This document shows, piece by piece, positions 1 to 64,000 of a stretch of 64,000 bases of DNA; position 1 is the stretch's first letter; every line of letters begins with the position of its first letter. A program made the translations under genes and the position numbers. The stretch lies in NCBI RefSeq assembly GCF_006345805.1, contig NC_043021.1, positions 2,232,001 through 2,296,000 on the forward strand, read 5' to 3'. The DNA is from Octopus sinensis. Lineage: Eukaryota. Under the pieces are notes generated by a model. That model had not been told where the DNA came from. It was given only the letters and a program-made list of their open reading frames with translations, and searched no databases.

Positions 1-303
1 GGATGCCCTTCCTAATGCCAACCACTCCGAGAGCGTAGCAGGTGCTTTTGCGTGCCACTAGCACGAGGTCCAGTCAGGCGGTACTGGCAATGGCCACGCT
101 TGAAATGGTGTTTTTTATGTGCCACCTGCACAGGAGCCAGTCCAGTGGCACTGGCAACGACCTCGCTCGAATGTTTTGTTCACGTGCCAGTAAGGCGACG
201 CTGGTAATGATCACGCTAGAATGGTGCTTTTTACATGCCACCGGCACGGAAACCAGTTAGCTGCCCTGGCAATGATCATGCTCGGATGGTGCTCTTAGCG
301 CTC
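1..303 (+). mobile_element. Family C copy cut by the window start
   Basis: Collinear with ~27352-27668. Confidence 0.8.
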
Positions 304-1934
304 CATATCTGGTTTAAATGCTTAAAGGGTTAGAGTTGTTCTGAATTAAAACCTTTTGTTAACATTTCAGCTCAAAAATGATTAAAATTGTTTACTAAAC
401 TCTTCGTTATTCTCAAAAGTAATTTAACTAAAAACAATGTATTTCAACAGAGATATGGTAACAAAAGGGTCAATACTGAAAAAGGTATTTTACTAAGTCC
501 TTAATTTCAAAATCGGATGAAACAAAGCAATGCGTTTCAACAAAAAGATGGTAACCCATTCACCCTGTTACTCTGCCCAATGTTCTTGGGAAGGTCATTG
601 GGGGTAGAGCCCTCAGCCACCTCCTCCATAGGGGCCTATCAGCAGCAGCTGTCATAAGATTATCTGGCTGGATTTCCAAGCATGACCAACTAGGACTACG
701 GATATTATCTTAGCATCTTGCCCTTGCTCTATTGCTAGGACTCCTGTTTATTGGTTTTTAACTCTTTAGCATTCTGCTCTGGTATTTTTTTTTTTTACTT
801 GTTTCAGTCACTTGACTGCAGCCATGCTGGAGCACCGCCTTTAGTCAAGCACATCGACCCCAGGACTTATTCTTTGTAAGCCCAGTACTTATTCTATCGG
901 TCTCTTTTACCGAACCGCTAAGTGACGAGGACGTAAACACACCAGCATCAGTTGTCAAGCAATGCAGGGGTACAAACACACACACACACACACACACATA
1001 TATTTTTTGATTGACTTCTTTGTTTCCATCTACCAAATCCATTCAAGAGAAAGGCTATAGTAGAAGACACTAAAGATGCCCTGCAGTGGGACTGAACCTG
1101 GAACCATATGGCTGGGAGGCAAGCTTCTTACCACACAGACATGCCCGTTTCACAAACACACATATATATACATATATATATATGTATACACACACACATC
1201 CATACATACATAAAAGAGAGTATGTATGTGTGTCTCTTCGTCTGTCCTCTTCACTGCTTGACGACCAGTGTCGGTTTGTTTATGTCCTCTGTAACTTAAC
1301 AGTTTGGCAAAAGAGATAGAATAAATAACAGACTTTAAAAATTATGTTCTGGGGTTGCTGTGTTGAACTTAAACCCTTCAGAGTGGTACCCTAGTATGGC
1401 CCCAATCCAGTGACTGAAACAGGTAAAAGATGCATCTCATGGCTTCCCCTTGTTCCTTGTATTCCTGTGAGATTCCCTTAGCTTTCCAATGAGAGTGGCA
1501 CCACCCTCTTTGAGAAGCACTTGCTCAGAACAAACCCCACTCACTGCCATTATTTTTCAAAGCTTGTAGGAAGTTTGTGATTGAGGGTGAATTGGCTGCT
1601 GTGTTGAGTAAGCTGGGTGATTTATACAAGCTTTTTAGGGTGTGTGTGTGAGAATGAGAGGAAATGTGTATGTGAGTGTGTGTGTGTGATGGAGATCACT
1701 CAGTGTAACTGTTGTATTGTGTGTGGCAGTGGAGGTCATAAGAGTGTCTGAAAAGAAGCAGTTAAGGTCATGTGGTGGAGGGAGCAGCAGTATGGCAGGA
1801 GAGCCCTATTGTGTGTGTGTTGGGTAGGTCACAGGACAGCCCCAAGTGAGCAGACCTTTGATGACAAACCTTCCATTGTGACAATATTCCTCTTCCTCTG
1901 ACCCCATGTGTTCTATGTGTCCTTCTCTTTTTTT

Positions 1935-2145
1935 CTTTTTCAAACTGACAGGGTGTGGCTTTTGAGAGATTTGGCTGTTGTTTCTAGCAGATGGAACAAC
2001 AAGCTGGAAGCCTTCTTTGCACTTTGTTTGACCCTAGTCAGCCATGACTGAGTAGACCTGTAATCAAGACATCTCAGCCATAAGCATCCATTTGTTTTTC
2101 AGTGGGTGCCTAGGGACTTTGTTATTCAGTGTGTCCTTCCTTTTA
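1935..2145 (+). mobile_element. Dispersed repeat family H (gagatttggctgctatttctagcag motif; LINE/SINE tail)
   Basis: The motif or body recurs at ~13950, 14295, 14635, 17000(-), 37520, 38290-38470, 42190-42360, 55070-55200 and 62100-62370. Confidence 0.55.
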
Positions 2146-2710
2146 TGATAAGGTGCTGAAAAGTTCCTGACTTTGGATAAAAGAAAATACAGGCAGATCA
2201 GTTTAAAATTATGATTTTATTGAACATATTCCCCTCTCAGAGTCACACACTTATTGCAGTAACCCTTCAGTTTTTCTTAGCCCCCTCCCCTTTTTTTCTC
2301 TGTAATTTCAGCTCAGAGCTGCAGCCAGTGAAAGAATTCAGAAGGTTGGACCTCCAACCAGGCCTTTTGCAATACCCATAACCCATCGTTACTGTGTTTA
2401 TTTTGAGATGCTCTGTGTTTCTTTCAATTAATTTTAAATATAACAAAGAATTTAGTAAAATAACTTAGTTATCATTAAGCTGGTGTTAGGAACATAAACT
2501 GTGACTAAGGTTTGGTGGAAGATTTTAATTCAAAACTTATGAAAACAAGACATTTGTGCTAGAGACCCAGAGCCGGTTTCAGCCAGGTTGGTATCAAAAC
2601 GGTTAAATATAACAAAGGATTTAGTAAAATAACTTAGTTATCATTTAGCTGGTGTTAGGAACATAAATTGTGACTAAGGTTTTGTGAAAGATTTTAATTC
2701 AAAACTTATG

Positions 2711-3065
2711 GCTGCACGGTAAGTAGCTTGCTTACCAACCACATGGTTCCGGGTTCATTCCCACTGCGTGGCACCTTGGGCAAGTGTCTTCTACTATAGC
2801 CTCAGGCTGACCAAAGCCTTGTGAGTGGATTTGGTAGACGGAAACTGAAAGAAGCCCGTCATATATATATATGTATGTATGTGTGTGTCTGTGTTTGTCC
2901 ACCGATGCTGGTGTGTTTATGTCCCCGTAACTTAGCAGTTCAGCAAGAGACCAATAGAAAAAAAGTACTAGGCTTACAAAGAATAAGTCCTGGAGTCGAT
3001 TTGCTCGACTAAAGGTGGTGCTCCAGCATGGCCGCAGTCAAATGACCAAAACAAGTAGAAGAGTA
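2711..3065 (+). mobile_element. SINE family A copy (5' end clipped)
   Basis: Collinear with the 13361-13745 copy along its whole length. Confidence 0.88.
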
Positions 3066-3779
3066 TCAATTACAAGAATCAGCTGGGTTTCTTTCTCTAA
3101 TGTTTTATGAAAAGTTCAGCCAACACAAGTTAATGTGTGAGAAACCAAATAGGAATTTTGAAAGAAGTTTCTATAAAACTAGTTTTCAAGCATTGAATGG
3201 CTGTGGGGGGGGGGGGGGGGGTCCCACTAGAATAAAATAGTAATGAAAGGGGTCCATAGATAACAAATAGTTGAGAACACCTGAACTAGATTATCAGATG
3301 TCTCATACACTGCTGGTCACAGTGCACTTCCTTGCATTGTTGTAGCCTTTAAATGAGGGCTAAGTGGACAGGCCAACTTTTCCCCTGAATGGAATACCAG
3401 TCCATTGCAGGGACTTATTTACAGCTGAGTGGACTGAGCAATGTGAAATGAAGTGGTTTGCCCAAGAATACAACACATCACTCGGTCCAGGAATCGAAAC
3501 CACAATCTTACAAGCATGGGTCCGACACCCTAATCACTAAGCTTCTGTCAGATTCCACCTGCCAAATCTATTCACAAAGATTTGTGCATACTGCGCCTTA
3601 AAAGGTAAAAAAAAAAAAAAAAGTTCAAGGTGCTATGCAGTGGAATTGAACCTTGAAACTGTGTGGTTAGAAAGTGAACTTCTTAACCACACAGCCATGC
3701 CTATGCCTCTATAAATTTGATATCTGGTTTTGTTTTAAGCAGATGTGTTTTGTCATCATTTTCAAGTATGTTTTGTTCC

Positions 3780-4146
3780 CTGTGTGTGTGTGTGTGTGCA
3801 GGCAGACACACACACACTGTATATATCTGTATATGTATATATATATGCATATGTATATATGTGTGTATATGTATGTATATGTATGTGTATGTACGTGTAT
3901 GTGTGTGTGTATATATATATATGCGTATGTGTATATATGTCTATGTGTGTGTATATGTATATATATTTATATGTGTGTGTGTATATATATATATGTGTGT
4001 GTGTGTGTTCTTATGCAATACACACACATACAGTTGCTGCAAAGTAGGACTTAATAATGATACTGCGTTTCTAAGTGTTTCAGTGTTAGAGCAGGAAAGT
4101 AATGAGGAGAACGATAATAATAATAATTAATAATGATAATGATAAT

Positions 4147-4185
<39 letters not shown>

Positions 4186-4760
4186 AGCCTCGTTTTGTTC
4201 TGCATTACTTTCCTTCATCTTCAGGTCATCTTTAGTGTTTCTACACTTTTGCCACCACCACCACCATCTTGACCATTCCCACCCCTGCTGTCTCTGTTGC
4301 CATCAGCACCACCACCACTTGCCACCATTGGCTAACTATTATTACTACCACCAAAGCTATCACCTCCTCCTCCCACTGTTTTTCTCCTTACTTTCACCAC
4401 CACCAGCACCACTGTGGCCTCTTCTGACACTACTGCCAACACCACTGTTACCACTACAACCAAACGCCATCACTACTATGACCAACACTACAGCCACCAC
4501 AAACACCACCTTGGTACAACTACAGTTACTTCTATTACTCTATTACTACTCTCACCACCACCACCACCACTACCACCACCACCATTTCTATGACTTTTTT
4601 TGTGTGTGTGTGTGTGTGTGTGTGGCTAACCATGTCCTTGACATGCAAGTTAGTGTAGACACACAACACACACACACACACACTCACACACGCACACACA
4701 CACACCTATATTCACACTAGGTACTTACACATACACACACACATGTATATTCATACTTAG

Positions 4761-4809
<49 letters not shown>

Positions 4810-4830
4810 TACACACACGCGAAATTTAGT
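3780..4830. repeat. Compound microsatellite and low-complexity tract: (TG)n, (TA)n, (AAT)n, (CAC)n, (CA)n, (TC)n
   Basis: Directly visible. Confidence 0.95.
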
Positions 4831-6699
4831 ATTAAATAGCCTGAGAACAAAAAGTTCTTTTTTTTTTGTTCTGTGAGTGCATCCCATCCTGTTGAATGGC
4901 TTGTCAGTGTTGTCTATAGGAAGGAGATAGCAGTGCAGGAGTGTTCCACACACACACACACACAACACACACACACACACACACTGCTTTTGTTGTTGTT
5001 GTTGACTGTGATGATGATGCTGCACCTTTTGGAAACATCCCTTCATTTCAAGAGCATTTATTTCAAGAGCATTTCATCATCCTCGCCATTTAACGTCCAT
5101 TTTCCGTGCTGGCATGGGTTGGACAGTTTGGCCAAACCTGGCAAGCTAGAGAGAGCTGTACTAGGTTCCAGTCTGATTTGGCTTGGTTTCTATGGCCAGA
5201 GGCCCTTCCTAATGCCAACCACTTTAGTGTGCGGGGGGTACCTTTTATGCGGACCAGCACTAGGGCCCTTGCAAAGCAAAATCCCCTTCAGCTGGGAGGA
5301 GAGCATTAACAACTGTGCTGTCGTGGGTGGGTCTTCTTGAGTACAACAAGTCCCCAGATATCTCAGTCCTTCATCTCTTTTCTAAGGCTCAGCGTCCTGG
5401 GACCAGCCTTCAGTACTTTGTCCTGTCTTTCTGGATCTCCCTTTTCCACAAGTTCCATCCACTTCTTTATGCAGCTGCCTACGTCCACCTGCATCACATA
5501 ACCAAACCAGTGTGCTCTTCTCTCTTGCACACTGTATCTCATTCTTCTTCTTCCTAACTTTCTCTACCTTTATCTTTTTTGTTTTACTTGTTTCAGTTGT
5601 TGCATTGTGGCCATGCTGGGGCATCACCTTGAAGGGTTTTAGTCAAACATTGACTTCATTTTTTTTAAAACCTGGTACTTACTTTATTTGTCTCTTTTGC
5701 TAAACTGCTAAGTTGCAGGGATGTGAACAAACCAACACTAGTTGTCAAGCAGTGTTTGGACACATACTCCCTCTTTCTCTCTCTCTCACACACACAGTGG
5801 GCTTCTTTCAGTTTTTTGTCTAACAAATCCATTCAGAAGGCTTTGGTCAGCCCAGGGCTATAATAGAAGACACTTGCCAAAGGTGCTTCTCTGTGGGACT
5901 GAACCATAGATAACATGGTTGGGAAGCAAGCTTCTCATCCATGCCGGTGGGTGTAGTATGATTTGAGCTTTAACTGCTGTTTCTAGCTGGCTGGTTGATG
6001 GCTTAGAAACTCTAACACAATGTTCAAACCCTGACAGAACAAAGGTGTGATTGCAGTGACCATTTTGTTTGTTTGTATATCAGGGACCATAGTGAGGTGG
6101 GGATGAGGGGTGAGTGAGAGAGAGAGAGAGAGGGCATTAGGGTCAGGGGTAGATGGAGTGTATGTGGGCTGGAGGTGAGGGTTGTTATGATAAGAAGAAA
6201 AGGGAGAGGGTAACAAAGCAGGAGATAGGGAAAGAAAGTATGAAAGTGGAAAGGGTGTTGGGAAAGGAGGAAAGTTTGTAAGGCTGCATAGGGGTAGAAA
6301 GGTCAGCAGTTTGATCTAAATAAAGACACCTGTGATAAAAAATAATAATAATAATAAAAAGGAAATAAGAGGAGAATTGAGTGTAATTAGAGAGAGAGAG
6401 AGAGACAGACAGAAGTGTGATTTGACCCAGATATGCCTCTTAGTGTGCAAGATGGAGGTGGAGGCTGGTCAGTACTGGTCAGGAAGTGATGGTGATTGTT
6501 TAAAAAGGAAGTCTATTTTAAAAGGTCTGGGACAGTTTGCAATGAAAACAGTTTAATAATAGTGAATTGACTATTTTATTACAATAGTGAAGGGGGCTTT
6601 TAAGCTGGCCCTCTGCAGAGGGCTAATTGGTCCTGTGGACGAAAAGAGAGCAATAATAATAATGAAGCACTTATTGGTACCCTACCAATATGGTATTAC

Positions 6700-6980
6700 T
6701 GTAAATTTAGTTTAAAATGAATAACTTGTAAATTCACGAATTTTGGGAGTTCTTTTAAAATTTGAATTTTCGACTGTTAGCTTACAACAAACCCTCATCC
6801 AGACCTGATCCCAATGCTGGATGCTCAAGAACCAAATGAAGGGCAGATTTTCAATCCTGGGATCATTCTGATTCCAGAAAGATATAACATGTCTATGTGG
6901 AACATATGTAGACTGAGATACGGGGGGGAGGGAGGTCTCAGACATACATACAGACAGAATTCTGCATTTATTATAGATTT
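6700..6980 (+). mobile_element. Possible non-autonomous rolling-circle element remnant
   Basis: The 3' end has a hairpin (ctgagatac...gtctcag) followed by acatacatacagacagaattctgcatttattatagat, reminiscent of Helitron/Helentron-type non-autonomous ends. It is single-copy here. Confidence 0.3.
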
Positions 6981-9522
6981 CTGTGAAAATACAATGCTTT
7001 TTGTTTCAGTTAGCGTGTGTGTGTGTATACATATATATATATAGGTGCATGGGTGGCTGTGTGGTAAGAAGCTTGCTTCCCAACTACATGGTTCCGGGTT
7101 CAGTCCCACTGTGTTGCACTTTGGGCGATACTATAACCCTGGACCAACCAAAATTTTAAAGGCAGTGCCCCAGCATGGCTGCTGTCAAATGACTGAAACA
7201 AATAAAAGAAAAAAGAATATATATACAATGAGCTTCTTTCAGTTTTTGTCCACCAAATCCACTCATAAGGTTTTGGTCAGCCCAAGGCTATAGAAAAAGA
7301 CACTTGCCCAAGGTGCCATGCCATGCAGTGGGACTGAACCTGGAACCATGTGGTTGGGAAGCAAGCTTCTTCTTACACAGCCAAGCTTGCGCCTGTGCCT
7401 GTTAATGTGGTGTTTGGAACATAAATTAACCATGAAATTTTGACAGAAGGTTTTAATTTAGACCAGAAACTATTCTTCTCTCTGAAAATACCATAGCAAG
7501 TGTTTTTCTTTTTTCTCTTCTTCTCACTTTGCAACAAATTTATTGCAAGGTATCACATCCCTTAATGATAATGGATTCATGTTTTAGGCTCAAGGCCAGC
7601 AATTTTAGTTTAGGGGTTAGTTAGTTAGTTAGTTAGTTAGTTACATCAACTCCAGGGCTCAACCGGTACTTGTTTTATTGTTCCTGGAAGGATGAAAGGT
7701 AAAGTTGCCCTTGGCTATATTTGAACTTCAGAACGTAAGGAGTTTGACAAAATGCAACAAGACATTTTCATCGAATGCCCTCCAAAGATTCTGGCTAATA
7801 ATTACCCTAACGAGATTACATAAGGTTAGTAATAGTAATTATAGTAGTGATATTAACATTTAAGAGAGTTAAGTAAAATGGTGGTGGTGGTGGTGGTGGA
7901 GGTGGTGTAGAATGAAAATGTCAGTAATAGTTAAAGATGGAACTAGTAATTAAGAATCTGACGAAGAAATAGAACCAATTATAAAGTTATGAAATTTCAA
8001 ATGTAAGGACATTCCAAAATTAAATAAATTCTGGTGAAATGTTAAGAAATATTCTAACCCTATAGTGCAGACATGGCTGTGTGGTAAGAAGCTTGCTTCC
8101 TAACCACATTGTTCTGGGTTCAGTCCCGCTGTGTGGTACCATTGGCAGGTGTCTTCTTCTGTAGCCTCAAGTGAATGGATTTGGTAAATGGAAACTGCAG
8201 GAAGCCTGTTGTGTGCCAGTGACATGTAAAAAGGTACCTAACACACTCTTGTAAAGTGGTTGGCATTAGGAAGAGCATGCAACCATAGAAACCATGCCAA
8301 AAGAGACAATTGCAGCCAGGACATCTCTGTGGCTGGCAGGCTCCAGTCAACTCCTCCAACCCATGCGAACATGACAAGCAGGCATTAAATGGTGATGATG
8401 ATGATGACGACGTGTGTGTGTGTGTGTTTACATCCCCGTAACTTAGCGGTTTGGCAAAAAAAAAAGTGAAAAAGTACCGAGATCAATTCATTCCACTAAG
8501 GAAAAAAAATCCTTCAAGGTGGTGCCCCAGCATGGCCACAGTCTAATGACTAAAACGAGTAAAAGGGAAGAATATATCATCATCATCATTTAGCAGTAAC
8601 TGTGTGGTAAGTAGCTTGCTTACCAACCACGTGGTTCTGGGTTCAGTCCCACTCTGTGGCACTTTGGATGTCTTCTATAGCTTCAGGGTGACCAAAGCCT
8701 TGTGAGAGGATTTGGTTCATAGAAACTGGAAGAAGCCTATCATGTATGTGTGTGTCCTCACCATCACTTGACAACCAGTGTTGGTTTGTTTACGTCCCCA
8801 TAACTTAACAGTTCAGCAAAAGAGACCAATAGAATAAGTTAGAATAAGTGCTAGGCTTACAAAAGAATGAGTCCTGGGGTCGATGTGGTCAAGTGCTCCA
8901 GCATGGCCAGTCAAATGACTGAAAACAAATAAAAGAATTTAAGTCAGTTTTTCCATGCTGGCATGAGTTGACCACTTTGGGTCGACACTTTGGCAAGTTC
9001 TATCTGCTTTGGCATGGTTTGTACAGCTGGATGCCCTTACTAACGCCAAACACTGTGAGAATGTAGTGGGTGCTTTTTATGTGCCACTGGCATGAGGGCC
9101 AGTCAGGTGGTACTGGCAACGACCATGCTCGAATGAGGCTTTTTACGTGCCACTGGAACGGGATCAGTCAGCCGGTACTGGCATATACATATGTATGTAT
9201 GTGTGTTTGTGTGTGTGTATATATATATAAATTCTTGTTGCCCCCCTTCGTTCCCCACCCCTCCTCCATATTAATACCATTCATTCAGTGTTCTGTTTTG
9301 TTATAACTAGAAATGACTCAGGCAAAAGTAGCATTAACCTTTTTAGGTCGTGCAGTTTTTCTCAACCAGTCAATGGACCAGTTGAGTAAAGCTGGCAATA
9401 ATGAACCTATAATGATTACTGGAAACGGCTGTAAGTCAAATTCCCTGCAGCAAACAAAAATATGTAACGACCATTACTAACAGCTTGTTGTATAAATCAT
9501 TCACCACCACAAATTTACAATA

Positions 9523-9719
9523 TACAAGGGGCTGATGAAAGGTTCCTGGCTTTGAGTAAAAGAAATTCCAGGAGGTTCGGTTAATTATGACTTTATTCGA
9601 CATATTAACCTCTCAAATTCATACACTTCTAAGCCCTTTAAAAGAACTTGGAAGTTTGTGCCTCCAAGCAGGCCTTTCACAATACCCTTGAAGTCAGGAA
9701 ATTTTCAGTATCCCCTTAT
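9523..9719 (+). mobile_element. Mariner-type MITE family G
   Basis: Runs TA-caaggggctgatgaaaggttcctggc ... gtcaggaaattttcagtatcccct-TA. Confidence 0.75.
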
Positions 9720-9992
9720 GTGTTTCTGTCCATCTGCTACAACTCTCTCTCTCTTCCCCCTCCTTAATTCTTTTGTTCCTCTTTTTCTCTCTCTTCTCTT
9801 CTCATGTGACCGATAGGCCAGGCTGCCAGCCCTCTTTTTGCGTCTGACCGTGGTCAGTGCAACATTGATATTCCTCCCTGTGTTTGTGAAAGTTTTATAT
9901 CCCTGCTGTAAGGCTTCATTTCCACACACGCCAGCTTAATTCAATTCATCCTAGGTCGAATTCCGTACCCTCTTGTGTGTCCTTCCTTTTAT

Positions 9993-10209
9993 GATAAGGT
10001 GCTGAAAAGTTCCTGACTTTGGGCAAAAGAAAATACAGGAGTATCCATTAATTATGATTTTATTCAACCTATTCCCCACTCAGACTCACACACTTATTGC
10101 TGTGGTCCTTCAGTTTTTCTAAGCCCCGCAAAAGAACTCAGAAGTCTGGGCCTGCAACCAGGCCTTTCGCGAGACCCTTAAAAACAGGAACTTTTCATCA
10201 CTCCCTTAC
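9993..10209 (+). mobile_element. Mariner-type MITE family G
   Basis: Both TIRs are recognisable. The 5' junction is shared with the 2146 copy. Confidence 0.75.
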
Positions 10210-10376
10210 AGAATGGTGATGAACCTTGGACTCTGCCACAAGAATATGCAAAGTTCTTTACTAATGTAGACAATATTGTTGTTATCCTGGTGTACTAGCA
10301 GAGAGCTTACAAAGTATTTTACTTGGATTGGTAACTTCTTACTAGTGTGTGTGTGTGTGTGTATGTATGTATATAA

Positions 10377-10443
<67 letters not shown>

Positions 10444-11296
10444 GCAAACTTCTCATTGCTGTAATTAGTGGCTTAACCTAAATTATTTTATATAGGCACA
10501 AAATTTTTTTTACATCAATTTACATGTACTGATTGAGCGTGTGTTGTTGCTGGGGGTGAGGCAATGATTTGTGATAACCAGCCATTCCCTGTCCACTCAT
10601 TGGTCGATTTAGCTCTGGTGTCTACTTAGAATCTAGGTAGGGCTTCTATCCTGCTTCTGGATTGGATTCCTAGAATCAGCTGAATGGAAATGCTTTGTGG
10701 AATTCACTAGGGTTTTTTTTTTCTTTTCTTTTTTTTTTTTTAATGATTTGACCTTAATCTCTATTGCACCAGCTTTGCCTTTCATCCTTCGGGGGGGGGG
10801 GGGATGAGGTGGGGGGGGATAAAGTACCAATCAAACACTGAGAAGGGGGTTCAGTGGTATTGATTAACCCACCTCAAAACCAGGGGCTTTTGTGCCTAAA
10901 TCAAAAAAAAAAAAACCAACTTGTTTTTGACATTTATTCAGAGTTGTCTTAACTCTATACATTCTGAGTTCAATGCCTGCTGAGGTCAGCTTTACCTTTC
11001 ATCCTTCTCAGGTTGATAAAATAAGATACCAGTTAACAAGTGGGGTTGATATAGTCAATTATATCCCTCCTCCCCAACTGAAACAATTATAGTCTTGTAT
11101 CTGTATTAAAAATTATTAAATTTCTAGCCTTATGGGCGTAGGAGTGGCTGTGTGGTAAGCAGCTTGCTTACCAACCACACGGTTCTGGGTTCAGTTCCAC
11201 TGCGTGGCACCTTGGGCAAGTGTCTTCTACTATAGTCTCAGGCTGACCAAAGCCTTGTGAGTGGATTTGGTAGATGGAAACTGAAAGAAGCCTGTC

Positions 11297-11328
<32 letters not shown>

Positions 11329-11583
11329 CACACACATATATATGACGGGCTTCTTTCAGTTTCTGTCTAGCAAATCCGCTCACAAGGCTTTGGTCGGCCT
11401 GAGGCTATAGTAGAAGACTCTTGCCCAAGGTGCCACGCATCAAAACAATATGAATGAATAAGCATTATGCTTGATAGAGTAAGCTGAATGAAATCGGGTT
11501 AAAGAATAATGAAGAAAGTGTACGAGTGTTTGTGGTAGAGAAGAAAATCTGTATTTTTAATCCCAAGCACCAACACTCTCTCT

Positions 11584-11621
<38 letters not shown>

Positions 11622-12649
11622 GTGAATGAGGTGTTTGAGTACCTGTGGAATACTCAGCCTGCTGCACTGTAAAACACTCAGTTGGTATTTGTTTTGATTG
11701 TGGACTTGGAATCCTCCCTGTTGAAGCTGATGGAGTATTCATTCATAAAGCCTCTCTTTCTACTGAAAAGCGAGAAGTTTCTCGTTAATTCTCCGTCTGC
11801 AAGTTTCGGTTCCTGGTTCGTTTCTAACTCGATTTCAGTTAAATCAGCAAAATGCTGGCGTTAGGAAAATAGGCAAAAGAAAAAAAATAATGTGTGTTAC
11901 TGTTTTGTTTAGCCTAGACATGTGGTTGTAGAGAAATACAAATATATACGGGCAGACACACAGATGCATGCACATACAAACACAAGCATACATATAAACA
12001 TGCACATACACACATGTAAACAGACACGCACACTCACATACACATGCAAACATACACACACGCAAACACACACACACACACACACGAGCGCATGCACACA
12101 CACACACATGCAAACATACACACACGAGCACACACACGCACACACATACAAATGGACATCATTCCTGTAAATTTGCAGCGATGTTACTCCAATTAAATAA
12201 ACTCCGGTAATTACCGTTATCTAAAACCCAGGAGTGGTTGAGATACTTTTTTTAAAAAAATAACTGAAATAACTTGACATTTAACATGGAGAATAGCTTT
12301 TCCACTCTTTTCGAGTCTGCTTTCTCTTTGCCCTTGTGCCTTTGAGATCAAATCCTACCCTGGCTAACTTTACCACCCCATGTCCCCCACCCCACCCCAT
12401 CCCCGCTACTTTGTTGTTGTTGTTGTTGGTGTTGTTGTTGGTGTTATTGTTTAGGTATTTGTGTCAGGTATGAACGACCTTTTCCAAGAATTCTGTGCAC
12501 AAGACGCGTCTCTTCCTCATCAGGCGGGTCAAACGACTAAATAAAAATTCAAGGTAGCTTTCCATTAGATTTGCATGCCAGTCAGAAAGTCCCGACGCCC
12601 CCTTTACTCACCCCCCCCCCACCCGCCAAAAAAAAAAGGGGTTTTCCCA

Positions 12650-13045
12650 TGTTTGCTCTCGATCAACCCTTAGAGTTCTGTAATCAGAAGTATTGCACTT
12701 TACTGTCCTTTATAGCCCGGTGGTTTTCAACTGGAATCCATATTGCCCTTGAGGGGGGTTCCACACAACAAAATAGTAAACTGGGGATCCACAATAGTAT
12801 TTTAAGGGCCACTGAAAAGATTTTGTTTTAGATGTATGTATTGGTGTGTATTGCATAAAACAGCTGGGTTTCTTTTTCTAACATCTGACATTGTTCAAAC
12901 TTCACAAGTTAATGGGTGAAAAATGAAATAAGAATTTTGAAAGAAGTTTCTATAAAACTTGAATGGTTATGGAGGGGGTGTTCCACCAGAATAAAATAAT
13001 AATCAGAGGGGTCCATAGATAAAAAACGGTTGAACCCCTGTTGTA
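12650..13045 (+). mobile_element. hAT-type MITE, same family as 59520
   Basis: The right end is ggggtccatagataaaaaacggttgaacccctg. The body is shared with 3066-3285 and 59680-59805. Confidence 0.62.
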
Positions 13046-13360
13046 GCCCTTAAGATACCCCCCCAAAACAGGAGTACCTAGTTATCTTATGTATTTTCCC
13101 CCCTTTTTTTCTTATTTAAACCTTTAGTGTTCAAATTTCTTTATCAAATGCAATACTTATTTATTCGTGTTTCGAATTAATCATGAATAATCTCATAGCT
13201 TTGAGATTTCATTGATCTGATTGTTTAGTTTAGAGAGACATTGACTGTAAGTGTGAGAGGCAGGATCTGGCCAGTTTGAACATAAAACAGTATTTGGGCC
13301 AGATATGGCTGGTTTACCCTTTGCTGTTCAGATAACTATCAAATGTAATATTTGCTCTTA

Positions 13361-13745
13361 CTCTTTACTCTTTTACTTGTTTCAGTCATTTGACTGCGGC
13401 CATGCTGGAGCACCACCTTTAGTCGAGCAAATCGACCCCAGGACTTATTCTTCGTAAGCCTAGTACTTATTCTATCGGTCTCTTTTGCCGAACCACTAAG
13501 TTACGGGGATGTAAACACACCAGCATCGGTTGTCAAGCGATGTTGGGGAGATAAACACACACATACATATATATACATATATACGACAGGCTTCTTTCAG
13601 TTTCCGTTTTCCAAATCCACTCAGAAGGCTTTGGTCGGCCCGAGGCTGTAGTATAAGACACTTGCCCAAAGTGCCACGCAGTGGGACTGAACCCAGACCC
13701 ATGTGGTTGGTAAGCAAGCTACTTACCACACAACCACCCCTGCAC
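13361..13745 (-). mobile_element. SINE family A (tRNA-derived head, central microsatellite, ...gaaacaagtaaaagagtaaaagag tail), near full length
   Basis: It has an A-box-like gtggctgtgtggtaag and a B-box-like gggttcagtcc. About 35 full or partial copies occur in the window, e.g. ~795-1145, 5575-5945, 8595-8940, 11135-11440, 17630-17835, 18300-18620, 29950-30650 (3 copies), 37690-37990, 45495-45800, 51430-51570, 58245-58410, 59195-59520, 60935-61260 and 63880-64000. Confidence 0.9.
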
Positions 13746-13939
13746 CTATTTATTCATATTGTTTTAAATAAATCAAGAATTATCTCGTAGCTTCAAGATT
13801 TCATTGACCTGATCGTTTAGTGTTAGATTGACATTGTTCGGTAAGTGTGAGAGGCTGGATCCAGCTTGTTTGAACATAAAACAGGTAGAATATTTGGGTT
13901 GAGTTTGGCTGGTTTGAATCCTAAGGGGTTAAGCTGGTG

Positions 13940-14905
13940 GGAGCGATTTGAGGATTTGGTTGTTGTTTCTAGCAAGTTGACTGATCTCACATTAACCCTT
14001 TTGTTACCATATCCTTATTAAAATAAACTGCCATCGTTTCAAATAATTTTGAATATACTGAAACATTTAGTAAAATAACCTTTTGGTTAATTAAGCTTGT
14101 GTTTGGAACACAAATTAATTGGAAGCTTATATCATAGGGCCAGGGTGGTCACAAACAGGTATCAAAGGAGTTAAGTCTCTTGTCTTTTCTGGTTCTTTAC
14201 CTGGATGTCGAACCAAGTACCCCTAGATACTTCAAAAAGAAATGCATCTTGTCTGTACGTGTTTTTCCTTTATTCTAAGCTAGAGGGATTTGAAGGTTTT
14301 AGCTGTTGTTTCTAGTAAGTTGAGTGGCTTCCCATTAGCATGTTTTTGTTACCGTATTTCGGCTGAAATATACTGCCTCTGTTGCAAATTCTTTCGAAAA
14401 CAATGAAGAATTTAGTAAAATAACCTTTTGGTTAACTAAGCTGGTGATGGGAACATCAGAAATTTTGATGGCAAAATTTATTTTAGACCATTTTAAAACA
14501 GGGAATATCCATCATAGAACCAAGGTCTGTCTTGCCTGGGTGTTGAACTATGTACCCCTAGATACTCTGAAAAGAAATGCATCTCATTTTCTTGTGTATT
14601 TTTCTTTCTAAGCTAGTGTGTGAGGGGGGATTTAAAAATTTAGCTGTTGTTTCTAGCAAGTTGACTCACCTCCCATTAACTTTTTTTTTTTGTATTTTTG
14701 TTACTGCTTTTGTTTCAAAATGGAAACTTTAGTAAAATAACCATGGAAACAGAAATCAATGAGAAATTTTGATGGCAAATTTTTTATTTTAATTCACTTT
14801 AAAATGGGATTTCCATCACAGAACCAGGGGTGGTTTCAGGTGGGTTGGTATTGAAGGGGTTAAGACTCTGGTTTGTTTTTCCTGGGTGTTGAGGAACTTA
14901 GTACC
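13940..14905. repeat. Old tandem triplication of a ~330-bp composite unit
   Basis: The anchors gctgttgtttctag..aagttga (~13960, 14301, 14643), tttagtaaaataacc (~14067, 14410, 14728) and gtacccctagatac...aagaaatgcatc...ctaagctag (~14217, 14552) recur in the same order. Confidence 0.8.
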
Positions 14906-15094
14906 AGTTATGTACCAGGGGATGGGTTCCTAATCAATTAATTATACTTCTCTGTGAAATTGTGATTTTTCTGTCTAAATCCTTCTTGTTGATTTCCATA
15001 GCGATTGAATTTGAGGGGTTTAAACCCCAGGCCTTCACCCTCCCCCCCATTCTGTGCCTTGTTTTAAAACCCTAATTCCATGCTACTATTCCAG

Positions 15095-15495
15095 CTCCAC
15101 AAGCTACTCTCTCAACCCCACTCCACTCAATTCCACAAGCTACTGCACTCAACTCCACAATCTACTCCATCTCCACTCCACAAGCTACTGCACTCCACTC
15201 CACAAGCTACTCCATCTCCACTCCACAAGCTACTGCACTCAACTCTACAATCTATTCCATCTCCACTCCACAAGCTACTGCACTCAACTCCACAATCTAC
15301 TCCATCTCCACTCCACAAGCTACTGCACTCAACTCCACAAGCTACTCCATCTCCACTCCACAAGCTACTGCACTCAACTCCACAATCTACTCCATCTCCA
15401 CTCCACAAGCTACTCCATCTCCACTCGACTCCACTCCATAAGCTACTCCACTCGCTATTCAATCTCCACTCGGTTCCACATGCTACTCCACTCTC
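15095..15495. repeat. Minisatellite with a 45-bp higher-order unit (22-mer + 23-mer)
   Basis: ctccacaagctactgcactcaa alternates with ctccacaatctactccatctcca, about 7 dimers. Confidence 0.92.
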
Positions 15496-15768
15496 CGCCT
15501 CTCCCCACCACCACCACACCCAGCTGTCCTCACGTGATGAACTTCTGGAGCACCTCCACTCCCTCCCTCCCTCCCACTTCCACCTTCACACAACTCCATT
15601 CTGAACCCTAACCCCTCCCCCCCCACCTCCCCTCCTTCAACACGGTGAGCACACACACACACATGCATATATCTACATACGCACAGACATATCTACATGC
15701 ATGCATGTAACTATACACGCACACATTACACCATTACACACACACGCACACACATCTACATGCACACA

Positions 15769-15812
<44 letters not shown>

Positions 15813-15942
15813 TATATATATATACACATATATATACATATACATATATATATATATACCAATGTGTTTTGTTTCATGTGTCACTAGGTTAGTAGGTCAG
15901 GTGTCCATAGCTCCCAACCTCCCTCCTCTCCTCCTCTCCTCT

Positions 15943-15981
<39 letters not shown>

Positions 15982-16119
15982 CAGTTCTAAAACTTGCCTA
16001 CTTCTTTCTCCCTCTCCCTCTCCCTCCCTCCTCCCCCCACAACCGGCTCCCTTCTCAGCTGTGACTTAGAAAACTGGGATTTCTTGCAGTAGTCCTGCTC
16101 CCCATCCCCGCCCCACCAC

Positions 16120-17000
16120 CACCACTACACAATCGTTATTGTTGTAGTTGTTGTTGTTGTGATCAGATAACATGATCACCACCACCACCACCACCACCGT
16201 CGTCCTCTCACCCCCATCCCCATTCTCTGCATTCCAGGGTCGCCACCACCAGTGCAGCCGGTGCCACCACCACCACTACTACTACAACTGCTGCACATCA
16301 CTACAACACTTATTATTTGCAAGACCACCACACTACCACTACCCATGCAGTAGCAACACTTCTACTATCACCAACACTGTTACTTATGACTTTACCGTCA
16401 CCACCAAAACACCATGACCACCAAAACACCATGACCACCACTATGGCAACACCTGGCGCACCACCAGCCACTACAACACAGACACTGTCTCTTTATAGCA
16501 TTGTCACCACTACACAACTACTGCCACACCACTAGCATTGCCACCAGTAATACAACAGCCCTACCGTCACTACTACTACCACACTAGCACTACACCACAC
16601 CGATACTGTCACCACCACCAGCACAAGTCCCATCACTACCACTATTGCTGCTACCACCACCATTACCACTATTGCTTCCACCATTGCCATCTGTTTGACC
16701 CCGTGCAACTGTAGATCCTTGGTTGGTGCAACAAAGGGGACAGCGTGTTGCTGCTTCTCCTTCCCCCACCCCCACATCCCCCTTCCCGACCTCCACTGCA
16801 CCACTGTGACCTATTGACCGTTTGACCAGTCTGCCTGTCCCATGTCGAAACCAAGGGACTGGGTGGTTGGTTGGTTGGTGGGGAGGTGGCACCAATGCTG
16901 CCACCACCACCACCACCACCTTCTTCTATAGAACATCTCTCATCTATGCTGGCACTTCTACAGTAACCACCACCACCACCTTCTATATGGATGCCTAACC
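16120..17000. repeat. (ACC/ACT)n-derived low-complexity tract
   Basis: Decayed trinucleotide repeats. Confidence 0.85.
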
Positions 17001-17289
17001 TGTTAGAAATGGCAGCCAAATCTCCTTTATATCACACTCCGTTGCAGACATGCATAGGCAACCTTTTTCAAGAAGTGGACTGCATGAAGTGTGCTCCATC
17101 ATCAGGCAGGCTGCACCACCTAAAAAAAAGTTGATGGGAACCTTTTTGCTAGGTATGCCATTCAGAAAGTCCCACAGGTCACGGCTTGTCCATGATTGCC
17201 TTGTGGTTTTGAAAATGGAAGATGTGCCATACATCTCATGGCGAATGCCTCTGTTTCCAACGTTCATATATATTCACATTATTTTATTT

Positions 17290-17629
17290 TCTATTTTTCG
17301 ACTGTAGTCGCGACAATGGAATTTACCATGCTACGCCAGACCTCACGGTCCATCATAGCATTACAGAGGTCCTGTTGATGGATGCCTGTATCCTACCCTG
17401 ATTACATCAGGGTAGGAGAGTGTGCGCCCTCTGGTATTGTGAGCAGATGGCTTCCAGAGGAGAAGAGTAGAAATTACCTCGTTTTCAGCTCTACAACAAT
17501 GTCCAGCAAACTGGACTCTTCTACCTTTCACAAGAGATGACACAGGTGGTAGTTTCCCATATATTTGTACTTTGGTTGGATGATGTTTCCACGAGAGATT
17601 TTGAGCTGTCATAAGGCGGCGAGTGTAAG
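17290..17629 (-). mobile_element. RTE-clade LINE, 5'-truncated 3' end
   Basis: The minus strand reads (Y)TRRLMTAQNLSWKHHPTKVQIYGKLPPVSSLVKGRRVQFAGHCCRAENEVISTLLLW...PDVI, then after a frameshift RDTGIHQQDLCNAMMDREVWRSMVNSIVATTVEK*. This matches the C-terminus of RTE ORF2 (RxxFAGH and DRxxWR motifs). Confidence 0.85.
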
Positions 17630-18779
17630 TTCTGTGTTTGTCCCCCCAACATCGCTTGACAACCGATGCTGGTGTGTTTACGTCCCTGTAACTTGGCAGT
17701 TTGGCAAAAGAGACCGATAGAATAAGTGCTAGGCTTACAAAGAATAAGTCCTGGGGTCGATTTGGTTGATCGACTAAAGGCAGTGCTCCAGCATAGCCTC
17801 AGTCAAATGACTGAAACAAGTAAAAGAGTAAAGAGAGTCACGTCATCAGAATCTCAGAGCTATAAGATAATGCATGATTAATTCAAAACAGTGTAAATGA
17901 ATAAGAGTTATCTAAATGTTCAGGGGTTGATCTTGTCTTTGGTAGCAGAATCAATGACCATGGTTAAATTATATTTATCCTCTTGCATCTTGCACATGCG
18001 GTTTAATGAGGGCTTCACATTGTTTCTCATTTTCTGGCAATTTCTGGGCTTTTTTTTCCCCCCTCCTTTTTCTTTTTGTGTTCTGGTTTGGTTTGTCACA
18101 TTGAACACTCCTCGTTTTTCAACCAACACTTGACCAGCCTTGAAATGTGGGTGCCACTCGAAAAAACCTATATTTAAAGCTATAAGGACCTGCGGAAAGT
18201 GCTTTGAGAGAGTCAGTAGCAGGTTTGTCACGTTGCTTCATCTGAAATTTGTTGTGGACACATTGCCTGGATTTTATTGGGTCACACATTTACAAAACCT
18301 CTCTTTCACCTTGTTTCAATTGCTTGACTGTGGCCATGCTGGAGCACTGCCTTGATGGGTTTTTGTCAAACAAATCAACTCCAAAACTTTTTTTTTTAAC
18401 TTGATACATAATTTCTTGATCTCATTTTGCCAAACCACTAAGCTACAGGGATGTAAACAAACCAATACTGGTTGTCAAGCAGTATTAGGGAACAAACGCA
18501 AAGACATGTATTCAAAGCTTCCACACAATTTCTATTTACCAAATTCACTCACAAAGCATTGATCAGCTTGGGGTAGTTATAGTAGAAGGACCCTGGCCAA
18601 AGTTGCCATACAGCAGGATTGAACCTGAAACTACATGGCTGCAAAGCAGGCTTCTTAACCACTCCATCATTCCTGCCCTTAGAGAAATTATGAGAAAGAG
18701 TACCCTAGCCTATGGTCTTCGAAAGATGTACCTCTGTGTAAACCTTCAGTCCCCTCCAGCAGTGCAAAGCTTGAAACGT

Positions 18780-19005
18780 AACTCCGTGGCTGAGTGGTTT
18801 GAAGTGATGAGCTCAGGATCATCAGGATGTAGGTTCAATTCCTTGGTCAGGCAGCATGTTCTATCCTTGAACCAGGTACTTATTTTCACTTGCCGGTTTC
18901 TGTCTAAACACCGGCCAAATGCTGCTGTCGAGTGAGAGCAGTGGCAGTTGCTGACTGCCCCAGCATGGCCACCGACCAGTGGCTGAAAGAAATGAAAGAT
19001 AAATG
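18780..19005 (+). mobile_element. Further tRNA-headed SINE (family I)
   Basis: The head gtggctgagtggtttgaag...ggttcaattcc has A/B boxes. The tail cccagcatggccac...ggctgaaagaaatgaaagataaatgaa resembles the family A tail. Confidence 0.55.
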
Positions 19006-19334
19006 AAACCTGGTCTAGGCCAGTTACTGCTGGCAGTATATGTGTGTCCTATTTTTGGTTGTATAGTGGTGGCAGTGTGTGTATGTGTGTGTGTATAAAC
19101 GGACTTGTCCTTTTAATTTCAAGCTTTCCCAGCTGGTGACACTTTTGATACCATTGACACTGTGACACCTGCAGTGAACCATTTTGTGGTTCACTGCATT
19201 TGTGAGCCAACTGCAGTGATTAACCCATTTGAAACTTATCTCCAGCAGATCTGTTCGACATAAACTGACACATAATGTTACACCCTACTGTCCTGAATAT
19301 ACATATCTATCTATATGTGTGTATGTATATATAT

Positions 19335-19545
19335 ATAGTTAATCCAAACAAGAAAACACAGAAAAAAAGAGAAAAAAACACAGCAACGCAGGACGTGGAA
19401 CAATTAAAGTATTATTGACGCTCAGGAAAGAAGGGAAGGAGGGTTTAACGTTTCGAGCGGAGCTCTTCGTCGGAAACAAGGAGAAGGAAAGATCCCAAGA
19501 AGGGAAGACAGAGGAGAAAATATTTGAGCTGGTGGTGCTCAAGAG
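19335..19545 (-). mobile_element. Penelope-like element terminal-repeat fragment
   Basis: The minus strand has ccgacgaagagctccgctcgaaacgt, the CYGANGA-stem-GAAAC signature typical of PLE termini. Confidence 0.6.
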
Positions 19546-19553
19546 ATCACATG

Positions 19554-19585
<32 letters not shown>

Positions 19586-20479
19586 CAAGATTAATCATAT
19601 ATATATATATATGTATGTATCAAAATTTATCAGCCGAAATTGCGAGGATGATCTGGTTTTTGACTGAAGATTAAAGGCTTCGAATGACCCGTCCGTGTTT
19701 TTGTATCGTCTATATAAAAGTTTTGCGTTCTTGTCTCATTTTGTATTTTTATATATATATACAGACACACACACACACACACATATATATATAAACACAC
19801 ACGATGTGCTGAAAAATTCCTGGCATTAAGGATATCGCGAAAGGCCTGGCTGGAGGCCCAAGCCTTCCGAGTTCTTTAACGGGTGATAGATGTGGAAAAA
19901 AACCCCCATTAGGTTTAAGTTTTGAATTTGCTGCAGAAAGTGGTCTGTATTTGTGGTGGGGAGGGTGAGGGGTGCTAGGAATGTGGCCTGGGTGCCAAGC
20001 AGGGGTGGGGCAGCCTGAGAAAGTTTGGGAGCTATTGCTCTAATGTATCCCTGAAAAGAACCAGGTGGTCATACGGCCAGTATGTATTCGATCATAGATA
20101 GGTCGGCTCCGTCAGGACCGACCTTGGGCGAAACATTACCATAGCAACAGGACTGTTTAGCATTCTTGACCCCTCAGGCAAATCTGTGCACTGCGCCCTA
20201 AAATATCTCTTTATTAACCGCGAGCCATGATGTAAATGGATTAGAGATGAGTCCTTAGACCCATAAGGCCCCCAAGCAACTGGCCATGAGACCTTACATG
20301 GCCGTACATTCTGCTCGAAATAACTGCGAGACCTTCCTTGTATTAGCTTGTCTAAGGACACATTTGAGTACGTGTAGTCCCAGATGCGCAGTTCTGAAAA
20401 AAGACGGGATGATCACGGCTGGAACGCCTCCGGTCATAACCCCGCTTTGATCGGGGTTGACCAGAAGCTTTAAAACAGC

Positions 20480-20848
20480 ATTCAACTTTTACTGCACACC
20501 GTCGCCTTAGCTGTAACAGCATCACCACCAACCATACGAACCACCACCACCTTCACTACAATAACGCACCGCCACAACCAACAGCTCCTACCACCCTATC
20601 ATCACCAGCACGCCACCGCCGCCGCCGCCACTTTCAGGACTATATGAGAGAGAGAGAGTGAGGGTGAGAGGAGTAGAAATGAATGGAGAGGATTGGTTCA
20701 ACTACGTGTTTGTATTATCCTGCGAGATAATCTAAAATCAGTGCTAAAAATAGAGCTGATCTCCTTTTCTGCTTTTTATAACAAAGTCGGCTCTCACCTC
20801 ACACTTCGGCTGACACACATCGACACTCATTACTCAAAGCGCATTGAT

Positions 20849-20890
<42 letters not shown>

Positions 20891-21800
20891 ACAGCACCTC
20901 ACGTTCACGCACAATCAATCACACATACATGCATACACACACACACACACACACAGTGCCCTTTGTGAAGCGTACCCTCGCATTTATTATTATTATTATT
21001 ATTATTATCATTATAAAACCAGCCATCCAACCCGCCCCTTTCTGTGTGTCTCGTTTTTTTACTTCGAACCTCGAACCAGCCGCCTGGTGAAGGTGAATGA
21101 CCTGTTCACATCCACCCCTGGGGTGTCGTCTCTCTCTCTTCACCGGGATTTCCGAAGCAGAGATAGAGAGAGATAGATTGTTGTCGGCTGTGGGACACTG
21201 CATATCTCTGCAGCGCCGGCAGCGGACGGCGATGGCAACTACTGAGGGTGCTGCGACGACACGGGGTGGCTAACAGACGCAAAGAGGGTGGCAGGCCCTC
21301 GTCTTCAGCGTTTTCGCTACTACTACTACTGCTGCTGCTACCATCGTGACCTCCTACCTCTTCCTACTTTTCGGTTTCGTTCGCCCTTTCAAATCCCTTC
21401 CTTCTTCCTTAAAAATGCTACAAAAAAAAAAAGCTATCTCCTATCCCTCCTCACATTTAAAGAGAAGGCGAAGTGGGGGACGAGAGAGAGAGAGAGAGAG
21501 AGAAAGAGCATTCGATGTAGTTGTTATTGATGTGGCGGCGTTGATGTCGACTCGAACTAAACACTATCCTTCCCTTTCTCTCTCTCTCTCTCTCTCTCCT
21601 TCCTTCTGTGTGGTGGTGGTGGTGGTGAGCGTGTCGGTTGTGGTTAACAACAACAACAACAACAATAATAATAATAATCTCGGGGCTCTGTCATTAGCAG
21701 GTGGATTACAAAAAGACAGGTGACAACACTGGAGGAGTAGGAGGAGGAGGAGGAAGAAGGGAAAGAGGACAAGGTTGTTGCTGGGAAGGGGGGGGGGGCA
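20480..21800. promoter_or_regulatory. CpG-rich, non-repetitive promoter/enhancer-like block
   Basis: CpG and GCC density is visibly raised over the surrounding DNA. It has (GA)n tracts and a perfect MEF2-type site CTAAAAATAG at 20744-20753. Confidence 0.45.
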
Positions 21801-21844
21801 GAATGAAATGCCGGCAGTATTTTTTCACTGTGTGCCTGTAATGT

Positions 21845-22939
21845 GTGCTTATCTATGTTGTGTGTGTGTGTATGTATATATGTTGTGTGTGTATGTATAT
21901 ATATTTATGTTGTGTGTGTAGTGTATGTATATATATGTTGTGTGTGTGTGTATATATATTTGTTGTGTGTGTAGTGTATGTATATGTTGTCTGTGTAGTG
22001 TATGTATATGTATGTTGTGTGTGTGTGTATATATATTTGTTGTGTGTGTAGTGTATGTATATGTTGTCTGTGTATATATATTTATGTTGTGTGTGTAGTG
22101 TATGTATATGTATGTTGTGTGTGTGTGCGTATATGTATGTTGTGTGTGTGTGTGCGTATATATATGTTTGTGTGTGTGTATATATCTATGTTGTGTGTAT
22201 GTATATTTATATATGCATATATATATATACACACACTGTAATATACTTGCATTGAATACAGTTATGTGTAATATACATACACTATGTATGTGTGTATGTA
22301 TATATATATATATGTATATATATATATTTATACATACATACAGATATATATGAATACTGCGATATGCAATTCCTAACTCGTGGTATTAAACTTCTTTTCT
22401 CTCTCTGCATCTCTTTTATTTCAGTCTCTTTCGCGCGTAAACTTCATTTTTCTTTTAACTCGTTCGTTCTCTGTTCTTTTTTTTTAACTCTTTCTCTAAA
22501 TTTTGTCAATTCTTCATCCACCCCGACACCACCCTCCGTCTGTAAGCGTGTACACACACACACACACACACACACTTTATATATAATAATACATGCAACA
22601 CCATCGCCGCCGCCGCCGCCGCCCTGGGCGATGTTTTAATTGCCACTAGCAACCATACTGTTGCACTACCATTAAACACACACACACATATGTATATACA
22701 GAGTGAGTGAGTGAGAGAGAGAGAGCGAGAGAGAAAGAGAGTAGTCAGTCAGTAGCTGTCTAAGTAGGTTAGTGGGATTCGAAACCACCCCGCTCCTATC
22801 CCTCTACTTGGCCTGCCAGATTCTGAAAGGTCAGTTACTAAATTGAGATAACTCACTGCTGCACCCACTCTCCTCCCCTCCCCCCTCCTCCTCTTCTGCC
22901 GCTGCCTCCGCCGCCGCCTCCGACAGTTCGTTTGCTTTA

Positions 22940-22977
<38 letters not shown>

Positions 22978-23040
22978 TGCAAGTTAGTTTACTTGGATAG
23001 GAAAGGGGTGCTTGCTCACTTAATCACCCGCTCACTTTCT

Positions 23041-23080
<40 letters not shown>

Positions 23081-23391
23081 CTTTTCTATCTCTTGCACGT
23101 ACACTGGAGTCAGCCCAGAACACACACATTTAAACACAGGATGGTATACACATACATGCATTCATACACACACACGCTCACACACTCACGTATATACACT
23201 GAGTAATACAGGTTGGCGTACACACACACCACACACACACACGTATATCTGTGTGCAATCTGTGTATATTACACGCGCACACTTAAATGTGTATGTATCT
23301 ACATCTATGTGTATATATCCTACACACACACACACACACACACACAACTCATAGTTAATGTAAAAGGCAAACATTGTGTGTATAATATAGC

Positions 23392-23437
<46 letters not shown>

Positions 23438-24575
23438 AATCTTTGCAAAGCAAACTCACATAAACTGGGTTACAGATATCACACACACACACACACACAC
23501 ACCACACACACACTCATACACATACACACACACCTACATATTACTAGTGCGCTTCAAATTATCTTGAGGCAGTAGAGAAACTTTGCAACTGATGTTTGTG
23601 TTTCACTCTGTGTGTGTGTGTATGTATACGTATTTGTGTGTGTGTGTGTACCTGTCCTTGGCATAGACGTTTCGTACATATACACTCACATACTAGCAAA
23701 CACTTTCTCACTTATGCACACACACACACACACACACACATTTGCAGACATTCCCTCACACTTGTAAGTGGCAGTGTGCAAAAGTGTAGGAAAACTTTTT
23801 CCAACCGAATTTGCATATTGGATGTGTGTGTATTTAGCATATATATGTACACACATACACACACATATATATATTCATAGGTGTGTGTGTATAATCTGTA
23901 TATGTGTGTGTATTTGTGTATATATGTATTGCTCGACTAAAGGCGGTGCTCCAGCATGGCCGCAGTCAAATGACTGAAACAAGTAAAAGAGTAAAAGAGT
24001 AATATGTATATAATATATATGTATATATATATATATATCTATATGCGAATGTGTATATATTATATATGCATGTATATATGTATATGCGTATATGTATATG
24101 CGTATATGTATATATGTATAAGCGTATGTGTATATACGTATATGTATATATGTGTATATACATATATGTGTATATGTATATTTGCATATATGTGTATATG
24201 TATATATGCGTATATATGTATATAATATATATATATGCGAATGTGTATGTGTATAACATATGTATGCAAATGTGTATACGTATATAATATATATGCGTGT
24301 ATATGTAATAGATATGCATATATATGTATATAATATATATATGCGCTCGTTTATGTATATAAAATGTATATATGTGAATGTGTATATATTATATATATAT
24401 GCGAATATGTGTATCTATGTATATTATATTTATGTATATATATAAATATAATGTATATATGTGTATATATGAATATAATGTATATGCATATATATGTATA
24501 TATAAAATGTATATATGCGTATATATGATGTATATATATATATATGTGTATATATTATATGCATATATGTGTATA
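21845..24575. repeat. Large microsatellite field (TG/TA minisatellite 21845-22330; CA tracts 23120-23760; TA-rich 23990-24575)
   Basis: Directly visible. It is interrupted by the GC-rich block at 22590-23090. Confidence 0.9.
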
Positions 24576-24579
24576 ATTT

Positions 24580-25565
24580 TTATTCTACTGAGGTCAACTT
24601 CTCCTTTCATCCTTTTTGAGGTTCAATGAATTTAAATTTCATTCTGACGGTTGATTGTAGTCGACTTCCCCTCCCCTCAAAACTGTTGGCCTTGAGCCAG
24701 TATTATTTATTCTGTAGAGAGAGAGGTGTTGACTTTGCCTTCATCCCTTTGGGGTCAATAAAGTAAGTACCAGCTGAGCACTGGGGTTGATGTAACCCCC
24801 TCCCCCCATTTAAAAATTCAGGCTTTGTCTCTACAGCAGAAAGTATTATTATTCTTATTGTTATTATTAAAGCAGCAAACTGGTAGAATCTTTGGTGCTC
24901 TGGGCAAAATGCTTTGAGGAATTTCGTCCATCTTCATGTTCTGAGTTCAAATTCTGCTGGGGTCACCTTTGCCTTTCATCCTTTCAGGGTCGATAAACTA
25001 AGTACCAGTTGCATACTGGGGGTGTCACTGTAATTGACTTATCACCTCTCCTGAAATTGCTGGCCTTGTGTCAACATTAGAAATTATTGTTGTTGTTGTT
25101 ATTATTATGAAGATAGTGTGCTGGCCAAATTGTTAGCACATCAGGCGAAATGCTTAGCAGTAGTTTGCCTGTCACTACATTCTGAGTTCAAATTCCACTG
25201 AGGTCGACTTTGCCTTTCATCCTTTTGGGGTCGATAAATTAAGTACCAGTTGATTGCTGGGGTGTCAATGTAATCGACTGGCCCCCTTCCCAAAATTTCA
25301 GGCTTTGTGCTTATTGTAGAAAGATTATTATTATTATTATTATTATTAAGGTGTCGAGCTGGGAGAATTGTTAGCACACTGGGCAAATTGCTTAGTGGCA
25401 TTTCGCCAGTCACTCCATTGAGTTCAAATTCTGCCAAGGTCAACTTTGCCTTTCATCCTATCAGGGTTGATGAAATAAGCACCAGTTATATACTGGGGGT
25501 GATGTGATCGACTACTCCCCTCCCCCCAAAGTTGCTGCCCTTGTGGCAAAATTTGAAACCATTAT
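24580..25565 (+). mobile_element. Cluster of ~5 head-to-tail SINE family B copies
   Basis: The ctttgcctttcatcc...agtaccag core recurs at ~24600, 24735, 24965, 25205 and 25445, separated by (ATT)n/(GTT)n tracts. Confidence 0.85.
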
Positions 25566-25911
25566 AACAGATGTGCATCCCTTTCAGTTTCATCTACCAA
25601 ATCCACTCAAGGTTTTGGTCAGCCTGGGGCTCTGGTAGAAGACCCTTGACTATGGTGCCACACAATCAGACTCAACCTGGAACCATGTGGTTGAGAAGCA
25701 AAGTTCTTACCGTACAGATGTTCTACCATTGTCATGTTTACAGGAGATGGGGGTGGGGCATTAGTGTCCCCATGGGCAGCCTCCAATTCGACTTTTTCTA
25801 TCCAAAAGAAGTTTTCCATCCAATATTTATTTGCTTCGAGATCCACCCTTCCATAAAAAAACCCTTGAAAGTTTACAAAATTCTTATGTCGTCAACAAAC
25901 ATGACACGTAA

Positions 25912-26215
25912 AGGCGCATGGCTAAGTGGTTAGGGTATTCAGCTTGTGATTGTAAGGTCGTGAGTTCAATTCCTGGTGATGCATTGTGTCCTTGAGCAAA
26001 ACACTTTATTTCATGTTGCTCCAGTCCAGTCAACTGGCAAACATGAGTTGTACCTGTATTTCAAAAGGGCCAGCCTTGTCACACATTGTGTCATGATGAA
26101 TCTCCCTGAGAAATACGTTAAAGGTTACACACGTCTATGGAGTACTCGACCACTTGCATGTTAATTTCACAAGCAGGCTGTTCCATTGATTGAGTAAACT
26201 GGAACCGACGGAATG
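25912..26215 (+). mobile_element. SINE family D2 (ggcgcatggctaagtggttagggtattc... gagttcaattcc head)
   Basis: Other copies are at 26247-26760 (split by a MITE), 3290-3542(-), 57345-57480 and 57607-58215 (split by mariner MITEs). Confidence 0.8.
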
Positions 26216-26447
26216 CTAGTTTGTGTGTGTGTCTGTATGTATACATGAAGGCACATGGTCTAGTGGTTAAGGTATTTGACTCATGGTTGTAAGGTCATAA
26301 GTTCAATTCCCGGTGACACGTTGTGTCCTTGAGCAAGACACTTTATTTCACATTGCTCCAGTCCACTCAGCTGGCAAAAATATGAGATGTACTTGTAATT
26401 TAAAACAGCCGGCCTTGTCACATCCTGCGTCACACTGAATCTCTTAA

Positions 26448-26664
26448 CCCTTTTGTTACCATTTTTCTGTTGAGATGTTCTGTGTTTCTTCCAATTACTT
26501 TAAATATAACAAAGAATTTAGTAAAATAACTTAGTTATCATTAAGCTGGTGTTAGGAACATAAATTGTGACGTTTGGTGGAAGATTTTAATTCAAAACTT
26601 ATGAAAACAAGACATTTGTACTACAGAGCCAAAGCCAGTTTCAGCCAGGTTGGTATCGAAAGGG
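26448..26664 (+). mobile_element. piggyBac-type non-autonomous MITE family E, inserted in a D2 SINE
   Basis: Ends are TTAA|CCCTTTTGTTACC ... GGTATCGAAAGGG|TTA, i.e. CCC/GGG termini with a TTAA target. Other copies are at 2379-2710, 53710-53931, 61595-61730 and 61748-61939, with degenerate ones at ~347-472 and in 13990-14865. Confidence 0.85.
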
Positions 26665-27231
26665 TTACATGTCTGTGGAGTGCTCAGCCACTTGCACGTT
26701 AATTTCATGACCAGGCTGTTCGGTCAATCAGGCCAGCTGGAACTTTTGTCATTGTGACTGAGTTATTATATTCATGACACAGACATCTATGTGTGTATTG
26801 TATTCATTTGAAAGGTGCCTCTTGGAGTACACTTTATGTATGTATGAACATAAAGTGGTGTACTTTGAGTTTTTGGACATTTTTTTCAACAGATATGTGT
26901 GTGATTGTGTATATGTTAAGAGCTACATTGTACATAAATTACAAGTGCAAGTTGTGTGTGCACACGATGCACATACACAAACCAAACAACACTTCAAAAG
27001 CCTCTTATCAACCGATTTCAATAGCTCCATGTGTATTCTATTATACACACACATTTTTCTATGTGCGCATTTATGTACAGAATATTATACGAACACACAC
27101 GCACAGAAGTGCTCTTTTAAAACTAAACTATTGTATCTTAACAACTAAACTTTTTTTTTCTATAGATAAACTTTTTAAGACTAATTTGTGTGTGTGTTTA
27201 TGAGTGCATGTATGCATGTACACTGTGTATA

Positions 27232-27680
27232 TCATCATCATTGTTTAACGTCCGCTTTCCATGCTAGCATGGGTTGGACAATTTGACTGAGGACTGGTGA
27301 ACCAGATGGCTGCACCAGGCCCCAATCTGATCTGGCAGAGTTTCTACAGCTGGATGCCCTTCCTAATGCCAACCACTCCAAGAGTGTAGTGGGTGCTTTT
27401 ACATGCCACTGGCACGAGGGCCAGTCAGGCAGTACTGGCAAAGATCTCGCTCGAATGTTTTTTTCACATGCCACCGGCACAAGTGCCAGTAAGGCGACAC
27501 TGGTAACTATCACGCTCGAATGGTCTCTTTTACATGCCACCTGCACAGGAGCCAGTCCAGCAGCACCGGCAATGACCTCACTGGAATGTTTTTTCACATG
27601 CCACCGGCACAAGTGACAGTAAGGTGACACTGGTGACGATCACGCTCGGATGGTGCTCTTTGCGCTCCGCTAGCATTGGG
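27232..27680 (+). mobile_element. SINE/LINE-tail family C (catcatcgtttaacgtccg... ggatgcccttcctaatgccaacc, internal ~40-50-bp subrepeats ttttacatgccaccggcac)
   Basis: This is the most complete copy. Others are at 1-303, 5085-5230, 8220-8400(-), 8945-9185, 28520-28720(-), 28725-28860, 32840-32895(-), 42995-43200 and 63590-63760. Confidence 0.8.
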
Positions 27681-28300
27681 CTACCTTGTATATTCCTCCC
27701 TGAACGGGATGTCTGTCTGCTGCAAGTTAATTCATTCTTACCTGCTGAATATTTGCAGGTAATTCAGCAGTCCATAGAGTTAAATAAACAGCTGTTTGCT
27801 GGTCTTGGGTATTCTGAAAACCTGTGTTTGTATCAAAGGAACAATTGGTGCAATTGGTGCGTCCTGTGCAGTAGATAGTGCAAAGCAGCTCTACACACGT
27901 TTCGGTAGTGTGGTTTCTTCTCAAACATGAGATCTGTTACATAACATGAATGTTTTTCTAATTTGCTATGTAATGAACGCCGTATCTGGGTTTAAACTAT
28001 GTTATTGAAACATATGTAGTGATGTTTTGAATTAGTCTTTGGTTTTTTGTTAAATAAATATAAATATATATCCCAGCTGTCTAGGATAATTGAAAAAATG
28101 AAAAATTCCATCATTAACAACAAAATCTGCTTCATTTCATTTTATTTGACGACATTTATTGAACTCTGTTTAATGAATTCTTATAATAATAATAATATAT
28201 ATATATCATCATCATCATCGTTTATATACATACACAAACACACACACACACATACAAGGCAGTGCCTCAGCATGGCCACAGACTAATAACTGAAACAAAT

Positions 28301-28334
<34 letters not shown>

Positions 28335-28984
28335 GTACAGGCAGAGGTATGGCTGTGTGTTAAGAAGTTTGCTTCCCAACCACATGATTCTAGGTTCAGT
28401 TCCACTGTGTGGTTCGTTGTGAGTGGGTTTGATGGACAGAAACTGACAAACGGTTGTTGTGTGTTTGTATGTGTTTCCCTGTTTTGACATCATGTACTAG
28501 TTGTAAATGAGTGTCACTGACATACAAGCGGTGTCGTTCATTTCCAATATTCTGTGAGAAATATGTAACGGCAACAGGGGGTGGGGGGGTATTGATTGGC
28601 TTGGAAACAAGTAAGGGTTAGTGACAGGAAGGGCATCATCTGGCTCAAGAAAACCTACTTCAATAAACTCCATCTGACCCATGCAGGCATGGAAAATTAG
28701 ACAAAAATTATGATGAGATTCATCATCATCATCATTCAACGTCCGTTTTCCATGCTGGCATGGGTTGGATGTCTTGACAGGAACTGGTAAAATCAGGGGC
28801 CACACCCGGTTCCATAGTTTGTTTTCGCTTGGTTTCTACAGCCAGATGCCCTTCCTAAAGCCAAAAGCACAACGGATGCTATTTACTTAGACCCGACACC
28901 CACACTAATGCTTTCTATGTGGCACTTTGGTTTTAGAATCTCTATTCTGTTGTGGTGGGCAGGGTCTTCTTGAGTACAGCGATG

Positions 28985-29424
28985 TACCACGTCATCTCCT
29001 TCGTAAGGGTCGGCGTTTTGAGAGATTTATGTATAACTTCTTATGGAAGCACTCCGTTGGTTACGACGGTGAGGGTTCCGGTTGATCCGAATCAACGGAA
29101 CAGCCTGCTCGTGAAATTAACGTGTAAGTGGCTGAGCACTCCACAGACACGTGCACCCTTAACGTAGTTTTCGGGGATATTCAGCGTGACACAGAGAGTG
29201 ACAAGGCCAGCCCCTTGAAATACAGGTACAACAGAAACCGGAAGTAAGAGTGAGAGAAAGTTGTGGTGAAAGAGTACAGCAGGGATCATCACCATCCCCT
29301 GCCGGAGCCTCGTGGAGGTTTTAGGTGTTTTCGCTCAATAAACACTCACAACGCGCGGTCTGGGAATCGAAACCGCAATCTTATGACCGCGAGTCCGCTG
29401 CCCTAACCACTGGGCCATTGCACC
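28985..29424 (-). mobile_element. SINE family D copy with the tail shared with family D2
   Basis: The head is at 29350-29424. The body (ctgaatatccccgaaaactacgttaagggtgcacgtgtctgtggagtgctcagccacttac, read on the minus strand) is shared with D2 copies. Confidence 0.8.
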
Positions 29425-30909
29425 TATAACTTCTACATGCTCATCATACACACTGTTATCACTCTCTGTCTTCTGTGTATAATGTAATCCTTGCATTCAG
29501 TGTCGTTGCTCCTTTCCCACACTCTCTGCTGCTCCATTCCTCTGCGTCCAAAACGCCAATTCACAAATTGAGCAAAGTGTCTCTCAAATTCTTAAGTACC
29601 ACATTAAAGCATTTAGTCTCTCACTCTCTCTCTCTCTCTCTCTCTCTCTTTCATTGCTCACTCTTTCCCTCTCAATCACCTACCCTGTTTTTTTCTTTCT
29701 CTCTCTCTCTTCTGTTCTCTGTCATTTCAACGAACAACCCCCTCCCTTGTCCAATCACCCATTTCCTGTCCTGCTTGATCAACCCCCTCCTTAATCTAAT
29801 GTTCTCCCTCTCTTTCTGCCCCCCCCCCCCCCGTCACCCTCACCATCACACGTAAACAGCCAAACTGTTGTGTAACCCTTGACTTCCTAAACTGTCCTGT
29901 AACTGTTGTCAAGTGGTTGCGGTGGTGCAACACACACACACACACACATTAGATTTCTTTCAGTTTCTGTCTACCAAATCCACTGAGAAGCCTTTGGTTG
30001 GCCTATGGCTGTAGCGTAGGACACTTGCCCAAGGTGCCACCTTGTGGGGACTGAACCTGAGCCTACATGACTGGAAAACAAGCTTCTTACCTGTACAGCC
30101 ACGCCTGTGCTTATAACTCTGTTACTCTTACTTGTTTCAGCCATTTGACTGAGGCCATGCTGGAGCACTGCCTTGAGTCGAGCAGATCAACCCCAGGACT
30201 TATTCTCTGTATGCCTGGTACTTATTCTGTCAGTCTCTTTTGCTGAACCACTAAGTTATGGGGAAGTAAACACACCAGCATTGGTTGTCAAGCGATGTTG
30301 GGGGGGACAAACACAGACACACAAACATATGCACACACACACAGTATATAGTAGAAGACATTTGCCCGAGGTGCCACGCAGTGGTACTGAACCCAGAACC
30401 ATGTGGTTGGTAAGCAAGCTACTTACCACACAGCCACTCCTATGCCTACATACATACATACATATATATAATATGTATACACACACACATATAGCTGGGA
30501 TTCTTTCAGTTTCTGTCTACCAAAACCACTGCTTTGGTTGGCCCAATACTATTGTTGAAGACACTTGCTGAGGTGCCACATAGTGGGACTGAACCCTGAA
30601 CCTTGTAGTGGGGAACCAAACTTCTTATCACACAGCCACATGTGCACCTATGAAACAACAATAATAATAATGGTTTCAAATTTTGCCACAAGGGCAGCCA
30701 TTTTGGGGGAGGGGGATGAATCGATTACATCGACCCCAGGGTTCAACTGGTACTTATTTTATCGACCCCAAAAGGACGAAAGGTAAAGTCGACCTTGGAA
30801 TTTGAACTCAGAACGTTGTGATGGGCGAAATACCACTAAGCATTTCATCCGGCGTGCTAACGACTGCCAGCTCACTGCCTTAAATAATAATAATGGCTTC
30901 AAAAGTTTC

Positions 30910-30959
30910 CACAAGGGCAGCCAATTTGGGGGAGGGGCCCCAAATTGGCTGCCCTTGTG
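30910..30959. repeat. 22-bp perfect inverted repeat with a 6-nt loop inside a SINE B copy
   Basis: cacaagggcagccaatttgggg-gagggg-ccccaaattggctgcccttgtg. Confidence 0.95.
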
Positions 30960-32920
30960 TTTCAGCTGGCTCTTATATCGACCCTGAAAGGATGAAAGGC
31001 AAAGTCGACTTTGGCAGAATTTGAACTCAGAACGTAGCATGCTAATGATTCTGCCAGCTCACTGCCTTATGTGATGATAATAATAATAATAATAATAATA
31101 ATAAGCAGAGAACAGGTGTATTATTTGGCTTGTATTCTGCACCCTAGCCTACCCCAAGTTTGGTGCCCCGTGTGTTGCGCCACACTGGTTACTGGAGTGG
31201 AGCGTGCAAAAGATTTGTGGTTACGTGTCGCTCTTGACTGTACCCCCCTCCATTTTTAATCCCCCCACACACACACACACTGATGACTTTTTATATAATT
31301 TTTTTTCAATATAATTTTATTTTTCAAAAAGGTTTCTTTTTTACTGAATTTTTAAATGTTATATATACATAATTGTGTGTGTGTGTATATGTTCATATAT
31401 ATTTATATATTTACACGCACACATGTATGTAAGTGTGTGAATGTGTGTGTTCTTTATTACAAAGAAGTGTGTTGTTTTAGAGAAATACTTCAGACTAACC
31501 TACATTTTCTATCTCTCTCTCTCTCTCTCTCTCTCTTATCTTTTCTTCTTCTCTGTCATCTCCATGTCTCTCATCTAACTTTCTCTCTCTCTCTCTCTCT
31601 TTATCACCTTCCTATCTCTCGCTCCCTCTCATTCATTCCTACCCTTTCTTAATCTTCCTATCTGTCTCTCCTTAAGTCCACTACTTAAAACACACACACA
31701 CACACTCTTCTCCCTGTCTCTCTCTCTCAGCAGAACCAGGAGTATTTTGTGGCATTTAGCTCCAGCTTCTTTGCTACTGAGTTCAATTCCAACCTGGGAC
31801 CATTTTGGCCTTTCATTTTTCAGGGGTTGTTATAACCGACGACATTCTCCCCTCGAGTTCCTCGCATTGTGCTTACCATATTTAATGGCATATAAAACAT
31901 TTTTTTCCCCACCACAAAAAGATTTCCCCAAAAAAACCCATCCTGGGTCCTATATACAAAGTTGAGCCTCCCATAAACTAATTTTGTCCCTGGCCATACT
32001 CAAGCTGGATGCCTCCCTGAAGACCTCCTTCGAATTATGCAGGACTTAGATGGATGAGATGTAGGGGTTAAAAATGTCTGAGCAAGCTCAACCAGATGAT
32101 GACGATGGTGATGACACACTACTAAAATTGGGATGTGTCTAATGTGCCCTTGTGCCATTTATTCTATCTAATATGGTGTATCTTTTACTTGTTTTAGTCA
32201 TGTGACTGCAGGCATGCTGGAGCACCACTTTGAAGAACTTTAAGCCGAATGAATCAACCTGACAAATTTTTTTTGTAAGCCTAGTACTTAGGGATGTAAA
32301 CACACCAACACCCGTTGTCAAGGGGTGAGATGGGGACAAACAGACACAAAGACATACACACATAGCTATACATACATAATGCCACTGCCATCCAACTGGC
32401 ACCTGTGCCAGTGGCACATAAAAACCACCATTCAAGCGTGGCCGAGGCCGGTGGCACATAAAAAGCACCGATGCCTTTACTTGTTTGTCATTTGACCACA
32501 GCCATGCTGGAGCACCACTTTGTAGAATAAATCGCCCCTAGTCTTTTTTTTTTTTATATAAGCCTTATTTTGTTGGTTCTTTTGCTGAACCGTTAAGTCA
32601 ATCTTGAGGGAATTTGAATTCAAAAACATGCTGGCATAAGTAAGTGCATTTTGGGTGAACTCCTTCCTCGAAGACTCATTCCACTTCATGCTGAAGAGCC
32701 CTGACCTAGCACCATTGAGGTACTTGAGTGAGGCACTGAGCCTGGCCGGGTGCCGACGGGGCGGGAAATAATTTAGAGGCTTAGTGCCTCGCATTGTTTA
32801 TTGTCTGATCAGACTGGAACTTGGTGCATCTTATCAGTTTTCTGTCAAACCATCTAACCCATGCCAGCACGGAAAACGGACATTAAATGATGAGATATAT
32901 ATATATATATGTGTGTGTGT

Positions 32921-33220
32921 GTGGAGGCGCAATGGCCCAGTGGTTAGGGCAGCGGACTCGCGGTCGTAGGATTGCGGTTTCGATTCCCAGACCGGGCGTT
33001 GTGAGTGTTTATTGAGCGAAAACACCTAAAGCTCCACAAAGCTCCGGCAGGGGGTGGTGGCTATCCCTGCTGTACTCTTTCGCCGCAACTTTCTCTCACT
33101 CTTTCTTCTGTTGGCCTGCTCACTTAGCCAGTGGGGTGGCGTCATTTGAAGGCTAAAACAATGCGAAGCGCATTGTGACCAGCAATGTGTAGCAACATCT
33201 GATAGACTGGTCGGTCACGA
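32921..33220 (+). mobile_element. SINE family D, tRNA-derived head (ggcgcaatggcccagtggttagggcagcggactcgcggtcgtaggattgcggtttcgattcc)
   Basis: A/B-box-like motifs are followed by a non-tRNA body. Minus copies lie at ~28985-29424 and ~35555-35870. Confidence 0.85.
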
Positions 33221-33629
33221 GGATGATAGGCTTCTTTCAGTTTCCGTCTATCAAATCTACTCCCAAGGCTTCAGCCAGCCTGAGGCTATGGTAGGAGACA
33301 CTTGCTGAAGGTACTGCACAGTGAGACTGAACCGGAAACCATGTGGTTGAGAAACGAACCTCTTGCCACACATCTTGCGACACGAGTTAATAGGTGCCAC
33401 TGTAGTGATGTGTCCGAGGTGTTCTTCTGATTCCCTCCATTGTTAGACACGATAGTCTGTGTTGCCATAGAAACCTGTTCTTCTAGTGACCGCTGCTTCC
33501 ACACATTCTGTCATACTTATATCTCTGAAGAGATTGCTCTATTATTGCACTCTTCTGTCACTGGAAACCACATTCACACCTTGAGGAGATTTTTATTGTC
33601 TGGTTCACTCTTCACTCCAGCAATTTATA

Positions 33630-33715
33630 GGTCTACACCCCTCTCTCTCTCTCTCTCTCTGTTTTTGCTTCACTTTTTTTCATTGCCTCTTTCTCCCTTT
33701 CTCTCTCTTGTGTGC

Positions 33716-33800
<85 letters not shown>

Positions 33801-33809
33801 TGTGTGTGT

Positions 33810-33847
<38 letters not shown>

Positions 33848-34031
33848 TGTGTGTGTCTCTCTCTTTGTGTCTCTCTCTCTCTCTCATTGCCTCACTCTAC
33901 TCTCTTCATTGTCTCATTCCTCCTCTCTCTCTCTCCCTCTTTTTCCCTCTCATTGCTCTTTCCCCCTCTTTACCATTGTGTTTCTCTGTGTCATTCTCTC
34001 TTTCTCCTCCTCTTTGTCATTGCCTCTTTCC

Positions 34032-34064
<33 letters not shown>

Positions 34065-35250
34065 TCACCTCCCATGCCATTCATATACAAACCATTTCTG
34101 CTGTCAGAAATGCCAGTGGTGGCAGCCACCAGTGAGGAGTGTCTGCGTTTTCTTCATGGTTGTGTATCCAAGGGTAGGAGTTAGGTAGTGGGGTTGAGGG
34201 GAGAGGCATGTAAGGCAATTTCCTGTTGGGGCCTTCTCCAGGCAGGGGCCAATTGGATACATCTGGTCTTAGCAGGCACAGTGCAAGGCTCAGCCATCTT
34301 GGGAAACTGGGTCAATCACTTGACATGCAACTCATCCTCAATAACTCTGTGTGTAGGTATATGTGTGTGTGTGTGTGTGTATATACAAAGTAATGTGTAT
34401 GCATGTGTATATTGTATAGTGAGGGTGTGTGTGTATATATATATATGTGTGTGTGTGGATTTGTATATATATATATATACATAGGCAAATTAATCTTTGT
34501 GTGTGTGTATATATATATATATATACACACACACACATATATACAAAGCAATGTACACATAAGTTTGTGTGTGTATATATATATATATATATATACTTAT
34601 ATACATACACAAATTATTGTATGTGTGTATAAATATATACACATACATATATACAAAGTAATGTGCATATAAGCTTGTGTGTGTGTGTATGTGTGTGTGT
34701 ATATATATATATATATATGTAAACACTTAGACACATACATAGATACACATTACTTTGTATAATATATATATACACATAGTATACATGCATACACACTCTT
34801 GTGTTTATATGTGTGTATATATATATGTATATACATGTGTGTGTATATATATATATATGTATATACATGTGTGTGTGTATGTAGTGTGGATATATATCTT
34901 GCACATGCCCAGTACATTTTGATTTTCTACATCATTACTTAGCTCAGAAAATCAAGGCTAAAATTTATTTTATATAAACATTATTTAAAGTAGACAGTGC
35001 TCTGTAATGCATGTATGTATATGTATATATATATATATACACATATATACACGCACGCACCAGATGTGTATGTTTGTGTGTGAATGTGTAGTTGTTCATG
35101 TTTGTATGTATGTCAACATCATCATTTAATGTGTGTTTTGCCGTGCTGGCACGATACACACGCACGCACACACACACACACACACACACACCTCACGTGC
35201 ACACACACACACACCTCAAGTGCACACACACACACACACACGAAGTAATA
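33630..35250. repeat. (CT)n, (TG)n and (TA)n microsatellite field
   Basis: Directly visible. Confidence 0.9.
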
Positions 35251-36621
35251 TTCATCTGGTATAATTATATTCGGTCTGCGCATTTTTGTTTATTGAAAAC
35301 TGCTTACAAGTTGATAAAAGATGTATAAGAGCTGCCAGCCTAGTTGCTGTGGTATAAGAAGTTTGCTTTGCGACCACATGGTTTCAGGTTCAATTCCAGT
35401 AACTGGCGTCTTGAAAATTGTTCTTCTATGGCCTTGGGATGACAAAACCCGAGTGAAATTTGCTTCAAGGAAGTGGATGGAAGATTTCTCTATGTGTATG
35501 TCTGAATTTATGCATATATATATATATATGTGTGTGTGTTTGTATGTGTGTATATCACTTGATCACGTGACCGACCAAGCTATCAGATGTTGTTACACAT
35601 CGCTGGTCACGATACACTTTGCATTGTTTTAGCCTTCAAATGATGCCACCCCACTGGCTAAGTGAGCAGGCTGACAGAAGAAAGAGTGAGAGAAAGTTGC
35701 GGTGAAAGAGTACAACAGGGATTGCCACCATCTCCTGCCGGAGCCTCGTGGACCTTTAGGTGTTTTCACTCAATAAACACTCACAACACCTGGTCTGGGA
35801 ATCGAAACCGCGATCCTATGACCGTGAGTCTGCTGCCCTAACCACTGGGCCATTGTGCCTCCACACACACACACACGTGTATATATGTGTCGCTGTCTTC
35901 ATCTTGATTGCCTTCATCTTTCGTATTCACATCATCCTTCTGTTTATGAATGTCTGGGGCTTTTTCTTGGCAGGGAAGAGTATTTTCATTCCAAACTTTG
36001 GTGATTCACATAAGTTCAATTCGGTGCCAAAAACAAGATAAAAGAAACAAAAAAAAAAACAAACAAAAAAAGCACCCCACCCTACCACCCCTCCGAATAC
36101 TCTAATATGACACACCAAGGCACAAGGCACAAGACACAAACCCCCCACCCCCCGGTCCCCCCTCCTCCACCTACCCGCCGAGCCATAGTCAGGAATCTTC
36201 CCAGAAACGCTCTCCTGAACCCTCAGCCACATCTAAGTTCCTCAAAGGTTACAGAATAAACACCCAGACTGTCCTATCTTGAAATCATTTGCCCTCACCT
36301 CTCCACCTCTCCGCATAATCTGTCATTCCCTTAAACAACAGCAGGCTTTCATTGGCAACTAACAGTAGATAGGGGTGTGTGCGTGTATAGGGGTAGGTTG
36401 GTTAAGGGTGGGTGGAACCCTGGCAGACAGGCCAAGCTTTCATTCCTGATAGGGACAGGGGGGGAGGGTGCGGTGGGATTTAAATCTGAGTTGCTTTATT
36501 TTGGATTTTCTCAGTTATATATAAACTTGAATTAAAAATAAGCAAATGATTTCTTTTTTAAATGTTTGGTTGTGTTTAGATGTGTATGTGTTTATATATC
36601 TATTTATAGGTGTGTGTGTGT

Positions 36622-36678
<57 letters not shown>

Positions 36679-37349
36679 GTGTGTGTATGTATATATATGT
36701 GTGCATAGATGTGTATGTCTTTATATACAGGTGTGTGTGTTTGTATATGTATTTATGCATATATATATATATATATATAAAGAGAGAGAGGGAGGTGTAT
36801 ATGTGTAGATATGTATGTGTTTATATAAGGGTGTCTGTGTAGACATATATATATAGGTGTATATGTGTGTGTGTATATATATATATGAGAAAAACGGTTG
36901 AGTTCTATTTCGTCCTTTACTTTGTGGGGTTCGATTTCGAATAAAGGTTTTTCATATTACATTGGTTGCTTACTGTTGTAAGTATTTTTTTTAAATATGA
37001 AAATGTTACAAGCATAAGGTGTGTTATGAGCATTTATAAAACACGTATCCTATAGAAACTCAGTAAACAAAGATGGAGAAGAGATCCCCTCTCTCTCTTT
37101 CGGAGAGGCACTGAGCAGCTATACACACACATACACACACGGCAGTAACTCCCGCCTACCGAATTCAATCACAAAGCTTCGGTCAACTCGGGGCTATAGT
37201 GGAAGACACCTACCCAAAGCGCCATGCAGTGGGACTGAACCCGAAACCATGTAGCTAGGAAGCAAGATGTTTTTTAAAAACTTTTTGACACCTTCTCTTC
37301 ATCTTTGTTGAGTTTCTGTAGGGTACATGTTCTATAAATGCTCATAACA

Positions 37350-37384
<35 letters not shown>

Positions 37385-38728
37385 TACATACATACACACA
37401 GGTGTGTTTGTAAGGTAAATACCCTAGTCACTTAGCCACATGCCTTCTTGACAGCATCAAAACAAACCCTTTCTTAACCATACAACTCTGCTTATGGCCA
37501 TATTTGAGGCAGGTTTGTTTTTGCTGCTATTTCTAGCAGGTTGCACAACCATGTAGCACACGGTCATATTGGTTGGTTTGGCTATTGTGAAGAGAGAGTT
37601 GGCTTTCTAAATGAATATATAATTGATAAATAAATGAAAGTTAATTACTACATGCAGTGAACCATAAATTTTGTTTTTTCTATGACCTCTTGTTCCAGTC
37701 ATTGAACTGTGGCCATGCTGGGGCACTGCACTGCCTTGAAGGGTCTAGTCAAACAGTCTGTCGATCTCTTTTTGTTTAAGTTGTCAAGTGGTCGGGGGCA
37801 AAGATACACACGCACGCACACACACAGACACACACAGACACACACACATATATAGGCTTCCTTTCAGTTTCTATCTACTAAATCCACTCAGAAGGCTTTG
37901 ATCAACCTGGGGCACTTGCCCAAGGTGACGCAGAATGGGACCGAACCTGAAACCACTAGGTTGCAATGTGAGCCACTTTACCACTCAGCCCCCCCCCCAC
38001 CTGTTTTAGCTAACGAGGAAACAAATTGCATTTTTTTTTTTCCAGTTTTGCAGATCAAATGTATTCAGTTTAACTACCTGTCAGGTGACTTGATTAGCTG
38101 CTTGTACTTGATCCTAATTGATTGATTGATTTTGCATCATTACTATCACCATCATCATCACCACCATTATTGCTCCAATGTCTTTTGATGTCGTCACACT
38201 TCAGTGACCCAAAGTTGCATTATCGTTACTGTATAAAACGAATACGCGTGGTAAGGGTGTGCCGGCTGTTGTTTTTAACACCAGGTTGTCTCCGAATAAG
38301 TTGACTGGCAGGTCTGTGTTCAAAAGGAGTCCAACCATGACCATCCTGTCATTTTTTTTTTTTTTTTTATGTAGTAGGGAACCATGGACTGTATTATCTG
38401 ATATGCTCTTTTCTAAGACAGTGCTGAGGGAGATTTGACTGTAATTTCAACCATGCAGATGACTCCTTCTTTGACCTTCCCTGATAAACTTGTTTTCCAT
38501 TCTCCACACATTTTTTTTTTTTATCAAATCGTTTTCCTAATTTTTGATAGTGAAATTTGTTTTATTGATTACTGATACATTTAAGGTACAGGATCCCTGG
38601 TTCAGTCCCCCCGCATTGCACCTTGGGTTAGTGGTTTTCTACTATATAGCCTCAGGCTGGCCAATGCTTTGTGAGTGGATTCAGTAGATGGAAACTGTAA
38701 GAAGCCTTATGTGTATGTATGTATATAT

Positions 38729-38784
<56 letters not shown>

Positions 38785-39105
38785 TGCACATACATTATTA
38801 AAGCTGCAAAAACATCACCGAAATATCATAAAAAGCTGCTGCTCAGAGTTTCATGTTTCTGCTCATCAGACACTTTAGATTGAGAATGGAACAAAATAAA
38901 ATTTATATGTATAAAATATACAATTTACATTGACAGATAGACATTTGAAATTGGTTTCTTTCCATTGGTTCTTTTAACTAACGGGGTTTTTTTTCTAATC
39001 AATGATGATCGGTTTAAAATCATATTATGTGAGAGCGAAGAAATCCTTAAATCAAAATTTCAAAAACGACTGTAGTTAGAAGGAAAAGACATATATAAAT
39101 ATATT

Positions 39106-39139
<34 letters not shown>

Positions 39140-40261
39140 CACGTCTTTGTCCCTCATCACTGCTTTGCCATCCAGTGTCGGTGTGTTTATGTCCACATAC
39201 TTTAGCTGTTAGGCAAAAGAGTCTGATAGAATAAATACCTGGTTTTAAAGAAAATTAGTAAAAGATTTGACTAAAGATTCTTCAAAGTGGTGCCCCAGCA
39301 TGGCCAAAGTTTAATGACTGAAACAAGTAAAAAGAAGAAAGGAAAAAAACGAACAATTATCAATGTTTTAGTTTCTCTGTCAATTATTTTTCCGCTTCAA
39401 TTGTTTCAGATCAATGAAGTGACCCACATGTTGGAATCAGCTGACTTAGCAGATTACAGTTGCTTTTGTGCATGTGTATGTATGCGCATGCATGCAGGCA
39501 TGCACACACTCACAGGCATACATACACCAAGATAACCTCAGATTCCTGTGGACAGTGGATCAAACATTGGCTAGCTTAAGAACAGCGCCACCTGCCATCA
39601 TCGGGCAGAGAATTGGAACCTTTGAATGGATGAAAGCAATAAAACTGATGCATGTTGCTTAATCTAATCCTTCCAACAAATCCAAAGAACTCAAAGATGC
39701 GAGGGGGGGGTAGACATACAGACAGACTGACCTCTGACTGTCCAGATCATTAGAATTTTACCTTTTTCCTTTAATAGAGTGATGCATACAACACCTTGCA
39801 GTGTTTAGTCATGTGTCTCTCTCTCTCTTGACATCCTGAGCTCAAATACTGTCATGGCCAACTTTGCTTCCTTCTGAAGATAACAAAATATGGTTCGGAC
39901 CTATTTTGGTTAGAATGCCACCTTTATTTTGAAAGAGTTAAAAATACTTAGCGGTATTTCGCCCATCACTACATTCTGAGTTCAAATTCCACCAAGGTCG
40001 ACTTTACCTTTCATCCTTTCAGGATCAATAAATTAAGTACCAGCTGAACACTTGGGTCGATGTAATCGACTCATCCCGACCTCCTCCAAAATGGCTGCCC
40101 TTGTGGCAAAATTCAAAACCATTATTATTATTGTTGTTGTGATTGTTTTGCTTTGATTTATGCCACAAAAGTCTTTTATTTCTTCTGTTCTTTTGTTTTT
40201 TGTTGCAATTTTGTTCCATTGATCTACTATATGTATACAATGCATCTATATGTATATATAG

Positions 40262-40387
<126 letters not shown>

Positions 40388-40929
40388 TAAGTGACCCAAT
40401 TTCTTTTCTCTTGTCTATGCAGTGCATGTAATTTATGTATCCTACAGGTGCAATACCAAAGTGCTGGGACCCTCGGTTCCAAAACCCTTCAGGACCAACC
40501 CCGATTGTTTCCAAACCGGAAGTGATCACCTCTAAATCAAAAAAAAAAAAAAATCAGGCTCAAATATTCTTGTTTTATGTTCAAACCAGGCCAGATCCAG
40601 CTTCTCACACCTACTCAGCAATGTCATTCTACAAATAAACAATCACACCAATGAAATCTCAAAGCTGCAAGATAATTAATGCACAATTGATTCAAAACTA
40701 TGTGAATGGATAAGCTTTACATTTGGCAGTTAATCTCAGTGCTCAAGGTTTAAATCTTGAGCACTTAAACCAGCCAAATCCAACCCATCAAAATAGAGCC
40801 AGATCCAGCCTCTCACACCTTACCTAGAATATCATGCTACAAGTAAACAATCACATCATTGAAATCTTAAAACTTTGAGACAATGTTTGATTAATTCAAA
40901 ACAATGTCAATAAATACAGTTCTATATTT

Positions 40930-41157
40930 AAGAGATGAGGAATTATGTACATTATTTACATTCGATGGATATTTGTCTCTCATCTTGTTTGTTGTTAACA
41001 CAACATTTCAGCTGTTTTGGGGGAAATTTCGAACCTGGGTTCTCATTCCTAAGGTATTTTTTGATGATATTATCATTATTATTCAGGTCACTACCTTGAA
41101 TCGAACTCGGAATCTTGGGGTTAGTAGCCTGTGCTCTTAACCACTACGCCATATGCC
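40930..41157 (-). mobile_element. tRNA-headed SINE with a Penelope-like tail (copy 1, internal deletion)
   Basis: The minus-strand head ggcatatggcgtagtggttaagagcacaggctactaaccccaagattccgagttcgattc has A and B boxes. The tail is collinear with 41158-41370. Confidence 0.75.
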
Positions 41158-41370
41158 TGATTCCAGGCAGTGACTTAAATAATAATAATAATAATAATAA
41201 TAACAACAACAACAACAATATCGGAAAAATGCCTTAGGAATGAGAACCCAGGTTCAAAATTACCCCAAGACACCTGATGAAGGCTGGAGGGTATATCAGC
41301 TGAAATGTTGTGTTAACAACAAACAAGATGAGGACAAATATCTGTCAACTGTAAATAATGCAAATAATGA
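41158..41370 (+). mobile_element. Same SINE family, copy 2, 5'-truncated at the B box and inverted relative to copy 1
   Basis: Carries cacCTGATGAaggctg-gagggtatat-cagctGAAA. Confidence 0.75.
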
Positions 41371-42939
41371 ATGTGAATAAATATTCATCAGATTTGACAA
41401 AGTAATATGAATACTAAAGGGTTAAAGCATCCATGTCCGGCCCGAGTATTCTACGACTTTTGGTTCAATCTGGCCCCTCACCTGTACCCTAGAATAGAAT
41501 TTCAAAGTTATTATATAATGCACGATGAACGCATGATTAATTCAAAGCATGAACAAACAAGTGTTACCTTTGGCAGAGTAATCTGAGCATTAAAGGGTTC
41601 AAGTGAGAGTGAAGCATAGGCACTGATTGAAAGGGTTTTGAACTTGGGGCCATGCATGCATATGTCCACAGGTTTGGCATCCTCACTAAGGAAGCATAGC
41701 GGCCGTGGCAGACCCCTTTTTTTAAAACTTGTGTGCATAGGGTCATTTGCTCAGCTCCCTAGCAATTTCCCCTCACACCTGAAGAGCGGAGAAAGAGGTT
41801 AGGGGGTAGAATTACAGTAACTGCTGCAAGGCCCTTTTATGGTTTATAAGTCTTAGGCTCAAGGTCTTTTGCCCATTTGTTTGACATCACTACCACCCGT
41901 ACTGTACAGTTTTGTAGTAATTGTATGTGATATAGTGAGTGGTTTTTAAATTGAAAAACCTATTTTTAAAATCTATATCGTCTACTTGGCAACTGGTTGT
42001 CATGGTGATTGGTGACTGAGAATTCCATGTTGTCAGAAGAGGAGCCTGGCATCATGACGTTATTAGCAGGTTTTTGATGCAAACAACTTAATGAATGAAG
42101 CCAACCAAACCAAACAAGACAAAAACCAAAGGAAAAGAAAATAAACAGATTTCTTAATGATAAATGATGAGCTGGCAAGGGGTGGGGGAGGTCTCTGTGG
42201 TGGTCATTCGGTTTGCTAGAAATAGCAGCTAAGTTTCCCTTGAGTCATATTTGTCAACTTTAGCAAGCAAGGATGCAGTGCTTTGTATAGGGCTGGGGAT
42301 GGTAGAGGAATATGGGATCAATCACAACTGATTGATCTGGGTTGATTTGGGGACTGCTCAACATCCACAACAGCTGCAGTAAGGTTTGAACTGTTAAGGG
42401 CCCCTTTTGGCATTGACAGCAACAACAATGGCGATGATGATGATAGTGGCGTCTGAGAATGGTGAGTGAAAGATGAGGTGAAGTATGACACTTCTGGCTC
42501 AAAGGAATGAGGCTGGGGCTGTTGAAATGTTAAAATTACTGAAAAAGCTCTTTGTCTGGGAGTCGGAGAATGTAAAGGACCCTCACTGCAACCCTTGCAA
42601 CAAAACAAACTCTGTTGAAAGGCCAGGAAGTGTTGAGGGATTCTTTGGGGTTTGAATAATTCACCTCTGGAAACATGGGTGTTTCGTTCAACATCCTTAA
42701 ATGATCCTTATTCAGGGAGCTTTTGAGCAGGATGGGCTACTTGACCATAAGAAAATTCTAACTGGGCCCCACCTGCAAGGTCATGCGCTGTTTATCTTGA
42801 TATGAGATCACCATGTCGCGCATGGTTGTGATGCATGTGCCTGATGTACCCTTATCAGACGGGTAGTCATGATGGGTATACTGGGCTTCGTATATTTTAC
42901 CCCAGTGTCACTTTGATGGCATGCACTGCTCTCTCACTC

Positions 42940-42970
<31 letters not shown>

Positions 42971-43729
42971 GTAATAATAATAATAATAATAGTTGTTTAG
43001 CATCTGTTTTCCATGCTGGCATGGGTTAGATGATTTGACTGGATCTGATAAACCAGAGAGCCGCACCAGGCTCCAGTCTCTTTCAGCTTGGTTTCTACAG
43101 CTGGATGTCCATCTTAACACCAACCCCTCTACAGGGTACCAGGTGCTTTGCTTTTTATGTGTCACTAGCATGAGTACAGTTTATGTGCCACCGGTACTGG
43201 CCATGTCGACCTCGGCGGAATTTGAACTCAGAACGTAGTAGCAGACGAAATACCTATTTCTTTACTACCCACAAGGGGCTAAACACAGAGGGGACAAACA
43301 AGGACAGACAAATGGATTAAGTCGATTATATCGACCCCAGTGCATAACAGGTACTTATTTAATCGACCCCGAAAGGATGAAAGGCAAAGTCGTCCTCGGC
43401 GGAATTTGAACTCAGACGAAATACCGCTATGCAATTCGCTCGGCGTGCTAACGTTTCTGCCAACTCGCTGCCTTTAATTACCACTATTGTCATCACCATT
43501 GCCACAATCACAACCAGAATGGCTGCCATTTTGCCACCAACACTATCACCACCACTATGACAACCAATATCACAACCACCACCATTACTACTACTACTAC
43601 TACTACTACTGCTGCTATCATCACATCCATCAGATAACCTGCTTCACCCTTCTATTTTCAACATACTGTGTCTTTGTTCGGATCTGCCTTCTGCCTTGAA
43701 CTATCTCTGATGTCTACATCTCTCACGCA

Positions 43730-43730
43730 C

Positions 43731-43766
<36 letters not shown>

Positions 43767-43859
43767 GTAGTTTGACATACATACATACATACACGATACA
43801 AATATATATGTACACATGCAGGCATACATGCAAATATATATGTGAATATTATATATGTA

Positions 43860-43904
<45 letters not shown>

Positions 43905-44342
43905 CTGTATGTGTGTGTGTGTGTGTCTGTGTGTGTGTGTGTGTCTGTGTGTGTGTGTGTGTCTGTATGTGTGTGTGTCTGTATGTGTGTGTGTCTGTAT
44001 GTGTGTGTCTGTATGTGTGTGTGTATGTATGTGTGTGTGTATATATGTGTGTGTATATATGTGTGTGTGTGTATATATACATATATATATATATATAAAT
44101 ACATACACACACACACACACTTATGCATACACAGTACACAAGCTGGCATGCATGCATGTGTGTGTGTGCATGTGTACACACAAACACATGGCCACTTCCA
44201 AGCACATATCCAAACATGCAAACTTAAGTACATACTTTTACACTTGCGCATGCACGCACATGCTCAGATAGATATACAAGCGCATGTATGTTCGTGCCAA
44301 CCACTTATATACTCGTGCAAATGTATTTATGCAAGCACATAT

Positions 44343-44379
<37 letters not shown>

Positions 44380-44490
44380 ATATATATATATATATCATAT
44401 ATATATATTATATATATATATATATCATATATATATATATATATTATATATATAATATATATATATTATATATATATATATATATATGTA
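43730..44490. repeat. (TC)n/(TG)n/(TA)n microsatellite field
   Basis: Directly visible. Confidence 0.95.
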
Positions 44491-44907
44491 AAGCCCTTAT
44501 ACACATGCTCGTGTTACTGTGATAGGAGGTGGTTGTGGGCGGAGGAGAGAGATGATGACACAGAGCAGGAGAAATGAAGATGGGTGGGGTGGAGGGGGTG
44601 ATTGAAGTGAGGATAGGTGAAGCAGACAAAACCTTTCTTTATATCTTCTATTTAGAACTTACACTGGAGCAGCATTTCCCATCTGACCCTTACTGCTTCT
44701 ATCTATCTATCTGTCTATCTATCTAATGCACAGGCAGTGGGCTATCTGGTTAAGAAGCCTACTTTGTAACCATGTTCTCTCGGGTTCAGCACCACTGTGC
44801 AGTCAGGTACTGGGGCTGGGGGTTGATTGTGTTAACTGACCCCATCCCCTCAATATCATTAGTCTTATACTTAAATCATATGCCATTATTATTATTATTA
44901 TTATTAA

Positions 44908-45588
44908 TTATGGCGGCGAGTTGGCAGAATCGTTAGCACGCTTGGCGAAATGCTCAGCAGTTTTTCGTCTGCCGTTACGTTCTGAGTTCAAATTTCTCCG
45001 AGGTCAACTTTGCTTTTCATCCTTTCGTGGTCGATAAATTAAGTACCAGTTATGTACTGGGGTCGATATAATCGACTTAATCTGTTTGTCTGTCCTTGTT
45101 TGTCCTCTCTGTGTTTAGCCCCTTGTGGTAATAAAGAAATAGGTATTTTGTCTGTCTTTATGTTCCTAGTTCAAATTCCACCAAGGTTGACTTTGCCTTT
45201 CATCCTTTCAGGGTCGATAAATTATGTACCTGTTGTGTACTGGGGGTCAATCTAATTGACTGCCCCCACCACCCCAAATTTCGGGCCTTGTTATTATTGC
45301 ATGCAGGGCAAAATGCTTAGCAGTCTTTACGTTCTGAGTTCAAATTCCATTGAGGTTGACTTTGCCTTTCATCTTTTTGGGGTCAATAAAATAAGTAAAA
45401 CTACTGGGGCTGATGTAATCGACTTCCTTTCCCCTTGGAATTGTCGGCCTTGTATTATTATTAAGGCAACAAACTGACAGAATCACTTGCATGGAACCAT
45501 GGGCAAGTGTCTTCTACTATAGCCCTGGGCCAACCAAAGCCTTGTGAATGGATTTGGTACACGGAAACTGAAAGAAGCTCGTCATATA

Positions 45589-45628
<40 letters not shown>

Positions 45629-47070
45629 TCCCCCCTACCACCATTGCTTGACAACCGATGTTGGTGTGTTTACGTCCCCGTAACTTAGCAGTTCAGCAAA
45701 AGAGACCTATAGAATAAGTACCAGGCTTAGAAAGAATAAGTCTTGGGGCCGGTTTGTTCAACTAAAGGTGGTGCTCCAGCATGGCCACAGCCAAATGACT
45801 GAAACTAATAAAAGAATGCCAGGCAAAATGCTTAGCATTTCCTGCGTCTTTACGTTCTGAGTTCAAATTCTGCTGCGGTCGACTTTGCATTTCATCCCTT
45901 CAAGGCCGATAAAATAGGTACCAGTTGAGCACTAGGGGTCAACTATCCCCTTCCCCAAAAAATTTCAAGCCTTGTGCCTATAGCTGAAAGGATTATTACC
46001 CCCGCCTTAGTGAAGGCAGAAGTATTGTTTTCAGTCGCATTTGTTTGTTTGTCCATGAACAAAATATCTCAAGAACCACAGGATGGATTCAGATGAAACT
46101 TTCAGGGATGTTTGGCCTCATGACTGGCACAAACTGATTAGATTTGGCAATTGATCCAGTACCAGACAACGATTCTGGATTATTTTTCCTGTTTTTTTGT
46201 TTTTTTTTACTTAATGATTGAAAGCGGTTGGGTTCATTTTTAGTATTCTCATTTGTGAGAGCAGTCGAGTTTATTTCAGATATTCTCATTTTAAGAATCT
46301 TTTCTCACTAATTTGTTGAGAGGAAGTTGGAGTTGCCTTGGCGGAGGTTTGCGTCCTCTGAGTGCTCTTATTATTATCATTAAGATGGCCAACTGGCAGA
46401 ATTGTTACAATGGTGGGCAAAATGCTTAGCGGTAATTTCATCAGTCGTTACATTCTTATTTCTTTATTGCCCACCAGGGGCTAAACATAGAGGGGACAAA
46501 CAAGGACAGACAAATGGATTAAGTCGATTACATCGACCCAGTGCGTAACTGGTACTTTATTTATCGACCCCGAAAGGATGAAAAGCAAAGTCGACCTTGG
46601 CGGAATTTGAACTCAGAACGTAAAGACAGATGAAAACTGCTGAGCATTTCGCCCGGTGTGCTTACGTTTCTGCCAAGGTTGACTCAGCCTTTCATCCTTT
46701 CAGAGTCGATAAATTAAGTACCAGTGAAACATTGGGGTTTGATGTAATCAACTTGTCCCCTCCCTACAAAACTTTAGGCTTTGCCCTTTTTAGGGGAAAG
46801 AATTGTTATTATTATTATTGCCTTTCATCCTTTTAGGATCGATAAATTAAGTACCAGTGAAATACTGGGGTGTCGATGTAACTGACTGGTTCTCTCCCCA
46901 GATTTCAGGCCTTAGTAGAATGGATGATGATGATTATTATTATGAAGGTGGCAAGCTGGCAGAAACGTTAGCACGCCGGGCAGAATGCCTAGCGGTATTT
47001 CATCTGTCGCTACATTTCTGAGTTCAAATTCTACCGAGGGCGTCTTTGCCTCTCATCCTTTCGGGGGGGT
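44908..47070. mobile_element. Cluster of ~9 SINE family B copies or fragments with an interleaved SINE A and a HINE
   Basis: The family B core recurs, mostly on + with one minus copy at ~46456-46680. Confidence 0.82.
45993..46371 (+). mobile_element. Helentron-associated non-autonomous element (HINE / DINE-1-like)
   Basis: It starts TTATTACCCCCGCC with a 5' stem-loop (ccgcct-tagtg-aaggc) and a short (TTTG)n tract. The 3' subterminal inverted repeat GGCGGAGGT (46340-46348) is followed by a small 3' hairpin and TT. This is the HINE architecture. Confidence 0.72.
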
Positions 47071-47147
47071 CAATGCTCTAAATATTCTAAATAATCTCCA
47101 TTTCCTAAAAAAAATTGCTAGCCATGTACCAAAAATGTGACGTCATT

Positions 47148-47368
47148 TAAGGCGGCGAGTTGGCAGAAACGTTAGCACGCCGGGCGAAATGCTTAGCGGT
47201 ACTTCGTCTGCCGCTACATTCTGAGTTCAAATTCCGCCGAGGTCGACTTTGCCTTTCGTCCTTTCGGGGTCGATTAAATAAGTACCAGTTACGCACTGGG
47301 GTCGATGTAATCAACTTAATCTGTTTGTCCCCTTTGTGTGTAGCCCCTTGTTGGTAGTAAAGAAATAG
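47148..47368 (+). mobile_element. SINE family B (aaggcggcgagctggcagaa... head with gagttcaaattc B-box), full-length young copy
   Basis: About 25 copies occur, e.g. 7570-7790, 10950-11100, 30660-31060, 39940-40120, 43200-43475, 51930-52290, 54770-54970, 55530-55700, 58725-58940 and 61400-61590. The central gcctttcatcctttcggggtcgataaattaagtaccag resembles the Meta/MESC SINE core (recalled, not aligned). Confidence 0.88.
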
Positions 47369-48024
47369 AATTACTATTATTATTGTTATTATCATTATTA
47401 TTATTATTATCATTATTATTATTATGACTATCATTTTCTTTCTGTATTTTTTTTTTTTTTTATGGTGTGTGTTCTTGAAATGTTATACTTTTATCATGTT
47501 AGTCCAAGTTAAGTAATGTGGTCGCATAAGTGCTTTGATGCCAGTCCCTTGCCCCCATCCACCCTCAACGTGCTCTTGGAAAGTAGTGTGTGTGTGTGTG
47601 TGTAATTTTGTATGTGCATGCACACTTGCCATTTATTAGTGATGATGATGATGATGATAATAATAATAATGGTGATGGCTGGCTATCATATGTCAGTGAA
47701 AATTGTCCAATGATATTTACACCAGAGAAATCTAGTCTCATTATGTTGCAAAGTGACATTAACGAAGAAACTCACTAAAACCACAACCATACTTTGGAAA
47801 CTATGCCACGGGGTCAGATTACTTTGGGATGGGGTGATGTGGTAATTAACATGGCCAACGATGATGATGCTGATGAGGAAGATAAATGGTGCTATGACTG
47901 GTGGTGGAGGAGGAGGTAGGAACCTCCTCGGATTTTATTTTAATTTTTAGGTTGAGCATTTTTTCTTTCTCCCCTATACACACACACACGCACACACACA
48001 TGCACAGATACACACACACACATA

Positions 48025-49106
48025 CATATATAGACAGAAATATGGTCTCTGTGTATGCATACATGTGTGTGCATATATATATGTGTATATACTCTTTTAC
48101 TCTTTTACTTGTTTCAGTCATTTGACTGCGGCCATGCTGGAGCACCGCCTTTAGTCGAGCAAATCAACCCCGGGACTTATTCTTTGTAAGCCCAGTACTT
48201 ATTCTATCGGTCTTTTGCCGAACCGCTAATTGACGGGGACGTAAACACACCAGCATCGGTTGTCAAGCAATGCTAGGGGGACAAACACAGGCACACAAAC
48301 ATATACACACACACTTATATATATATATACATATATACGACAGGCTTCTTTCAGTTTTCGTCTACCAAATCCACTCACAAGGCATTGGTCGGCCCGGGGC
48401 TATAGCAGAAGACACTTGCCCAAGATGCCACGCAGTGGGACTGAACCCGGAACCATGTGGTTCGTTAGCAAGCTACTTACCACACAGCCACTCATATATA
48501 TATATATATATATGTGTGAATGTGCATGTATGTCCTGTGTTTGAGTTTAAACTTCATTTGTAGTGAGGCTGCAGTTGTGAGAGTTCCAGGCTTTTGAGGA
48601 GTGTGGAACCCCACTCTTAGCCACTGTTCTTCCCAGATCATATATAGACAGAAATATGGTCTCTGTGTATGCATACATGTGTGTGCATATATATGTGTGT
48701 ATATACTCTTTTACTCTTTTACTTGTTTCAGTCATTTGACTGCGGCCATGCTGGAACACCGCCTTTAGTCGAGCAAATCAACCCGGGACTTATTCTTTGT
48801 AAGCCCAGTACTTATTCTATCGGTCTTTTGCCGAACCGCTAATTGACGGGGACGTAAACACACCAGCATCGTTGTCAAGCAATGCTAGGGGGACAAACAC
48901 AGGCACACAAACATATACACACACACTTATATATATAATATACATATATACGACAGGCTTCTTTCAGTTTTCGTCTACCAAATCCACTCACAAGGCATTG
49001 GTCGGCCGGGGGGGCTATAGCAGAAGACACTTGCCCAAGATGCCACGCAGTGGGACTGAACCCGGAACCATGTGGTTCGTAGCAAGCTACTTACCACCAG
49101 CCACTC

Positions 49107-49137
<31 letters not shown>

Positions 49138-49257
49138 AATGTGCATGTATGTCCTGTGTTTGAGTTTAAACTTCATTTGTAGTGAGGCTGCAGTTGTGAG
49201 AGTTCCAGGCTTTTGAGGAGTGTGGAACCCCACTCTTAGCCACTGTTCTTCCCAGAT
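48025..49257. repeat. Direct tandem duplication of ~615 bp (48025-48638 / 48639-49257)
   Basis: The two copies are near-identical, each containing a SINE A plus flanking sequence. Confidence 0.93.
48091..48493 (-). mobile_element. SINE family A, full-length young copy
   Basis: CpGs are retained. It is duplicated in tandem at ~48705-49105. Confidence 0.9.
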
Positions 49258-49532
49258 CTACTCTGACCCTTAGTAGTAGCACCTGTTAGGGTCCTAGCTA
49301 AGGGTTAATTAGTATGTGACTGACTGGGAGCGAAAGGCCCTTAGTTGTAGCTAGAACTTCCTTCTAAGAGAAGGAAAGAAAACCTGAAATGTAGTTGGTT
49401 TCTGGTTGTCTCTGCTTCTCTTGTGCCGTTGGTTTTATTGCACTATGAAGTGGGTTCAATTCTGTGCAGCACTTTACCTACACAAATCCATGCTCAGGAA
49501 CTTCTAGGACTTCTTTAGAAAATATTTGTGCA

Positions 49533-51300
49533 TCAAGGCATTTCGGATGCTGCTAAATTGAGAGGGGGTTTAAAAGTTGAGTGTGCTGTCCTGCCACCGG
49601 GTAACAAAGTAGCTGCAATGCCAGAGGAGGCTACAGCTACTGCAATGTCCTGATGCTGCCTAACTTCTGCAAGGAGAAGCTTTGTAATAAATGTTTTTCC
49701 TGTCCCTCCAGGAGCATCGAGGAAGAAGAGTCGTCCCTCGCGTTGGCGTACACTGTTAAGAATAGTTCTGTAGGCCTGCAGCTGGTCCGGAAGTAGTTTA
49801 GGCTCATTTTCAACAATGTACTTTGAAAGCGCTTGAGTGTCGTAGGTTGTTTCACGAATGACAGCAGTGGGAAGGCTATTTGACCCTGACCTGAATGCTT
49901 GTGGCAGGCCATACGTTGACAATTCATTTCCACCCAGTTTAGCAATTCTGTCTTCAATGTCAATGAGTGTTTTGTTACAGATTTCATTGCTGATACCCTC
50001 CATGTCAGGACAGAGCAGTTGAGCTTGGCGCTGAAAGTCTTCAGCCAGGTTGTCTCTATATTTGAGCCATAGAGTGGCCGGATCACACAGTTCGCATGCC
50101 TGTAGTAATGCTGCAAATAGTGCCCTGAGACTTTTAGGTGATTGTGATAAAGCAGCCTCTCCTAAAGTTGCATCCCATTGTGCACCATCTTCTAACAGAC
50201 CTTGTCGATAGCAGGCTTCTCTGTATGTTGTGCAGACATGTCCATGAGCGGTTTTTAGGGCCTGGAAAGACGTTAGCCTTCTGACCTCATGCAGTAGTAG
50301 ACGAAGGTAGAAGCACTCTTGTTGAGTGGGCTGCACTGTGTATACTCGCCCAAGGCAAGTGTGAAACTTAATGCCAGGGTATCCATGAACATTTTGACCT
50401 GCTTTCCGTGGGGCACATATTTTTCCATTCCAAGTGTAGTACGATGGAATCTGTGGATACAGCAAGGTTTGAGTGAATGGATCCACTTGACAAAGCTTGA
50501 AGAATGCAGTGAGTGTGCTATCCCTTGGTTCCTCTGCCAACAGAGAAGCATTAGCATCGGTGAAGTACACTCTTTGACCATTTTCCGGGTGCACTGCAAG
50601 CTGTTGAATGGCGGGGTGTCGTTGGTGATTTGGAAAGCCAAAGATGCGCCAGAAAGCCTCGTTGCTACTTATGTACCGTCCCACATGATAATGCGTCACC
50701 TCATCCTGGCAGTATTCTTGTTGAAGTCCAAACATTGCAGCGTCAGAACCCTTGTTTACATAATTGCAAACGTACTTGATGGATTTAACAGAGTTGCAAA
50801 ACTCAACGTTGATGTGGGCATTGAAAGTCTTTGACAGGAGTGGGCAGTATGGAACAATCCATCTATTATCAATATTGTGCTGTCCGATAGTTGCTGTGAA
50901 ACCTCCGTCTTCTGGTTTTCTGCGTCTGTATGATGGATACCCATCAGCTCCTGTCTGAGTTTCTTGTAGGAACCTCCTTGGAAATCTTTTTGAACATATG
51001 CTGTCCTTCAAGCATGGTGAGTTTATGTTGAATCCACGCCCACATGGACCATGTACCATGTTTGCTTTAACTATTTCGTATAGTTCTTTGTCTAAAGCTG
51101 GATCAGGAAGCTCTGCAGAGATTATCTTGTCGATGTCATTGGAATTGATCTTCACTGAGAGCCAAAGCAGGATATGAGCATGTGGAAGGCCCCTTTTTTG
51201 CCACTCGATTGTGTACATGTCACATTGTATGGGCCCAAAGACTTGCCCTTTTTGTATGAGCTCCATGAGAGAGATTAACTTCAGATGGAAAACTCGGGTG
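49533..51300 (-). mobile_element. Helitron RepHel fragment (HUH Rep domain plus start of the PIF1-like SF1 helicase), truncated at both ends
   Basis: The ORF 49533..51671 from residue ~124 contains TRVFHLK, the HUH motif EWQKRGLPHAHILLW (51172-51207), MVHGPCG, DNRWIVPYCP, HINVEFC, the Tyr motif KYVCNYVNKG, GRYISSNEA and FYLRLLL, then Walker A LDAPGGTGKT (~49692-49718) and VASSGIAATLLPGGRTAHSTFK. Confidence 0.95.
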
Positions 51301-52398
51301 TTGAGATTCCGGTTCGAATGTAAGGTTTGAAAGTGTTCCCAACAGTTATTAGTTGTTGTGGTAGAGTGTTTATGCCGAATATGTACGTATGCATGTATAT
51401 ATATATATATATGTATGCCTGTATATATGTGCAAAATCCACTGAGAAGGCTTTTGTTGGTCTGAGGCTACAGCAGAAGACACATGCCAAGTCACCACACA
51501 GTGGGACTGAACCCAGGACCATGTGTTTGGAATGTAGTTTGTTACCACACAGCCACACCTGCCCCTATGTATGTGTGTGTGTGTGTGTGTGTGTGCGTAT
51601 GTGTGTATGGGTAGATATATTATGCATGTATATATGTGTATATATATATATGTACATATTAACATGTACATCTATATATATACATCTACACATAAAATAC
51701 AAGATAAAAAGTTATATCGCTAGTGATAACAATACTCAAAATATATAACAGACTGGAATTGTAGGCCCGTCTCTTGCAATTTCGATCAATTGGATCTTCT
51801 CCTCCCTCTTGTATAGAAGTGTACGGCTGCAGTGAAATTCATTTTTGGACTTTCTTCTATCGAAGGCATTTTAACAAAAATGCTTCCGTAAAGATGGTGA
51901 AAATATTGTCAACTTCCCCAAACAGGGACACAATTCAATTCTGCCAAGGTCAACTTTTGCCTTTCATCCTTTCAGGGTCGATAAATTAGGTACCAGTTGC
52001 GTACTGGGGGTCGACCTGACTGTCCCCCTCCCCCCAAAATTTCAGGCCTTGGGCTTAGAGTAGAAAAGAATATAAGGCAGCTAGCTGGCGGAAATGTTAT
52101 CACGTCGGACGAAATGCTTAGCAGCATTTCGTCTGTCTTTACGTTCTGAGTTCAAATTCTGCAAAGGTCAACTTTGCTTTTCATCCTCTCGGGGTCAATA
52201 AATTAAGTACTAGTTGCGTACTGGGGTAGATCTTATCAACTAGCCCTCTCCCCCAAAATTTTGGGCCTTGTGCCTAGAGTAGAAAAGAACATATTAAAAT
52301 GTGCAAAGTTATATGCAGAAATATGAAATACTTGCACACTTCCACTGCACGCGTACATGTTATATACATACATGTGTGTGTGTGTTTGTATGTTTATT

Positions 52399-52455
<57 letters not shown>

Positions 52456-53120
52456 GCATGTATATACACCATTCATGCATGTACATACACATATATACAC
52501 ATGTCTAGGTTTAAACACAAGTGCATATGCAGACACACACACTGGCACATGTAGACTTCTCGTGCGCACACACACACACACACATGCAGAAATTAACATG
52601 CAGGCATGCACACACACGCTGACTCTCATGCACACACACAGGTACGCATACACACACTCCTCTTGAGGAATTCAGCTTTGATTTCTCCAGCAAATCTTGT
52701 AACTGTTCCTACCATGACCTCCCCACCTTACTGGGCCTGCCTGCTTCCCATCCTCCACACACACACACACACACACACACACAGTGTGCCCTACTTCTGC
52801 TCCTGACACACTTTTCTTCCTTTCTCTCCTCTTCCACCACCACCACCACCACCCCTGTTACACTGCACACTCCGACCCTTCTTCACCCCCCACCCCCACC
52901 CCACACACCCCCATGTTATTCTATATCGCTTGGAATTTGTGTCAGGGATCCACCCACTTGCTGATTACTTGCTCTATGTAACTGGGGGCCCCTTTTTTTT
53001 TTTTTTTTAATTTCCTTTATTGTTTTGTTTACAACCAATCTGTGCCCTTAACTCTGCCTACAAAGCAGCTGGGCTACGAAGAACAATCCTGGGTGGGTGG
53101 GGAGAGGGGAGAGGGTGCAG

Positions 53121-53242
53121 TTTCCTTTCTCTGCACCCCCTCTCCCTCCCTGCCACCTGCCCTGTCCCCACCCCATAGTAGTTGTTTGGGGGTGGGGACA
53201 GGGCAGGTGGCAGGGAGGGAGAGGGGGTGCAGACAAAGGAAA
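53121..53242. repeat. 54-bp inverted repeat with a 14-nt loop (1 mismatch)
   Basis: Arm 53121-53174 is the reverse complement of arm 53189-53242 except at one position. Confidence 0.95.
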
Positions 53243-53369
53243 CCGTATCCATCACGCCTTAGACAAACCACTTCTGAGTCTGACGCCTGAATTTGTATCC
53301 CATTTCTGGCCCATTTCAGTGGTGCCTTAATTTGCTATCCTTTGTTTTCTTGAGAGATGCTACCCCCAC

Positions 53370-53712
53370 AATATGTGCCTTAATCTCTACATGATTCTCT
53401 TAAAAATGTACTTTAATTATAACCTTTACTCTTAATCTTTAATCCCCCAGAATGTGCTCTAAATTCTACCCAATTCCCTTCAATGTTTTAATCTTAATCC
53501 TTAATCTTCCAAAATCTGCCTTAATTTTTGCCCAATTCTAGCAAGTGTGCTTTAATCTTATTCCATTATCCACCAAAATGTGCCTTAATTTTCACCTGAT
53601 TCACTAAAAGAATATGCTTTAATCTTGAACTGCCTGGAGATTCCTTAATGTTTCTTGCTTCCTTCTCCAAGACATTGCCTTAATCTGTGGTTTTCAAGAT
53701 GTGCTTTAACCC
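53370..53712. repeat. Degenerate ~33-bp tandem repeat, ~11 units
   Basis: The (a)atgtgccttaat(c)t core recurs at ~53375, 53408, 53454, 53483, 53516, 53547, 53580, 53614, 53640, 53675 and 53701. Confidence 0.75.
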
Positions 53713-53931
53713 TTTCTTTACTGTATTTATTTTGAGATGCTCTGTGTTTCATTCAATTAATTTTAGATGTAACAAAGAATTTAGTGAAATAACTTCGTTA
53801 TCATTCAGCTAGTGTTAGGAACATAAATTGTGACTAAGGTTTGGTGGAAGATTTTAATCCCAAACTTATGAAAACAAGACATTTGTACTACAGGGCCAGA
53901 GGCAGTTCCAGCTGGGTTGGTAACAAAAGGG
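53710..53931 (+). mobile_element. MITE family E
   Basis: Flanked by TTAA on both sides (53706-53709 and 53932-53935). Confidence 0.87.
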
Positions 53932-54294
53932 TTAACCCTTTAATATTCAGATTACCCAGCATCAAATGCTTATTGCTTCACATTGTTTTGGATTAATCCT
54001 ACATTATCTCCCAGATTTGAGATTTCGATGTAATTGTTTTTTTTAGAACGACATTAGCCCCTTTCCATACAAATTTCAGGCCTTATGTCTATAATAGAAG
54101 GAAAGAAAAAAAAAAAGGAAGCAACAGAAAATTTCAAAAAATCCACTTGTCTGTGTGTGTATAAGTGCATAAAACCCATCTATTACAACGCATTGTTCCA
54201 CTCCTCTGCAACCCATGTTCAAACACCCTTTAAGTTCATCTATTTATGGTCAGTCAAGTACTATCCCAGGGTTAGTGCATATCTCTCTTTCTCT

Positions 54295-54329
<35 letters not shown>

Positions 54330-55834
54330 TTTGTGTTCTGTCAGATGAAGGATAAGAGGGCTAAAAGAATGCCTCTTTGTCTGATCATGACCACACAGGC
54401 ACTTCAATTAATTACATTAATTAGCAAATCATGATACAACCTACTAAATCATTCTCAATCGTGATAGCCATGATTGGAGACGGTTTTTTTTTTTTAGGTC
54501 AGTGTATGTACAAGGATAGAAATCTGATCTTGGTGGTATGATATTGGTCCACTTGAAATTTTTTTCGTGATTCTCTTCTTGAAAGAGGAGAATGTCATGA
54601 CCCAATAACAAGCTGAAGAATGATAAATGTGGGTGGGGGGTGGCCGTGATTAGCTACTTATTGGATAATAGTTGTCTGTGGGTAGGCCCCACTATATCTT
54701 ACAGCAGGACCTGTCTTGTTTCTCTGGACAAGGCCCACAACATCCTACAACAGAGCCCGCTGTGTATCTCTGGACAAGGTCCACTTATTACTTTATTGCC
54801 CACAAGGGCTAAACATAGAGGGGACAGACAAATGTATTAAATCGATTACATCGACCCCGTAAGGATGAAATGCTAAGTTGACCTTGGCGGAATTTGAACT
54901 CGGAACATAACAGCAGACAAAATACTGCTAAGCATTTCGCCCGGGGCGCTAACGGTTCTGCCAGTTGACCACTTCATCTTAGGACAGGATCTGTTTTGTT
55001 TCCCTGGGCGAGGTCCACTACATCTTAGGACAACCCTCACACTCTGCCTTCAGCTAGGATTACATTATCCTCAGTGTATAAGAGCTCATCTCCTTTTTAG
55101 GATGCTGCAGTGCACGTGTGTGATTTGAGAGAGTGTCGGGCTGTTGTTTGTAGCAGATCAAGCAACTGTGTAAAGGCTCTCCCCTATCCCCTCTTTGGCT
55201 TGGCTGCTCTTACAAGCAAAAGTATGTTCCAGATGCTGACCTTACTCGTGTAACACAGGATGTTAGTTATAGAGAGAGGTCCAACTTCGTATGTTCTGAA
55301 AGATGACCCAGATTCTGATCATTACGCCACACATGCGCACACTCGTGCACGCACGCACTTATGTACGCACGCACACAGACACACACTCTTATACGGGCTA
55401 AAGAAACCCTCAACCTTATATCATTGATGACTCTTATTCACACACAGACTTAGACATTCACTCAGGTTCGCAACAATTTAAAACTTTATGCACACGGGCA
55501 GGGAGCAGGCAGAATTGTGACCCCTTTCTACAAAATGCAGGTGGCTTTTCATCTGGTTTTACATTCCAAGTTCAAACTCTGCTGCAGTCGACCTTGTTTT
55601 GCATCCTTTCAGGGTTCATAGAATAAGTATTTGTTGGACGCTCGGGTCAATTTAATCAATTAGCCCCTTCCAACAAATGCCAGGCGTTGCGCCTATAGGG
55701 AAAGAATTCTTTTTAAAGGTATTAGACAAACACACATAAATGCATGCACACACACACATACACATACCCCCACATAAATACCCATACCTGCACAAACACA
55801 TACAAATGCATATGTAGTCAAGGCTGTCTTAGTG

Positions 55835-56225
55835 GGATTATGGGTCCCCTTGGCAAATCAGTGCGCTGAGCCCTATAGTAATGACAGCAAGCCACAGCAT
55901 ACGTAGCTCAGAATTGGGCCCCTAGATGCATGAGGCACCCACACAAATCAATGCACTGGTCTCTATAGTATTTATTGGTAGCAAGCCAAAGTATACAAAG
56001 ATCAGAATTGAACCCCTAGATCCGTGAGGCCCTTTGGAAAATCAATGAACTGAGCCCTATAGTATTTGACAGCAAACCATTACATAGATCAGACTGAAGC
56101 CCCTAAATCCATAAGGTCCCCAGGCAAGTCAAGGCACTGGGCCCTATAGTATTTATTTGTCAGCAAGCCACAACATACACAGATCAAAATTGCAGCCCCT
56201 AAATCCATGAGGCCCCTGGGTAACT
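55835..56225. repeat. Degenerate ~90-bp tandem repeat, ~4.3 units
   Basis: The anchor c(c/t)ctatagta occurs at 55871, 55961, 56055 and 56142, with cagcaagcca, agatcagaattg and cccctagatcc in register. Confidence 0.85.
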
Positions 56226-56614
56226 GCCTGTATGCTCATGCCTTCAGGACAGCACAGTATGGGACACATGTAGACAGCCATGTAGACTTTCATGTGGACA
56301 GATATCCTTTTTCCACTTTCATGCAGAGACATCTGCACTCAGAACGTTTTCAGGTGGACGCTCGTCCAAATACACTCAGAGAGTAACTACACTTGCACTG
56401 TCACACAAACACACTCCTGTGTTTTCACACAAACACACTCCTGTGTTAACTCGCTCGCACACAAACACACTCTTGTTCGTTTGGAAAAGGAAAAGAAAAA
56501 TGTTCACATCAGTTCTAGTGTGCACACACGCAACACACTCTCCTCAAACACTCATACACATGCAGTCACGCACACACACTCACACTCTCTCTCTCTCTCT
56601 CACACTTAGACATT

Positions 56615-57105
56615 CATAACACATGCTCTCACACAAATACACAGATGCTTTCACACACATGCTCTCTTACACACACACATGCTCTCTCACACACACACAT
56701 GCTCTCTTACACACACACATGCTCTCTCACACACACACATGCTCTCTCACACACACACATGCTCTCTCACACACACACATGCTCTCTCACACACACACAT
56801 GCTCTCTCACACGCACACACACATGCTCTCTCACACGCACACACACATGCTCTCTTACGCACACACACATGCTCTCTTATGCACACACATGCTCTTATAC
56901 GCACACACACATGCTCTCTCACACACATACACACATACGTGCTTTCTCTCACACACACACATACACCCACATGCTCCTACACTCCACTCATTCTCTCACA
57001 CATGCTCTCTTCCTCACACACTCATGCACATGCTCTCTCTCACACACACATGCACACACACACACATTCTCCCTCTCTCTCTCTCTCACACACACACACA
57101 CCCTT
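56615..57105. repeat. 20-bp minisatellite (catgctctctcacacacaca)n
   Basis: Directly visible tandem array, decaying at both ends. Confidence 0.92.
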
Positions 57106-57832
57106 CCAAATTCTTGAGAAAACTCCTTCCACTCAAACCGTTTTCGAGTGCTTAGTGTACACATAACCCAATTAGAAAGAATTACATTCTCTCTTAAAGT
57201 TCATCGTAGTTTAATTAGTAATAATTATTATTGCTTAATGAGCAGAGCATCATTACTAAACCCTGCAGCATGTTACTCACATACCTTAAGATTCTGGGTT
57301 CAAGTACAACCGAGATTGACTTCCAACTTTTTATTTTAGGTTTCAGTGAAGGTGTCTAGCATAGTAGTTAGTGTATTCCGCTCACAATCGTAGGGTCTTG
57401 AGTTCAATTCCCAGCATTGTATCCTTGAGCAAGGTGCTTTATTTCACGTAGTTCCAGTCTACTCAGCTGGTATTACCCCTATTCAGGGGTAATGTTGTTT
57501 TGGTCACTTACACGCCATAGAAACCAGGTTACTAGTCCGAGGAGTCTTCAGCACTCCAGACAGTTGTGAGTCTTGGCACTCAAGACAGCTATGAGTCCTT
57601 ACTCTGTTGCAAGTGATGGTGCTTGACTCAGTGGTTAGGGTATTTAGTTCACGATTGTAAGGTCGTGAGTTCAATTCCCAGCGATGCCTTGTGTCCTTGA
57701 GCAAGACACTTTATTTCACATTGCTCCAGTCTTGTAAAAGAACTCGGAGCGTTGGGCTTCCAGCCAAGTCTTTCATGATACCCTTAAGGCCAGGAACTTT
57801 CCAGCACCCTTTCGTATGTATATACACATACA

Positions 57833-58053
57833 CACAAAGGGCTGCTGAAAAGTTCCTGGCTTTGGGTAAAAGAGGATACAGGATTATCAGTTGATTATTT
57901 TATTGATCTTATTCCCCTCTTAGATTCAAACATTTAATTGCAGTAATCCTTCAGTTTTGTCTAAGCCCTGTAAAAGACCTCAGGATGTTGGGCTTCCAAC
58001 CAGGCCATTTGTGATACCCTTAAAGCCAGGAATTTTTCAGCACCTTCTCGATA
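57833..58053 (+). mobile_element. Tc1/mariner-type MITE family G
   Basis: The TIR pair is gggctgctgaaaagttcctggcttt / aaagccaggaatttttcagcacc, ending near TA. Other copies are at 2146-2378, 9523-9719, 9993-10209, 19801-19880 and 57735-57816. Confidence 0.78.
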
Positions 58054-58405
58054 GTTCAGTGAGCCAGCAGCATTACAGTCTGTGTCATGCTGAATCTCCC
58101 TGAGAACTACATTAAGGGTACGCATGTCTGTGGGGTGCTCAGCCACTTGCGGGTTAATATCACAAGCAGGCTGTTCCGTTGGTGACAACAGTTGGAATGC
58201 TCATTATTGTAACTGACAGTGTGTCAGGCCTATTTTAGGTTGAAGGTGCTGGTGTGGCCATATGGTAAGATGTTTGTTTCCCAACCACAGGGTTCTGGGT
58301 TCAACCCCACTGCATGGCACTTTGGGCAAGTGTCTTCTTTTATAACCTAAAACCGACCAAAGCCTTGTGAATGGATTTGGTAGATGGAAACTTAAAAAAG
58401 GCCCT

Positions 58406-58447
<42 letters not shown>

Positions 58448-59806
58448 CATTTTAGGAACATTGGCTCTTGAGGTACATCACATAAGCTATAATTAAGAGC
58501 ATGTAAATATATTTGGTCGAAAAACACCTTTTCACCTGCAGGGCTTGAACCCACATCGCCTGTTAACTTGGCAGAGGTTACACCATTGGAACAAAACAAT
58601 CCCTTGAATTTCTCCATTCATTTCAGAAACTTTAATCTTACCATTGAGAATTATACAGGTTGGGACAAAAGTCACATTTTATTTATGTTACTATGATTAT
58701 TATTATTTTTATTATTATTTTTAATATTAAGGCAGCAAGCTGGAAGAATTGTTAGTGCAATGGGCAAAATGCTTAGCGGCATATCATTCGTCTTTACATT
58801 TGGAGTTCAGATTCTGCCAAGGTTGACTTATCCTTTAATCCTTTCAGGATCAGTAAAATTAGTACCAGATGAGCACTGGTGTCATAATTGACTTACTCCC
58901 TTCCCTGAAGTTGCTGGCCTTGTGCCAAAATTTGAAATAATTATTATTATTCAAGATAACCTAACTACAACTTGGTTCTGATCAAGCAGATGTTATGATG
59001 AGATGCATTTCAGCTTTCCGAGCGCTCGGCATATAGGGGTAGGGTCAAGAAGGCGTCTTTCTTTTCCATTCCACTCCATATCCCCATGTGCAAATCACCC
59101 AGAAAGGGCCACGTTACACAATATGTTCGTTTCTGAGAATGGACAATGGTTGCAGTAATACTTTGTAGTGAGTTGAGGGGGAATCTTTTCCACATGATAC
59201 AGGCGTGGCTCTGTGGTAAGAAGTGTGCTTCCCGATCACTTGATACAGGGTTCAATCCCACTTACCATGTGGCACCTTGGGCAAGTGTCTTCTACTACAG
59301 CCTCAGGCTGACCAAAGCCTTGTGAGTGGATTTGAAATATGGAAACTGAAAGAATCTCATTGCGTGTATGTGAGTTTGTCCTGCACCACTACTTGACAAC
59401 CTGTGACAGTTTGTTTATGTCCCCATAATTTAGCAGTTTAGCAAAAAGAGAACCAATACAATAAACACCAGACTTATTTAATGAAAAAAAAGTTCTGGGG
59501 TCGATCGGTCTGACTAAACCAGTGGTTCCTAACCAGGGGCCATATGACCCCTCGGATTCCAGATAAGATTGGGTGGGGGGTCACGCAAGCAAAATAGTAA
59601 ATTCATTTGCACTCTCACTTATTCTCAGTCACTCACCCTCATTCTCAGTTACTCACCCTCATTCACACACACTCATTAAGGATCCATGAAAAAAATTTTA
59701 ATTTAGATGTAATTTATAGAAGGGCATGACTAGGTTTCTTTCCCTAATGTTTTACATAGTTCAACTTACACAAGTTAATGTGAGGGGAGCAAAATAGGAA
59801 TTTTTA

Positions 59807-59990
59807 ACCCTTTAGCATTTAAACTGACCATATCAGGCCCAAATATTCTGCCAGTTATATGTTCAAGCTGGCCGGATCCAGCCCTGCAATGTCATTCTAA
59901 AAAATCTCAAAGCTATGAGATAATACAGGATTAATTTTATAAAATGTGAAGATGTAATTCATTTGGCAAAGTAATCTGAATGCTAAAGGG
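59807..59990 (-). mobile_element. piggyBac-type MITE family F
   Basis: The TIR pair is CCCTTTAGCATT / AATGCTAAAGGG, with TTAA on the left. Other copies or fragments are at 13118-13340, 13745-13932, 17850-17925, 40590-40915, 41420-41600 and 53936-54060. Confidence 0.82.
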
Positions 59991-60017
59991 TCAAATCTGG
60001 CCCAAATATTTTAATAT

Positions 60018-60379
60018 AGGCACAGGAGTGGGTGTGTGGTAAGTAGCTTGCTTACCAACCACATGGTTCCGGGTTCAGTCCCACTGCGTGGCACCTTGGG
60101 CAAGTGTCTTCTGCTATAGCCCTGGGCCGACCAAAGCTTTGTGGGTAGATTTGGTAGACGGAAACTGAATGAAGCCCATCACGTGTGTGTATGTGCCTCT
60201 CTCTTTGTGCGTTTGTTCTCCCCCTCAAAAAAAAAAATCATTGCATGACAGCCAGTGTTGGTGTGTTTACATCCTCGTAACTTAGTGATAGAATAAGTAC
60301 CGGGCTTAAAAAGTAAGTCCAGGGGTTTGAATTGTTTGACCGCAGTCAAATGACCGAAACAAGTAAAAGAATAAAAGAG
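60018..60379 (+). mobile_element. SINE family A copy nested in a hAT-type MITE
   Basis: Runs from the head ggcacaggagtgggtgtgtggtaagtagc to the tail gaaacaagtaaaagaataaaagag. Confidence 0.88.
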
Positions 60380-61747
60380 TCCATAGGCAAAAGATGGTTG
60401 AGAAGTGCTGGGCTAAGCCCCCCCCACCCCATGAAGGCAGTGCTCCTGCATGGCCACAGTCCAGTTTACTGAATCAAGTAAAAAGACAGCTGATATTTCC
60501 AGCAAGTCTGTGTGCGCCGTCACAGAGAGAGAGAGAGAAGCCTCCGGAGGTGGCCTCCCTCGTTGGTTGGAGGTGCTGTGGAAGTAAGAGGGTAGCAGTA
60601 ACTGGACTTAAATTGCCTTTTTGCCAGTATTGTTTTTTTATTGTTTTTTGTATTTAGTTTAAATGTCCCCCCCCCCCTTCTGCTTTCCTCACTTCAAGAA
60701 ACTGTTTTCCTCTAAAGTTCAACACAGTCTAAATTTGTCTAACATTTAACATGATGGCAATTAGGAACACTTTGTTGCTTTCTGGGCTTTTTTTTCCTTT
60801 ATTTTCTTCCTTTTTTTAAAAAAAAATTTTTTTTTGTATTTTTGTTAGGTTTTTTTTTTCCACTCATTTATTCCTTTTTATTTGTTATTTATTTTTTTTG
60901 TATTGTTCATTTACACTTTTGTTCTTTGTCTTTTTTTTTATACTTGTTTCAGTCATTAGACTGTGGCCATGCTGGGGCACTGCCTTCAAGGATTTTTTAT
61001 GCAAATAAATCAACCCCAGTATTTTTTATTATTATTTTTTTTTTTTTAAACATTTTTAAAGCCTGTTACTTATCCTATCGGTCACTTTTGCTGAACTGCC
61101 AAGTTACAGGGACATAAACACACATACACACACACACGACAGGCTTCATTCAGTTTCTGTCTACCAAATCCCATTCATTCTGCTATAGAAGACCCTTGTC
61201 CAAAGTGCCATGTGGTGGGACTGAACCCAGAACCATGTGGTTGGGAAGCAACACCAGCTCCTATATAATATTTATGGATTTCTTTGTGGCTTTTTTTTTT
61301 ATTGTGGTGGATAATGAGAGGAAAAGATTTTAAATTTTTACTTCGTACAACCAGTTCTTCTCGACGGTGTTGCCTTTTTTTTACTTTTAATCATTATTTA
61401 AGTTAATAATATTGATTTCAAATTTTGGCACAAGGCCAGCAATTTCAGGGAAAAGGAATAAATGGGATAGCATCAACCCTGGTGCTCAACAGCTACTTAT
61501 TTTATTGGCCCCCAAAAGAATGAAAGGCAAAGCTAACTTTGCTGGAATTTGAACTCAGAATGCAAGGACAAAGTGCTGCTTTGCATTTTGTCCAGTTATC
61601 ATTCAGCTAGTGTTAGGAACATAAATTGTGACTAAGGTTTGGTGGCAGATTTTAATTCAGAACTTACAAAAACAAGACATTTGTACTCAGAGCCAGAGCT
61701 GTTTCAGCCGGGTTGGTAATGAAAGGGTTAAATTAATCATTTGTTAA

Positions 61748-61939
61748 CCCTTTTGTTACCATATTTCTGTTGTGATGCTCTGTTTCCTTCAATTAATTTT
61801 AAATATAACAAAGAATTTAGTGAAATAACTTAGTTATCATTCAGTTAGTGTAAGCAACATAAATTGTGACTAAGGTTTGGTGGAAGATTTTAATTAAAAA
61901 CTTACAAAAACAAGACATTTGTACTCGATAACGAAAGGG
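61748..61939 (+). mobile_element. MITE family E (with an adjacent partial copy at 61595-61730)
   Basis: Ends are TTAA|CCCTTTTGTTACC ... GATAACGAAAGGG|TTTAA. Confidence 0.85.
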
Positions 61940-64000
61940 TTTAATGCAAGTAGAAAATATTTTTTGTAAAAAATGTTATGAACTCTGATGGTCAAAGTAA
62001 TGGGTCACCCACTTTATGCTGTGTTGTTTTTTTTCGTTTTTTTTTCTACACATTATAGACTCAGGTATGGCTCTCTGATAGAAAATTTGCTTTCCAACCA
62101 CATGGTCATGATGGACTGGAGACTGGACTATTTAGACGTGGCCATGTGGATGTGACTGTGGAAATATTCAGCTAACATGTGGCCATTTTGGCCTTTGATC
62201 ATGCTGACCCATGGCCAGGAGCTTTTGCAACCATGACCATCCCAATATATAGGAGTGGCTAAGACCATATTATCTCAATGTGTCCTTCCTTTTTTCATGT
62301 ATGATATGGGGAGGGGAGATTTTTGGTGGTTGTTTCAAGCAAGTTTGAGTGACCCAGGCTGGTTGGATGGAGAGGCTTCACTGTCACTTTTGTCGGCATC
62401 TTGTTGTTCTCGTTGTTGTTGCTTTTGAGAGAGAGAGAGAGAGAGGGCGGAGGAAGGGAGGGAGAGAATGTAACACAATTGGTAAAGATTTGTCACTGAT
62501 TAGTTCAGAGGATAATTTAACACCCGCCGCCACCGCTACCACTCCGCAGCCGTCACCCTCATCTCCTGCCTGGCTCCTTTCTCGGCAGGGGGCAAGGCAG
62601 TGGCAGGGGAAACTTGAATAGCTATTTGTTCTCTCCCCGGGGAGTTTACAAGGGAGCCCTTTCCTCACGCCCTCCTCCACCACCATAAAAATATTACCTT
62701 TCTGGGGCTCCCCTCCCCCTCCAGCTACACCTGTGAGGAAACCAGCTGATTTCATTAGTCAGCTACTTTTCAATGTTGGGTGGGGGTCGGGCTGATAGGG
62801 CGGCGTTTGGGGTGGGGGAGCTAGGCAGGCAGTGTATTAGTTCACAAAGTGTAAAGACCTGTTTGTTCAAGTGTTACGTGCACAAATATACGAGCATGTG
62901 CTAAATGCAGATGCACACACGCATGCAGTGCGTGTGTGCATTCACATGTGTACACACGCACACATTTAGATGTACATGCATATGCACATATATGTGCATA
63001 CACATGGGTTCACATGTACAGATAGTGCATATGCATGCATAAAATATGCACACATGGAAATGGAAACATTCTTTCTTTCTCTCTCCTCCATTCATTCATT
63101 TGCACTCTCACTTATTCTGTCATTCACCCTCATTCACACACACTCATTCACCCTCATTCACACACACTCATTCACCAATGTGCATACAGACACACACACA
63201 TACACAGATATGCATTCACACACTGATGTGCACACACACACACATTCACTAATGTACATACAGACACACACATTCACTTGATGTGTATACACACACACAG
63301 ATGTGCATACACTTATTCACTGATGTGCACGCCTGCACACACACACTCTCACTCATTCATGCATACAGATCCGCTCTTGTATTCTTGACATTCTGAGTTC
63401 AGATTCCTGCTTCAACTGTCAGTTTCTTTGTGGTGGTGGTGGGACAGTGAGACCTTGGGGTTGGTAACCTTTCCATGTCGGGTACCATGACACAGTCACT
63501 GCAACATATATAAATTGGGGGATCTTGCAGGAAGCAGGATAAATGTTAGAACAGATGACGGACCAATCTGTCATTTTTAGATTGTCTCATCGTCATCATT
63601 TTCGTGTCCACTTTTCCAAACTCACTTGGGTCGGGTGGAATTTTGTTGAGGCAGATTTTCTACAGCCCGATGCCCTTCCTGTCGCCAACGCTTATCTGTT
63701 TCCACAAAAGATAGAGATTGAAGGACACTACAAGCGTTTCCAACTATCACACAATGCAAAGGCAAGGGGTCAGTAAAACACACACACACACACACACACA
63801 TTTGCACGGATGCACACATTCATACACACTCACACACAACCACATTTGCAAGCACATGCGCATGCACACACAAACACACAATAGGCTTCTTTCAGTTTCT
63901 GTCTACTAAATCCATTTGCAAGGCTTTGGTAAGCCATGGGTCTTTTGCAGAAGACACTTGCCCCAAGCTACCATGCAGTGAACTGAACCTGGATCCATGT

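What the first reader, a model, noticed from the sequence alone, without database searches (positions are those of the whole stretch)
53121..53242. 54-bp near-perfect GC-rich hairpin in non-TE sequence, with G-quadruplex potential on one arm
Left arm tttcctttctctgcaccccctctccctccctgccacctgccctgtccccacccc, a 14-nt loop (atagtagttgtttg), and a right arm that is its reverse complement with one mismatch. About 8 further bp pair with G-U wobbles. I see no other copy in the window and no TIR/TSD features. The right arm has multiple GGG(G) runs, so hairpin/cruciform and G4 are competing states. In the presumed sense pre-mRNA it would be a strong Dicer/Drosha or ADAR substrate (hpRNA, endo-siRNA or a young miRNA precursor). 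It lies next to a T16 tract, a 33-bp degenerate array and two MITEs. Like the 30910 hairpin, the loop is bordered by G/C runs, hinting at a recurrent fold-back mechanism.
Basis: partly seen in the sequence, partly recalled or inferred. Interest (0 to 1): 0.72.

Follow-up and report, generated by a model that had tools for sequence, protein, structure and literature searches.

The report
Template-switch hairpin in octopus DNA
A real, single-copy, near-perfect 54-bp inverted repeat sits in repeat-rich non-coding octopus DNA; it is most likely a recent replication "template-switch" copying accident of a known kind, and nothing available here shows that it makes a small RNA.

Summary
The hairpin is real and far beyond chance. 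It has a 45-bp perfect core (53130-53174 / 53189-53233), a 14-nt loop, one C:C mismatch and then 8 more bp, giving 54-nt arms. A weak 8-bp extension brings the arms to 62 nt at 94%. RNA folding gives -149 kcal/mol (+ strand) and -139 kcal/mol (- strand), z -13 to -15. It is single-copy in the window, has no target-site duplication, and lies about 1.8 kb outside a Helitron-derived repeat whose 5' boundary I fixed with two Octopus bimaculoides paralogs.

The window is from an octopus. The best explanation is a young inverted duplication made by replication template switching (TSM). The support is by analogy. The only other true hairpin in the window (30910) sits in a repeat whose three sister copies have one arm, and there about 25 nt were replaced by the reverse complement of the adjacent 22 nt.

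I could not obtain an ortholog, a second assembly or expression data, so origin and function remain inferred. It matches no Rfam family at threshold, and the stem is too long for a canonical miRNA precursor. A Dicer or ADAR role is only a structural possibility. Only a relaxed G4 motif (one 9-nt loop) exists in the arms; a canonical one lies just upstream.

Verdict: genuine, ordinary in kind, modest interest.

The parts
53121..53174 (+). Left (C-rich) arm, 54 nt. The inner 45 nt (53130-53174) pair perfectly with the right arm.
   Evidence: Sequence; the repeat finder I1; perfect-stem census.
53175..53188 (+). 14-nt asymmetric spacer / apical loop, ATAGTAGTTGTTTG.
   Evidence: It stays unpaired in the centroid structures.
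53189..53242 (+). Right (G-rich) arm, the reverse complement of the left arm with one mismatch (C53129 : C53234).
53113..53120 (+). Outer imperfect extension, left side. It pairs with 53243-53250 through 5 Watson-Crick pairs, 2 G:U pairs and 1 A:C mismatch. It may be microhomology or chance rather than part of the duplicated block.
   Evidence: read base by base.
53243..53250 (+). Outer imperfect extension, right side.
53091..53115 (+). Upstream G-rich tract 'U', holding the only canonical G4 motif (loops of 7 nt or less) of the locus. Together with 53121-53160 it can form an alternative, weaker hairpin (-51.8 kcal/mol, z -3.6).
   Evidence: PQS and G4Hunter scan, peak 2.32; fold. Its similarity to the right arm is not beyond composition.
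30910..30959 (+). Comparator: a 22-bp perfect hairpin with loop GAGGGG inside a SINE-like repeat. Its second arm (30938-30959) replaces about 25 nt that are present in three one-armed sister copies.
   Evidence: Census; blastn; alignment A1.

Best explanation
The locus is a genuine, evolutionarily young inverted duplication in non-coding, repeat-rich DNA of an octopus genome. During DNA replication the nascent strand briefly switched template and copied about 54 nt of neighbouring sequence in reverse-complement orientation, then switched back. This is a template-switch mutation (TSM), related to quasi-palindrome formation. In a single event it left two arms separated by a 14-nt spacer. One later substitution, or a copying error, accounts for the C:C mismatch. 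The result is a DNA palindrome that can form a cruciform or hairpin. If the region is transcribed on either strand, it gives a 54-62-bp dsRNA stem. That stem would be raw material for Dicer-type small RNAs or ADAR editing, but nothing indicates that it has been recruited for a function. What is shown: the structure, its statistical exceptionality, single-copy status in the DNA searched, absence of TE hallmarks, location outside the nearby Helitron-derived unit, and TSM activity in this same window at the 30910 hairpin. What is inferred: that this particular hairpin arose by TSM, that it is young, and that it is neutral.
For: (1) The arms are exact reverse complements over 45 bp and match at 53 of 54 positions, adjacent to each other with a short asymmetric spacer. 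No point-mutation process gives this: the longest stem in 30 simulated windows was 15 bp. (2) There is no other copy in the window, in two O. bimaculoides loci totalling 43.5 kb, or in JGI metagenome contigs. There is no exact TSD of 9 nt or more and no 14-mer TSD with up to 2 mismatches. (3) It lies outside the Helitron-derived repeat. The window, L001 and L002 share one 5' boundary at window ~51265-51298, 1.8 kb from the hairpin. (4) Direct in-window precedent: in the 30910 hairpin, three sister repeat copies carry ...GGGGGAGGGG-GATGAATCGATTACATCGACCCCAG..., while the 30910 copy has the reverse complement of its own adjacent 22 nt in place of those ~25 nt. This is the diagnostic TSM pattern. 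These are the only two non-microsatellite hairpins with stems of 14 bp or more in the 64 kb. (5) The size is within the published range for single TSM events: inverted fragments from 15 nt up to 83 nt (PMC10710096) and up to 59 bp (PMC8794818). (6) About 2% arm divergence (1 of 54), against about 10% between Helitron paralogs and 24-28% between the sister repeat copies, suggests a recent event. (7) An asymmetric non-adapter loop, an internal mismatch and unique flanks running more than 10 kb on both sides argue against a fold-back read or assembly artefact.
Against: No ortholog, paralog or second assembly of this locus could be obtained. The ancestral one-armed state, which is the defining evidence for a TSM, is therefore not shown for this hairpin, and the argument rests on analogy with 30910. 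Genome-wide copy number is unknown: a low-copy TE or retroposed sequence carrying the palindrome would look the same in about 107 kb of searched octopus DNA. A minus-strand AATAAA plus A16 lies 91 nt from the hairpin, which is compatible with the hairpin sitting in a retroposed 3' end. The near-perfect pairing could also reflect selection or arm-to-arm conversion rather than youth. The switch-point microhomology is unconvincing (5 of 8 Watson-Crick pairs).
Confidence: 0.6

Rival explanations
1. The palindrome is an internal feature of a low-copy mobile or retroposed sequence, for example the 3' UTR or tail of a 5'-truncated non-LTR retrotransposon or a processed transcript inserted on the minus strand. 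In that case it is not a local de novo event.
For: On the minus strand, AATAAA (53022->53017) is followed 8 nt later by A16 (53008->52993), with the hairpin 91 nt upstream and a 62-bp tandem array further upstream. This layout is typical of retroposed 3' ends. Only about 107 kb of octopus DNA could be searched for copies.
Against: No TSD was found next to the A-tract, either exact at 9 nt or more or as a 14-mer with up to 2 mismatches; the 8-mer matches are at the chance level. No copy or diverged relative of the hairpin or its flanks exists in the window or L001 by blastn or nhmmer, nor of the hairpin region in L002, although 37% of the window is internally repeated. By eye, the six-frame translations nearby show no reverse-transcriptase or endonuclease remnant. 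Even if this were true, the palindrome inside the element would still need an inverted-duplication origin.
Confidence: 0.15
2. The hairpin is a functional small-RNA locus, that is a hairpin-RNA/endo-siRNA or atypical young miRNA gene, or a dedicated ADAR-bound dsRNA element. Its near-perfect pairing would then be maintained by selection. This is compatible with a TSM birth.
For: The predicted dsRNA is very stable on both strands. The 14-nt loop meets the loop length of 10 nt or more seen in pri-miRNAs (PMC10710096). Octopuses have about 90 lineage-specific miRNA families, and their A-to-I editing is concentrated in hairpin-rich introns and 3'UTRs (PMC9699675). TSM hairpins have become miRNA genes in primates.
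Against: No expression data could be consulted. No Rfam family is matched at its gathering score, and the sub-threshold hits are generic and symmetric between strands. The stem of 54-62 bp is far from the ~35-bp pri-miRNA design. No gene, exon or promoter was identified around it. Most TSM hairpins are never expressed: more than 6,000 suitable hairpins yielded at least 18 miRNA genes in primates. Stem adenosines are few and mostly in poor ADAR context.
Confidence: 0.1
3. The hairpin is an assembly or sequencing artefact, such as a chimeric fold-back read or a missed hairpin adapter.
For: Fold-back chimeras do occur in long-read and amplified libraries. I could not retrieve an independent assembly of this locus.
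Against: Such artefacts give long palindromes (read-scale) that are perfect, with no spacer or an adapter as the spacer. Here the arms are only 54-62 nt, the 14-nt spacer is ordinary asymmetric sequence, there is an internal C:C mismatch, and unique sequence continues on both sides with no Ns in the window. The 30910 hairpin shows the same kind of event embedded in a repeat copy.
Confidence: 0.05
4. The hairpin is a miniature foldback/MITE-type transposon consisting almost entirely of its terminal inverted repeats, or the terminal hairpin of a Helitron.
For: Long inverted arms with a tiny internal region resemble foldback elements. A Helitron Rep/PIF1 remnant lies 1.8 kb away.
Against: No TSD is present at any of the four plausible arm boundaries. 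It is single-copy in the DNA searched. The Helitron-derived unit ends at ~51265-51298 in all three copies. The hairpin is on the 5' side of the Rep/Hel ORF, whereas Helitron hairpins are short 16-20-nt palindromes near the 3' CTRR end (established knowledge).
Confidence: 0.05

Closest known systems
Template-switch-mutation (TSM) hairpins, including TSM-born primate miRNA precursors (Loytynoja & Goldman 2017; Monttinen & Loytynoja 2022, PMC8794818; Monttinen et al. 2023, PMC10710096)
   Same: An adjacent reverse-complement copy creates a whole perfect stem in one step. The size is within the reported range (15-83 nt). It occurs in non-coding sequence with no TE hallmarks. A second, demonstrable TSM hairpin lies in the same window.
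   Different: No ancestral state is available for this locus. The stem is longer than most TSM-born miRNA stems. There is no expression evidence. The lineage is a cephalopod, whereas the two TSM papers I read deal with mammalian miRNA loci and with rRNA genes.
Quasi-palindrome correction (Ripley-type templated mutation)
   Same: A perfect inner core is flanked by imperfect outer pairing. A weaker hairpin (U + spacer + left arm, -51.8 kcal/mol) could represent an earlier imperfect palindrome.
   Different: U's similarity to the right arm is not beyond what composition gives, so a pre-existing quasi-palindrome is not demonstrated.
Hairpin-RNA (hpRNA) / endo-siRNA loci of Drosophila and mouse oocytes
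   Same: It is a near-perfect intramolecular dsRNA, longer than a miRNA stem, and would be a plausible direct Dicer substrate.
   Different: From my own knowledge, known hpRNA stems are usually hundreds of bp and are defined by abundant 21-22-nt reads and by targets. Neither reads nor targets could be examined here.
Canonical animal miRNA precursors (Rfam / MirGeneDB)
   Same: It is a stem-loop with an apical loop of 10 nt or more.
   Different: The stem is 54-62 bp and almost bulge-free, against ~35 bp with mismatches. No family is matched at its gathering score. The scores are strand-symmetric and generic.
Foldback/MITE transposons and Helitron 3' hairpins
   Same: They also have inverted arms, and a Helitron remnant lies nearby.
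   Different: There is no TSD, no additional copies, the hairpin is on the wrong side of and outside the Helitron unit, and the arms are far longer than a Helitron terminal palindrome.

Membership tests
TSM-generated inverted repeat | The target segment is an exact or near-exact reverse complement of a nearby source segment. | tested here: met
   53 of 54 positions match, with a 45-bp perfect core and a 14-nt spacer.
TSM-generated inverted repeat | The ancestral, outgroup or paralogous state lacks the inverted copy, and the cluster of differences is explained by one reverse-complement copying event. | not testable with these tools
   No ortholog or paralog of 52300-53700 was found. For the comparator hairpin at 30910 this feature was tested and met.
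TSM-generated inverted repeat | It is not explained by transposition: no TSD and not a dispersed family. | tested here: met
   No TSD. Single copy in the 64-kb window and absent from 43.5 kb of O. bimaculoides loci. Genome-wide copy number was not tested.
Canonical animal miRNA precursor | An imperfect stem of about 35 bp with an apical loop of 10 nt or more. | tested here: not met
   The loop is 14 nt, which is acceptable, but the stem is 54-62 bp and nearly perfect. The criterion is as stated in PMC10710096.
Canonical animal miRNA precursor | A match to a curated family model at its gathering score. | tested here: not met
   There are 0 hits at gathering score in the whole window. The best sub-threshold hit is MIR6426, a plant family by its upper-case MIR name, at 71 bits against a gathering score of 96, with identical scores on both strands.
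Canonical animal miRNA precursor | Presence in the octopus miRNA catalogue (MirGeneDB; Zolotarov et al. 2022). | not testable with these tools
   The held supplements contain no miRNA sequences: the let-7 positive control was absent. The negative string search is therefore uninformative.
Canonical animal miRNA precursor | 20-26-nt reads from both arms, with 2-nt 3' overhangs and 5' homogeneity. | not testable with these tools
   No small-RNA data are available.
hpRNA / endo-siRNA locus | A long near-perfect intramolecular dsRNA. | tested here: inconclusive
   A 54-62-bp stem is predicted, but this is shorter than typical hpRNAs and transcription is unknown.
hpRNA / endo-siRNA locus | Dicer-dependent ~21-22-nt small RNAs and identifiable targets. 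| not testable with these tools
   No expression data and no access to the genome for a target search.
MITE / foldback transposon | Target-site duplication flanking the terminal inverted repeats. | tested here: not met
   The flanks at boundaries 53113/53250, 53120/53243, 53121/53242 and 53130/53233 share no repeat.
MITE / foldback transposon | Multiple dispersed copies. | tested here: inconclusive
   None in about 107 kb of octopus DNA. The whole genome was not searchable.
Helitron terminal hairpin | A short (16-20 nt) palindrome about 10-12 nt upstream of the 3' CTRR end, inside the element. | tested here: not met
   The hairpin is on the 5' side of the Rep/Hel ORF, 1.8 kb beyond the unit boundary shared by three copies, and its arms are 54-62 nt.
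G-quadruplex motif (G3+ N1-7, four runs) | Four G-runs of 3 or more separated by loops of 1-7 nt. | tested here: not met
   The arms qualify only with one 9-nt loop (relaxed rule, loops up to 12 nt), with G4Hunter 1.8-1.96. The canonical motif is met only by the upstream tract 53091-53115, with G4Hunter 2.32.
ADAR substrate | A-to-I editing observed in a dsRNA longer than about 30 bp. | not testable with these tools
   The structure would qualify if transcribed. Only 5 of the 20 stem adenosines in the + transcript have a 5' U or A neighbour.

The most novel reading that the evidence does not exclude
The hairpin is a very young, octopus-lineage-specific small-RNA gene (hpRNA/endo-siRNA or an atypically long proto-miRNA), or an ADAR-bound dsRNA element, born in one step by template switching and already expressed. 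That would make it a snapshot of de novo regulatory-RNA birth in the animal group with the largest invertebrate miRNA expansion and the most extensive RNA editing.
Probability: 0.08. Interest if true: 0.55.

Novelty: new member of a known kind. Interest (0 to 1): 0.3.

Why it matters
If the reading is right, this locus and the demonstrable 30910 event show that replication template switching operates in an octopus genome. That is the process proposed to seed new miRNA genes in primates, and here it produces long perfect hairpins at a visible density of 2 in 64 kb. Coleoid cephalopods have an unusual expansion of lineage-specific miRNAs, and their heavy A-to-I editing depends on hairpin substrates in introns and 3'UTRs. 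A high supply of TSM hairpins could therefore be one source of that raw material. This single locus adds little on its own. Its value is as an example, and as a prompt for a genome-wide TSM census in cephalopods.

Tried and rejected
(1) Rfam at gathering score on the whole window found nothing. The permissive scan gave 148 generic, strand-symmetric sub-threshold miRNA hits, which I rejected as homology.
(2) Exact look-up of 10 ORFs overlapping or flanking the hairpin found none in the 15-billion-protein collection.
(3) A concatenated six-frame translation of the locus searched against 5.8 billion proteins gave no hit. I therefore could not reach an independent or orthologous assembly.
(4) An exact 25-mer of the arm is absent from JGI metagenome contigs.
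(5) The Helitron route to an ortholog failed. P0001/L001 and P0117/L002 are paralogs with non-syntenic flanks. They were still useful for fixing the repeat boundary.
(6) The string search of the Zolotarov 2022 supplements was negative, but the let-7 control was also negative, so I discarded the result as uninformative.
(7) I tested the idea that the upstream G-rich tract U is a diverged copy of the right arm, which would indicate two events. Four of 36 other G-rich tracts score as well, so it is not established.
(8) The retroposition idea (AATAAA + A16) remains weak because no TSD was found.
(10) The exon search through single-copy, high-entropy ORFs gave nothing convincing. The host gene and transcribed strand remain unknown.

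Full report
OBSERVATION. It has a C-rich 54-nt left arm (53121-53174), a 14-nt spacer ATAGTAGTTGTTTG (53175-53188) and a G-rich right arm (53189-53242). The right arm is the reverse complement of the left apart from one C:C mismatch at 53129/53234. The inner 45 bp (53130-53174 / 53189-53233) are perfect. The repeat finder extends the arms to 62 nt (53113-53174 / 53189-53250) at 94%. Read base by base, the outer 8 positions are 5 Watson-Crick pairs, 2 G:U pairs and 1 A:C mismatch, so they add to the + strand RNA only.

Predicted stabilities are -149.2 kcal/mol for the + RNA (z -13.4), -139.3 for the - RNA (z -15.1) and -77.7 for the + strand DNA (z -16.0). None of 200 dinucleotide shuffles did as well in any of the three folds. 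In 30 third-order Markov simulations of the window, the longest perfect short-loop stem was 10-15 bp. Once microsatellite self-complementarity is removed, the real window contains only two hairpins with stems of 14 bp or more: this one, and a 22-bp one at 30910.

CONTEXT. The window is animal DNA rich in (CA)n/(TA)n microsatellites and SINE-like repeats, and 37% of it has another copy within the window. A 712-aa ORF at 49536-51671 on the minus strand carries Helitron_like_N and PIF1 domains. Its best database relative, at 87% amino-acid identity, is an Octopus bimaculoides protein, and the other close hits are also from Octopus. The window is therefore from an octopus genome, though the species is not determined.

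I fetched the two closest O. bimaculoides loci, L001 on CM046603.1 and L002 on CM046602.1. Each matches the window only over the Helitron segment: 49529-51298 at 90.5% for L001 and 49529-51265 at 89.7% for L002. The flanks are not syntenic, so both are paralogs and not orthologs. L001 and L002 begin to resemble each other at exactly the same 5' point. The amplified unit therefore ends at window ~51265-51298, and the hairpin lies 1.8 kb outside it. The interval between them holds SINE fragments (51394-51605 and 51934-52298) and microsatellites.

The stretch 52300-53700, which includes the hairpin, has no other copy in the window by blastn. nhmmer, run on 52900-53720, found no diverged relative in the window or L001. 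There is no arm-like sequence in L001 or L002. I cannot say whether the region is intronic or intergenic, or which strand, if any, is transcribed.

IS IT A MOBILE ELEMENT OR AN ARTEFACT? None of the four plausible arm boundaries is flanked by a target-site duplication. It cannot be the Helitron's terminal hairpin. It is on the 5' side of the Rep/Hel ORF and outside the shared unit, and its arms are three times longer than the 16-20-nt palindromes near Helitron 3' ends (the last point is from established knowledge).

One feature stops me from calling the region simply 'non-TE'. On the minus strand an AATAAA (53022->53017) is followed 8 nt later by A16 (53008->52993), 91 nt downstream of the hairpin. 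That is the look of a retroposed polyadenylated 3' end. However, I found no TSD beside the A-tract: the exact 8-mers are at the chance level (about 4 expected, 4 seen), and there are no 14-mers with up to 2 mismatches. I also saw no retrotransposon coding remnant by eye.

An assembly fold-back artefact is unlikely. Such artefacts are read-scale and perfect, with either no spacer or an adapter as the spacer. Here the arms are 54-62 nt, the spacer is ordinary asymmetric sequence, there is an internal mismatch, and unique sequence continues on both sides with no Ns in the window.

ORIGIN. The decisive evidence would be a one-armed ortholog, and I could not get one. Exact ORF look-ups, a six-frame protein search of the locus and a metagenome scan for the arm all returned nothing.

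The window does supply an internal precedent. The 30910 hairpin lies in a SINE-like repeat with three sister copies in the window, at 30660, 40132 (reverse strand) and 25565 (reverse strand). In alignment A1 all copies share ...CCACAAGGGCAGCCAnTTTGGGGGAGGGG.... The three sisters then continue with GATGAATCGATTACATCGACCCCAG. The 30910 copy instead carries CCCCAAATTGGCTGCCCTTGTG, the exact reverse complement of its own preceding 22 nt, and then rejoins the family sequence. Replacement of about 25 nt by an inverted copy of the neighbouring sequence is the textbook footprint of a replication template-switch mutation.

Published work shows that such events create entire hairpin stems in one step. 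Inverted fragments run from 15 nt up to 83 nt (PMC10710096), and TSM-like patterns reach 59 bp (PMC8794818). The 54-nt copy here is within that range. The low divergence between the arms (1 of 54), against about 10% between Helitron paralogs and 24-28% between the sister repeat copies, suggests a recent event.

I therefore consider a TSM-type inverted duplication the best explanation, with confidence of about 0.6. The 'G/C runs bordering the loop' that prompted it are probably incidental. I cannot tell which arm is the source. The upstream G-rich tract (53091-53120) resembles the right arm, which would favour the C-rich arm as the insert. That resemblance is not beyond composition, since 4 of 36 G-rich control tracts score as well. 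The tract plus the left arm alone fold at -51.8 kcal/mol (z -3.6), so an earlier imperfect palindrome is possible but not shown.

FUNCTION. Nothing here demonstrates a function. Rfam has no hit at gathering score in the entire window. With permissive settings the hairpin 'matches' 148 unrelated families, almost all of them miRNA families from plants, animals and viruses. All are below threshold and score about equally on both strands. This shows only that the hairpin is a long perfect stem. The octopus miRNA catalogue could not be checked, because the held supplements of PMC9699675 contain no sequences (the let-7 control failed), so my negative string search carries no weight.

Structurally, the loop of 14 nt suits a pri-miRNA, but the 54-62-bp, almost bulge-free stem does not fit the ~35-bp design (PMC10710096). 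If transcribed, it would be a direct Dicer substrate of the hpRNA/endo-siRNA kind rather than a Drosha substrate. ADAR could bind it, and octopus editing is concentrated in hairpin-rich introns and 3'UTRs (PMC9699675). But the + transcript's stem has only 20 adenosines, and just 5 of them have the favoured 5' U/A neighbour.

On G-quadruplexes, each strand has one G-rich arm with G4Hunter 1.8-1.96, but the arms fit the motif only if a 9-nt loop is allowed. The only canonical motif is the upstream tract 53091-53115 (G4Hunter 2.32). Tracts of this strength are common in the window: 519 windows of 25 nt reach |G4Hunter| of 1.75 or more. In RNA, a fully complementary C-rich arm in cis should out-compete a G4 (inference).

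COMPARISON AND VERDICT. The locus works like, and most probably is, a TSM-generated inverted repeat. It meets the features I could test: an adjacent reverse-complement copy, no transposition hallmarks, and a size within range. The defining ancestral-state test is open for this locus and met only for its neighbour at 30910. It fails the tested criteria for a canonical miRNA precursor, a MITE/foldback element, a Helitron hairpin and a canonical G4 motif. Membership of the hpRNA or ADAR-substrate classes depends on expression data that I do not have.

It is a new member of a known kind. It is a clean example and is of some interest for cephalopod genome biology, but it would not surprise a specialist. 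I score interest at 0.3. The most novel reading still open is an already-expressed, lineage-specific small-RNA gene caught at birth. I give that about 8% probability, and it would deserve about 0.55 if true.

Noticed in passing
window 30910-30959 (sister copies at 30660-30793, 39997-40132 on the minus strand, 25439-25565 on the minus strand): A 22-bp perfect hairpin with loop GAGGGG lies inside a SINE-like repeat. Three sister copies have one arm only. In this copy about 25 nt are replaced by the reverse complement of the adjacent 22 nt, which is a demonstrable template-switch mutation.
   Followed up: yes
window 49529-51298, minus strand; L001 9969-11738; L002 9485-11207: A Helitron Rep/PIF1 helicase remnant (Helitron_like_N + PIF1) is cut inside PIF1 at 49529. 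Its ORF start is extended artificially by microsatellite sequence. Two O. bimaculoides paralogs, about 90% identical, share the same 5' boundary, which suggests a truncated unit that was amplified or duplicated as such.
   Followed up: partly
window 52993-53022, minus strand: AATAAA is followed 8 nt later by an A16 tract, which looks like the 3' end of a retroposed polyadenylated transcript whose body would include the hairpin and the tandem array. No target-site duplication was found.
   Followed up: partly
window 52984-53008, plus strand: GGGGGCCCC followed directly by T16 superficially resembles an intrinsic or pol III terminator. It is probably just the complement of the A-tract feature above.
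   Followed up: no
window 53091-53115, plus strand: A canonical G-quadruplex motif GGGTGGGTGGGGAGAGGGGAGAGGG (loops of 1-3 nt, G4Hunter 2.32) lies immediately upstream of the hairpin. It is a stronger G4 candidate than either arm.
   Followed up: partly
window 53424-53596 (degenerate copies from ~53260 to ~53720): A tandem array with a 62-bp period (2.7 copies, 75% matches) is built from ~31-bp half-units containing GTGCCTTAAT. It is single-copy in the window and its origin is unknown.
   Followed up: no
window 51394-51605, 51934-52298, 53706-54055, 54785-54940: Interspersed repeats flank the single-copy island that holds the hairpin, with 12, 15-21, 5 and 14 copies in the window respectively. 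The second is a SINE of the type I recall, from memory only, as the abundant octopus tRNA-derived SINE.
   Followed up: no
window 15054-15611: A minisatellite of roughly 48-bp units gives long repetitive ORFs in several frames on both strands (for example the repeated HLHSTSYCTQLHNLL). It is not a gene.
   Followed up: no
window 5366-5563, minus strand: A short ORF containing RRAHWFGYVMQ resembles, by eye only, the C-terminal tail of non-LTR retrotransposon reverse transcriptases.
   Followed up: no
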